From Lytechinus pictus (lineage: Eukaryota), in assembly GCF_037042905.1 (NCBI RefSeq), contig NC_087250.1, forward strand, positions 13,208,001 through 13,272,000: DNA of 64,000 nt, written 5' to 3'. Below, piece by piece: positions 1 through 64,000 of the stretch. Each line of letters begins with the position of its first letter. Positions within the stretch are counted from its first letter, which is position 1. The notes under the pieces are model-generated. The model searched no databases. It was not told the origin of the DNA and saw only the letters and a program-made list of their open reading frames with translations. The translations under genes and the position numbers were made by a program.

Positions 1-60
1 GGTTTTAAGCTTCAGTCACAACTCAGAGCGGCGACCGACCGATAAGTAGCCCGCTCGCGA

Positions 61-3000
61 AATTATTTTTCCCACCGCAGTTCTGGAAGCCAATATGAAT
101 ATTCATGACTTGCGTCTTCGGAATAAGAGTACGCATGCGCGGGGACTTGCAAACTTAATTGTCAAATCAGTGGGCGTCGTTAGTGTTCACGTTGCCACGA
201 ATGAACCTTCAATAGGCCTTATATTATCTTAGATATATATCTTATCAAACTGCCATTAATTACAAGAAAAATACTAGGCTAGGGCTAGCCTAGGCTAGGG
301 CTATCTTAGGCTAGCGCATTTACTTTATCTCAAATCTGGACATGCCTAATGCCTTATGCCGACTAATGCCATTGTTTACAGTTGACAGTTTCTCTATGTT
401 AGGAAGGCCAGCCAATATGTACTTCAAATGAAGCAATCAACATAGAATTCAATTACTACTATCACTCCTATCCTGTTGGAAAATATATTTCCTTATTCAT
501 TTTATAAAAGAACAAAATAAACAAGTACTTTCAAACTTGTGAGATATCATCATTATGACAAGTATAAATTCAAACTTATCTTGGCTATCAACCTTCCGAT
601 GATAAATATTTGTTCAATAAAATATGTATACTATACTAAACTAAATTAAACATATTGTCAACAATTACTACTAAGTTCTAATTCAATCACATACATATCT
701 TAATTTAGCAAAACATTAAACAATCACTCATTTACATCAAATACAATTGTCTGAAAAATCTCTGTCTGATAAGTTGGTCAGTAGGTCACAGCATACTTTA
801 GTGGTCTCGATGGGATTTAAAGGTCACAGGGCAATTCTCAGTAATGGTCATTTATGTCATTAATGTCATTTTACCTGTCACCTAGTCTGAATATTGTAAT
901 AAAACAGATGGATTGGGGTACATCTTGCCTTGTATTGAGGATTAGTTTTTATAAAGGTCTGTTCACACTTGTAAGATTTCAGACAATAGTGATGTCACCA
1001 AAGTAGTTTCTAAACACTCCACAACAATATTATATAAATCGATCAATTTGTGAGCGGTGGGCGTCCTCATCATAGTGAAATGTGCCTTTATTTTCATTTC
1101 AAATTCCGAAGTATATTTATGTCATAGGATTACGCACCAAATCTCCTATATGAGTTTCACTCCTAATTTGCTCTGATAATGTCTTAATGGTCATTTTCAA
1201 GTACATTCAAACCTGATTTGAATTCATGCTATACACAAAGCGGCGAAATACTAAAAGAAAATAATAAAAACCAAAATAAAATGGTATTTCTTGACACACA
1301 AGGCCTATGTGTAGTCCAGTATCATTCATCACTGGAAAATGCTTTGCTTTACATGTTAATGTTTACCAAGTAAACATCATCATGATTTTTGATTGAAATA
1401 TAAAACGTTCTTGCTTCATAATATCATCTACCTTGATTACATCACATCCAAATGTTGTTTGAGAAATAATGAAATATCACATGTTACGTTAACTAAGTTA
1501 ATCCTTATCTAGCTCAATATTCTTTGGAACTGTCAGTGTCAATGACTTTAGTCATAACGGTGGTTTAATTTTCATCATGGTCAATTTTAAATCATAATTA
1601 AGAATCTGGTTAGAGTCAGTGTTTGTCAAATATTTTGAATGTTGCTATTCCCAATGTATATAAAGAAAATGGTTTCACTTACCGATCAGAGATGAAGAAG
1701 ATGTCTTCAAAGAATGATTAAAATTTGGTATAATGAATAGCACAATTAAAGTAATGTCCAGTGTTATTATATATTCAGGGGAAGAGTCAAAGTAATTCAT
1801 TCTATAGTTCAGGATTTATGTTGTTGTAGTGGTGATCTGCGTCTTTGGCGATGGCGTCCGGTAATGGCGTCTTGTCATGCTTTCAGTTAATGTCATTTTC
1901 ATTGATGTCCTTGTCCCAATGTCCCTCCGTCTGTATCGTCCGTCTGTTCATCCGTCTTTGTCTTCCGTCTGTGTCTTTCTGTAGTGCGGTAATTGTAGTC
2001 ATCGATTTTTGTCATCCAATGTAGCTCAGGTTCTAACAGTGATTTGTGTCGGGTGCTAATAACTGAAATCTCAATTGTCTTTTGATTCTAATTAGAGCAA
2101 TTCTCAGCCTTTTCTCGAAGATCTCCATGATTCTAATATTTCTCAATTCTAAAGCCGGGTTCTCCACCATGTCGTGTAACAGGAAGATGAATGTAATATA
2201 ATTTAGAAGTATCAGATTGAGATTCGGAGTGAAGTTAAATTAATATTCGATGGACGTCTCTCTGGATGAGTGTTCGTCTAGTATTCTATCGTTGTATTCT
2301 ATATCTCTAATAATCATGAAGTCTTATTTATATCATTAGTTTTGGGGGTGTAACGATTTAAGGTGGGAGTGATCTAAACTTGATCTGATGGGTCTACAGG
2401 TAACTGTCTATCAAACTTTCTCTGGTATAATGGCTGTGGTGATTCTCTTTGCAAGTGGCTGGGGCTGGAAATGTGAGTCATACTTCTTAGAACTTTTGTT
2501 CCTTGAAGTTAGCTGACGTCACTGAGGGTTGGTATTTTTATAGTCAAGGTTTAGGAGTTAAATGGTATTGGGGGGTTTTGGAATTCTAAGATGACATTGG
2601 GGGAGTATGTAAACAAGTGAAGGTGAATGACTGAAAGGATAACAGGAAGTTAAACTACATACTACATAACACTAGTTCTGGATCTAAATAAATTTATCTT
2701 AGATCTAGTCTAGTCTCTAGACCTCGATATGGTCTGATCTACGCTGTATCAGCACGGAACGTATTCTAACGTCAGACACAAATAAACGTGAGCAGAACAC
2801 GCACGTAAACTGTCTATGTTTAACGCACGGCTCTGCATACTATTGCAATCGCAGAGTAAACTCTCGATCTTGATCCCCGTCTTGATCAACAAAATATAAT
2901 AGATCGATCTGCATTTTCTTTACCAATTATTAAGTTTTTAATTTTCCGTGCTCCAAATCGGCAATTGTGCACTAGATCTAGTTCTAGATACGGACTAGAC

Positions 3001-3405
3001 CTACTAAACAAAGGCGACCAAGCACATTGGTCTAACGTAAGTAAACGTAAAGTTCGGAGTTAACCAAAACTAAGTCAACCTTGGCATTGTATTCAGCCGC
3101 TGCAGGCAGTATAGACAGGTCCAGATGTAAATGTGCTAGCCTAGGCTAGCCATAGCCTAGCCTAGCATTTTTCCCCTGTCATTAATGGCAATTTCATAGG
3201 TGTTTAAGAATTGGATCGAGATATAGATCTAAGCCTAAGGCAAACATAAGGATACCGGTAATTTGAAGGTGCTGATTCATTCATGGCAATGCGAACTAAC
3301 GACTAGACAATTTTGTAAAGATCACACGCATGCTAACTATATTTCCGAAGACGCAAGTCATGAATATTCATATTGGTTTCGAGAACTGCCGTGGGAAAAT
3401 CAATT
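61..3405. repeat. Diverged ~270-bp inverted repeat pair (61-323 and 3127-3405)
   Basis: 61-123 is the reverse complement of 3343-3405 with 5 mismatches in 63 bp; similarity continues through tgccattaat and ctaggctag blocks to gcatttac/gtaaatgtgc. Confidence 0.9.
2155..2671 (-). mobile_element. LTR retrotransposon 5' LTR (2170-2671) with tRNA-Ala-like primer binding site (2155-2169)
   Basis: Minus strand reads TGTTATGTA...TACACGACA followed directly by TGGTGGAGAACCCGG; TATAAAA at 2536-2542 on minus; non-coding leader-like sequence follows; no second LTR seen. Confidence 0.7.
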
Positions 3406-3482
3406 TTGCAGCCCACTCGGGCGCCGCTGGAATTAAGGCATTGCCCAACAGTTTTCGTAGAAGTCGAGCGGGTTGTAAAAAA

Positions 3483-4904
3483 AAAGTGGAATGCCCTCTT
3501 GCGGTCTCACCTGCATCACGCGATTCAATATTGCAGCAGTGCTGACTTTGAAAACTACTATAAAATAATTATTCACAAAAAACACCATTCATATAATGAT
3601 ACAATACTACGTTCATTAGACATTTGACCTTGATCATGTGACCAAAAACTTGTCAGAGATACTTGATTACCCCTATATCCACATTTTATGCACTATATCT
3701 ATAAACTTTGAAAGTTATGACAGCAATGTAATAATTACCTCTAGAATGGCCAAGGTTCAATGACCTTAAATCTCCTTTAAGTTTGGTCATGTGACCTGAA
3801 ACTCGCATGAGATGTTCAGTGATACTTGACGACTCTAATGTCCAAGTTTTATGAACTCGACCAATATACTTACAGAGTTATGATGGTAATTCAACAAATA
3901 CCCCCAACATGGCCAATGTCCATTGACCTTTGAACTTGGTCACGTGACCTGAAACTCGCACAAGATGTTCAGTGATACTTGTACTTCTTCTTCTCTATAA
4001 GTACAGGCCACCGTCTGGCGTATTGTTGTACTGTTGTGCAGGTGCAATGTATGTACAGTGTCTCAAATGAGGGGTTTAAAATAAACTCTAAGAGTGTGCA
4101 GCTAAAAAGACATCCGTAGAAAGTTATCGGAGCTGGGTTTTCTGTACCTTCCTTTTGAAACTTGGAAGATGGTACATGAGACGGCGACATGTGGAAGAGC
4201 GTTCCATAGCCTGGTTGCGTCAGGAAAGTAGCTTTTTTGCTTTTTTTTTTGTTACTCTTATGTGCACGTTTTATGAACTAGACCAATACACTTACAGAAA
4301 TATGATGGTAATTTAACAAATACCCTCAGCATGGCCAAAGTTCATTGACCTTATATGACCTTTGACCTTGATCATGTGACCTGAAATGTGCACAGGATGT
4401 TCAGTGATACTTGATTACTCTTATGTCCAAGTTTTATGAACTAGACCAACATACTTTCAAAGTTATGATGGTAATTCAACAAATACCCTCAGCATGGCCA
4501 AAGTTCATTGACCCTAAATGACCTTTGACCTTAATCATGTGACCTGAAATTTGCACAGGATGTTCAGTGATACTTGATTACTATTATGTCCAAGTGTCAT
4601 GAATCAGATTCATAAACTTTCAAAGTTATGATGGTAATTCAACAGGTACCCCCAATTTGGCAAAAGTTCATTGACCCTAAATGACCTTTTGACCTTGATC
4701 ATGTGACGTGAAACTCATGCAAGATGTTAAGTAATACTTGATTAACTATGTGTCTAAGTTTCATGAACTAGGTCTAAATATTTTTTAAGTTATGCTGTCA
4801 TTTCAAAAACTTAACCTTCGTTTAAGATTTTGTGTTGACGCCGCCACCGCCGTCGGAAAAGCGGCGCCTATAGTCTCATTCTGCTATGCAGGTGAGACAA
4901 AAAA
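3483..4904. mobile_element. Helentron/HINE-like non-autonomous element with internal ~163-bp tandem repeat
   Basis: Subterminal inverted repeats gtctcacctgcat (3504-3516) / atgcaggtgagac (4886-4898); terminal hairpin gtctca..tgagac; A-runs on both sides; repeat unit atgacctttgacc at 4355, 4518, 4681. Confidence 0.75.
3983..4240 (-). mobile_element. 5'-truncated CR1-type LINE 3' end inserted in the Helentron-like element
   Basis: Minus translation SYFPDATRLWNALP (typical CR1/L2 ORF2 C-terminus); short (GAA)n tail near 3984-3993. Confidence 0.75.
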
Positions 4905-5009
4905 CTTATCAGGGGCCTAGCAGTGCCCTGTCGATTACCCATTACTAAAGATCAAATTTGGAAACTGTTCTGTTTGGCGTCCGAGCAGTAACCGGCTGAC
5001 GACCCATCG

Positions 5010-5421
5010 TTATGATGACATTTCAAAAACTTAACCTTAGGCTAAGATTTTGATGTTGATTCCCCCAACATGGTCTAAGTTCATGGACCGGAAATGACCT
5101 TTGACCTTGATCATGTGACATGAAACTCAGGCAGGATGTTCAGTAATACTTGATGAACTTTATGGCTTAGTTGCATGAACAAGGTCCATATACTTTTTAA
5201 GTTATGCTGTCATTTCAAAAACTTAACCTTCGGTTAACATTTTGTGTTGACGCCGCCGCCGCCGTCGGAAAAGCGGCGCCTATAGTCTCATTCTGCTATA
5301 CAGGTGAGACAAAAAACTTATCATGGGCCTAGCAGTGCCCTGTCGATTACCCATTACTAAAGACCAAATTTGGAAACTTTTCTGTTTGGCGACCGAGCAG
5401 TAACCGGCTGACGACCCATCG
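5010..5421. repeat. Second copy of the Helentron-like end plus ~105 bp of duplicated flank
   Basis: Terminal hairpin repeated at 5285-5310; 4905-5009 recurs at 5317-5421 with a few substitutions. Confidence 0.85.
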
Positions 5422-6099
5422 ATTCCCGGGTGGTCTCCCACCGGCCGCCGCGAGATCATCGACCGATCATTGAGCCGAGCCGCCGGCTACGAGCCGGTGA
5501 ACACTCTACAGCCTATGATCAAACGAATTCAATTTTTGACCTAAATCGTTCGACGTTGACCGCTTGATTATGTCGGCGCCAGGACGCCGACCACCCAGGC
5601 GCCGACCGGCGAGTAAAAAGGGAGCAGTTGCCGCAGGAATTTAAACTCTGCGCTAAATTTTGAGCGGCGCGACCGAGCGATGCCCCCAAAACCAGTGGTG
5701 CCCGGACGGTCGGCGCCTGGTGCCTGGGCGAAATTGACTAGAATTTCGCTGCACGGTCGCCGAGCAAGCTAATTTTTGGGGTTGTGACCTTAGCCTAACT
5801 CTCCGTTCGTAACTTGTCATTTGTGTCTCGGTAGATTTTGGCATTATCCTAAAATGAGAGAAAATTCGGCGCTGCTCCATGGAACTTAACGTTATGTGTT
5901 GATTTGTATGTTGCTTGTAGCACTGCACAATTGTTGGGTCACGTTACCAGATATTAGGCGATTTTTTTTATTATTATTATTTTAGCTCGACGTGACGTGA
6001 TTACGTGAGTAATCGTTGGAAGTCATGTAAAATTGAGTATATAGAAGGGGGGGTATGCTATAAGTAATACCGGTAATGATAATGGTAATGGTAATAACA

Positions 6100-6175
6100 A
6101 TGAGAATCATAATAATAATTTTAATCTATAAAGCGCATAATAGCCAGCAGACTCACCACGCGCTTTACAAAATGT
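6100..6175 (-). mobile_element. L2-type 3' tail fragment
   Basis: taaagcgc..gcgcttta stem-loop next to an (AAT)n tail. Confidence 0.45.
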
Positions 6176-7358
6176 TATTATTATCCATTAAACCCAAACA
6201 TTTAACATGAAATACGTCATACAAATAAAAGCAAATTAAATCAGTACATAAAAATTACATAATGAAAACTGATAATACTTATCAACATCATTCTATATAG
6301 AACATATAGAACGGGAATAGTGTGGGTTCCTCTTAAACATGTAAAAATAATCATAGTAAATGGTTGCATGATACTAGTATGCGTATATAATAAGAAAGAC
6401 ATATCAGGATGAATATTTTGTTAAGTAGAAATAAGACTGAGCCTTAGTCACACGGAAAAATCTTCGCAATACGTTGCGTATAAATATGAGAAAATTGCAT
6501 CTTCTTGAACATGTTGAATCAAAGCTTAAATGAAAATTGTTAAGACACATTTCGGAAGGTAACTGTACATTTTGCATTCCTTGCATGCTGACCCTTATCT
6601 TGCTACGATACAACGTCACGGGTAAAAGGCCCTTTTGTCAATTTAATCTGAAATATTTGGTTAAAAAGAAAAGAAAATCTAGAGAGCATGATTAATTTGT
6701 AATGATATATCTTTTTAGTAAAACTGCACTGTTATTTACGCAAAGAATAACCCACACTCAATGTTTTCCCCTTTAACCCTATCTAGGACGGGGTATTTTG
6801 GGAGTTCATATGGCCGGGGGGGGGGGCCTCCGGGCCCCCCTTGAGATCTTGGCCGTTGGCCGCGCGATCGCGCCGAAAATTGGCACGCAGGTTGTCTTGG
6901 ACATAATCTACAAAACTGTATAGTAGTTTATTTCATACAAATTTGTATTAAGCGATTATGTTAATTTATGCGTAATAAGTATGCAAAATATTACTTTTCC
7001 CTGTAAATCCCTAAATAAAGCTCAAATTGTTCCAATTTTTGGTATAAAAACTCTTTTTGGTGTTCCGAGCAAGTGCACATGAAAATAATTGCGATATCAG
7101 ATCAATTTCTTATGTATTCTATTGTTTTTGCAATTTCTTATGTATTTCTCTGTTTTTTTACCTTTTGTTATTCATTGTTTTTTCAATGAAATTTGTTGGG
7201 GACTCTTCTGAGATCATAAAGGGCATAAAATAAATACATTTAGACCAGCAAAACTAAAAATAATCAGACATTTATGATTTTTTGTTGAAAACAGAATTTG
7301 CATTGACTTTGTACACGAAATCACGTTTTTGAGCAATTTTTGGTCTGACACGCACTTA

Positions 7359-8005
7359 TGATGGGGTGTCCAAACTTCGCGCACTTTTCAAAAATATTTA
7401 TCAGGTTTAAATTTTTTCACAAAATATTCATAAATTATACAAAACCAATTCAAGAAATAGTTACCACATTGACGGCAAGATCGTAAACTATAAAATCATG
7501 GACGAAAATGTAAAGTAGGTCAAGGGAATTCGCCGGTATCGCGATCTCAAAATTCTATTCCGATCGGCGAATGCGCGCTGTGTTGGAAAACGTTCAGAAA
7601 AAGTGTGACCTAACTTCGCGGACCAAAGTTTTTGTGGACATTTAAACAAAAACTCAAGCTCAAAAAGTGAAATATTTATATCAGATTGATGGCAAAATGC
7701 TATAGAATTGGTTAGTACCACATTTAACCCACATTTTTGATGATTTCTGCTTGCAAAATGGTGATATCGTGATGCTTGTTGAGAATATCAGATTTCTTCA
7801 AAACGGGCGCTAACGGTGACAAATTTGCCGATCTTTTGCCAATATTTTCATGAATACTGAACTCATCCTAAAGAAACTTACACCAAAGGGTAATTTTAGG
7901 TCACTTTTCACGTTGATGATGTCAGATTTTAAGGATATTGGCTAGTTTTTTAGATAATGACCGTCCGCGAAGTATGGACACGCGCGAAGTTTGGACACAC
8001 TGCCA
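7359..8005. mobile_element. Tc1/mariner-type MITE
   Basis: TA at 7357-7358 and 8006-8007; inverted gtgtccaaacttcgcgc termini. Confidence 0.75.
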
Positions 8006-8056
8006 TACATAATGTTGCGTAATTTCGGAACCGCGTTACCGGGTGACGCAAAACTG

Positions 8057-10064
8057 GGGCGGTATTCTGAAAACGTTCTTATCTTAATTTTGTTCTTATC
8101 TACGTCACGATCTCAAATTGGTATTCTGAAAACGTTCTTATCTTTTTCTTATCTTTTGTTCTTATCTTTTTCTTATCCTGCTAAACATCCTTTGCTGAGC
8201 GCGTAAATGTATTACTCGCGCATATAATACAAAAGCGCGCTAAAAAGATAAGAACAAAATGAAGATAAGTGGTATTCTGAAAACGTTCTTATCTTTTCTC
8301 TTTCTTATCTTTCACGATATTTATGATAATATTTAAGATAGCTAGAGGGTTATCACATCTCACGATGTCCGCGTTCTTTCTTGCTTAAAATCGATGGCCA
8401 CTATTAGTAACAAGTACCCACAAGTATTCCTCCCACCCTTTCTTTCATTCACCCTTTATTTTCCCGTCTCTTTTTTCTATCCCTTTTTTCTTTCTTTCTT
8501 TCTTTATTTATTTTCTCTTTTTCTTCCTTTCTATCTGTCTGTCTTTCTTCCTTTCTATGTGTCTGTCTTTCTTTCTTTCTTTCTTTAAGTTTATCCCTCA
8601 TTTATATCTTTTGTTTTATTCTTTTGAATCTTTTAATTTCTTTACTTTTCGTTTGCTTTGTTTCATTTATTCTTCATCTTTCTTCCATTTTTATTTTCCC
8701 TTTTCATTTGATCCCTTTCTTTCTTTTCTTGAATAAGTCTTTATTTCTGCTTTTATTCTTTCCCCTTTCTCTCTTCCTTTCCTCTTCTTTTCTTTTCATT
8801 TTTCTTTCTTCCGTCACATTTTTGTAATCTTTTTATTTCTTCCTTATGTTTTTCTTTCATTCTTTCGTCTTTATATGTGCTTTTCCTTTTTTCCCCTTTT
8901 TCTTTCTTTCTTCCCTTAATATTAATTTTTTCCCCTTATTTTTTTTTTCTTTTTTTTCTTTTTATTTTTGGGTTCTTTTTTTTTTTCTTTTTTCGTTCAT
9001 TCGTTTGTTCTTTCTTTCATTTTTTTTATATTTCTGCTTCCTGACACTCTTGTGTCTTATTTACTTTATTTCTTGTGTTTTATTCTTTATTTCGCTCATT
9101 CTTTTTTCGTTCATTCTTTATTTACTCTTTCTTTACTTTCCTCTCTGTGTCTTTCTTCTATCAATTTTAAAAAACCTTTTTCTTTATTCTTTCCATTAAT
9201 GTTTTTTCGTTTTCTTTTTTTATTCATTCTTCACTTTTCCTGACTTTTTATTTTCCTTTTTCGTTCCTTTTCTTTCTTTGAATTTTCCTATCTTTCTTTT
9301 TGTCTTTCTGTAATCTTTATTTTTGCTTTAATTTTCCTTTCACTTTTTTCTCTCTCATCTTTATTTCTTTGTTTCATTTTCCTTTTCCTCTCTTTTTATT
9401 CTTTTTTATTTTGTCCTTTACTTTTTTCCTTTAAGTTTCTTTCTTTTCTTTCTTCATTTTTTCTTCCTCACTGTATCATTGATAATCGTTCTATTTTTTT
9501 TCCTCATTTTATTATTTTTTTCTTTTTTAATTTTTAAGTTCTTTTTGCTTGCTTACTTTCGTTTACTTATTATTTCTTTCATTATTTTTTGCTTTGTTCC
9601 TTTCATCTTTTTTTTTATTCCTGCTTCATTCTGACACATTTCTGTCTACTTACTTTCTTTCTTCATATTTTATTCTTTATTCGTACCTGCTTTATTTACT
9701 TTTTATCTTTACTTTCTTTCTTTCTTTATTTTGTGCACGTGTCTCGAATTAATAATCAGTCATTGCGTATAAAATTCCTATTTCGCGCAATGCGCCAGAA
9801 ACAGTGTACGCACAGCGCCCATGATATTCTCTTGACATAACGAACGCTTCTATTGGTTAAACTGCCAATATAAAGCGCATTTTGATTGGTAATATCCTAG
9901 AAATGGGCGTGTTGAAGATAAGAAGGAGGCAGTCCTTACAAAGATAAGAACGCGTTAAGAAGATTTTCAGAATACCGATTTGCAATGATTTTAGCGTCTT
10001 CTTATCTCAATGAGATAAGATAAAAGATAAGAACAAAGATAAGAACGTTTTCAGAATACCACCC
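8057..10064. mobile_element. Harbinger-like element with ~1.3-kb polypyrimidine core
   Basis: CTG TSD at 8054-8056 and 10065-10067; TIR gggcggtattctgaaaacgttcttatct / agataagaacgttttcagaataccaccc; T/C-rich tract about 8420-9735. Confidence 0.85.
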
Positions 10065-10541
10065 CTGGTCTCAAAAGTTGCGCAAGGCTTGAAAGTAAAA
10101 AGTCAGCGAGCGCGCGGTCAAAAAAAATCGCACGGCGAAAATATTGCGCGAATCCTGCCTGGATAGGGTTAAAGGTGAGATGAAACTTGTAACATACCTG
10201 TTATAAAGCCACCTGAGGTTAAATCTTGGCTGTCAGCACATACTAACTGATTATGATTATAGTAGCAGCTCAACCAGACATTCATGGTTTGGGTTTGGAG
10301 TCGGAGAAGATTATATTCTTCCTGACTGATTGTGTGGAGAAGAGAAGGTTTCACTACGTCACCATTACTGAGTGTAACCTCACCAAGACCGTAACATTTG
10401 TCACTTGCGTCATGCCAGCTAAAACCGTCCCCTGACGTTACTATCCAAAAGCACTTTGTCCCTCCATATCCCCATCCATCTGGGCAAACTTGAACATAAG
10501 GTGAGAGGAGATATAATCATTTTGGCCATCCTAACATTTAA

Positions 10542-10932
10542 AGCTAAGTGAAAGTAGTTGCAGTAAAATACTGTTTTTGTGAGAAAGTCTGTAAGACCAA
10601 CTTGACTGAAAAATATAGTATCAAACAATGCTAATTCCACATTTTCAGGGAGGAATTAATTGTTGTTTCACTTGACAATGAGGAGAAAGTTAGAATATTT
10701 CATATTTCACATAATAAAATACAAAAGAAATAGTGAGTGGATGACATCATCAGTCTCCTCATTTGCATACCGACGAGGATGTGCATATAACTGTTTTGTG
10801 AAATTAAGCGAAATTTTAAAATGTCATAACTTTCTTATTTTACATCCGATTTTGATGAAATTTTCAGTGTTATGCTTTTAGGATTTTTCTCTTTTTATTC
10901 AGATCATCTTTTTGTTGGGATGGACTTGTCCT
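10542..10932. mobile_element. Kolobok-like MITE
   Basis: TTAA on both sides, AG..CT termini; body similar to 24330-24830, 28496-29080 and 54810-56230. Confidence 0.55.
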
Positions 10933-11369
10933 TTAAAGGTAAAGAAATAGGGCCAACATTTGTTTTCCTGCAGCTTTATTCCGGAGTCGTTTAAGCTCTG
11001 ATGTACAACAGCATGGACATGATGGAAATTCAACTGAAACATTGAACCACAACTTTTCCTGCTTTAAATTGCATATTAAAATGTACAAAACAAATTATTA
11101 ATATTGGAATGGAATGGAATTAAAATAAATGAAATGAAATATATAAATATCTTACTATGTCACATATATTTTGTTACATTGCTTTAAGAGAAGTTATCTA
11201 GACAAACTATTTTCCCCCTATTTCCTTTGTTGTTTAAAATGTTAACTTATTGTATATATATGTATTTATTTTATGTGGAAGACTTTTGTAATACATGTAT
11301 ATGGTCTACATTTGTTCAGAAATGTGTTTTTTTTATGAATTATTATATTGTATTAAAATGTGAACTAGG

Positions 11370-12905
11370 AACTTGGTCTTGAAAACAATGCTGATCCTTG
11401 GAAAAGACTATACGAAGTCTCAACTTAAGATCAAACATACCGTCGACTAAGTGACCCACCAACTTCTTAAGAACAGTCAAGGAAATCTTTACCATCCCCC
11501 GAGAATTATGATGCCTTCCGGAAAGGTCAGGCAAATGGAGCTCGATCTGCAGCTTATGGAACATTAAATAATAAGATAATCACGAGGGAAATTTTCAAGA
11601 TGACGAAGGACGTCAATTAATCCAGAACACGAGCTCATTACCGGCGATTTTCCGTGCGTCCAAATAGCAGCAGAGGGTGTAGAAAGGCCAATCAATCAAT
11701 AACTAGGAGTACATGTACCTGTACCAAGAGAATGCTGGTGACCTCTGTTCTCTGCATTTCTTTGCACTCGCAGTCCTATAAAGAGGTGGGGATAAAACAC
11801 TCATCGATGCTATGGCAGGTCTGACCCCTTACTATGATACAAGTCATCTCCGGGTGAATCTAGAGAAAACCAACTCAGCGTCTTTCACCAAAAGATCAGA
11901 GATGTAGAGACTGGGAACTATTGGGTCTGGGGCCTGTTGCAGAAAGAGTTGCAATCAATCGCAACTCTAAAAATCATGCGTAACTTGATTTTCTACCAAT
12001 CGACAGCGCGCATTTGGGACTTGTGATTGATTTTGACTTGCGTTTATTAAAACGCAACTCTTTCTGCAACGGACCCCAGATAATACAGAATTGAATGACA
12101 CATTCTAGCGAGCCTATTTTCCTCGGCATCAACTTAGAGCGTTCCCTTAGATTAAAAAACACGTTGAAATAGACAAATGAAAAAGCTGGAGCAAGAAACA
12201 GCACCATGAAGAAGCTTGCCAACACGAGATGAAGAACACATGCCTAAATATTCCGTTTGACAGTTCTTGCTCTATGCTACTCAACTGCTGAGTATACAGC
12301 CCCCCGTCTTGTGTAGGTCATCCCATTTCTGCCAAGATTGATCCGGTCCTGCATGATTGCTGCTTACAGGGAAATCACTGGCTGTCTGCGACCGACGCAA
12401 TTAGATGATCTTTAGATACGTTGTGGTATTGTCCCTACACACATCAGAAGAGAGGTATTTAGCATGGGTGGCGAAAAATAATAAGATAACCCTCTTCATC
12501 CATTTTCTGACCACGAACCCGCCAAAGACAGTCTCCATGCAAACAAGAAACAGTTTTCTTCACTCGACTGAATCCATTTATGGTTCTGCACATAGTTCAA
12601 GGGTCACCCCTACCCCCCCCCCCCCCCCCCCCCCCCGTTCGAGTTAGGAAATGCCAGCCTGGCTATCTCTTAATCGTCTGCGGTCTGGAGCAAGAGGGTG
12701 CAAAAATTGAGCTACAGCATGGATGAATACACTGCCTGCGACTGTGGGGAGGATCAGACGATCAAATCCTTTGGCCTGCCCCCTCCCCTTCTACCAGATC
12801 GAGCCCCGCACTGACAAAGGGCTTGAGTCTCTTAAACCAAATTCAGATCTTGCACCCTCCACTGGACATGACCTTTGTAGTGTCACGAGATTAAGAAAAA
12901 AAAAA
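11370..12905 (+). pseudogene. Degenerate Vingi/Ingi-like (I group) LINE ORF with A-rich tail
   Basis: Broken frames give LTPYYDTSHLRVN, FLGINLERSL, KKLANT, LALCYSTAEYTAP, EITGCLRPT, WLSLNRLRSG and CDCGEDQT; A-tail near 12896-12905. Confidence 0.8.
11930..12076. mobile_element. Harbinger-type MITE inside the LINE remnant
   Basis: TIR gggcctgttgcagaaagagttgc / gcaactctttctgcaacggaccc; CTG and CAG flanks. Confidence 0.8.
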
Positions 12906-12994
12906 TTACCACTGCCACTACCACAACTGTTAATACTACTACTACCCACAATCATTTATATCATGTCTTCTACCTATTAGCACCAAATACTTAC

Positions 12995-13102
12995 CAGGCT
13001 TCTCACAGTAAATTCCCAAATATTCTTTGGGACAGGAACAACTTAACCCGTCAAGGCCTTCCACGCACGTTCCTCGGTTATGACACGGATTGGTGTCGCA
13101 AG
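12995..13102 (-). CDS. EGF gene exon 4: EGF-like domain
   Basis: ttttgtag acceptor, GTAAGT donor, 108 bp phase 1-1; CDTNPCHNRGTCVEGLDGLSCSCPKEYLGIYCEKP with six-Cys EGF spacing. Confidence 0.93.
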
Positions 13103-13247
13103 CTACAAAATGACATATAAAAACCTGCATTATAAACATATCGGATTCAATTTCCATTTTGTGTAAATTATAAATCCTGATAAAATATTACATTTTATCT
13201 GAGGTAAATCTGTAACGAGCGCATCTAAAGATAATATGCATCAAAGC

Positions 13248-14015
13248 AGTTTCTGCGTAGACGGACCATCCCATATGCGTTCGTTTCAATCCAGATAATT
13301 TGCTTACGCCCGTGTCACCGTACAGACAAGACCCATTATCATTATTATGCGGAAAATTTGAGTTCTAGAAGCATTTTGGGGTAAAAGTTGGAAACTGATC
13401 TATTCCACACAATTTGAATATACCGAGTCTGATAAAATCGGTTCCCAAGCAGATTTCTCATGTTTTGACCATCTAATTTGCATACACAATATGGCTGCTA
13501 AATTGACCATTCGTAATCTTATTTCTACAATATTCTGTTATGATATTCGCTTTCACAGATATGGATACTGAAAATCCTGCATACATAACGTGAACCATTC
13601 GAGAACTTCTGTTTGCGGCTAATTAATTATGCAAATTTATGCATATTTTTGCAATATTATGCTATAATTTGAAAATTCCACATAAAACGTTTGTTATTCT
13701 ATTTAAACAAATATCATTTGTATCGTTATGAATAATAGTTTGGCCGTTAAATATAATATTACAGTAAATTTTATGTATTTTATTGTTCTTTGAATTTCTT
13801 GTATTTTCTGCCATTAGCTTTGTACATGATTGTTATTATATCTTTCAAAAACTACTTATCAATGGCAGACAAATATTAAAATGATTGAATTATTTAATAA
13901 ACTTGTTTCTTCACTCGAATGAACAGTTCAAGGCATCGCATCAGTGTCTGCGTAGACGTGCCGTCCCATATGCGATCATTGCAATTCAGATAATGTGCTT
14001 ACGCCCGTGTCACCT
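13248..14015 (+). repeat. Diverged ~75-85-bp direct repeat (about 13248-13320 and 13943-14015)
   Basis: tctgcgtagacg..cccatatgcg..cagataat..gcttacgcccgtgtcacc occurs twice. Confidence 0.8.
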
Positions 14016-15003
14016 TAAAGAAACAAATAAAATAAACTTAACAATTTAATTTCCTAATCATTTATTCCAGTATAGTATTTGCTACTTTGTCCCGAACATA
14101 GCTATTGGCTGTAATACATTATTCCTGCGGAATGATGAACTATAATACATCTCTTTAAAGCGTGTCATTGACTAATGTTGTCTTTCAAATTATTAATTAA
14201 ATAATGTGTTTTTTTACATCTATTTATTCATTTATTTATTTACTTATTAGGACATACTTATTCAGGTACAAAAAAATCAGCATAAAACTGTTTTTTTGTC
14301 AATGACCTGATGAAAACATAAAGAACAACATAAATCATCATATCAAACATGAAAATAAAGTATAAATCTAAGTCAAAGATAACAATGCGTAGTAACATAA
14401 ATAAACAAATGATATTAATCAAACTGAAATATTTAACTTATCAAAAGGGAACAGTTACTAATTATAAAACTACTAATTGTATTATTTATTCACTGATACA
14501 AAAAAAACGAAATGATAGCAATGAAATAATTATGGCATTATAGAAAATCGAGTGAAACAATGACAATCAGTTATATATGTATGTCTAAAACTATAAAATA
14601 TCGAAGGGTTGAGATCATTACAAATAATAGAACCGTGACATCAATGTTGAGGAGGAATAAGGGAATTGAATATTACAATAAATAAAATATAAGTAAGGGT
14701 TATTATAGACTAAATCATTGGATTACAAATACTATCCGGAAAGAACTGAAGGGTAGAGGAATATCGGTAATAACATGAAAAGTAAGGAGAGGTGAAGAAT
14801 AGAGATGCATTCATATGCTCGTAGTGATTGTGGATGACAGCCATATTGAGTCGAAAATTGAAATAGTATCATAGGAAATACATCTTTTTTTAAGGATAAC
14901 TTGAAAGAATTTACTAACAAATGATGATATCATTGTTCACTAATATTTTCTTTTCCCAACAAATCCCTGTAAAGACACGCTAACGCAGAGTGGAAACGCA
15001 TAT

Positions 15004-15402
15004 GGCCCGAATTCATAAAAGGTGGTTTTGAAAACCCACGGTTTATGTCCATGGTTTATGCAGATTTCCTGTAAAAGTTACGCTTAATTTACCGCGTATC
15101 GGGCGCGTGTATAAAACATGTCCAATGCTGATGCGCGCTTTTGTCACAGTGCGCCAAATTGACGCCTGTTACCATGGTTAGATACGCTATTTTTATTCAT
15201 GAGTCCACTGTTTGAAGAGTGGACTCATGAATAAAAACAGTGGTCTCATGAATAAAATAGCGTTGATAACCACGGCAACAGGCGTCAATTTGGCGCACTG
15301 TGACAAAAGCGCGCATTGATCAGTATTGGACATTTTTAATATACGCGGTAAATTAAGCGTAATTTATACAGGAAATCTGCATAAACCATGGACTCAACCG
15401 TG
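15004..15402. mobile_element. Foldback Harbinger-type MITE, right end truncated
   Basis: Begins ggcccgaattcataaa; about 15035-15210 mirrors 15236-15402. Confidence 0.75.
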
Positions 15403-16293
15403 CATTGAAGAACACTCGTTCCTTCGTCAAACCTCTACCAATTTTCGACAGTGAGCTCTTATCTGTTGACTTTGATTTGACGGCCGTGGTCAATGGGTGA
15501 TTTCAAGTTCAGTGTTGCCCTTTTGGTGTTGGTGTTAGGTCATTTCTTACACGAGTATAACACCAAACATAAAATGAAGATGGTCTTGAAAAGTCACCTA
15601 CTAGTTTTTGAGATGTCAATAAAGTGGTGATCTGGATCATATTTACAAACTCAGAATAGATTTTGGAGCTTGGGGAAGCAATCCAAATTCCAATATCAAC
15701 ACCAGTGCCTACACCGGACTTAAACTCACCCTATGAATCCTCAGCGGTCCAGAAAGCGCCTGAGAAGTGACTGCAAAAATACGTTATCATTCATTGATGC
15801 CGTTGGGCTGAGGGCAACGCATCTATACGCACCTGTCTGTAAATATCCTCCACTTCATGGGCAGTGTCCATGGTAATTCATATTGGCATTCAGTGATAAA
15901 GCAATCAGTTGGTAATATTTCATATAATTGTATTCTTAATGATAAACTGGCATTCGTATGAATTCATGTTTACAAAAGTTTTAAAATTTGTGAAATAGAA
16001 GACAATAAAGGTTTATTGGGATTGCAATGAATGAGTAACTTCCCAACCCTGGGGAACCAAGTGGCATTACGGTTTGTTGATCTTGACGCAGATTTACTGT
16101 GGAAGACATGCTCGAGTCTCATTCGCCTGATGTAGCCCACAGTGGTTAGTGAAACGTCGCGACAACAGAGAACTGTCAGCTTGAACTTTACAGTTTTCAC
16201 AAAATTTCCAGTAAAATATTTATAACTCATTATTTTAACATAAAGTTATTACGAATGAAAATACCCCTTTACAAATTAAAATATAACATTTAC

Positions 16294-16398
16294 CCTTTTC
16301 GCATTTTGTTCCCCCGTATCCTGGAGAACAGAGACACGTGTATCCATCCTCTGTTTCTTCACACGATCCTTGATTCCTACATGGATCTGTGTAGCAAC
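16294..16398 (-). CDS. EGF gene exon 3: EGF-like domain
   Basis: ttgttctcag acceptor, GTAAAT donor, 105 bp phase 1-1; [34 protein letters not shown]. Confidence 0.93.
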
Positions 16399-16709
16399 CT
16401 GAGAACAAGAAATTAGATGCATTTCCCAAAAGAACACAATTAAACTGCATTAACATGGTCAAATGATCGGCCAATTTTAAAACGAATGAAAATAAAAATA
16501 CAAATATAATGCAATGTTCGATGGAACATTACCTTTAAAGAGTTAATAACATGGCTTGGAAATGGTATGGAGAAAGAAAAAATATCTTTAAAAACTAAGA
16601 AAAGTACTTTCCTCGATTCCGAGATACCATACATAAACCAAAATTTTGATTAAATTTTTTGTTCAGATTCGCAAACCTGATTTTGTATTTTTTAAAAGAA
16701 AAAGAGTAT

Positions 16710-16920
16710 CATAATAATGATAATGGTGGCTACTTATATAGCGCACAGGTCCACCTTTCGGTGCTCATTGTGCTTCAAGGAAAATAAATACAAAACACAA
16801 CAACAATAGAAAACAAAAAAGAATAGAATTTGAATTCTCCTGAATAAACACAATATTAAACTGCTAATGGGAGATTAAATAAGTTTTCAACCGGGACTTG
16901 AATGCTTCTGTTGATGAAAT
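16710..16920 (-). mobile_element. L2-type LINE 3' fragment
   Basis: Minus translation STEAFKSRLKTYL, followed by a gcgctatataag tail with (TTA)-like repeats. Confidence 0.65.
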
Positions 16921-17161
16921 TTGGCTAGTCTTTTTTTAGTCTAAAGACTTGAATAGTGCTGTAAGAAATAGTCAGAGATGCGAGAGAGACGGGATACAGA
17001 AATTACCTTTAGCGAGGTGTATAACAGAAAGCGGCATGTGGAGAGAAAGAAATTAAGAAATAGAAAGGAAAAGAGCTCGGACAGGAAATGAGGTGTGGGG
17101 TGACGGTGTGGGAAGTGGGGTGGGTGGGGGGGTCGAGTGATCGAATAAAATATTAGCTTAC

Positions 17162-17329
17162 CTGGTAACCGACAGAGTAGATGGCGGTCGATGTTATTCA
17201 TAGCAGGGATATTCGTTGGTTTTGGTACGAGTTGTATCGTTCTTCCCCCCGGGCCAACAATCGTCTGACATTGCGGATGGATTGCCTCGGTCAGTAGCCT
17301 GGTCTTGATTTGGGGATCCAAGTCGTCAC
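17162..17329 (-). CDS. EGF gene exon 2: 56-aa segment with two Cys, family not recognised
   Basis: ccttcaaag acceptor, GTAAGC donor, 168 bp phase 1-1, open frame DDLDPQIK...HLLCRLP. Confidence 0.75.
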
Positions 17330-18409
17330 CTTTGAAGGCGGACAAGAACCAATGTATAAAGGGAGATTATCATTAAGGAAAATCATCGAAAAAAAAAAGA
17401 CACTCGAGATGATAATTTTGGGAGAAGGAAAAGATAATGATCTGAAAAATCCTTCTTATTATTGTTTATGTTTTCCTTTTTATTATTTTTCTATTACAAC
17501 GATGAAACTCGATAATGGTGATTTTAGCGTAACTTTGGCAGGTTTGAGTTTGGATTAAAAGTTTAAATGGGATTGAGATCAAAAATGCTGAACATGCTGA
17601 ATGAGGAATGAACAGATAAAGTAAGTCGAAGAGGGCAACTTTTTATTATTTGTGATGTCATACATGATATTAATGTGTATTATTTTGTCCAATAAATCCA
17701 ACAATTGAATGATTGAGAGCAGGGTCATGTATTGGTATTTTACCATTTAAGTTTTTTATCATCAACATGTTCAATGAGTGAATGATTTATGCCCTCGGGA
17801 TCCCTGAATTTATCATAACTAGAGGGTACAAACATAGGTCACTGTGCCAAACGCCACCACATGGTTGGAGTTGATATGATATTGTATGGTGTTTTTTACA
17901 TGATACATCGCATTCATGGCATTCACAATACTCAATCACACATGAATATACAATTTAATTGTTCAGAGCTATATACACTTCATAATATTGCAAATGTAAC
18001 GATATTCGTCCTTGCGAAGACGACCACAATTTCACAAATTTCTTTGGGTCGGAGGTGGTTGGACAACTCACTCTTGGCTCAAAAAGGTCTCTTGCAGTGT
18101 GGACAAGCAAAAGCCACAGTGCGGCAGGCATAGTGTAGTCTGCAGACACAAACCCTGATTGAAACTTTGATCAGCAAGTGTGTCTCCACGCAGAGACTAG
18201 CACATACTAAACTTGCTGTTTCAAGCGAGCGGGCCTTCAGTAAAAAAGGCATGAGTAGGCTGCACATTCAGACCCTTGGTGAAGGGTTTGCACAGCAGAC
18301 TAGGCATAGTGATGACACTTGCTTTGTCTTTCCAACGCTGGCATTATTATCATTATTTTTTTGCTTGACTCGTTACAAGAAAAAAAGAATAAAAAACGCC
18401 CCCCCCCCA

Positions 18410-18440
<31 letters not shown>

Positions 18441-18873
18441 TTTAACTGACGTCAATCTCACATTACTGCAAATAAATATAGCATATTTACGAATAAAACT
18501 ATAGATGAAGTACCTATGGACTTAAATATACATGTATATATTGCTAACAGAAGAGGAAAATCCTTGGGAGCGAGAGGAAAGGAAGAACCCAAACTTTATC
18601 AAAACTATAGACGGGAAGGTGCACGCTATAAGAAATGAAACAATAATTAACGGTTGTAAGAGTGACAACTCTTTTCCGACCTTATACATTAAGGAAAATC
18701 CTACAATTCAAGTTTCGGGTACTACCATTAAAAGGGGTGAATGCAACATTTAGAAAATGTTATCACTCCTGCTACCTTTCAAATGTCTATTGAACATTTA
18801 ATTTGGTAGAGTGGGGTGGGGGAAAAGGGGAACGTAAATTCTTGAATAAAAATTGATTGAATTAAAAACTTAC

Positions 18874-18979
18874 CCTTCACATGGTGATTGATTAGGAAAA
18901 ATACCGCGACCGACACCTTTATGAAATACTGTTTGAGTAAAGGTGGAAAGAAATGAAATAAATTAGCTATCGTATTCAT
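18874..18979 (-). CDS. EGF gene exon 1: start codon and signal-peptide-like leader
   Basis: gccATG context; MNTIANLFHFFPPLLKQYFIKVSVAVFFLINHHVK then G|GTAAGT phase-1 donor, compatible with exon 2. Confidence 0.65.
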
Positions 18980-19034
18980 GGCATAATTTCACATCTCTTT
19001 TAGACTAATCTCTTGTGTTATTTTGCCCTCTTCT

Positions 19035-19579
19035 TCTTCTTGATAATAATAGCTGGATTTACAAAGCGCTTTTTGCTCGAGAGCTGCTAACTATTATCGC
19101 GGCTTTAGTTGCGCTAACCGCAGCGTGGCCAGTGAAAACAATCCAATTATGCGAGAGGAGCAGCGAAATTATGCTAAATCGCGAAAAATTATGCCAAACC
19201 GTTTTTTTTTTACAAGCAAAAAAAAAAAAAGGTTATCAACCTAAATTTTAGGAGTGGATGCATGCATGTGAAACGATTTCCCCCACTTCTGTCGGTGCTG
19301 GCGCCGTTCATTAGTTAGTAGAAATGTGAAAAATTAAAAACAACATGTGGGGGAAAAAATCGATCAAAACTATGCTAAATTTGCTATTATTATGCCAGAT
19401 TCGTTGCTTGAAAAAGTCTAATTATGCCAGCATAATGAATTATGCTGAAAGGGTCGAAATTATGCAAGAAAGCATAATTATGCCAGTTCTGGCAACGTTG
19501 GCTACCCATATAATCGTTCAAGCATTCGAGAAATTTCTTCCCACTAGGTAGGTACCCATTCACCTCACCTGGGTTGAGT
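19035..19579 (-). mobile_element. SINE 3' portion interrupted by a hAT MITE
   Basis: ggtacccattcacctcacctgggttgagt core shared with the SINE at 23107-23390; AAT-type tail near 19043. Confidence 0.65.
19121..19500. mobile_element. hAT-like MITE
   Basis: TIR cagcgtggccag / ctggcaacgttg; 8-bp flanks gctaaccg / gctaccca; repeated aattatgc motifs. Confidence 0.65.
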
Positions 19580-20106
19580 CGCATACATTCGTAATTCCGA
19601 AGCTTCGTTATTCCGAAGGTTCGTTAGTCCGAAAACGAAATGAGGTTCGTAATTCCGAAGGTTCGTTAGTCCGAAAACGAAGTGAGGTTCGTAATTCCGA
19701 AGGTTCGTTAATCCGAAAAAAGAAATTAGGTTCGTAATTCCGAAGGTTCGTTAGTCCGAAAACTAAATGATTAACTAACCTTATTTCGTTTTCGGACTAA
19801 CGAATCTTCGGAACAACGAACCTTATTTCGTTTTCGGATTAACGAACCTTCGGAACAACGAACCTTATTTCGTTTTCGGATTAACGAACCTTCGGAATAT
19901 CAAACCTTATTTCGTTTTCGGATTATCGAACCTTCGGAAAAACGAACCTCCGGAATAACGCCACAAATGTTCGGATTAACGAACCCTTTTACGTTTTCGG
20001 ATTAACGAACATCGAGGTATAGGCAATTTACGTGTTTCGGAATTACGAACCTTCGGAATGAAGAACCTTCGGAATTACGAACCTTCGGAATTACGAAGTG
20101 TAACCG
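19580..20106. mobile_element. Foldback element built of ttccgaaggttcg repeats
   Basis: Repeats switch orientation near 19770; gttgagt duplicated at 19573-19579 and 20107-20113. Confidence 0.8.
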
Positions 20107-20247
20107 GTTGAGTGTACCTCAATTAGGGCCCTGTCCACGGATGATTATTCTATTGTTACCGGGGGTGCTGAGCATTGTCACAGCACCCCCAGTAACAATA
20201 GATAGTCCTCGGTGGCGCTCATGACCACAATGTCGCTAGGTTTCCTG

Positions 20248-20518
20248 GGCCCCGTTGTACAAAGAGTTACGATCGATCCGATCAATCGTAACTATGGCAA
20301 GCCAGCAAGGTCAACATACGAAATGCATGTTTGTTCAAAAGAAATTCTAGATATGAATGCATATCCATAAATTCATTGATTTCTTGACAATTTGGGGTGT
20401 TCTCCTTTTATTACAATAGACATTTTGTAAATTTCCTGTAGAAAAAATTATGACACTGATGGATTTCCATAGAGTTACGATTGATTGGATCAATCGTAAC
20501 TCTTTGAAAGACGGGGCC
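20248..20518. mobile_element. Harbinger-type MITE
   Basis: CTG TSD; TIR ggccccgt..aaagagttacgat / atcgtaactcttt..acggggcc. Confidence 0.8.
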
Positions 20519-20922
20519 CTGATATGCAAGTGCAAGTCAGATTGTACGGATGTATCACGTCTTTAATCCAATGTGGATGGCAAGATGGATGAGATGTTTA
20601 TGTTGCAAACAAATCAAACCTTTTCGGACTGCAAACTTCCCCATTTTTTTAAAGAAAGTTTATTACATATATCCGTCTGCTTTCATTATTATTTTGTTCT
20701 GTGTCATTTATTTTAATTGTTATATATTAAACTCTCGATTCAGTAAAGTGGTCTATATGTCACATTTAAATAAATATCTATATAAATATATACATACATA
20801 TATATTAACGATACTGCAACACATAATTAAGCAAATGGTCAAAAGAATTTTAGTTATTAAAGCATCTTCTTCTTTCTTATTTATTTACTTACAACAAATA
20901 ACACAATAATAGATTAAAATTA

Positions 20923-21477
20923 TGTTGCATATATATTGAAGATTCAGGTCTGGTTAGTACACAAATGTTTATTCCAGTATTAAATCAACATAATGTCCAG
21001 GTTGCCTGGCGATGATTCTTTAAATCAAATTTCACAATGCTGGCGATTATGAAATTGATGTTGAAATGCAATGGATTATTAGAGTCAGTGTAGTGAGTTG
21101 AAATGTCCGTGAAGACAAGACGAAGTTGATGATGATAAACAGCAGATTTCAGCAATCGAACAGGTTGATGATCTCGATGAGAACTAAGAATTCCTTTCTC
21201 AAGATAACTGCAAACAGTTAATTGATGGTGTGCAAATAATTCCATAGAAGATAAATGTTGTATTCCAATTGGAAATAAATTATGCTCTAAGTCTGGTGTT
21301 AAAATTTAAGTTCTGATCTGATATGATAATTTTCTTGAAGAAACTGCCAGCTTATATAAAGGCCTATAAATTGTTACTATTCTGGAGGTTTCTAGTTATG
21401 TTTTTTACGAGAACATTCTCCTTTCTAGAGCAATCTTAATTCTAGAAGACTCTTGGATGACCTCGGTGAAATTAACA
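20923..21477 (-). mobile_element. Probable solo LTR
   Basis: TGTT...AACA termini, 555 bp; on minus TATATAAG (about 21350-21358) precedes AATAAA (about 20967-20973); TSD not convincing. Confidence 0.55.
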
Positions 21478-21498
21478 ATGTAAAATAATAATAATAAT

Positions 21499-23107
21499 AA
21501 CTAGAATTTTAATCCGTCATGAGGACGAATTAGGTGATCTGTCTCTGATTCTCATGATCACGAATACAATCACCTTGTTTATTGAGATCAATATGATCAT
21601 CATGATGAAAATTGAACTTTTCTTACTAAAAGAACATGTTGTTTACTCTTGAAAAGAGGGAAATTGAAAAGTTATGTGAAATAGATGTAGGCGATACACA
21701 TGGTACATGTTATAGGCCTATTAAAAAGAATTTTAATCTCTTTTATTGTGCAATATTTTAACTTATATACCTTGCAATGGTCATAAAGGACCATATGCCA
21801 AATGATGAAAAGAAAAAAAAATTATCATGCTCACCCCTGGGCTCGAAACGTGGACCCTTGAGACGCAACTCTGATGCCTTACCAATTGAGCTACACTATT
21901 TCCCATAGACTTTACACATAAGCAAATTAAGAGGATCTCAAATCCAATTTTGCAAGAGAAATACGGGCATGATCCCGACATCTGATCGGAAAATGGCGAC
22001 CACATTTGCGATAGCTTAGAATCTCAGCTACCAAATACTCTAAGCTCAGAGAAAACCGACTAGAAGAAATGGAGATATGGCTCGCGAAATAGAGGAATGT
22101 AAAATCCAGTTTTGAGAAAAAGTCATTTCCCATAGAGATTGCACACAAAATGAGCGAAATTGACATGCCTCTATGACTTGCCATTTTCCAGGATGATCCA
22201 TTCCTTTAAATGTAAATATAGCCATCACATTAGAAAAAGTATGTCCTCAGCTACAACATATAAGGAACTAAGCGAAAATTGACCAATATTCACGGAGTTA
22301 GAGTCAAATTTGCATAACTATGATGACGTCATAAGTAGCAAAATGTGAATTTTGAGTTCCGATGCCATTTTGATGACGTCATGATGAAATTAAGGGTCAA
22401 ATATGGCATGAAATCATATCTCCCATCCATATGAAAAAATGGGGGTCAACGGACTTCCTGAAGAGCTATAATGAATTTTGTATAGGCATGTTTTTGCACA
22501 TATCATATTGTCTATGGTTAGTGCGCGCGCGCGCGTGCTGTAAACTTTGATAGAGGCTAATTCCGTTATTACTTGTCGTAGAAGGTTGATTAAGGTATCA
22601 AATTACTTAAAATTATATTATCAATGCATTGATTTGAAAAAGAATGGCGATCCTATGTTGTACAGTGCCGTTACGCGCGAGAACGCGCGCAAATTTTTGA
22701 AATCCTTAAAATGACCTGATTCATACTATACTTTGGTCAAAAAAAGATTTTGAGCATTTTAAAATTTTGACGCGCGCGTAAGCGCACGTCGTGACATTTA
22801 CATGACCTTTGATATCATCAACAATTGACCCTTGACCTGAAGATAATGTGATATAAATATTGTTGATTTTTGATAATTGATAATGAAGATATGATTGATA
22901 ATGTGATTTTACATAATGGCGTATAGATGACGTCACGATGACCTTTTTACCTTGAACTTGTTTCATACACATGGCATGATAAGTCCCCATAACTCATGAT
23001 ATTTTGATGAAAATTGAAGATGTAGATCTCATTCAGATTTATGCTAACAAGAAAAAGGCGGGAAAAAAAAAATTCGTACGAAATTATCGATCGACAGATC
23101 ACCTAAT
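21499..23107. mobile_element. Second Helentron/HINE-like element, inserted in a SINE tail
   Basis: Subterminal inverted repeat ttaggtgatctgtc (21530-21543) / gacagatcacctaa (23093-23106); short hairpin aatccgtc..gacgaatt; AAT repeats on both sides. Confidence 0.7.
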
Positions 23108-23390
23108 AACGCAGTTCTTGTACATCGCATAACACATTATGTCATAACGTCCCTACGCGCTTCCAAAGGACTTGTATATTATTACCCTGGCCTTAGCCCG
23201 GCAGCCTTTTACAGCGCGGTGGCATTTCAAGGAATAAATTCCTGCCAGGTACCAATCACCTCACCTGGGTTGAGTGCAGCACAATGCGGATGAATTTCTT
23301 GCTGAAGGAAATTACGCCATGGCTGGGATTGGAACCCACGACCCTCTGTTTCAAAGTCAGAAGACTAATCCACTGGGCCACAACGCTCCA
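23107..23390 (-). mobile_element. tRNA-derived SINE
   Basis: Minus head tggagcgttgtggcccagtgg...gggttccaatccc (A and B boxes), body, and (TTA)n tail continuing at 21484-21500. Confidence 0.85.
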
Positions 23391-23488
23391 CCACATCATA
23401 GTTAATCCTATTGTCCTTTTCCCTACTGGCAGTCTCTATTGTCTGCCTTTGTACATTAATACCAAACATTACTCAGCCTCATTGAGTG

Positions 23489-25745
23489 CAGGGACCTGAG
23501 AAGCGGGGGTGCTGGGGGTGCTGAAGCACCCCAAAAAATTATCCTGGGGGTGCTGCGTGTATTATTTTCCATAGGCAGCACCCCCACGAAATTAGGTTCC
23601 CCCTGTATTTTTTTTAATATGTTATAATGTACATAATTATCACATCAGACAATCGCAAATCATTTATATAGTCTTTCACATATTCCAATAACATCCCTCC
23701 TATATAACGCGACTCAATCAAGCTCCAGTGGGGCAGCCACTCCACTCCGATACAGACGTAGTCGCGCGCAATACGTGATACACACTGGGGTGGTTGAAAC
23801 TTCCAGGTTTTATGTCGAATCAAGTGAGCGCGCGCCCGACCGCCCGTGTATTGTATACAAAAATTACAAGTTATAGAAATCAAATTTCACAGTCTTTTTT
23901 TCGCCCTGCCCCATGGCCCTACGGGCTGGGAAGCGGGGGTGTTCGGGGTGAAGCAACCCCAAAATTTGGGGGTGCTGCGTGTGTTATTTTCCATATATAT
24001 ATAGGCAGCGCACCTCCTGGAAATCTAGTGGTAGGTATGATAAATGACAGAAATGTAATGAAAATGAACGACGTTTTGTAGAACCCCCCCCCCCCCCCCC
24101 CACTTCAGAATTTTCTGACACATTACTTGAAATAGTGTTTAAATTCACCCTCTTTCAGATCGGAATATCAAATGTTTTCTGCTCGCGCTTCGCGCTCGCA
24201 TTATTGATTTTTATCATAAAAAATGTATTTAGAATGCCCAGATACTATATAGGTCTAACTCTAAACACGCGCACGCATGTTTTATTCAGATACGCAGCTT
24301 CACCAGCTTGATTGGGGGGGGGGGGGGTACTCCGGGCTGAAAATATTTATATCAAATACATTTTATCAAAATAAATAAATTTTATCAAAATCTGATAACG
24401 ATTAGTTAAGTTATTTAATTCTAAAGTTTAGCAATATTTTTATGAAAATGGTGATATGCATGTCGTCATGAATATTTAATAGGTGGGCTGATGCTGTCAC
24501 ATCCCCACTATCCTAGCTGTTCCTTGTGGAATCAAAATTGTTTCATTTTTTTCATACCAGAATGAATGATATGTCTCCCTTATAATGAAATAAGTTGCAG
24601 CAAAGAATATCTAATGGACTAAATCAGTTGTCAATTCAACTGTTTTGGTTCTTGAAAGGAAAAAATTGAATAAACCTAATTTCATATAATAAAATACAAA
24701 AGTGGGGAATAATGCTAATCTTTAAAATGCAATAACTGTGATTCCTTGTCTGATTTTAATCAAATCTTTATTCTTATGTTCGTCTGAGTTTTCTTTATCT
24801 GTTCAAACCATTTTACATTCAGTGTGGAGTTTCAGATCAGAATATCAAAAAATTTCTGCTCGCGCTTCGCGCTCACATTATTAATGTAAGAATATATCCA
24901 ATTACCCATCATTTTCTTGATTTACAAAACATGAATGGAATGTCCCGTTTTCAGGTCTGAAATCTCAATTTTGTTTCCGCTCGCGCTTTGCGCTCGCATC
25001 AATTGTATAGTTATATACCTATCCTGTTCATGATTAGAAAAGTGCATAAGATGTCTCGTTTTTAGGTTTGAAATCTCATTTTTATTTCCGCTCGCGCTAC
25101 GCGCTTGCATCAATTGTATAGTTTTATACCTATACTCATCATGATTAGAAAAGTACTTAGAATCTCTAGTTTTTTTGGTCTGAAATCTCAATTTTGTTTC
25201 CGCTCGCGCTTCGCGCTCGCATCAATTGTAAATATACCTATCCTGCTCATAATTAAAAAACGTGCTTAGAATGTCCAGTATTTAGGTCGGAATGTCAAAT
25301 TTTTCAGCTCGCACTTCGCGCTCGCATTATTTGATTGTTGATATATGTATCGTCTTCATGGGTAACTGCAAAACAGTCCTTATAACACGTCCCTTTCGAT
25401 CAGGCCAGAGCGTATATAAAAAAATATCTGCTCGCGCTCACAATTATTATTTGTTACATACGCATCTTGGACCACAAACATTGCTCAAAATGTTCAATTT
25501 TCAGGACAAAATACATGAAATTTCCACAAAAAATAGCTCGCGCTTCGCGCTCGAATTATCTAATTATATATTTATGTTCTTTTATAAGAAGAAGTGACTG
25601 TCATATATATGTATATTTATATATATGTGTGTGTGTGTGGTATGTGTAATTATGTTAAACTCAATTGTGTCTGTCCCCCCCCCCCCCCCCACCTCTGAGG
25701 AGAGATTTCAGCACCCCCACTGAAAAAATCGTTCCCAGGTCCCTG
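23489..25745 (+). mobile_element. Non-autonomous hAT element, copy 1 (2257 bp)
   Basis: TIR cagggacctg / caggtccctg; perfect 8-bp TSD attgagtg; internal ctcgcgcttcgcgctcgc repeats. Confidence 0.93.
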
Positions 25746-26840
25746 ATTGAGTGTGTAGCTACATGTAACAAAGCCAAATTCTGAAATATTTTTCTGTCTT
25801 CATGGTCTTAGGCAATGAATTTCGTTAGAAACATATAGCTAAATGGATGAATGTAATTTCTCGTACGATTCTTCTTATCTATAAATATATGCGTGCGTGG
25901 GTGCGTTTGTTTTGTGAGCTCGAGCACTTTTGAAATAGTGATTCATGATTCTGCCCCCCCCCCCCCCTTCTGAAAAACAGAATCACGCTCCTGTTTCGTA
26001 GCAAGTTTTATATCACAAGCTTGAAGTTTCACTTACATCACCAAATCTGTAATCAAATTCAAACACATGACCTATAAAAAGAATTATTCTTCTTCTTTAC
26101 AGTGATACCAGAATTGTGAAATTTGATATATATTCAATGCACAAATGACCGAACAGAAAGAGGTGTTTTGGTCCGACCCCAGTTCATTAAATATGCAAAA
26201 CCTTTCTCGTCATGAATATCATTGGGATGAATAAAACAACTTTTTGAGGACCCGCCTACTGACTACCTGCTGACGTTAGTTCCGACCCCCCCCCCCCCTC
26301 CCCCCCCCCCCCCCAACAAAACCAAAAATACATTATTCTATGGATTTGGGGGAAATCGTAAAATAGGAGTCATTTTTTTTACAAAATGGACATATCAATG
26401 AGCCAAAATGCATAACCCACGTTCTTTTTCATGAATGATCATTCAAAGGGTTTATTAACTTATAATCCAGTAATTTGAAGGAATAACGATTATTTATTTT
26501 GTTTTTGCCTTTCAAAACGCAACGAAGCTCATAGATTAGGTCAGTTTGTTTGAAAAAATCATAAATAAAGAAAAAACAATACAAGTTTTAGACAAATAAA
26601 CATAGTAAAATAGTGAGGTATTGAATGGTTGGATGGATTACTAGTGATATCTTTCGTTTGAGAGTGTGACCAAGTTGTGTAATGTAGAATTTGTACTCCT
26701 TAATACTTTTTCTATATATATACTTATTTTCTCTCCTATAGAGTCATTCAATAGATCGGGTGTTCTATTCATGATAGGAAATGCTATACAGGTTTCATTA
26801 AACATTCACAGAAAAACAGGTTGCATTATCATTAAATGAG

Positions 26841-26843
<3 letters not shown>

Positions 26844-26879
<36 letters not shown>
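26844..26879. repeat. (TA)n microsatellite
   Basis: Direct reading. Confidence 0.95.
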
Positions 26880-26881
<2 letters not shown>

Positions 26882-28495
26882 CTTGATTATTTTCAGCGTA
26901 GAAATCAGAGAGTTGTACAATAGTGATATCACAACCCGCATTGCCAATGGGAGTATCTTCACTATCTTGGTGTTCTCAACATGAAAATGGTCATGATTTT
27001 TTATTTCTCTCCCTTTATACCATTTCTGCTCTCATTCATTACATATCAAATCAACATAAAAATTACAGGCTATTACCAAATTTCCTCTTTCAAATGAAAA
27101 AACCGCACTTTTTTATTGCTTCACGAATATTGCTTTGAAAAATGATCTTTTGCTATGGGCTTCTGTATTTATATGCACGTAAACTTGTTAAACAATCCTA
27201 TAAAGTTATAGTTACACAAACAAGAGAGGAATGTTTACCATTTTCGGTGATCAATCACGGACTCGTTGACAAATATTTAAGTCGTAATAGATCAATCAGC
27301 TCGTCGACCTCTCAAGTTCTTTCAGCAAGGATGCAACTGCGAATGAAGGAAGATTGTCAGACTCCGACGGTATTTGCTAGTCCAAGACCAAGCCCATTGT
27401 TTACTATCCTGAATTTTAGTTGCTAAGAGATGGAGTTTATGTTTTGATGCTACCATGACTGCCATTAATTTGTCATGTTTCCAAGGTCATGCAACCGTCG
27501 GATGTAAAAAAGTTGGAGCCACTACTGGTAGTACGGTATTTGTGATTAAAAAAGGAGAAAGAGGAAGGGGAGAGAGAGAAATAAAAACAGAATGAAAGAA
27601 TAAGAAGAATTAGTAAAAGAAGAGAAAGACAGGAAAAGGCGAAGGAGAAGAAGAAGAAGATGAAAAAGAAGAAGAGGAGGAGGAAGAATGATTCCCTTGA
27701 GGTTGGGAAGCGATGAAAATAAGGGGATCGGGATGGAATAACTTCAGTGCACAAATCAGAAAAAAAACTCGAAAAGGCACCACTTTTCACCGTTTGTACT
27801 CTCAAAATCGATAATGTCTTACAAAGTCTTTTGTTTGTCATGATGCATAAGAAAATTGTTCGATTTTATCGTTAGACGTAATTCAATCTTGTATTTTTGC
27901 AATCTATTTGTTATAATGAATCGCATTTGAAAGCTGCTCTCGGGAAAGTTTGCGCAATTGTGGGTACTAACATAACTATGTTGATCGCGATCGCCTTGCC
28001 TGACAAAACGTGACACCTCAAAAGTTTCCACTTTAAGGAAAAAAATGTTATGAACAATACACCCTCACTTCACTTATAGGCGCCCATGTCCTCACACAAA
28101 CATTACACAGACACACAATAATAGACAAACAAAAAACAGGTAAAAGTTACTACTCAGCACAGCCTTTCGTGACTAGCTCCCCCGGTTGTCTCGAAAAGAT
28201 GCGTTAATTTGACTCATCTTCCTCTACCGACCCTTTCGAGAAAAGCTCCCCCATTTTCCCGAGAGGATGCGGCCACCCCCGCTCCATCCCCACCCTGCGA
28301 ACGCAGACGATTGTAGCAAGCCCTTTTAAAAAGTTCGTGAAAATGGTTTCCGCAAGACCTGAATAAATTAAAAGCTATATAAAAAAGTAGACGTTAATCA
28401 TAAAGAGTGCAAGGACTATTTCTATATTTGGCACACGTAAAAAAAAATATTTTGTAAATTTTATGCAATGTTGCGTCGAAATTTACCCTTTTAAG

Positions 28496-29080
28496 TGCTG
28501 AAAATTTGATCAAAATCGGATAACAAATAACAAAGTTATTGAATTTTAAAGATTTGCATTATTCCGGTGAAACCGTTCTAGGCATGCCTTCATGAATATT
28601 CAATGAGCAAACGGATTATGTCATCTCCCCACTTCTTCTTTTGCATATATTATATAAAATAAGGTTTAAGTGATATGTCTCCATTGTAATTAATAAGGTG
28701 CAGTAATGAATAACTAATGCACTTAATCAGTTTTCAATCCAATTGTTCTTGGTAGATTTTTTTTGATGAATTATTTTTTTTAATTCTACCAAGAAATAAA
28801 ACAATTGGCACGATTGGATTAGCAACTGATAAAGTGCATTAGTTATTCATTGCTGAAACTTATTTCATTATAATGGAGACATATAATTTACACATGTATG
28901 AAAAATGAAACAATAATAATCTCATTAAATAACATAAGAAAAAGTGGGAATTTCACACCATCAGCCCACCTAATGAATATTCATGATGACGTGCAAATAA
29001 CCGTTTTCACAAAATATTGCTAAACTTTAAATTTCAATAACTTCGTTATTTGTTATCAGATTTTGATGAAATTTTCAGCA
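28496..29080. mobile_element. Palindromic Kolobok-like MITE body
   Basis: gctgaaaatttgatcaaaatc..ataacaaataac mirrored by gttatttgttatcagattttgatgaaattttcagc. Confidence 0.7.
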
Positions 29081-29414
29081 TTTTGCTTTCTGATTTTAAC
29101 TCTATTTTTCTTTAGATAAAAATACTTTCAGCCAAGAATATTCCTTCAAACATGCATTTTGTCCAATATGGTCCTTTCTACTCAATATTGGGTAAAATAT
29201 TACTAAGTGTTTTTCGAATGCATTCAGCATGTTCAGTTTCCACTTATTAGGAGGAAAACATGTAGATGTATGCAACTGTATACCATGTGGTTCTCTCTCA
29301 GGCACATAAACATGATTTTAAGATGCGAACGTCATGTTCAAGCTAACGCTCAAGCTGCTCTGACGGATCTTGAAAAAACCCTAGCAAACTATTAAACACA
29401 CAAGCAAACTGTTT

Positions 29415-30150
29415 GTATTTTATTTATTTAATCACGGTTAAAAAGCCTGCTTTCAGCTAGAAGCTGCTTTTCAGCAAGGCCGTGGACAAAATAATGATAA
29501 TAACAATTAATACTAACATAAAATAAGCATACAAAAATAAGAACGAAAGATAAAATATATCAAAGCATGAGTGAAATACAATTGGCAAAAGTAAATATTT
29601 GAGTAAACAAAAATGAAAAATAAATACACGAAATAATATGGAGGATTTAATGAAGAAAGTGATATGAGACGTGCAAATGTAGTGAGCTTTTTTTTTCTAA
29701 TCGGGTTGTTGCGGGTAGGTTATTGAATAATTTAGAAGCTGAATAAAGGGGACTGTTTTTTTAGATAATTAGAACGAGACTTTGGTAATTGAATTTGTCT
29801 GTCTATGTTTTTAGAAGATAATCTCGTGATTTAAGTGTGATTCGAGTACAAAGGACAGATGGAGCTAGATTATTGACCAATTTAAAAATGGTAAAAATCG
29901 ACTGATTGTTCCATCTCTTGTTGAGTGATCAACCTTTAAAATGGCGTATATGTTCGCTGTACTAAATCGACTGTTTACTTCTAAGACAGATTGCAGTGCC
30001 CTGTTTTGTATAACCTGGAGACGATTTAGTTGGCTTTTATTGCCATTTCTCCAGATTGTACAACAATAGTCAAATATCGGTTGGATTAAAGCCTTATACA
30101 GCATAAGAGCTGTGTTTTTTGGTATATAACATCGAATGCGTTTTAAGGAA
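29415..30150 (-). pseudogene. CR1-type LINE 3' fragment
   Basis: LYKALIQPIFDYCCTIW..LNRLQVIQNRAL (ORF 29865-30104); stem-loop and AAAT-type tail near 29415-29485. Confidence 0.85.
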
Positions 30151-30386
30151 TAAAATGTCTAAAACTTTTTTTCCGACTTTTGTCAATTTGGGGGGTTCCA
30201 GGTTAGGGAGCTGTTTATCATTACTATTACTATTATTATGTCTATTATTTCGCTTTATGCATACGCTTTTTAGCAATAGCTTAATCGTGAAGCAAATGCT
30301 AGCAGGCAGTTAGCAATTGCTTAAGCTTACTAGCAGGAGCCTATAAAAAGCAATTGCTTCTTTTTATGCATCTGACCAAATAGCCA

Positions 30387-30625
30387 CACTGTAAAAACTG
30401 CGGTGTTAAAACCGACACCAGTTGGTGTTAATAGAGGACCACACCCCGAGGTGTTAAAATTACACCCTAGAGATTAAACATAACACCAAAGAGTGTAAAT
30501 GTAACAACCAAAGGGGTTGTAATAACACCTATAGGTGTAAAACTAACACCACCAATTTAACACCGGTGTAAAATAACTGGTGTGGTCCTCTATGTACACC
30601 GGTTAACACCACAGTTTTTGCTGCG
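30387..30625. mobile_element. CACTA/EnSpm-like MITE
   Basis: cactgtaaaaactg / cagtttttgctgcg termini, 2-bp CA duplication, many aacacc/ggtgtt subterminal repeats. Confidence 0.7.
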
Positions 30626-31793
30626 CACATTCATCTTATTCCCGTCTTGTGACGACAGATGTCGGGATTCACGGCACATTTTGCAAATTTCGTAGCATTG
30701 GTTGGAATTATCTATGGTCACAAGACGGGGTTTATTCTAATCACCTCTTCAGATTATTATTATGATGATATTATATAGCTCACTATGGTAAAACATATTT
30801 TCCCCATTCGCACTGTACATGATAATACTGTGGCTTGTGGCAACGATTTTTTTTTTCATATACAGCATTTATCATATTTGCGGCAGGAAAAATAAAAAGT
30901 AAATATTAAAATCATGTTTTCAGATAATATTTCACCGATGAACACAATTTGATCTATGTCCTAATCAAGCAGATCCAAAATCAGTCAAAATTATTTGTCC
31001 CCGCTTACATTGTACATAATACTCTGAACTGGCCCATAGCGCCCATTTTTAATTCCAAAATGCACTTATATATGCATGGTGGGAGAAAATATATACATGT
31101 ATTTTGTTAGAAATCATGTTTTCAGACACTACTTTACTCACAGATTACAAATACAAGCATTTTCTGATGCCTTTGCACTCGTTGCATTGTACGTGATAAT
31201 GGTAGGGCCTATTGCGGCTATTTTGAATGTGACAAAAGAAAATATATCTTTTAGAAATCATGTTGCCTGAAAGTACATTCACTCTTACATCACAATCATA
31301 GGCATTTTGAAGTCAAGCAAAGCCATATGTGTCAAAATTATTTGTCTCAACTTAAAGTGTTTATAATGTTATTATGGACGTATGGCAGCCATTTGGAATA
31401 TGAGAATACTTTCTTTCGTTAGTAATCGTGTTTTCAGACAGTGATTAACTTACATATCGCAATTACATGCATTTTAGTGCACATTCCTTTCAAATTCCGT
31501 TTTGCCCATTCATATTGTATATGATAGAGAATACAGGGGTCCATGTCAGCTATGTTGAATATCAAGGAAATCATTACCTTGTCAAAACTAACATTTTCAG
31601 GCATTATTTCCTTCATGGGTCAATTAGTCAATGTGGCTGAAGTTTTGTGGTTTCTATGGGTAGTTTGCATATTTTGGCGGCTATGTAGAATTTTGCAAAT
31701 TTTCGAAAAAAATGTTCAAGGTTGCAAAAGTGGCATTATTCAAATTTGTAATCAAGCATACACGAATAGACAAGAAACCATAAAAAACATAGG

Positions 31794-31809
31794 ATATATA
31801 TATATGTAT

Positions 31810-31884
<75 letters not shown>

Positions 31885-31903
31885 AATGTATATATATATA
31901 TAT
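31794..31903. repeat. (TA)n microsatellite
   Basis: Direct reading. Confidence 0.95.
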
Positions 31904-32329
31904 CATCCAGCATTTTATTTTGTTAGAAAATAGGATTTCCTCGATTTTTTTTGGGGGGGGAGGTTGTCCGAAAAAATGTTGATTAAACTTATCAATTCTA
32001 ACTTTCTGGAGACCAATGTTTATTTGGGGTTTCTTTACCCTGCACGCCACAAACAGACTGACAGAATATAATGTAACATTAATAATAATACAAAGGAAGA
32101 ACTTATCATATACAAAACATGTTATAAGGACAAGCAGAATCCCTTGAATAACATCACAGGTAAGTAATTCGTTTGAACTAAAACATGGCTCAAATTAAGC
32201 ATTCATAAAAACAAAAACTTAAGAACCAAAACTAGAGTAATGCCCCTAATAGCATTTTAAGATATAGACACCATTTGCATCTTGAATGAAAAAAATTTAT
32301 ATATATCATCATTGACGTAAATTATTCTA

Positions 32330-32600
32330 AATGCTCCAAGATATCATTTACAGCATTCTGAGAAAAAAACATCCTCAATATACTTCTGGAATGATATAAT
32401 ATTATTAGAAACTCGTATATATAACGGTTATGAATTCCACAAGTTAGGTCCTAAATGGCATATAGGCTAATGCACTCCTCCGAGTAAACAGATGAAAATC
32501 AAATGATTGCCTGTTGGATAGCTATGAATGTCTCTATTTAAAGTAAAATAATCCCAAAAATAAAGATTATATAAAATATGAGTTACCACATGTCATATCT
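32330..32600 (-). pseudogene. Old CR1 LINE C-terminal remnant
   Basis: Minus frames give YFTLNRDIHSYPT and ICHLGPNLWNS. Confidence 0.6.
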
Positions 32601-34509
32601 ATAATGTTCGGATACCACCGATTCAAGGCCACATGCTTCCTCACTACTTCCAAGTGGAGATTGTAACGTGGAATTACATCGATAAAAATTATGATTTCAT
32701 AAAATGAAGGGCCATATCGATATTGATGACCGGCTAATATTAAGCTGAAGTTGATACCATGGGTGAATAACAGTTTATGTAAATATTACATACCATTATA
32801 ATACGAGATTCATTGCCGTGAAGGGGTAAAATCTAGAGAAATCAGCCTATATCTAAATAGTATTTTGATTTGTAGATTTGAACAAATATTCATATTCAAA
32901 CATACCTGGAAAGAGCACTGGCAATTAATTATTGAATTACAAGGATTTTGATGCAAAACAATGTTTTTGTTTATTTTACCTTTCCCGAACATCTGCTACA
33001 GAGAGTGATAATTGTTGACAGTTTCGAGAATCAAAGCTTGGATCATTTCGCTCATTTATGTCTGAAAATATATTAATGTATTTTTTTTTTTTTTTTTTGC
33101 ATTCTGAAAACACGAGGCATATCAAGTCTCCAGGTTCCAGCTTATGCATATTCTTATTATGTGTAAAATAAGCTAATACATCAAAATTTCAACATTTCAC
33201 TCTAAACCTCTTTGATTGCTTGGAAATATATATACTATTCGTAATTCTGTGATGCACGTTGCATAGTTGGCAACATAACTTGCAACATAGCCATAATAGC
33301 TGGAAATAATATTGAAATTCTGACGTGGGGCCGGTATGAAAGTTGTGATACCAGAACAAACCCTTGCACTTTTTGCAATCAGACAGCCGTTCACAACACC
33401 CTTACATGTGTTGTCATTGTTATAAGCTTTAAATTATGTGATTCATATCATATAATTTCATAATACTGAATTAATGGTGACTTCACCCTAAACTCGCTGT
33501 GTACAATGTTACCTATGTGCTTATGCAATATATGTTATAATGATTTATAATGTTCTGGGGGTTTGGGCTTCATCTCTTTAGTATCTGTGACCACCCTTTA
33601 CCCCCATTTTCTCTCTCCCGAGAGCTCTCACTCTCTCTCTCTCTCTCTCTCACTCTCAATTTCCTTCACAAGTATTCCTTTTTTACTTCTTTCTCTCCCC
33701 TGCTCCCTCACTTCTCTCTCTCCCTCTCTGATCCTTCTCATTGTACTACTAATACGTAGACCTACATATATTGTTAGTTAATTTCTATAATTCTATCTTT
33801 AAAACCGACAATTTTATTCACCGCACTTTTATGTATGCAATATTACTTTGTAATGACATTGTAAATTGGCCCTTTCAGCTCTGATGTAGGCTAATGTTTA
33901 TATGTTTATAAACCAATAAATAAATAAAATAAAATAAACAAAATAATTTCATATGTTCGTGTGACATTTGCTCCGACCCTTATATGTCAAAGCGTACAGG
34001 GTTAGAATTACAGTTGTTTAAGGGTTTTTTTAGTGCTTAGAATGATAAGGATTAGGATTTATTCAGTTGTGAAGGTTATGTTTGGGGTTTAGATTTACGG
34101 CGTGCAGATTTTCCGTCGGAGCAATTATCGCCGGGGGGATGGGGTGGGGAAGGGTGGATATATTTTAGGACGGGTTGATATAGATTGCCCAGCGGCCTTC
34201 CCTTGAATACTCGTGTGCAGTAACATTTTCAGGACGATTTTCGCGGATGCTGTCCATTCTTCAATTGCAGTGACCCCCGGGAACGCGAGCCATAAACCTC
34301 TGCTATTCTCCTGCACAGGGCACACCCATCCAGGTCTTACATGGGCGTAGCATCTACACCTATTATTCTCAACATCAACGTCATAATTCCAGGGGCTGAT
34401 ACCACCAAGGCTATTATCATTTTGATTTGGGTATGGCAGTCTGCAATATCAATTCCTAATCAGTTGCCTTTATGTTTCGAATGAGGACGGTTGTCTTTTT
34501 TGTTCCAAG

Positions 34510-34585
34510 ATGACTTCCTTACTCGGACTTGTTATTTACTGTTATGCTTTTGATGTGGTTGCTACCCAAGATGCTCAACCGCCTG
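34510..34585 (+). CDS. YWTD-HYR gene exon 1: signal-peptide-like leader
   Basis: aagATG; MTSLLGLVIYCYAFDVVATQDAQPP then G|GTAAGT phase 1. Confidence 0.65.
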
Positions 34586-36419
34586 GTAAGTTATGGTGCC
34601 AGTTTGATAAAACTTGCAATGGTAACATATTTGCAATAAAAGCTTAAAAGCTATACTGATATTATTCGTCTTGACTGGATGATAGTCGACTTGTACGGAT
34701 AGCAATGTTTAACATATTGAAAGTTGTAAGTAAACCACGTATATAGTGCGGAATCGTTTAAATTGACAGGTTGGTATTTTCCTGTTTTTTGTTGAATTGG
34801 ACAGCTTGGGGACCGAGTTTTTCGAAGGAGTACTGTGTAACAAAATCAAAGGTTTATTTAATGATTAGCATGGTTTCGGAACGCTGAAGAGCGTATAATA
34901 ATTTGCAATTCATCTAAATCGTTGTATAGCGAAATTGAGTAATCGTTAAAAAAATATTGATTAGGTAGGGATTTTCTTTAAAAATGTATTTAAGCACCAC
35001 TTTCTAAGAAATAACGATGTTTACAACTGTATGATTATGTCAGCTATGTGTGTCTAATTACTCTTCACTGTTCGGGTATAGATATAAGTGACAATTACTA
35101 TTTCCGTTGCTGAAAAGATCTATTCAACTTTTACGGCCTGGTATAAGCTCCCTCCTGAATCGTTGAGTTCGTTGAGCTTAATCGAGCTTCATGTTCGATC
35201 GTGAGCAATGTGATAGGCATGGTAGTGAGAGAATTCTACACGAAACAGCAACATTTGTGTTGGAACCTGCTGCGGAGAGTACTATACCTTATCGTCCAAA
35301 GCGGTTACGGTAGGGGAGGGTAGTCGCGTATCGGAACAGCTACTTTGTGGCTACTATACTAGTTGTGTCTGCAGACTGTCGCAGAGCTGTTGATAGTGTA
35401 GTCTTACGCTAGGACCAAATAAATCATCAAAAATAGTGAGAGAATTCTACACGAAACGGCCAAAATTTTATTGGAACCTGCTGCGACAGGATGAGCGTGA
35501 TTACTGAAGTAAAGTTATCGAAATCTAGTGTTATGCCTTCTTGCTTGTCATTATTTCGGTGTTGAATAGAGCTACGGAAAGCATGGTCGGAAAACCAGAA
35601 GTACGAAAGTGTTGGAAGTACCGACTAGAAGAGTTGGAATACTGAAATTACCGGGATACTGGAAATTTCGAGAGATGAGTGGGGAAACTGAAAACACTGA
35701 AATGACTGAGATACTGAAATTACTGAAAAGAGGTATAATAACTGGATGGGCGAGTTTAATGAGTTAGAAGTACCGTGTATGATCTTCAAGGTATAACAAG
35801 AAAATCACGCAGGGTATTTGGTCTTCAACATGGTTGTGCGTTTCCATGATATATAATCTAAATTACTGAGAAGGAGCAAAGAGTCAGAATTGAAAAAGAT
35901 ATATATAGCAATATTCAGGAATGGAAATGCACACCTGAGAGCTGACCTCAAGTCAGGACACCTCAAGTAACCTGACCTAAAGTCATGTTCGTTAACTTAG
36001 AACCTTTTCGACCTCGGAGAGTACTTATCGTCCAAAGCGATTCCGGTAGGGGAGGGTAGTCGCGTATTGGAACTGCCACTTTGTGCCAACCAACGAACGT
36101 AGAGGGCAGCAACACACTTCAGTGTTGCTTTTAGGAAGGTCCACTCACTGAACTGTCTGGGAAGAGGAAATGAAGGATGAAGGAGATGCAGAGATGAAAC
36201 CAATAGAAGTCGACCTAAATGGTGACAAAAATTGCCGACACCTACTTAAGAAAATTCTGCGAGAAATGGAAGCCCTAAATAGCATAATTTACTCAATGGA
36301 AAACAGGTCGTGTGTGTCTTATCGATTGATCCAATTTTGAGTGAGACTAAGGGGGAAGAACAACAATCTTCAGCCGCCATTCCCACTCGCAATCGGTACG
36401 ATTTTTGTACAATTCCTGT

Positions 36420-36848
36420 ACCATTTGAGGTTTCTTTCCATTTCGTCTAATGCAAAATCGTCCAACTGCCAACTCGTTTACTATCATTTGGTCTACCATA
36501 AGTTCGTCCACTCACCACATGGTCTTCTTTCATTTAGTCTAATGCCGATTCGTCTGATGACCATTTGGTCCAATAGCCATATAGTCCATATACCATTTGG
36601 TCTAATTAAACTAAAGTGTTAATTGTGCCAAATGAATGACAAGAAAATCGGTATTAGACCAACGGTTATTAAACGAAATGGCAATAGACGAACTTGTGAT
36701 TAGAAGAAGTGATTATTGAACCAAATGGTTATTAGACCGAATGGTTGTTAGACGAAATGTTGATAGACGGAATGGCATTAGACTAAATGAAAGATAGACC
36801 ATGTGGTGAATGAATGAGTAGGCAGTGGACGATTTGGCAATTTATCCC
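36420..36848. mobile_element. Foldback MITE of ggtcta/tagacc repeats
   Basis: ccatttggtcta-type repeats invert near 36620; aaatcgtccaactgcc / ggcagtggacgattt ends. Confidence 0.65.
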
Positions 36849-36919
36849 ACTTGAATATAAAGCAATGCACCAGAAGTCCTTTTTCCGTCAACAACACTAT
36901 CACTCAGAATCCATCATCA

Positions 36920-37370
36920 ACATGAGATGTTCTTCTTGTTGGACTCTCCATGACGAAATACCTGATTCCATCGAAACTTTCTCATGATAAGACATTCGTC
37001 ACCGAATCGCTATCCGGCGCAACAATTGGGACGCGTCTGAGATAATCTCCACTGAAGCATAACGATTGATGCCGAGACATGTATTATTCATCTTGGAACA
37101 AATAACTTAGTGATGGAGTAGAAGTGATCGTCGCAAAGGTAGCGTCACTTTGCGAACAAATCAAGAACACAACACCTACAGGAACAATATCGCTATCGTC
37201 AATCATCAGTCGACTGAACGTGACTCCAAAGATGGCATCCAAGACGAACGAAGTAAATACATCTCTTCAGCTACATTGACAACTCAAATTTCGATGTACG
37301 TTCGCAGCTATCACGTGATGGGGTTCAGCTCAACAGGAGTGGCGTAAAGACATTAGCATGAAACTTAATC
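36920..37370 (+). pseudogene. SGNH/GDSL esterase remnant of LINE ORF1 type
   Basis: DVLLVGLSM, LSGATIG, CIIHLGTNNL, ISLSSII and DGVQLNRSG blocks in order, with stops and frameshifts. Confidence 0.75.
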
Positions 37371-37584
37371 AAACATCTGAGAAAACCCGATCGACAATAT
37401 GTGAACCAAAGCCGAGAACAAGAGCAGGATTTAATATTGAAGCAGGGACAGAAGCAAAGTCGACATTGGAGTCAGAGAGAGTGGCGAAAACAAAACTGGA
37501 ACCACAGTCATACTCATCAGAAGTGGAATCAAAGAGAGAGAGTGTCTAATATAATCTTAACCGTAAGCAAGAAGGTGGTCAGAA

Positions 37585-37880
37585 ATGGAATCAGATGAGG
37601 AGTGACCTTAGGAGTCAGACGAGTCCGGACCAGAATCAGATGTGACCTGAGCAGAACTGGCACGCTATCCAAAGAGACGAGCAGAACTGGGACCTGATGA
37701 GGAGTGACCTGAGCCAGAGGCGTGTGAAGTCTCCGGACCAGAATCAGATGTGGCTTGAACAGAACTGGAACGACATCCAAAGTGACGATCAGAACTGGAA
37801 CCAGATGAGGAGTGACCTGAAATGAGAGATGGTCAAACCCGAATCCGAGGCAGGGGTCGTAACTATCAGAACTGGCACTC
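37585..37880 (+). repeat. Degenerate tandem repeat (agaactgg / gatgaggagtgacct units)
   Basis: gatgaggagtgacct occurs three times about 105 bp apart. Confidence 0.8.
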
Positions 37881-38173
37881 TGTAGTCTTCTGCGATTTAT
37901 TTGTGTAATTGGTGTATAAACGGGGTCTTGTGGCAGTTCCCCGTCCTCTCCTCCGATAAGTTTACTAGTTTACGACTAAGGAAGTAAGGGAAATGAAGTA
38001 AGAAACGAAAACAAAATTGAAAATTTTATAATATCAATCTAAAATTATGTCGAGTTAGATCACAATCTTAAATTTTCATTTTGAATAAATTAAGTTTTCC
38101 CTCAGTGGTGATTTTTTTAATCAATTTTGCCTCTTTTGGTATTTCATGATCGTATGATTTTATCTTGATACAG

Positions 38174-38428
38174 ATGTTGCTCACATATTTATCGGTGATA
38201 ATTCTGTACCCGCCATTCTCTATGCTCCCCTGCCGGAACCAAGCGATGACATCAACATCCTAGAATCGCGTTTCAATATGATTAGTCTTTCTGAGGGTTC
38301 TTTTGTAAACGGAATCGATTACGACCCAGGAAATAAGTTGGTGTACTGGAACGATCTCATCCTTAATCAAATATCTCGAATTTCCATTGATGGAGGCAGT
38401 CCCCAAGAATTCCTAATATCAACAACCC
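38174..38428 (+). CDS. YWTD-HYR gene exon 2: beta-propeller blades 1-2
   Basis: tacag acceptor, GTGAGT donor, 255 bp phase 1-1; HIFIGD..GIDYDPGNKLVYWND..ISRISIDGG. Confidence 0.92.
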
Positions 38429-40717
38429 GTGAGTATAGAAGAAAACGTTTGCTTTTTTAAAGGTATCTACATGTCTGCATGGAGGTACTTTTAATTTCTC
38501 CATATGTGTAAAAGTTTTATCAGATCAAAATTCGGGCTTATAATTTTTTTTGCGCCTGGCGGCCACTCTTATATCACCCAAAATATCTGGCATTATATTT
38601 GTTAATGATACTGACGCTATGTAGTGCGATATCCCAGAAATGCCATAAGGTTAAGGTTTTTCGCTAGTCTACCCTATATTTTTTTTTTTTTTTTTATTTA
38701 TCTATTTATTATTTATTCATTTATTCTATTTCATTTTTATTTATTTTTATTCTATTTATTTCTTTATTCTTATTATTGCCAACCGGTCGCTCGTTTTACT
38801 ATTAAGGAGCATACATACTATATTGCTATAAAGATGAAAATTGGTAACCGTTCAAGCTAGGCTGATCCTGCTGGCTCCCGGACTATAAATCACTCTGGGA
38901 GGAAGTGCCATCGACATGGAGTTGGCAGCGGTGATATTTGCTTCGTTCCTTGAGGCGTTGCGAGAGGGGTTGACTCCGCATCCGCTCTACTGTAATCGCG
39001 TCGCCATAGTGAAGGCCTCTTTGGTAGACTCTCTCCGAAGGTGCCGTGGGAGAACATGGAGGCCTGGTACATCCTGCATTCAACCGAACATCACTGATTT
39101 TTTTAGTTCATGGTCAAACTTAGATTCTACCCTTGTAATCAGCGTCTTCGTCTGTCAATTTTCCTTCAATTATCTGAGCATGGAAGTATCTACGTTCTGT
39201 CCCTTCTGAACTGTCCTAGTGGATTTTATAGGTTGCGCCGTCGAGCTTGATGTTGACGACGTAGAAAGCATTGGATCCTACCTCCATAACCTCGACATCA
39301 TCATCTTCCTCGTGTTGCGATATATGCCTTAGTTGTCAGCTACTCGGTTGGATGATGATGTAAATTGATTGGTCATTCACTGCTGCCTTTCTGTGATTGG
39401 CCGCCTAGCCTAATCACTCATTGCACTTGATGACTTTGTCCAATATTGATTGTTGTGATCGGTACCAGATGACGAAAATCTTGTTTTAATGGGAAAAGTC
39501 AAGATATCTTGGGGGCATATGTTACCTGTAAAGAGTATAAGATTAAAATAATCTATCTACAGGCGACCTGATTGGATGTTGCTTCCATATAACATAGGCG
39601 TTTTCGAGCTCTGCGACGACGCCCATGTGGCTCTCGACGGTCGCAAAAAAATCATCCCAAATCGAAGATGTCGCTGTTACCATAGTAGCAACAAGAATTT
39701 TGCACACGAACCGCATATTTAATGTTCTCGTTGCGGTTGCGAAATGTCCATGTCAAACAATTTGCATTGCACGACAGCTTTTACGACAGGACCAAAAGTC
39801 TCTTCCAAAAGCAACTAGCGTCATAAAGGTCCGTTCGCGTTGATGTGCGAAATCTCATAATGTAAAGGCATAACGTAGGCCCCGTTTAGTGGCGTACCTA
39901 CTTGCCCGCCAAAAAACCCAGAAAAAACGAGGGAAAGAAGAAAAAGAGCGAGAAAGAAAGAGAAACTTAGTTGGGAAAGAAGTTCTGTCTCGTTCGTTTT
40001 TCTTCTGCCAAATTTAAAAACAAAATGGCCGAACGATACCAAAACAAACGCGACATAGACGTCTAACTTTTCCCTTTTTTGAGGGTTACAGTTTGTGCCT
40101 CGATGTCCGGATAGCTGTGCCACGATAGACCTTCATCCATATAATAGAGGTAAGTGCATAATTTATTTCTCCCCTTTTATTTGAAGTGCTATTCAGACCC
40201 CATTCTACCCCATTTTGGAGAGTATATGTTTGACTAGTATTACACGGACGACAATCAACGAATCAACATTGTTCTCGGTCACTGGCCCTGTGTCCTGGAC
40301 CGGACTCAAAGTCCTCACCTCAAATAAACTTTGTATCAAACAAATAGGATGTGGACCAGAAAAAGGGTCGTACAGTACCACTTCCATCAGTGTACTGTAA
40401 ACATAACAAACAAGTAGACAATACTTCATCGTACCCTATTATTTTGCATTCGTGTTTGCTGTTATTACGTTGAACAGTTGGAACAGGTGGAATTTCATTG
40501 GAATGTAGACTACCCTAGGGTTTTTTTCTTATTGTTGCTTTTGGCTTTACCTCTGTTAAAATTTGAATTTTTGCAAGGAATGGATTTGGTAAGTGCAGTC
40601 TATATTTTGTTAGTTCTATGGCCTATGTAGATCTAGTTTAATATAGGCCTAGGTCTAGTTTCTCTACAATTTAGAGCCTAGATAAAGAATCTCCATCATC
40701 TCAGGCTATCTAATATA

Positions 40718-43137
40718 ACAGATATTGACTGATTGGGCAGGGACCTGAGAAGCGGGGGTGCTGGGGGTGCTGAAGCACCCCAAAAAATTATCCTGGGGGT
40801 GCTGCGTGTATTATTTTCCATAGGCAGCACCCCCACGAAATTAGGTTCCCCCTGTATTTTTTTTAATATGTTATAATGTACATAATTATCACATCAGACA
40901 ATCGCAAATCATTTATATAGTCTTTCACATATTCCAATAACATCCCTCCTATATAACGCGACTCAATCAAGCTCCAGTGGGGCAGCCACTCCACTCCGAT
41001 ACAGACGTAGTCGCGCGCAATACGTGATACACACTGGGGTGGTTGAAACTTCCAGGTTTTATGTCGAATCAAGTGAGCGCGCGCCCGACCGCCCGTGTAT
41101 TGTATACAAAAATTACAAGTTATAGAAATCAAATTTCACAGTCTTTTTTTCGCCCTGCCCCATGGCCCTACGGGCTGGGAAGCGGGGGTGTTCGGGGTGA
41201 AGCAACCCCAAAATTTGGGGGTGCTGCGTGTGTTATTTTCCATATATATATAGGCAGCGCACCTCCTGGAAATCTAGTGGTAGGTATGATAAATGACAGA
41301 AATGTAATGAAAATGAACGACGTTTTGTAGAACCCCCCCCCCCCACTTCAGAATTTTCTGACACATTACTTGAAATAGTGTTTAAATTCACCCTCTTTCA
41401 GATCGGAATATCAAATGTTTTCTGCTCGCGCTTCGCGCTCGCATTATTGATTTTTATCATAAAAAATGTATTTAGAATGCCCAGATACTATATAGGTCTA
41501 ACTCTAAACACGCGCACGCATGTTTTATTCAGATACGCAGCTTCACCAGCTTGATTGGGGGGGGGGGTACTCCGGGCTGAAAATATTTATATCAAATACA
41601 TTTTATCAAAATAAATAAATTTTATCAAAATCTGATAACGATTAGTTAAGTTATTTAATTCTAAAGTTTAGCAATATTTTTATGAAAATGGTGATATGCA
41701 TGTCGTCATGAATATTTAATAGGTGGGCTGATGCTGTCACATCCCCACTATCCTAGCTGTTCCTTGTGGAATCAAAATTGTTTCATTTTTTTCATACCAG
41801 AATGAATGATATGTCTCCCTTATAATGAAATAAGTTGCAGCAAAGAATATCTAATGGACTAAATCAGTTGTCAATTCAACTGTTTTGGTTCTTGAAAGGA
41901 AAATATTGAATAAACCTAATTTCATATAATAAAATACAAAAGTGGGGAATAATGCTAATCTTTAAAATGCAATAACTGTGATTCCTTGTCTGATTTTAAT
42001 CAAATCTTTATTCTTATGTTCGTCTGAGTTTTCTTTATCTGTTCAAACCATTTTACATTCAGTGTGGAGTTTCAGATCAGAATATCAAAAAATTTCTGCT
42101 CGCGCTTCGCGCTCACATTATTAATGTAAGAATATATCCAATTACCCATCATTTTCTTGATTTACAAAACATGAATGGAATGTCCCGTTTTCAGGTCTGA
42201 AATCTCAATTTTGTTTCCGCTCGCGCTTTGCGCTCGCATCAATTGTATAGTTATATACCTATCCTGTTCATGATTAGAAAAGTGCATAAGATGTCTCGTT
42301 TTTAGGTTTGAAATCTCATTTTTATTTCCGCTCGCGCTACGCGCTTGCATCAATTGTATAGTTTTATACCTATACTCATCATGATTAGAAAAGTACTTAG
42401 AATCTCTAGTTTTTTTGGTCTGAAATCTCAATTTTGTTTCCGCTCGCGCTTCGCGCTCGCATCAATTGTAAATATACCTATCCTGCTCATAATTAAAAAA
42501 CGTGCTTAGAATGTCCAGTATTTAGGTCGGAATGTCAAATTTTTCAGCTCGCACTTCGCGCTCGCATTATTTGATTGTTGATATATGTATCGTCTTCATG
42601 GGTAACTGCAAAACAATCCTTATAACACGTCCCTTTCGATCAGGCCAGAGCGTATATAAAAAAATATCTGCTCGCGCTCACAATTATTATTTGTTACATA
42701 CGCATCTTGGACCACAAACATTGCTCAAAATGTTCAATTTTCAGGACAAAATACATGAAATTTCCACAAAAAATAGCTCGCGCTTCGCGCTCGAATTATC
42801 TAATTATATATTTATGTTCTTTTATAAGAAGAAGTGACTGTCATATATATGTATATTTATATATATGTGTGTGTGTGTGGTATGTGTAATTATGTTAAAC
42901 TCAATTGTGTCTGTCCCCCCCCCCCACCTCTGAGGAGAGATTTCAGCACCCCCACTGAAAAAATCGTTCCCAGGTCCCTGTGATTGGGTGTGTAAAATAA
43001 TTATTCTTTGGACCGCCTAAAGGATTTATATTTTCCCTCGTGGTCATATTTTCCATTAGCGCTGCGCGCTTCGGGAAAATGTGAATCCGGCGGTCCAAGC
43101 AATGTTTATATTACACACCCCATCAGTCAATATCTGT
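40718..43137. mobile_element. Small palindromic MITE split by hAT copy 2
   Basis: acagatattgactgat (40718-40733) / atcagtcaatatctgt (43122-43137); ttggaccgcc / ggcggtccaa inside. Confidence 0.75.
40738..42980 (+). mobile_element. Non-autonomous hAT element, copy 2 (2243 bp)
   Basis: Same TIRs as copy 1; perfect 8-bp TSD tgattggg; near-identical sequence. Confidence 0.93.
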
Positions 43138-43389
43138 ATAATATTATATGATACATATATATACTATATTATAATACTAAAGAAATATTTCTTTTTCATA
43201 ATTTTATGAAACATGTGTTCATTACTCTCCTGGTGCTCGCATTGTCTGTTTAATGACATGAATGATCCTGTTGAAGGGGATTTTGTACTATAACATCCCG
43301 TTATCAAATCAATATACACCGGCTCCCACTTTGAACTTGTATTGTTTTATGTAGTGACATTAATTATGCTTATTTTCCATGACTACATA

Positions 43390-45345
43390 AAGTGAGTTAA
43401 CTTGATAGCGATGATCCTGATACATATCCAGACCTAATGGCACCATCTTGTGGTGTTCAGGGAGTAGCCTATCACTTCATTGACTTGGCTGAAGTAAGAA
43501 GAAAGCGGCGTATATCCACTGGCGGATCCAGTGAGAAGCAAAATTAAAATTTGTAATGTAAAAATGCCATTAAAACAGAGGTGTGCCCCCTCTTTTTTTT
43601 CCTTTTTTGTGCTTGTCAATTTTTTCAGGTACGAAATATCCTTAATTGGTTGTTATTTTTTGTTTTCGTGTCAAATGTTTTCGGTTACGAAATATTCATA
43701 ATTTGTGGTTGAATTTTTTTTTTCTTTCCTTGTCAATTTTTTTCGGGTACGAAATATCCATAATTTGTGGATGAAAACCTTTTTTTTCTCTTTGCTTGTC
43801 ATTTTTTTTTGGGGGGGTAAGAAATATCCTTTAGTTAATTTGTGGTTGATTTTTTGTTTTTTCGTGTCAAAATTTTCCTCCGAAATATTTGCTTCCCTCC
43901 CCCCTTTTGAAAAATCCTGGATCCGCCCCTGAGTATATCATCAAAGGTCCATCTTCAAAGAGTTGTTACCTTGACTCACTGGAACAGGGTAGGTGAAAGA
44001 ACATCACTTCCTGAACTTGAGCACCTTATTAACTGTGTGTTGACAGAAGCGATATTGTTGCCTGTCATCAAGAATGCATCATTATATAAGAATGCCTCGC
44101 AGAGATATTGCCCGATTTCTAGCATGCAATTTAGGTCGAATATCATTGAGCGCGCACTGCACAGACAACTATTTGAGAATATATTTAGGAATGGCTGGGC
44201 CTCTACTGTCAGCGTACAAGCACCATAAAAACACGGAAACAGCACTACACAAGATTCAGACTGACATTTTATGGGCAATTGACAAGCAGAATAAGGTAAT
44301 GATGGTTTTGCTTGACTTAACAGCTACATCCGATACAGTTGACCACGCAACTCTGCTCCAGGACAACTTTGGGGTTAGAGGAACTGGCCTAGAACTTCTC
44401 AAATCTTATTTCGAGGAGAGTGTACTTGTGTCTGGTCAGTTTTCCAGACTACATACATTGCAATATGGCGTAAGGTTCCTCATCTAGTTTACACTCTATG
44501 TTCGTCCGATCGGAGATATCCTTCGGTCTCAAGATGTTTCCTTCCATATGTACATGTATACAGATAACATATTAGATCTACACCAGTTTTGCTCCAAATG
44601 ATCCAGTGGCTGTTGGTCAAATATGCTGTTCACAAACTCGGCTGCTTTATCCTTTAAATTCATGACTGGATGAAGTCAAACAAGGTCACACTCAATAATG
44701 AAAATACTAAATTCTTTGTAGCTACTCCGCATCATCTATCATCTGATCTCATTAAGGATGTTAGACTGATGATCACTGAGAACTCTGTCTAGCCATGTAA
44801 GTCAATTCAAAATCTAAGCAATCATGTCACTTGGTCTGAAGAAACGTCAAGCATCACCTTCCTAACCTTTGGAAATTGAGAAGTTTCATTGATAAGAAAA
44901 CATGCCATGCTGCTTTCGGGGCTCTTCTTTTTTCCAGACTAGACTATTGTAATGATCTCTTCAGTGTTCTTGTCAAGGAGGACTTAGATCGACTTCAGAG
45001 ACTACAGAACTCGGAAACTAGGCATGTCTTCTCTGCTCCCCTTCAGACTCACTCAGATCCTCTCCGACTGCAACTTCATTGGTTGCCTGCGAGACAGATA
45101 GCCTTCAAAATTTTCCTTCTAGTCTTTAAGTCTCTCGATCACCGAAGTCCGGAATCTATTGATAAGAATCTAGTTCCTCGTTCTAAAGTCCGTAATACTT
45201 GTTCATCGTCATCAATCTGGCTTATTCAGCACCTTTCGAAGAAACGTGCTGGCGAGCTGTTCTTTCATATGGTAGCTGCAACACTATGGAATCATCTACC
45301 TGCTGAAGTAAAGACTTCCACTGGTGACCGGTTCAAGAAAATCAT
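43390..45345 (+). pseudogene. L2-clade LINE ORF2 (reverse transcriptase) remnant
   Basis: YCPISSMQF, SAYKHHKNTETAL, LLDLTATSDTVDH, SRLDYCN, LQLHWLP, TLWNHLP in broken frames. Confidence 0.9.
43517..43931. mobile_element. hAT MITE inside the L2 remnant
   Basis: TIR cactggcggatcca / tggatccgcccctg; flanks cgtatatc / agtatatc. Confidence 0.8.
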
Positions 45346-45724
45346 TGTTTTTAGTCCCATCTATACACAACAAAAGAGTAAGTCCCCCCTGAATCAAATT
45401 GCTGTAACTTTTGAACGGAATAATTTTGAATATTTCCTAGGTGGTTTTTTACACTCATTAAGCAACTCCTGGAGAAAAATGAACTTGATCGGTTGAGTCA
45501 TGCATGAGTAATCAAAGATTGAATTAAAATTTATCATTTTTGAAAGTCACAAGGGTCGTTTTTCAGATTGTGTAAATACAAACTTGGGCAAAGGTTGTTC
45601 TTAGGTGAATTTTATGGTGTTAATGCTGTTTTACTATCCATCATTTAGCCACTTCACACAAAATTTTGATATCGTATGTTTATGGTTGAGTGAGCACAAT
45701 TTTTTGTGACGTATATCATCATAG

Positions 45725-48047
45725 GGGCATTTTCACCACAGATGGACACAGAGGCAAAAAAATCAAGTTGATATTCATGTCAAATGCTTTATGTTTTTTA
45801 ATGAAACAAGACCTGAAGTTTCTGAGACAATTTTTTTTTCCGACTCTGGCAGCCATTTTTTATTTCAAAATGGCTGCCAAAGTATGGATACAAATTAAGT
45901 GTTGAAAATAGTATATTGATACATATTTTGTTTTGACAGATTTTTAAAGAACAGGTTTGATCATGATGTTTTCGCCTGTGATTTAGCTTGCTATTATAAC
46001 ACTGTTTAAAATCCCATAGAAAGAAACTCCAGTAATTCATTCATCTGATAAAAAAAACATTGATGAAGTATGTGATATGGTATGTAATGTCAGTTACCGA
46101 AAACATGAACTTTTTTTTCTCATTTCCTGGAAAAGAGGATATATAATATGAAACTTGGTAGATTTCCTCTCTAGGTAACACCCCTCCCTTCTACACCAAA
46201 ATTAAAGATTACCAATTAACAATGAAGCCATAGGGTACCATTAAATATATGTAATGTCAGTTACCAAGTGGAAAATGCAAAGTCAGTTACCGAGATGTAA
46301 TGTCAGTTACCATGATAAAACGTTGGTTACCAATATTGAAATGCAAATATGTGGTCAATTTTATGGTGAAGAAATATTGTTTACTTGTTATTTAAGTCTT
46401 TCACTTTAAAAGTCACACCAGAAGGAGCTTGCTATTGACTTTTAAAAGGTACGTGTAGTTCACAAGGAATACTATATGAAATTATGAAGGAAGTTGCATT
46501 CCAATCGTGCAAAAAAATTACTATGAAATTGTTTTGTACATGCACTTACCAAGTACCTAATTGTTTGTATCAGACAATTTTTTTTTTTTTTTTTTTTTGG
46601 GGGGGGTAGGGGGTACTTTTCCAAACCTATTGCCTAAATCTGCAACATTTTTTAAGCTTAACATTGTGATGAAGGGAATTTCCAGGGTCCCTTTTTTAGT
46701 TTCTAGGATTCTTTTGAGCATTGCCTCGCTAAAAGAAAATTCCTGGTTTTTATACCTGTTAGTAGTGTGAATGTGTGATACAATTTTGTTTTTGGTTTAC
46801 AAGTTTAGAGGAAAAGTGTAATTTGACAGTTCTGATCAATGTTGCATGCATCTACTAAAACTGTGTTATTTTTTCTAATTTACATATAGTTCAGTTTCAG
46901 TTTAGAAGGTGGAGTTTATTTTTTGTTGACAGCTTAAAAAAGAAATTAGCAAAGAAAATGATTAAACAAATTATGAAGAGAATTGAAATCCGACAGATAT
47001 GAACAAGCATTGCTTGCACTGACCAGCATAGAAATCAATAAAACTACATGGCTGCATGAGATTGGGGGAGGGGTACGTGTAGCCTAGGGGAGGAGACCCT
47101 TATTCATTTTTGCCTTTTTTGAGGGGAGGGGGAGGTTGGAGAAGGAAAAGGTATAAAAAGTCAATATAAAACTGATGAATATATTATGGGTGTATAGTCA
47201 GAAAAATCCATGTGTACAGTCAATGCAATATTAAATTACTATAGGAAAATATGTAGCTGCTATGACCCCCCCCCCCCTCCCCCGAGTAAGTAAAACATAC
47301 ATTTCTTATCTTTTGATAATTAAAACTGTGAAGTATTATGAAATTTTTATGATTTTAAAAAGCCTTACATATACATGTAAGTACCAAGAAAATTATGCCT
47401 TTGAAAATCATATAGCACTGGTAAATGTTAATGTGTATTGTCAGTTACCGACAAGTAATGATAAAAATGTTCAAATCAAAGAAAGGAATTAAGAGAAAGA
47501 AAAAGTTTTTTCATTGAAATGTTCCTAGAAACTCGGGTATACTTCCACATCAAGCTCACTTTCATGTGAAGCCCTGCACAGAAGATACAATGCAATGATT
47601 CCACACATTTGACTTCCATGTGTTATCTCTATGGCAAATTAAGTGTAATGTCAGTTACCAGCATGGTTGTGGAAAAATTATCATAGCCCCCAAAAGACAA
47701 AAACGTATTGTTTTTAATATTTTGACACATCTTAACCTAGTAACGGAGGTATATTAACATATTCAAATTATTACTCTTTCTACTGAGGGACATGAGATAT
47801 TTCAATTTTAATGAACACCCTGAAATTGCATGTCCTTTTGCGTAATGTCAGTTACCGACACTTTTTTGCTTGCTGATGCGTAAAAAAATGTGGTTACATA
47901 GGAAAACTTAGTATCAGAGTATATAGCAAGGTTCACTTTATTAACTCTATCAAAAGCAAACTCCTATCATTTGTTGTTTTAGAGATACACACAATGAAAG
48001 GTGTGAAAACATTGTGCCGTGTAATGTCAGTTACCGTGAAAATGCCC
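45725..48047. mobile_element. Sola2-like non-autonomous element
   Basis: 12-bp TIR gggcattttcac / gtgaaaatgccc; 4-bp ATAG duplication; GRG terminus; tgtcagttacc-type motif repeated about eight times. Confidence 0.65.
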
Positions 48048-50288
48048 ATAGGGGTATATGGCAGTACCCCCTACAACGTGTTAAAACATGTTAAAATTGT
48101 AAAATGTTGGTGGCTACCCCAATTACTCGGCCCCTCCCCTTTTTAAAAATTCTGGATCCACCACTGATTTGTCCATAAATTCAACTGATCCCGAGAAATG
48201 GTTAGGGAAAGAATTCATTTATGCAGTATAAAGAATATTCATTCCCAAGTGTTCGAATGTGCTCGCTCAACCATGAAAATGTAAAAAGTTTGGAAAGTGT
48301 GTGGTGATAAAACAGATGGATGATAAAAACAACAGCAATTAAGTCGCATTTGAAACCAAATTTGCCCCCATTATTTACTTTATTACCCCTCAAAATGAGT
48401 CTGTGACATTGAAAATGTCCCTTTTCCCACTTTGATGCATGCTCACTCATCCATAAATAAACATATCGATTTCATTTTTCCACAGAATTCTGCCCGTTGG
48501 TTGATAAACATAACTGCCAAATTAATTTGCTAAAGACAGCCTTGAAAATTTGTTCCACCATATTGAATAAGGGGTCACTTATTCTTAAAATATGCACCCA
48601 TTGTGTACTCACTGTCTATGAGGGAGGAAGTCAAAATTTTAACAAAAATGAAAGGAGGGTATGTTTCATAGACTGTTTTTGTTACTTCTGAGAACAACTT
48701 TTTCATGAAACTTCGCACATGGCTTCAGATTAACTCTATCCAAAAGGCGCGCACACGAAAGAAATCATTCGATACGGCACAGAGTGGGGCCAAGGCCTTA
48801 AACTTTCTTCTCATTTGCATAATTTTCGAATATTGTGTGCTCACTGAAGCATTAGACATCGGGATTTTCATAAAAATCAAATGAACTATGCAAGGAGGTT
48901 TGTGACAGATATCCATAGTGCAATTGCATTTTTTCCAATATCGTACAAAAGAGCTAATCACATTCAACATGTTCATTCAAGCGTGAATGTTTAATTTAAC
49001 GCCTTTGAATCATAGAAGCATGTTAATTGGTCATGAACATAACGAAAAAAGTTGAGAAAAGATAATTTCAGTTACCAAAATGAAACAATACTTCCCTATG
49101 ATATTTGAAAATCGTATATTTTGTTTTTATTAAATGTTCATTGATCCGTGAAACAAAGAATATTGTTTAAGATATTCTTCCCAAAAATAAATGTCATCAT
49201 ATTCGATAATTTTTATCGATAGAAATGTGTAAAAAATGCAATTATAGCAAATTTTAACTTTCGCTGATGTGGTTTACGGTACACCATGTGGAGTGTTATA
49301 GAAACAGTGGATAGAAGAAGAGAAGAAATGGATAGGCGAGAAAGTGGAGATTTGAGAGTAGAGTATTTTTTCTTGAAAGTAGTCCTGAAAAGGACTGTAA
49401 ACCAGGAAAGTTTGATGAGTTGAGAACAGCTTGAGTAGTAGAGCTGATGAGGAGATGTTGGCTTGAGTCGGCGAGTAGAGATGATCATATGTTGACACAA
49501 ACACATCGATTGATCAGTGTTCCCAGCTCCTAAGAAAGATGCCTAAATTTTATTTGAATAAACTTGCGAATAAGGTAATGAGGTGATGATTGAGGATGAT
49601 AAGTTGGGCTTCATTGCTAACTCCTCAATTAATTCTAAAGTGTGACGGTTATATTATTTCTGACAAAGAGGCAACATCGTGCAGGCATGCTCATTGTAGT
49701 CATGAGTGTCCATTATGCTGATGTGATATATTCTGACCATTACTTGGTCTCTGGAGCCAAGAAGGACTACACATTTCTGGTGCATGTGCTGTTCTGAGCT
49801 TATCATTGGGGCCCTTTTGCATGAAGTGGAATTTAAGGATTTCGTGCATATGCAATTCTTCACAATTTCTGGGGGCAGCTGCAAAAAAAGAAGAAAACAA
49901 AACGAAAAAATTGCTTTCTTAAAACCTTCAGTGTAATTTGCCATTTACGTACCGAAAGTTCGTTGACCTTTTGGCATTTCTGGTCATAACTTTTTAACGG
50001 GAGGTCAAGAGTATATGATTGTGTACACTTTCTCGACAAACAATTTGATGTGTCAGTCAAATGTTTATTAAACGTTATCAAGACATACAAACGCACATTT
50101 CGAAAATATTTACAATTACATGCTTACTTTTCCGTGCGAACCCTGTTAATAGTAGAAAGTCTTTTTTATGAAATAAGCATCAGTACGTTAAACATTGTTG
50201 AGCAAATTTGCTATAATAACCATGGTAACAATGATTGATAGCAATGCTACGTTTTCTGTAAAGAGGTTTAAATGTTTTTTTTTTTCAG

Positions 50289-50463
50289 GACCTACTTCCA
50301 TCGCACTTGATCTTGGGCATGGGAAAATCTACTGGTCTGGGTACACTGAGGATAAGGGTGGTACTATCTCAACTGCCAATCTCGACGGCCGCTCCGTTAA
50401 TATAATCTACACTTATGACCATTCTGTGCTACCTGCTTTAACCTTGTTTGATCCCTTCTCTGA
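50289..50463 (+). CDS. YWTD-HYR gene exon 3: propeller blade 3
   Basis: T-tract+cag acceptor, GTAAGT donor, 175 bp phase 1-2; PTSIALDLGHGKIYWSG..ISTANLDG. Confidence 0.92.
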
Positions 50464-50513
50464 GTAAGTAGAAAAATACATTTCGTAGTGTGTCTTAATG
50501 ATCAAGAAATTAA

Positions 50514-50977
50514 CCCGGGGGGGGGGGGGGCAGTCAAATATATTGCTGTTCACACGCGTAACCAAAAAAACGCGTTTAAAGGGGTGTTTTTTTTTTTTTT
50601 AGTTTTGGACGCGGTCCGCGCGTGGACTCGTTAAGGGTATCAAAAACACCGATTTTCAAGAAAAAGGGTGGTTTTTAAAGACTGGTCAATGGTCAATCGA
50701 GGGGTCAAACGTATTTAGGGTATGTTTTCCCCAAAGCTTTTTTTAAGACTAGCCAAACGTGTTTAGGGTATTTTTTTCCCCCAAGCTTTTTCCCCGAGGT
50801 CATATTTTGGCGACATCTTGTTTAGGGGCCAAAATGTGTAAATAAAGCCCGCGAAAAACTTGTTTAGGGGGTTATTTTTCACACAGAGAAAAACTCGTAT
50901 AGGGGGTGTTTGGAAATTTCTTGGTCATGCGTGTATACAGCAATATATTTGACTGCCCACCCCCCCCCCCCCCCGGG
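50514..50977. mobile_element. MITE with cccggg/poly-G termini
   Basis: cccggg(G)n cagtcaaatatattgctgt mirrored by acagcaatatatttgactg(C)n ggg; internal gtttagggg repeats. Confidence 0.8.
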
Positions 50978-51029
50978 GGGGCAAATTAATGTTATTAAAA
51001 TCCACGCATTATAAGGGATTGATGGAATG

Positions 51030-51192
51030 CAGGGGAGCGTTTCATGAACATTTTTGTCTGACAAGTTGTCAGATCTGACATCTTTCCTTGATTCTGATTG
51101 GCTGAGAGGCACTATTACTATAGTAACTGTCGGATCAAATGGGACTTGTCAGATAAAACGTCCGACAAGTCCTTTCATGAAACGCTCCCCTG
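51030..51192. mobile_element. Harbinger-type MITE
   Basis: caggggagcgtttcatgaa / ttcatgaaacgctcccctg. Confidence 0.8.
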
Positions 51193-51261
51193 GTGAGGAT
51201 ATCTTGTGAAGTATTCTTTTGCATTGTCGTTGTTTTCAGTATTTTTTATGTCCGGTATCTT

Positions 51262-51988
51262 AGGGCCTTTTCACACGTGAATTTTAAATCATCATTGTAA
51301 TGATGATAGCAATAAGCCAGTTCGTAGTTCCTTTCTGCGCATGATCAAAAGATTCTACGCATGATCAGAGGAAGGTCATTTGTACTAAAGTGACATGGTG
51401 GTTTAAAATCTAATGAGATAAGCACCAACTTTGATGTCTTGATAATTCATATATTCTTTTGAATTGTGGTTTTCATTTACATCCACAAAAAACAACAACA
51501 CGTCCACGAACGACTGGTTTTCACAGTTTGCCAAGTACATTGTGCAACATGCTATGATATGCATTCAAAGTATAGGAATGCAACAAATACCTTCATAAAG
51601 TGTTCATTGGTGTGCTATTCTATAGTCACCTGGTCTATTCAATTTCTTCATCCTGCTATGTAAGGCAAGCTTACGTAATATTTTGCTTTGAAATCTGCCT
51701 ATCATAATGAAAGAAATGAAAAGTCATTTGACCGAAAATTGTCCATGAGTAACTACGAACTGGTCTATTCGTATTTAGAATCATCGGACCTTTCACACGG
51801 AACTTCGTATTGTAATTTGAGTGAAACTTAACTGAAATTCACCTCCGGAGTAGAATTTGAATTCGTGATTGTGATTAGCGTTCGTGGTTCTAGTTTCGTT
51901 TTCGCACTTGCTAAAAATTTGTCATTATCCTTATTTTTCACTGGCATCATTCAAATTATGAATTTGTTTTACCGTGTGATAGGGCGGC
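51262..51988. mobile_element. Old Harbinger-type element
   Basis: gggccttttcacacg / cgtgtgatagggc ends; internal ccagttcgtagtt / aactacgaactgg inversion. Confidence 0.55.
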
Positions 51989-53319
51989 TAGTTGGATTTG
52001 TAATTCTAGTTTTGTCATGTACAGTGACTTTTGTTATACATGTTCTCGACCCCAGAAAGGAACAATGTTGTTATTAACAGAGCTGAGTGCCTTTATCCAG
52101 CTTTTCACTGTACTTTTGATTTTATTATGTACATACATTTACCTTGTACTTTTTTTATAATTTGATAATGAAAAATGAATACCAATACCAATGATTATGT
52201 GTTTATGTATTCAAACGTATGGTAAATTGGTCTGGTAGAACATCAGTAATTGTTCAATAATCATGATAACATACATATGCAAGGTTTTTTGTCAGTAAAA
52301 GAGCCATGCGTGTTAAGAGCACGACATAAATCGCCAAACTACCGTGAACACTTAACACACCCAACATTATACACATGCATCCTCCCATATCATGCATCTA
52401 GGCCCAATTAACGGACGAGCTTTCATTTTGATTTGATATGAGTGATGTCCTCTGATTGCTTTCATTTTCATGGATGTCGATCTGTAGGGGGGTGGATGGC
52501 CTGTGTTTTCACCCCCAATAATCTGAGGTATGATCAGCATTAATGATAATGGTTATAATAATAATGATACTAATAATGATTTAAATTATGATATTAGTAG
52601 AAACAACAAAATAATAATGAACATTTTGATGATGGGAGTAACGCATGAAGACTACTGATATTGTTTTTATATTATGTTTATTGCTATTGAATGAAAGCAT
52701 TCATTTCGGAAACAGTTACAAATAATTATATTGATGCGGAAAGAAAAAAAAATCCCGGATAAAATAGGCTTATAAAACATGTTCATGTGTTATGTTCTTA
52801 TTTATGAAATTTACCCCTCCACTCAAATAATAAGCGCATTGTGTGTCCTCCGTTTATTTAACCACCAGTTTGAAAATCACTTTTCAAAAATCCTTTCTGT
52901 TAAGTTTCCTTTATTCAGGTTCATGACATGACAAAGAATAAGCGGAGAACATACAAAATAAATAAGAATCCAAATTTAAGAGAGTGTATAAAAGGGGGGG
53001 AAATAACCATGAAACCGATAAGAATCATCAAAACCAGGGCTGTCGCGCTCGCATCATCAATATCCTGTTTTACAAAGTCACTATACATGCTCGGGTCAGT
53101 TTATAAAAAAAAATCAGCTCTCGCTTCGCGCTAGCATTAATCGCTTATTGAGAAACACAACTTTTTCTTTATTTATAGACATATACAACTGTCCAGAAAT
53201 TTATTTGGAATATCAACTATTTTCAGCTCTTGCTACTCACTCCGATCATTTGTTGAACATGATACCTTTCCTAACCCTTTTATTATAAAAGCATTTTCAT
53301 TGATAATTGGCATTTTGGC

Positions 53320-53589
53320 ACCGGTGTGTTGGCTCAGTTTGTAGAGCGTCCGTCTCATAACCGGGAGGTCGGGGGTTCAAACCCCGGCCGCGTCAGACCA
53401 AAAGACATTAAAAGATGGGAGTTCAATGCTGCTACCCTGTTTGGCGTTCAACGATTAGAGGGATAGAGCCTCGTCGATCTGGCGCTGCACAGCGGCTGCC
53501 GGGCCCACGATCAATTGGGCAAAGCAAATTTTCGGAGTATTTCATTTCATGTCTATTTCGAACAATAAATTATGGATTTTCATTTTCAC
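53320..53589 (+). mobile_element. tRNA-derived SINE (second family)
   Basis: A box tggctcagtttg, B box ggttcaaacccc, non-tRNA body, (ttttca) tail. Confidence 0.85.
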
Positions 53590-53615
53590 TTCGTTATTTT
53601 GATTTCATTCATAAG

Positions 53616-53746
53616 GTACCTCTTCTGGACAACAAGCGGTGGTGTAGCGGAAATTGCGAGAGTACTTGAGAATTCTGGTGACAAGGAGGTTGTAAAATCT
53701 GTTAGAGCAGAAGCAATGGGCTTAGAGCGATGTGTTGATGATACCA
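53616..53746 (+). CDS. YWTD-HYR gene exon 4: propeller blade 4
   Basis: cataag acceptor, GTAAGC donor, 131 bp phase 2-1, matching both neighbours; YLFWTTSGGVAEIARV. Confidence 0.85.
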
Positions 53747-56299
53747 GTAAGCAATAGCCCAAATATGATAGTGATAATAATGATGATAAAAAAAATAATA
53801 ATGATAGTGATACCAATTGTAGTTGTAGTGGTATAATAGCTAAAGCGTCAGGGAATAATCCATGTCGAACTCCTTTACCTCATCTCGTTAAAAGGTCCCG
53901 TTTCAGATCGAAATACCGATACTTTCACCCTGTGCTTTGCGCTCGTATGAAGTATAGTTAGATAAACCTGTTGCTCTTTAGTAGAATCACGCTTAAAATG
54001 TCCCGTTTTCAGGTCAGAATCTACCCCCCCCCCTCAGAAAAAAAAATGCTCGAGCTTGCGCTTGTATATTATTGGTTAGATATGCATCTTTTTAGTGAGT
54101 CTCTGCTAAGAGTACTAAAAATGTCAATTCTCATATCATTATAAAAACAATACCCCGCTCTTTACCCTTGCATTAAATAGATATGAATAGTTTTTTTACG
54201 ATTACAAGGTCTGAATATCATTGCGTATGAAAAATACTGCACATGCTTCTCGCTCGAATTTGTTTTGGCCTTGTCAGATACCTAATAGTGTTTGTGCAAA
54301 TAAAGCTAGTTGTACTTAAAAACGTATTTTAGCATTCAGCATTCCCCCAAAACAGATTTATTTTGGTGGCCCCCAACAAAATATCAAGGTCCCCAGCGCC
54401 CCCTGCTGTAAGAAATTCCTAACTAAACCACTGGTCGGAACATCTTTGGAGTCTTATCATTTTATATGACCGTCTAGAATTTCTCATCAATACTTTTGTC
54501 TAGAATAAACAATCAAAGTGGTGCAAGTTTATGACTTTTTTCTTTCTATTTTATATTTTATGCACATGTTGTAAAATCAAACTTGTGCTTTTTTTATTGT
54601 GTTGCAGAGCCCCTATGTAAATCAGTTACTAACTGTAAGGACTACCCTGTTAAAATTAAGCGTAAACAAAATTAAGAATTAATTTGAACAATTTGCAGCA
54701 AGCCGTTTTCAAGAAGAGTGTGTCCAATGTCGGCGTAGATGATTTATTAAATGCATTGGATGGGGTTTCTCTGTGGAATCATGTATGCTGTCCTTTCCCC
54801 TGCCCAGCATTATATGCTGTCATGAATATTCATTAGCTGGGCTGACAATGTAAACATCCCATTTTTTCTTGTTATGTTAATGCATGAAATCATAATTATT
54901 TCATGTTTCCTACATGTTTGTATAATATGTCTCCCTTATAATGAAATAGGTTGCAGCAATGTATCATTCAGTAGGCAGGTCCAGAAAAAGTAGCCTTTTT
55001 TATCCAAGTGATATTTATGACTATCGAGGGTTTTTGCATTGTTAATGAGCTCGGTGCGAAGGAATACACCCCCTTTTCCGGCCATTGCTGCTCTAAATAT
55101 CGACCAAATTTCAGGTTTTTGTTATCTTTATAAAGAATAAAATTCATTCTTTAAGTTCATGTGTCTGTATTTAAAAAAAAATAATAATAAAGGTGAATTT
55201 TTTATCTAAGACATGATACAAATTAATTTTTCCATGCAACAAAAGTTGTTGTTCTTACACTTTATTTATGTTTGAGACCAAATGATTTTTTTACATTATT
55301 ATAAAGCTAAAGATCTAAGCTTTAATATGATATAGGTTTTATAAGAAGAGGCCTTTTAGATGGGTATAGCAGCCAGATTTTCACAGGTCAAGTACATTTA
55401 GCAGATTGAAAACAGGAATTGGCCCACTCTCATTCCATTGCACTAGGGCCTGTCCAAGGTCGCATTCACCATGCGGTGATCTCTTCAAATACCCGCGACT
55501 GTTGTTCTGAGGCTTATCCAGCCAATCAGAACTGTGCATTTCTTGCTACTCAGAATTTTCAAAAATCTCGTCTGTATCTTAATGGGAAAAGCTGGCTGCT
55601 GACCCATCTAAAAGGTGCCAAATATCAAGAGTGGCATTGTGATAAAGTATAGAGTTTGAGCTTTCTGATGACATAAAAAGGATTTGTGCCCCCCCCCCCC
55701 TAAAAAAATACACGATTTGCAAGAGTGAGAAAATACCGTTTGAGGCATCCTTTCAGACATGAAATTTACTTATTAATATTTATTTTTATTCAAAAGAAGT
55801 TATCAATATAAAGGAGTAATATTAACTTTTTACTATGGTACAAAATTAATCAATTTAACTTCAGGAGAAAGTGGTTAAATTCCGTCTATGAGAAGAAAAA
55901 GGTCTCACAATTCACAAGATTTTGCAGGGATATGAATTCAGCCACGAAATGATTTTCACTAATTTCACTGATTATTCACTAATAATTTCTTGTTTGCCTA
56001 ATGAACAACCATAATTCATGCAATGGGTAACAAAACAACTAGTTTGGATATGACATCAGTTTGCTAATTGAATATTCATCAAGACATGGACAGAACTGAA
56101 TCACCGAAATTCAAATCTTTATAACTTTTGTTATTCCTTCCCGATCTCGATCAAAATTTCCAGTGTTTTGTCAGTTTGATTTTCTTTATCTGATCTATTC
56201 ATATCATTCCCGCTCTGGAGTACCCCCTTAATTGTGGAGGTTCGTGTAAAATATCAATGCAAACTTCTTATTTGTAAACTCGTTGATTTTTTTTAACAG

Positions 56300-56590
56300 C
56301 CCGTCTGTTTTACTACACGGAGTCCAGTAGATTGAGCTTAATCAATGCTGACGGGAGCGGGGATCAGACAATCAAGGTATTCTCTGACCACTCTGTGGGC
56401 TACACACCGATCAGCAAGTATGGGGGCAAGATGCTCTGGCTGGGCACGGATCCTGCCGATTTTATAGTAAACATATACGAGTACGATCTCAAGTTTTCTT
56501 CTGTCAGGCTCCTCAACAAGACGGTAACAATGAATGACGGCAGCCAGCGTACCATCGCGTATCCAGGCGCGTTAAAGATAATTTCGAATG
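56300..56590 (+). CDS. YWTD-HYR gene exon 5: propeller blades 5-6
   Basis: ttttaacag acceptor, GTAAGG donor, 291 bp phase 1-1; RLFYYTE..INADGSG..GGKMLWLG..YPGALKII. Confidence 0.9.
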
Positions 56591-56971
56591 GTAAGGTCAA
56601 TAGTTTGTTTGCTCAGAATACTGGTATACAGATGGGGGAGGGGGGTGGGCTTGGGGGTCATGGACCTACTCCCCCCCCCCCCCCATCCCGGAAAAAAAAT
56701 TATGACCAATATAAAAGAGGGTGAGAAAAAAGGATGAAAATGTGTGAAAAATCATTTTCTGAATATTATGCCCAAAAATATTACACATTTAGATATTTGT
56801 ATTCCAAAGGTTAATTTTTTTTGCTCTCTCGCTCCGCTCGCCCGCGCAGCTGCTTAGAAATTAAAAGACATGTCCCATACGCAATGTCTGGTCCCGTTCA
56901 AATGTTTGGAACATTACGCTGTTGGGGTTGGAGCTGGAGGCGGGTGTTTGGTTGCTGGAAATAACACTGCA

Positions 56972-57048
56972 CAACACAGAGGCCCGTATTCTGAACTCGG
57001 GTTTAAATTTAAGTTAAACCCGAGTTCAGAATACGGGCCTCTGTGTTG
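56972..57048. repeat. Perfect 35-bp-arm palindrome with 7-nt loop at the left end of a Harbinger MITE that ends near 60105
   Basis: 56972-57006 is the exact reverse complement of 57014-57048; the matching right TIR ttcagaatacgggcc lies near 60092-60106. Confidence 0.9.
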
Positions 57049-59417
57049 CACCTGGTTTAAAGTTGTGGTATAACTATGAAGAGCCAATGGAGCACAAATC
57101 CCTAACAATACACATTCAGTTTATTAAATCATATGACATCCAAGATGTTCATAATTGTCTGGGAATGATAACTGAAGTATTTTTCTTCATTATGAAAGCG
57201 AAAGGAAACAAAATCTTAAACATACGAAATATACAATATACATAGGCGGATCCAGGGGGGCCCCCCTATTGGCGGAACAAAAAAAAGGAAAAAAGGGGGA
57301 AAGAAGAAAAAAAAGAAAAAGAAAAGAGAGGAGAAAAAAAAGAGGAAAGATAAGATGAGGAAGACGAGTGAAAAATAAGATGAGGGGAAGACTTGGAAAA
57401 AAAGTTTATGTCACTATATAAAATGTTCGCTCGCGCTTCGCGCTTGCATTGCATTTTACGTGATTTACATATCTTGCTCAATTTGGAGCTTAAAATATCA
57501 AGTTTTGAAGTCATTATACAAAACATATTTCAGCTCGGAAATCAAACTTTCATTATTTTGTTTGATTTACAAATCGATTTTTTAAAAGTGCTCTGTAAAA
57601 ATGTCATATTAACATTTTTTACTCGCGCTGTTTGATTGTCAGGTACCTATCTTTTTCGTGTATTCCATAAAGTTTTCAAAATATCCCCATTCAGGTCTGA
57701 TTGTCAAAAAGTATCAGCTAGCGCTGCACGCTCGCATTTTGATTGGTGAGTTATGTATAATTATCTCAATATAAATTCTTTAACAAATTACTTGAAATCC
57801 CCATTTCATGACAGTTTGTCAAAAATTTCGGCTCCGATTTGCGCTGGCATTAATTGTTCAAAATATATTTAAACTCATGCATCCTATTCATAATTTCAAA
57901 AATGCTTGCATAGTATTTACAGATTTCGCGTTCTCATTATGCTTATTAGATTAATAAATAAGATTTAATAATTAAATAGTCCCTTTGTTCAGAATGGAAT
58001 ATCGACACGTTTCACTCGCGCTTGTCCTTAGAATGTCCCGGTCCTATATTATGTCAAAACTCAAAGTGATCATAATGAAAAAGATCATGGGCCCAATTCA
58101 TAAACAGTTACAGCTATTGTAATTTCGCCATTATGGCAGCTACCATGGTAACATTGATTGTGATTGGCTGCTGAGCCCTGTTGCCATGGTAATTGACATA
58201 ATGGCAAAGTTACACAGTTGTAACTCTTTAAGAAACGGACCCCAACTCTTTATTAAGAGCATATTAATCAATAAATTAACCCTTTTTCATATCGGAATAT
58301 CAATATGTTAAGCTCGCGCTTCGCGCTCGCTTTATTGATTTTCATAACAAAAGATGTATTTAAAATGCTTCGATTCTAGGTCTAAATCTGAAAGACGTGT
58401 GCGCATGTTTATTCAGAAACGCAACTTGTTCTCTATTTATATAATTTTCCAGTTTAAGATCACAATACGAAAAAAAAAGTCTGCGCGTGCTTTGTGCTCG
58501 CCTTATTAATGTAAGAAGATCCCCTATTACTAATCATTTTCATGATTTACAAAACATGAAAAGAGTATCCCGTTTTTAGGTATAAATCTCGATTTTTTTT
58601 TCCGCTTTCGCTTCGCGCTCGCATATTCTTCAGTTAGCTATCCTGTTCACGATTACAAAAATTGATTAAAATTTTCCAATCTTTGTGTAGAAATGTCAAA
58701 ATTGTTCAGCTCGCGCTTTGGGCTCGAATTATCATTGTAAGGAAGATCCCCAATTACTCATCCATTACTTGATTTACACATGATTAGAGTGTCTCATTTT
58801 AAGGTCTAAATCTCGAAATTTCCGCTCGCGCTTCGCGCGGCAACAATTGTTTAAATAGATAGCTATCCCACTTAAGTTACAAAAAGTGCTTAGAATTTTC
58901 ATTCTTTAGATTGTTGGAATATGTAACGTATTCATTGCTAACTGCAAGCAGTCCTTAACAGGTTCCTTTTCGATCAGTTAAAAACGTAGGAATAAAAATT
59001 TTATGCTCGCGCTCGAACTATTATTGTAAGGAAAATCCCAATTACTCATCCTTTTCATGATTTACAAAACATGAATAGTGTCTCGTTTTCAGGTCTAAAT
59101 CTCGAAATTTTCCACTCGCGCTACGCGGTCGCATCAATTGTTTAAATACAGAGGTGTCCTGTTTAAGTTACAAAAAGTGGTTAGAATTTCCATTCTTTAG
59201 GTGGAAAATGTCAAAAATTTTCAGCTCTCGCTTCGCGCTCGAATTATTTGATTGTTGAAATATGCAACGTCTTCATGGCTAACTGTAAGCAGTCCTTAAC
59301 AGGTTCCTATTCGATCAGTTCAAAACGTGTATTAAAATTTCTGCTCGCGCGTCGCGTTCGTAGTAATTATTTAGTTGCATGTTCATCTTTTTCAGGATAA
59401 CAAACATTGCCCAGAAT

Positions 59418-59754
59418 AATCGCTAGAGGGTATTCATTTGTCTCGCAATCTACTATGGTCAACAAGGAAATTCGTGATCACTCTCGCAAAAAGTGTTCAC
59501 TGGCTTTCTAGGAAATTCGTGATCACTCTCGCAAAAAGTGTTCACTAGCTTACAAGTTCACGAGCTTTCGAGTGCCGCTGCAACTCTTTATCAAGTGACT
59601 TTTTTGCGAGAGTGATCACGAATTTCCTAGAAAGCCAGTGAACACTTTTTGCGAGAGTGATCACGAATTTCCTTGTTGACCATAGTAGATTGCGAGACAA
59701 ATGAATACCCTCTAGCGATTATTTCAATCCGCAATAATGAACCTATTTAGTATT
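59418..59754. mobile_element. Penelope-like pLTR insert with inverted duplication
   Basis: 12-bp direct repeat attgcccagaat at 59406-59417 and 59755-59766; perfect 123-bp inverted arms; hammerhead-type motif in the spacer. Confidence 0.75.
59554..59601 (-). ncRNA. Minimal type I hammerhead ribozyme motif (U3-A8 variant)
   Basis: Minus RNA: AAGUCAC UUGAUAA A GAGUUGC AGCG GCACUC GAAA GC UC GUGAACUU. Stem I UCAC/GUGA, stem II GAGU-GC/GC-ACUC, GAAA, palindromic AGCU stem III, CUC cleavage triplet. Confidence 0.7.
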
Positions 59755-60187
59755 ATTGCCCAGAATGTTCACATTTTAGGACAAATGCATAAAATATAAA
59801 AAAAAATTAGCTCGCGCTTAAGGACTTATAAGGATTATGTGCCATAATGTTTATGTTGGTTTATAAGAGTATAAGAAGTGACTATTAGGACTACCCCTTC
59901 AAAGGATCAAACAAAGATCATCTTCGACCGGCCGATCGGAAAAATATGGCTGAAAAAAATTCCGGGCCCCCCCCCCCCCCCCCCCTATTGGCGAAGGCTG
60001 GATCCGCCCCTGAATATAAACAGAATTTGTGAAATGTTGGCTCCCCATAATTTTAGCACAGAGTTAGACCGTGGTCTAAGTTAAACCTGACTTCAGAATA
60101 CGGGCCAGAGTGTTTACAAATAGTGACCAACGCTGTTACGTGCTGAAATTGACAATATAAGTATAATTTTCCAACCATGCAAACCTG

Positions 60188-60460
60188 GGGCCCGTAACAC
60201 ACAGCTTAACAATGATCGTATATTATTTTTCTACGATTGATTGCATTGACTACAATGTTGATAATTAATAATTAATTTCCCTTTTTATGTTGAATATTGT
60301 AGTAATTATTGCAAATGTTGAATTGTTATTCCTACATTGTACGCGCTATGGTACGTTTTGTTTTTAGCGCCTCTAAATACCCATTATTATTATTATTAAT
60401 GTACAATCAATCGTGAAAATCAAGCGTACGATTCATCGCTAACCTTTGTGTTACGGGACC
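60188..60460. mobile_element. Harbinger MITE containing an L2-type tail
   Basis: ctg gggcccgtaacac / gtgttacgggacc ctg; internal gcgcta..tagcgc stem-loop and (TTA)n. Confidence 0.7.
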
Positions 60461-61190
60461 CTGGACATTGTGTTTGTTCACATTGGTCGTCAGTGTATTC
60501 ACATTACTGATTACAATAAAATGTAATTCACAATGGTAACATGCTCAAATTTAAAATCGTGAAGAGGATATCATACGTTGCACACGGTGACACACACTGT
60601 TATACGCTGTACATTGCGTTTTTTTCCAAGAAGGACTTAGGGCTCAAGACGATTATGTACTTCATGAAAGGCCTAATAGCAAAGTCCGATTTTTTTTTTC
60701 ATTTAAATTTGAATATAAATTCTAATTCAGTTATATATTATTGATTTTCTCTTTCAAAGTTCAACTAAATGCGCCAGGGTGGATCGGAAAGGCTGTAAGG
60801 AAGACCTGTTAAAATTCCGAAGTCAACGGGGTTCTATTGCTTGTAGAATGTATTTTAAATGGATAGTATGTCTGCAAGGGTTTTATGAAGTCTTGCCACT
60901 TTGTATAGATGACATTTCCAGTCAAATAGGCGTATTATATGATGGACCTGTTTTAATCTAAAAAGAGTTAAAAATTACTTATGTTCTAAGACAAAGTTCA
61001 AATAAATATTCCACGGTTGATCGGAAAATACTGTAAGGTAGGCCTGTTAAAAAATCAGCTTAATCGGAAAGTCAACCACAGGTCTGCAATTAATCGTTTC
61101 AGGAATTCTTAACAGTTAACTCCCAGCCAACACGTCATGCAAGTTTGCGTATTAGGATGAACCAATTAATTATTTTTACTCTTTGAATAG

Positions 61191-61454
61191 TTTTGTATGA
61201 CCAGCCTGTTGCCATAGAAAGATGTCCTGAGAACATCGTAGCTGTGATTGACGACAACAACAGCGCATTGCCAGTTTACTGGGTTGAGCCTGTTTTGAAC
61301 AGCTTGTCCAGTTGTCCCAGAATGAGCTTCCTGGGACCAGGAAGTAATGGCGGGGATTACCCTATTGGCGTAACTGAGGTGTCCTACCAAGCCATAGATG
61401 CTGCAGGAAACACTGATAGATGCTCATTTACAGTGACGGTTCGAAGGGCCCATG
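61191..61454 (+). CDS. YWTD-HYR gene exon 6: HYR (hyalin repeat) domain
   Basis: ttgaatag acceptor, GTAAGT donor, 264 bp phase 1-1; CPENI..VYWVEP..GGDYPIGVTEVSYQAIDAAGNTDRCSFTVTV. Confidence 0.93.
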
Positions 61455-62099
61455 GTAAGTTTCACTTCCCTTATTCTCATCAATTTCGTTCATGTTGGTG
61501 TTACCACAATAACCTTACATTGTTATTAGTTGAAGTAGTCTTTTAAAAATCATGTAGTAATAGAAATGCACACCCGAAGAAACAGAGTTCTGACAACACT
61601 CCAAGTGTTTTCACTTTAAGTCGTATTGTGGCCTTAGAAGTAGATGTATATTCGGAAGTGCCTGGCTGCTGTAGTTGTTAGCAGCAACATGATTATCATC
61701 ATCTGTGATGATACAGAAATCTTCACACTTCACGTTAATGTACGAAAATGTATAGTTCAATGGGAAATGTTAAGTTGTGGGTGCGAAGGTGAGATTTTTT
61801 ACTTGAAAATATAACATTCTGAGCAGACTTAGGATCATGAATATTTTGCGTACATTCGTGAAATTTCATCTGTGTTGGTTGATAATTAGTAAAAATTGAC
61901 CTTTTGCTCACACCACATATGGAAAAATCTGAAAAATTACCTCGAAATTATTGGCTGCTAAATGCGGCCTTCTTTAGCGATGAGTGACCTAGTGACGTAG
62001 CGATCGTAATCTGGTCGTAGACACTCGGAAGCTTGTATCCCCTCCGTCCCTATTGAGACACATTGATATATACATTGATGATAAAGTTTTTACCGACAT

Positions 62100-63800
62100 G
62101 GAAAGGGACCTGTTAAGGACTGTTTACAGTGACTCGTGAAAGGGATACATATCTCACCAATCAAAAAGTGTGAGTGCGAAGTGCGATTATTTTTGTTTTT
62201 AAGACCTGAAAATTGGACATGCAAGCACATTTGTTATTATGAACAGGATAGGTATGTAATAACGCCTTGAATGCAAGCGCAAATCGCGAGCTGAATATCT
62301 ATTTACACAGACCTGAAAAGGAAAACCCGATAAGGACTATATACCATGACTCATGAAGAGGATGCATATCTCACTAATGAAATAATGGGAGCGCGAAGTG
62401 CGATCAGAAAGTTTATATACATGTAGGCCTACATTGACCCGGAAAGGAACGTTTCAAGCACTATTCGACTTGTAAGAAGATGATACGTATGACAATTTAT
62501 CAAATTTGCAGGCGCAAAGGTCTAGCTTATTTTTGGAGTATATTAAGATGCAAGAACTTGGCATTGTCTAACGCATTCTTTCATTATTCCAAAAAGTGCA
62601 TCGAATGTCCCGTATTTGGTCTAAATCTTAGAATAATGCAGCTCGCGCTTTTCGTTTGCAATTATTGTTTGAGATACACATTTTATTATCAATCAATGAT
62701 GTGCTTAGATTGTCCAATTGTCAGGTTGGAATATCAACATTTTCTGCTCGTGCTTCGCACTCGCATCAGATGATTACCTTTATACCCATCCTGTTCATGT
62801 TTGCATTGCTTCAAATATCCTGTCTTTACGTATAAATCTAAATATATAAAAAAGTCAGATCGCGCTTTTTGCTCGATTTTTTTTTGGGGGGTGATAAAAA
62901 ATGTGTTTAAAACTGTCAATTTTTAAGTCGAAAAATAAAAATATTCAGCTTGCGTTTCGCACTCGCATGAATTGTTCAGTCAGATCCGGTCCTCTCCTCT
63001 CCTGTTCATCATTTTATAAAGTGCTGATAATGTTTCCATGTCAAATAATGCAAAAGTTCAGCTCGAGCTTCGCAGTAATTACTTATTGATTAGTTTTACA
63101 TGTACATCCATCCTGATCTTGATTATAAACAATGCTTAGAATGCCCAGTGTTCATGACAAAATGTTAGAAATTTCGCGCTCACATGAATTGCTTAACTTT
63201 CTGTCCACTTTTTTATGGTTGATATTTTCATAAGTAAAATTAGATCGCACTTCGCGCTTCAAACTGGTCTTTATTCTATATGTGCTTGAAGTGTCCAGTT
63301 TTCAGGTTGAAACTTTTCAGAATAGGTACCTATCCCGTTCACGAAATTTATTTGTATAGTCTTTTTTTTTTTCTTTTTTTTTTAAAGGTTCGAGTGTCAG
63401 AAAAACGAAATTCCAGATCACGCTTCGAGCTCGCATTGTTTGATAGAATACCCATCCTGTTCATGATAAAAAGAAAAATGCTGAGGATGTCCACCATTTT
63501 TCAGGGCGAAGAAAAAAAAATCAGTTCGGGTTTCCCGCTCGCATCAGTTATTTTGATATTTTACCCATTCTGCTCATATTTACAAAAGTGCTTTGAAATG
63601 TCAAGTTTTTAAGTTGAAATATATAAAAAAGAATTACCACACCCACATTATATGATTGGTGAGTTGTGTATTCTATTTACGAGTCACTGTAAACAGTACT
63701 TAGCTGATCCTTTTGCATGCCAGTATATAAAAAAATTCAGCTCGCGTTTCGCGCTCGAGTGTATTATTAATGATTAGTAAAGGTGCTCAGAATTTTTGTT
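62100..63800. repeat. Decayed ctcgcgc-repeat element body
   Basis: Many degraded gctcgcgcttcgcgctcgc units, in inverted orientation before about 62500. Confidence 0.6.
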
Positions 63801-63870
63801 TTCATAGGATATCCAAAGTTGTTAGCTCACGCCCACACAATAATAAGACTAACGAATAATTGTTGGTTAA

Positions 63871-64000
63871 ACCATATCTAGGCCGGGTTATTTTGGGAGT
63901 TCATATGGCCCGGAGGGGGGGGGCTCCCAGGCCCCCTCCCCTTGAGATCTCGGCCGTCGACCGCGTGATCCCGCCGAAAATTGGCACGCAGGTTGTTACG
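63871..64000 (+). mobile_element. Left end of a second piggyBac-like element (cut by the window edge)
   Basis: Follows ttaa; closely matches 6777-6895. Confidence 0.85.

Follow-up and report, generated by a model that had tools for sequence, protein, structure and literature searches.

The 337-bp insert at 59418-59754 of the window, the 64,000-nucleotide stretch of Lytechinus pictus DNA analysed here, is very probably a dead-on-arrival double end-fragment left by one retrotransposition of a young, autonomous Penelope-like element (PLE) present in ~500 copies. Its size and its 12-bp target site duplication (TSD), both proposed in the initial annotation, are borne out by direct repeats on either side (Table 1), the boundary being ambiguous by 3 nt because the final 3 nt of the left TSD overlap the left arm. 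The perfect foldback described there is also present, with arms of 123 nt that are 100% complementary and 63 nt between them. Remapping resolves the foldback into two inverted copies of one end region of the element. The left copy runs in minus sense from 59599 to 59415, contains the hammerhead motif and 5'UTR, and corresponds at 100% identity to reference positions 0..184 (1498-1682 in the coordinates of our locus L001); its arm ends, without the tail, at the upstream reverse-transcription start site. The right copy runs in plus sense from 59601 to 59754 and consists of 5'UTR, with an arm identical (100%) to reference positions 62..184, followed by a 31-nt tail that carries the PLE start codon. 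L001 coordinates put the end of the left copy at 1682 and the start of the right copy at 1684. The two inverted copies differ in length by 62 nt, and it is this difference alone that places the hammerhead in the loop.

Within the tail, an ATG at 59737-59739 is followed by five codons in the frame of the long copy L048, and the final 18 nt of the insert (59737-59754) are the first six codons of the PLE open reading frame. The earlier description of a very small, non-coding, Penelope- or retrozyme-like insertion keeps its Penelope origin, but neither a separate non-coding or retrozyme-like element nor a wholly non-coding origin survives. Similarly, a 45-bp-period duplication had been assigned to both arms; the units are there, but the second extends into the spacer. 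They are a property of the PLE 5'UTR, found also in the long copy L031, and some copies have a single unit (unit number was compared in L017, L018 and L021). Over query positions 1-182/185, 22 other places match the arms at 100% identity, in agreement with the view that the insertion is very recent.

Table 1. Features of the insert and of the flanking host gene, in window coordinates.
Feature	Position	Strand	Evidence
Upstream host exon, uromodulin-like P0121, residues ~10-117	56296..56631	+	tblastn
Left TSD copy, 12 bp, ATTGCCCAGAAT	59406..59417	.	direct-repeat search
Left arm, minus-sense PLE 5'UTR segment, hammerhead-to-ORF interval	59415..59537	-	repeat search and remapping
45-nt unit, twice in tandem (93% identity); mirror image at 59601-59673	59465-59509 and 59510-59554	-
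'Spacer', the 5' 62 nt of the left copy; holds the minimal hammerhead and reaches the GTCAC position	59538..59599	-	remapping
Putative minimal type I hammerhead motif	59558..59598	-	sequence, covariation, covariance model R1
Helix I	59598-59595 pairs with 59561-59558	-	sequence
Core UUGAUAA; extra A	59594-59588; 59587	-
Helix II	59586-59570	-	sequence
GAA; palindrome AGCU; C17	59569-59567; 59566-59563; 59562	-
Predicted cleavage site	between 59562 and 59561	-
Single extra T (filler nucleotide) at junction, part of neither inverted copy	59600	.	sequence and remapping
Right arm, the same PLE 5'UTR segment in plus sense and truncated at its 5' end	59601..59723	+	repeat search and remapping
31-nt tail, right side only; runs on into the PLE ORF in long copies	59724..59754	+	comparison with long copies
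Right TSD copy, 12 bp, ATTGCCCAGAAT	59755..59766	.	direct-repeat search
Downstream host exon, P0121 residues 108-195, HYR domain	61190..61453	+	tblastn

Other genomic copies and a linked Penelope-type frame had been named as the decisive things to look for, and both exist. At least 89 scored matches were found out of 780 candidates, the 44-nt hammerhead motif occurs in 502 genomic copies with ≤2 mismatches, and both pieces of the insert match the end region of long elements at 100% identity; these long elements carry an 830-codon reverse transcriptase (RT)/GIY-YIG frame. The head-to-head pair L031, 2430 nt long, has an open frame of 695 codons in each half. L048 is a tandem array in which the 830-codon frame is uninterrupted, with its first methionine inside the tail sequence; the hammerhead/5'UTR block recurs in it at 2215, 5480 and 8347 in direct orientation around the ORFs, the arrangement of a pseudo-LTR (pLTR). 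The RT match comes from these long copies and not from the window insert (RVT_1, E 6e-8 at L031:3735-5819 and 7.5e-8 for the 822-aa product of L048). The PLE protein gave no direct Pfam match to GIY-YIG, even at E≤10, and a sequence search against the PDB found nothing; its 1666 homologues at E≤1e-10 are unnamed or 'uncharacterized'. Its C-terminal block, GVVYNIPCQGCDGSYIGETARPIVERISEH, nevertheless aligns column for column with those of P0076, P0093 and P0097, and these three of the four homologues scanned match PF01541 GIY-YIG at ~1e-5. With Y690, C694, C697, Y701, G703, E704, T705, R712 and H716 invariant in the block, the alignment points to a C-terminal GIY-YIG endonuclease with a Cys/His insertion (GIY-YIG/CCHH block).

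The position at which the longer copy of the insert ends, GTCAC, lies 31 nt downstream of a TATAAATA box in long copies. Copies of the motif number 502, against 417 that retain the 13 nt upstream, and in 8 of 18 short foldbacks one copy ends at position 0 or +1. These observations favour GTCAC as the likely RNA 5' end. GTCAC was considered as a fixed 5' end of all short copies and rejected, the other 10 of the 18 ending elsewhere, from -31 to +32; it is a hot spot for copy ends, not a rule. In the one RNA-seq run, no position of the element region, GTCAC included, was flagged for an excess of molecule starts or ends, and reads continue upstream of GTCAC.

The plan of the insert is that of the family. 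Head-to-head pairs occupy 23 of the 24 loci examined (L029 is the 24th), and exactly one 31-nt tail is present in each of 24 composite insertions, namely these 23 loci and the L048 array. Of 23 loci, 21 have flanking direct repeats, each at least 12 nt long (mostly 12-14) and different from locus to locus, and the 18 short foldbacks analysed have 18 different junction coordinates, so that they represent independent events. Loci were found with the foldback as query or picked as pairs, which biases this sample towards foldbacks. When neighbours within 6 kb were counted by hand for orientation in the first 100 sites listed for the 44-nt motif, they comprised 15 (-,+) pairs, no (+,-) pairs and 2 direct pairs.

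We propose that the GIY-YIG endonuclease nicked both strands of an AT-rich intronic target with a 12-bp stagger, and that element RNA was reverse-transcribed from each of the two 3' ends. The first cDNA would have begun, without a tail, at an internal start site, the one further upstream in an adjacent pair, and run 185 nt to GTCAC, the likely 5' end of the RNA. The second would have begun 31 nt further downstream, 18 nt into the ORF, and so carry the tail; it may have reached 154 nt when a template jump joined the two cDNA ends and left one extra T. In the resulting pair of inverted end-fragments, the 123-bp overlap would give the arms and the 62 nt unique to the longer copy the loop. The motif in that loop would be the ordinary minimal hammerhead of the element's pLTR, type I with a U3-A8 core. 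Because its helix III is reduced to the palindrome AGCU, two copies must pair for activity, and in the element it may process transcripts of more than unit length, weakly and with protein help. Both nicked target strands also prime cDNA in LINE-1 twin priming, with an inverted 5' part as the outcome, but there the inverted piece is another part of the RNA, so that no foldback arises, whereas both pieces here span the same 123 nt.

A foldback could also form if only one target strand primed reverse transcription and the single cDNA then snapped back and primed its own second strand. Self-priming at microhomology would leave overlaps of the kind seen at the junctions of L002, L007, L008, L010, L011, L012, L025 and L030, which amount to 1-5 nt. 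The tail-less copy in the window, however, contains reference positions 0-61, 62 nt that the tailed copy lacks, and so was not copied from it; the reverse case occurs in L012, L025, L026 and L030, so that neither copy simply derives from the other. Snap-back should moreover give identical termini, yet each composite insertion has its tail at one end. We regard this route as distinctly unlikely for the window insert.

Still less probable, and in our judgement very improbable, is that the insert is a self-standing non-autonomous foldback unit, whether retrozyme-like or MITE-like with terminal inverted repeats. Its shortness, its non-coding character in effect, its flanking duplication and its many similar copies would all suit such a unit, and PLE pLTRs are the reported source of animal retrozymes (bioRxiv 10.64898/2026.07.22.740005). 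Against this, the short foldbacks differ in both junction and flanks in 18 of 18 cases, none being a copy of another, and the autonomous PLE has the insert's sequence, at 100% identity, in its internal 5'UTR. The inverted repeats are not terminal, since 31 nt lie outside them at the right end; this and the diversity of junctions led us to reject a MITE or foldback DNA transposon. With one hammerhead motif in 64 kb, and repeats that are inverted and not in direct tandem, a non-LTR retrozyme was likewise rejected.

A palindromic mis-join of repeat reads during assembly is extremely improbable. Assemblers are known to err by producing perfect palindromes of repeats, assemblies are said to have difficulty with the inverted structures of PLEs (PMC8557442), and short-read contigs on the locus include no visible bridge over the junction. 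Unique flanking sequence is nonetheless duplicated exactly, over 12 bp, on the two sides of the insert, 21 of 23 other loci, spread over many contigs, repeat the plan with duplications of their own, and head-to-head pairs outnumber tail-to-tail pairs by 15 to 0 among the first 100 listed motif sites. In a word-based search of sequencing runs, none contained half of the sampled words, and no RNA run was listed. At the locus, the three sets of DNA contigs and the one RNA run have depth from the repeat family only: no listed contig from the three DNA runs spans 59599/59601, no empty-site joint appears among the 15 shown, and the unique flanks have no depth in the RNA run. It is scarcely credible, finally, that the hairpin is an RNA gene such as a microRNA precursor and not transposon debris: MIR473, a plant family, matches at 59516-59665 on the minus strand (cmscan, 33.3 bits, E 9.9e-5), but the score is below the gathering score of 52, the alignment skips 77 nt and merely mirrors the inverted repeat, and the sequence is PLE 5'UTR. 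Matches to snoRNAs and other weak Rfam matches, in the locus and the long element, were below threshold and were put down to the hairpin or to chance.

The initial annotation placed in the loop a minus-strand type I hammerhead fold whose core is UUGAUAA, together with GAAA and the palindrome AGCU, and this motif is present. From 59598 to 59558 it reads UCAC / UUGAUAA / A / GAGU-u-GC-agcg-GC-ACUC / GAA / AGCU / C17 / GUGA. The catalytic core, G12-A-A, A15.1-U16.1 and H17 are all found, by way of the U3/A8 covariant (UUGAUAA ... GAA-A-GC-U-C, 59594-59562, minus strand), and the motif scan finds one occurrence in the 64-kb window where none is expected by chance. Curated Rfam hammerhead models, run with cmscan on the locus and the long element, gave no match at E≤10; they also miss, at E≤1, the canonical-core CUGANGA motifs of the sister-family loci L051, L060, L066 and L072, so that the Rfam test is insensitive to this class of hammerhead. 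Covariance model R1, built from 12 sequences of other PLE families with the window's family excluded, has its best match in the 64 kb at 59552-59602 on the minus strand (33.5 bits, E ~1e-7).

The same motif recurs in seven PLE families of this genome, in sense orientation beside the ORFs of the sister families, with compensatory changes that include C3-G8 versus U3-A8. The scan, which yielded 38 matches against 3.2 in shuffles, demanded the core pair and no fewer than 3 bp in helix II and left helix I, the inner pairs of helix II and the palindrome free, so that the core and helix II pairs it demanded are partly ascertained. In 11 aligned sequences, which represent only seven families with family A present twice, 91.6% of cells pair, against 63.1% when shuffled (0 of 500 shuffles reach the observed value) and 30-53% when the alignment is slid out of register. 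Both-side changes affect 10 of the 13 pairs. The core pair, which the scan demanded, is C-G in 7 of 11 sequences, U-A in 4 and mismatched in none; the outer four pairs of helix II are 100% paired, with both-side changes in three. Helix I has both-side changes in all four pairs, with 81.8% of cells paired. The palindromic tetranucleotide is AGCU in the window's family and ACGU, AAUU or AUGU/AGUU in sister families, and the 15.2-16.2 pair is C-G in five sequences, G-C in two, A-U in one, wobble in two and other in one. The sister-family covariation and the independent covariance model thus support reading the motif as a predicted hammerhead, and the family contributes natural C3-G8/U3-A8 covariation among sister families within one genome.

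At this locus the putative ribozyme is probably inert. It has no TATA promoter of the element and no second copy and lies antisense to the host gene, which makes silence the most likely state. The monomer's minimum-energy structure differs from the hammerhead and has only a slight advantage over shuffles (z -1.68), as expected of a dimer-dependent motif. The one RNA-seq run has no pile-up of read ends at the predicted cleavage site, a result that is uninformative for a weak, dimer-dependent ribozyme. A candidate second ribozyme, at an antisense CUGAUGA box upstream of the motif in long copies (L031 ~6004-6016), was rejected because inspection by eye found no in-register GAAA after helix II.

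That the insert is intronic, with the ribozyme antisense to a plus-strand gene, agrees with the P0121 exons that flank it on that strand: the upstream match has 100% identity over 85% of the query, and the downstream exon is 100% identical to P0121 and encodes an HYR domain (E 2.9e-14). This host context comes from the one annotated protein that matches. The predicted long double-stranded RNA (dsRNA) hairpin was recovered by folding, the plus-strand RNA forming one long hairpin with a minimum free energy of -250.4 kcal/mol, against -78.2 ± 5.0 in 100 shuffles. Locally, the one plausible consequence of the insert is that the host intron's pre-mRNA would form a perfect 123-bp dsRNA stem, a testable source of dsRNA. 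In maize, Mu killer, an inverted duplication of a transposon 5' region, can yield hairpin RNA. One might imagine that two-ended PLE integration routinely makes perfect 5'UTR hairpins, that dsRNA from copies in transcribed introns could feed siRNA or piRNA silencing of the ~500-copy family and so restrain the element from within, much as Mu killer does, and that the strict one-tail rule is an in vivo read-out of an asymmetric dimeric integration complex, but we think this extended proposal unlikely. For annotation, the hairpin is best masked as PLE debris; listing it as a new mobile element, as a microRNA or as a gene for a ribozyme should be avoided.

Comparison with known systems places both the motif and the insert among PLEs. 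A covariant U3-A8 core occurs in Cercyon of Schistosoma mansoni (Cervera and de la Pena 2014, PMC4209133), and cleavage of minimal hammerheads as dimers is attributed to Lunse et al. 2017 as cited in PMC6765202. With the metazoan PLE minimal hammerheads of PMC4209133 the window motif shares type I topology, a 4-bp helix I, the U3-A8 variant, a bulged 6-bp helix II, the lack of a helix III loop and a palindromic A-N-N'-U before H17, as well as marks for which it was not selected: an extra nucleotide after A9, G10.1-C11.1 and a palindromic 15.2-16.2. It differs from those published in its echinoderm host and in being a single orphan copy, antisense in a host intron. Non-LTR animal retrozymes are reported to be tandem type I hammerhead repeats that give rise to circular RNAs (PMC7229834; bioRxiv 10.64898/2026.07.22.740005). 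Like them, the insert is small, non-coding, PLE-related and hammerhead-bearing, but its duplication is inverted and not direct, it has one hammerhead, and its junction is unique to the locus.

The architecture of the insert is already published for PLEs. Craig et al. (2021, PMC8557442) describe as typical of PLEs a 5'-truncated copy in inverted orientation and, at one end, a tail of 30-40 bp. The window's PLE family and EN+ PLE units have in common an ORF with RT and, C-terminally, a GIY-YIG domain, tandem arrays, a pLTR hammerhead, head-to-head inverted truncated copies, AT-rich targets and a one-sided tail, which here is 31 nt long and lies at the start of the ORF; unlike those units, the window locus retains only 185 + 154 nt of the element. 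The protein of an anole PLE nicks and extends both strands in vitro, and its RT starts at two adjacent internal sites, the sequence between them being the 'tail' (Frangieh et al. 2024, PMC11167929). The tail in our family runs from 13 nt before the ATG to 18 nt into the ORF, whereas the anole start sites are 111-118 nt into the ORF. This young family of near-identical copies leaves unusually clean genomic footprints, with ~500 hammerhead copies, ~12-bp duplications, exactly one tail in each insertion, and pairs that are head-to-head and in no case tail-to-tail. These footprints agree with a mechanism that uses both strands and two start sites, until now demonstrated in vitro only, with a lizard element. 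The anole enzyme's start site in vitro does not differ between strands (PMC11167929), so that those results leave unexplained a one-tail rule that is strict here; the rule is a constraint that goes beyond the in vitro work, one start site of each kind being used per event.

Mapped onto the long element, with position 0 set at the G of GTCAC, the insert resolves into two partial copies of opposite sense separated by one extra T. The arms, the tandem unit within each and the flanking direct repeat were recovered by a repeat search of the window as the initial annotation described them, and the hammerhead, which sits in the left, tail-less copy, is found in the "loop" solely because of the 62 nt by which that copy exceeds the right one. 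Plus-strand RNA of the insert folds in prediction as a single long hairpin (-250.4 kcal/mol vs -78.2 +/- 5.0 for shuffles). TATAAATA, located 31 nt upstream of GTCAC in long copies, is absent from the insert. The flanks of the insert contain a short GC-rich string, gctc(t)cgc(t)tcgcgctcg..., at 59208-59265, with similar strings near 59330-59350 and 59810. Word depth at 59208-59265 in DNA contig sets is as high as that of the Penelope-like element (PLE) itself, which makes it another high-copy repeat.

Window features around the insert and other hammerhead-like strings (R1, covariance model built from other PLE families)
Feature	Window positions	Strand	Details
Host exon	56296-56631	plus	P0121 (annotated uromodulin-like protein) residues 10-117
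Host exon	61190-61453	plus	P0121 (uromodulin-like) residues 108-195
Direct repeat ATTGCCCAGAAT	59406-17, 59755-66		both insert edges
Insert arms	59415-59537, 59601-59723		123 nt each, 100% complementary, 63 nt between; 45-nt tandem unit in each
Left copy		minus-sense	reference positions 0..184, identity 100%, no tail
Extra T	59600		between the copies
Right copy		plus-sense	reference positions 62..215, identity 100%, tail present
R1 best match	59552-59602	minus	33.5 bits, E about 1e-7 on rough calibration
Degenerate PLE-type motif	16119-16168	plus	R1 20.8 bits, E about 9e-4
Decayed family-H-like motif	61935-61985	minus	R1 17.9 bits, E about 7e-3
GC-rich string	59208-59265
C run, ~17 bases	59966-59986		200 nt downstream of insert

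The window is part of contig C6 of an 812 Mb assembly, in which at least 89 matches to the insert were scored among 780 candidates. Positions 1-182/185 of the insert match at 100% in 22 places, where the reverse-complemented spacer is followed by one arm and then a 31-nt tail; these three therefore form a 216-nt block ending something longer. At locus L031 two perfectly inverted 2430-nt copies lie 16 nt apart, each with an outward-reading open frame of 695 codons. In the tandem array L048 the block recurs at 2215, 5480 and 8347, and an uninterrupted 830-codon frame opens within the "tail", its first Met formed by tail nucleotides 14-16. Copies joined to a Penelope RT/GIY-YIG frame, which the initial annotation proposed to look for, do exist. 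Compared with L031, one array unit contains ~390 additional bases (L048:4366-4758), and its frame is shortened to 664 codons; the blocks accordingly stand 3265 nt apart there vs 2867 nt in the neighbouring unit. The product matches RVT_1 in a Pfam domain search, and its C-terminal block aligns with homologues at invariant Tyr/Cys/Cys/Tyr-Gly-Glu-Thr/Arg/His columns. GIY-YIG was matched by Pfam in three of four scanned homologues of this block, and the element's own sequence falls short of a match to that model. A total of 1666 homologues have E<=1e-10; the closest that carry a name come from Lytechinus pictus (98%, partial), Strongylocentrotus, L. variegatus, Diadema, corals, fishes and Xenopus. 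With an RT, a GIY-YIG domain at the C terminus, units in tandem, truncated copies in inverted orientation and a tail, all features of canonical PLEs (PMC8557442; PMC11167929), the longer element is, judged by its sequence, a canonical Penelope-like element. At least seven PLE families occur side by side in this genome (L049-L075), several with uninterrupted 800-900-codon frames and tandem arrays, and contig C10 carries a tandem PLE array of five units 2826 nt apart.

By analogy, the insert most likely fits the two-strand, two-start-site picture of the anole PLE, whose protein can, in vitro, nick each of the two target strands and extend it, and whose reverse transcription uses two adjacent internal start sites, the interval between them being the genomic "tail" (PMC11167929). 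Two staggered nicks would give the 12-bp duplication; each site, upstream and downstream, would start one cDNA, and the two would extend toward each other until a template jump joined them. Simple snap-back of a single cDNA is unlikely as the origin, because in the window insert 62 nt of the tail-less copy are missing from the tailed copy, and at four other loci the reverse holds, with sequence in the tailed copy that is absent from the tail-less one. At GTCAC the 5' ends of copies form a hot spot rather than a fixed end, since in 8 of 18 foldbacks the mapped end falls on position 0 or +1. The 44-nt hammerhead motif has 502 genomic copies at <=2 mismatches (control pattern, 0), only 417 of which keep the 13 upstream nucleotides. 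Together with the hot spot and the TATA box at -31, these footprints suggest run-off at the RNA 5' end.

Among loci found with the foldback as query or picked as pairs, and hence a biased sample, 23 of 24 mapped loci are head-to-head pairs (the remaining one is L029), and every one of the 24 composite insertions (23 pairs and the L048 array) carries a single tail. The 44-nt motif provides a less biased indication: among 100 sites listed, neighbours within 6 kb comprise 15 (-,+), 0 (+,-) and 2 direct pairs. Copying of the foldback as a unit is rejected, because junctions differ in all 18 short foldbacks analysed and AT-rich flanks carry a locus-specific direct repeat of 12 nt or more (mostly 12-14) at 21 of 23 loci, as independent events would leave. 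For the two-strand, two-start-site picture, the strict one-tail rule is without explanation in the anole in vitro work, where start-site use did not differ between strands (PMC11167929).

The minus strand at 59598-59558 reads UCAC-UUGAUAA-A-GAGUuGCagcgGCACUC-GAA-AGCU-C-GUGA, which in layout is the type I hammerhead with UUGAUAA core that had been proposed; cleavage is predicted after C at 59562, and the motif occurs once in the 64-kb window, with none expected by chance. Rfam hammerhead models matched neither the insert nor the long element, a silence that weighs little because the canonical-CUGANGA-core motifs of four sister-family loci were likewise missed. A relaxed scan, which demanded C3/G8 or U3/A8 in the core, a helix II of 3 bp or more and GAAA, found sense-orientation motifs next to the ORFs in six other PLE families (protein identity 32-62%), and on 27 loci gave 38 matches vs 3.2 in shuffles. 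In an 11-sequence alignment, with family A in twice and family G scored unpaired where a 1-nt insertion shifts its pairing, 91.6% of cells hold standard pairs, vs 63.1% in shuffles (0/500 reach the observed value) and 30-53% with partners slid; both sides change in 10 of 13 pairs. The core pair is C-G in 7 and U-A in 4, G10.1-C11.1 is kept in 10 of 11 with one further G-U, and the helix III tetranucleotide remains palindromic (AGCU, ACGU, AAUU). Core pair and outer helix II pairs are built into the scan, whose criteria leave free helix I, the inner pairs of helix II, the palindrome and the additional nucleotide that follows A9. R1, trained on 12 sequences from other families only, places its best match in the window on this motif.

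Two further strings were scored by R1. The degenerate one (UCGC-CUGAUGU...GAAACGUC-GCGA, A9 changed to U) probably represents an old relic of a different PLE family; the other, with a CUAAAGA core and AAUU palindrome, lies directly downstream of the HYR exon of the host gene. A perfect antisense CUGAUGA box directly upstream of the hammerhead in L031 (6004-6016, minus strand) and in L048, with a weak Rfam C/D snoRNA match in L031 (Afu_199, E 0.19), allows no hammerhead to be drawn around it and so is probably chance.

Plus-strand P0121 exons on both sides make the insert intronic and its hammerhead antisense to the host, as the initial annotation held; its "intron 5" has no match in the P0121 model, and may rest on a longer one. 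Neither a promoter of its own nor another copy in the 64 kb accompanies the hammerhead, which is expected to be silent; the pre-mRNA of the host would contain a perfect stem of 123 bp, a possible substrate for small-RNA processing or editing. RNA-seq run X24 gave no depth on the unique flanks of the insert. In this run, first mates are about equal on both strands across the PLE 5'UTR region (59411-59758; strandedness not known), and 106 reads extend past 59599 into sequence resembling the element's TATA region. Family transcripts therefore exist, many including the region upstream of GTCAC.

In the open-access literature we found no paper joining these PLE features with "sea urchin", and we make no claim that the echinoderm family is new to the literature. 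What is added is modest: very clean young-family footprints (one tail per event, head-to-head only, ~12 bp duplications), core covariation among sister families inside one genome, and an intron with predicted dsRNA formation that is open to testing. Already published for PLEs are the hammerhead in the pseudo-LTR, its U3-A8 variant, the inverted truncated partner, the one-sided tail and AT-rich targets. Minimal PLE hammerheads show low, dimer-dependent activity in vitro (PMC4209133; PMC6765202; PMC11167929), which in the anole is protein-assisted (PMC11167929). No end pile-up at the predicted cleavage site was flagged in RNA-seq run X24, the same as reported in the anole study (PMC11167929). 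The insert motif resembles the minimal PLE hammerheads in the traits described in PMC4209133, among them the U3-A8 covariant originally observed in Cercyon.
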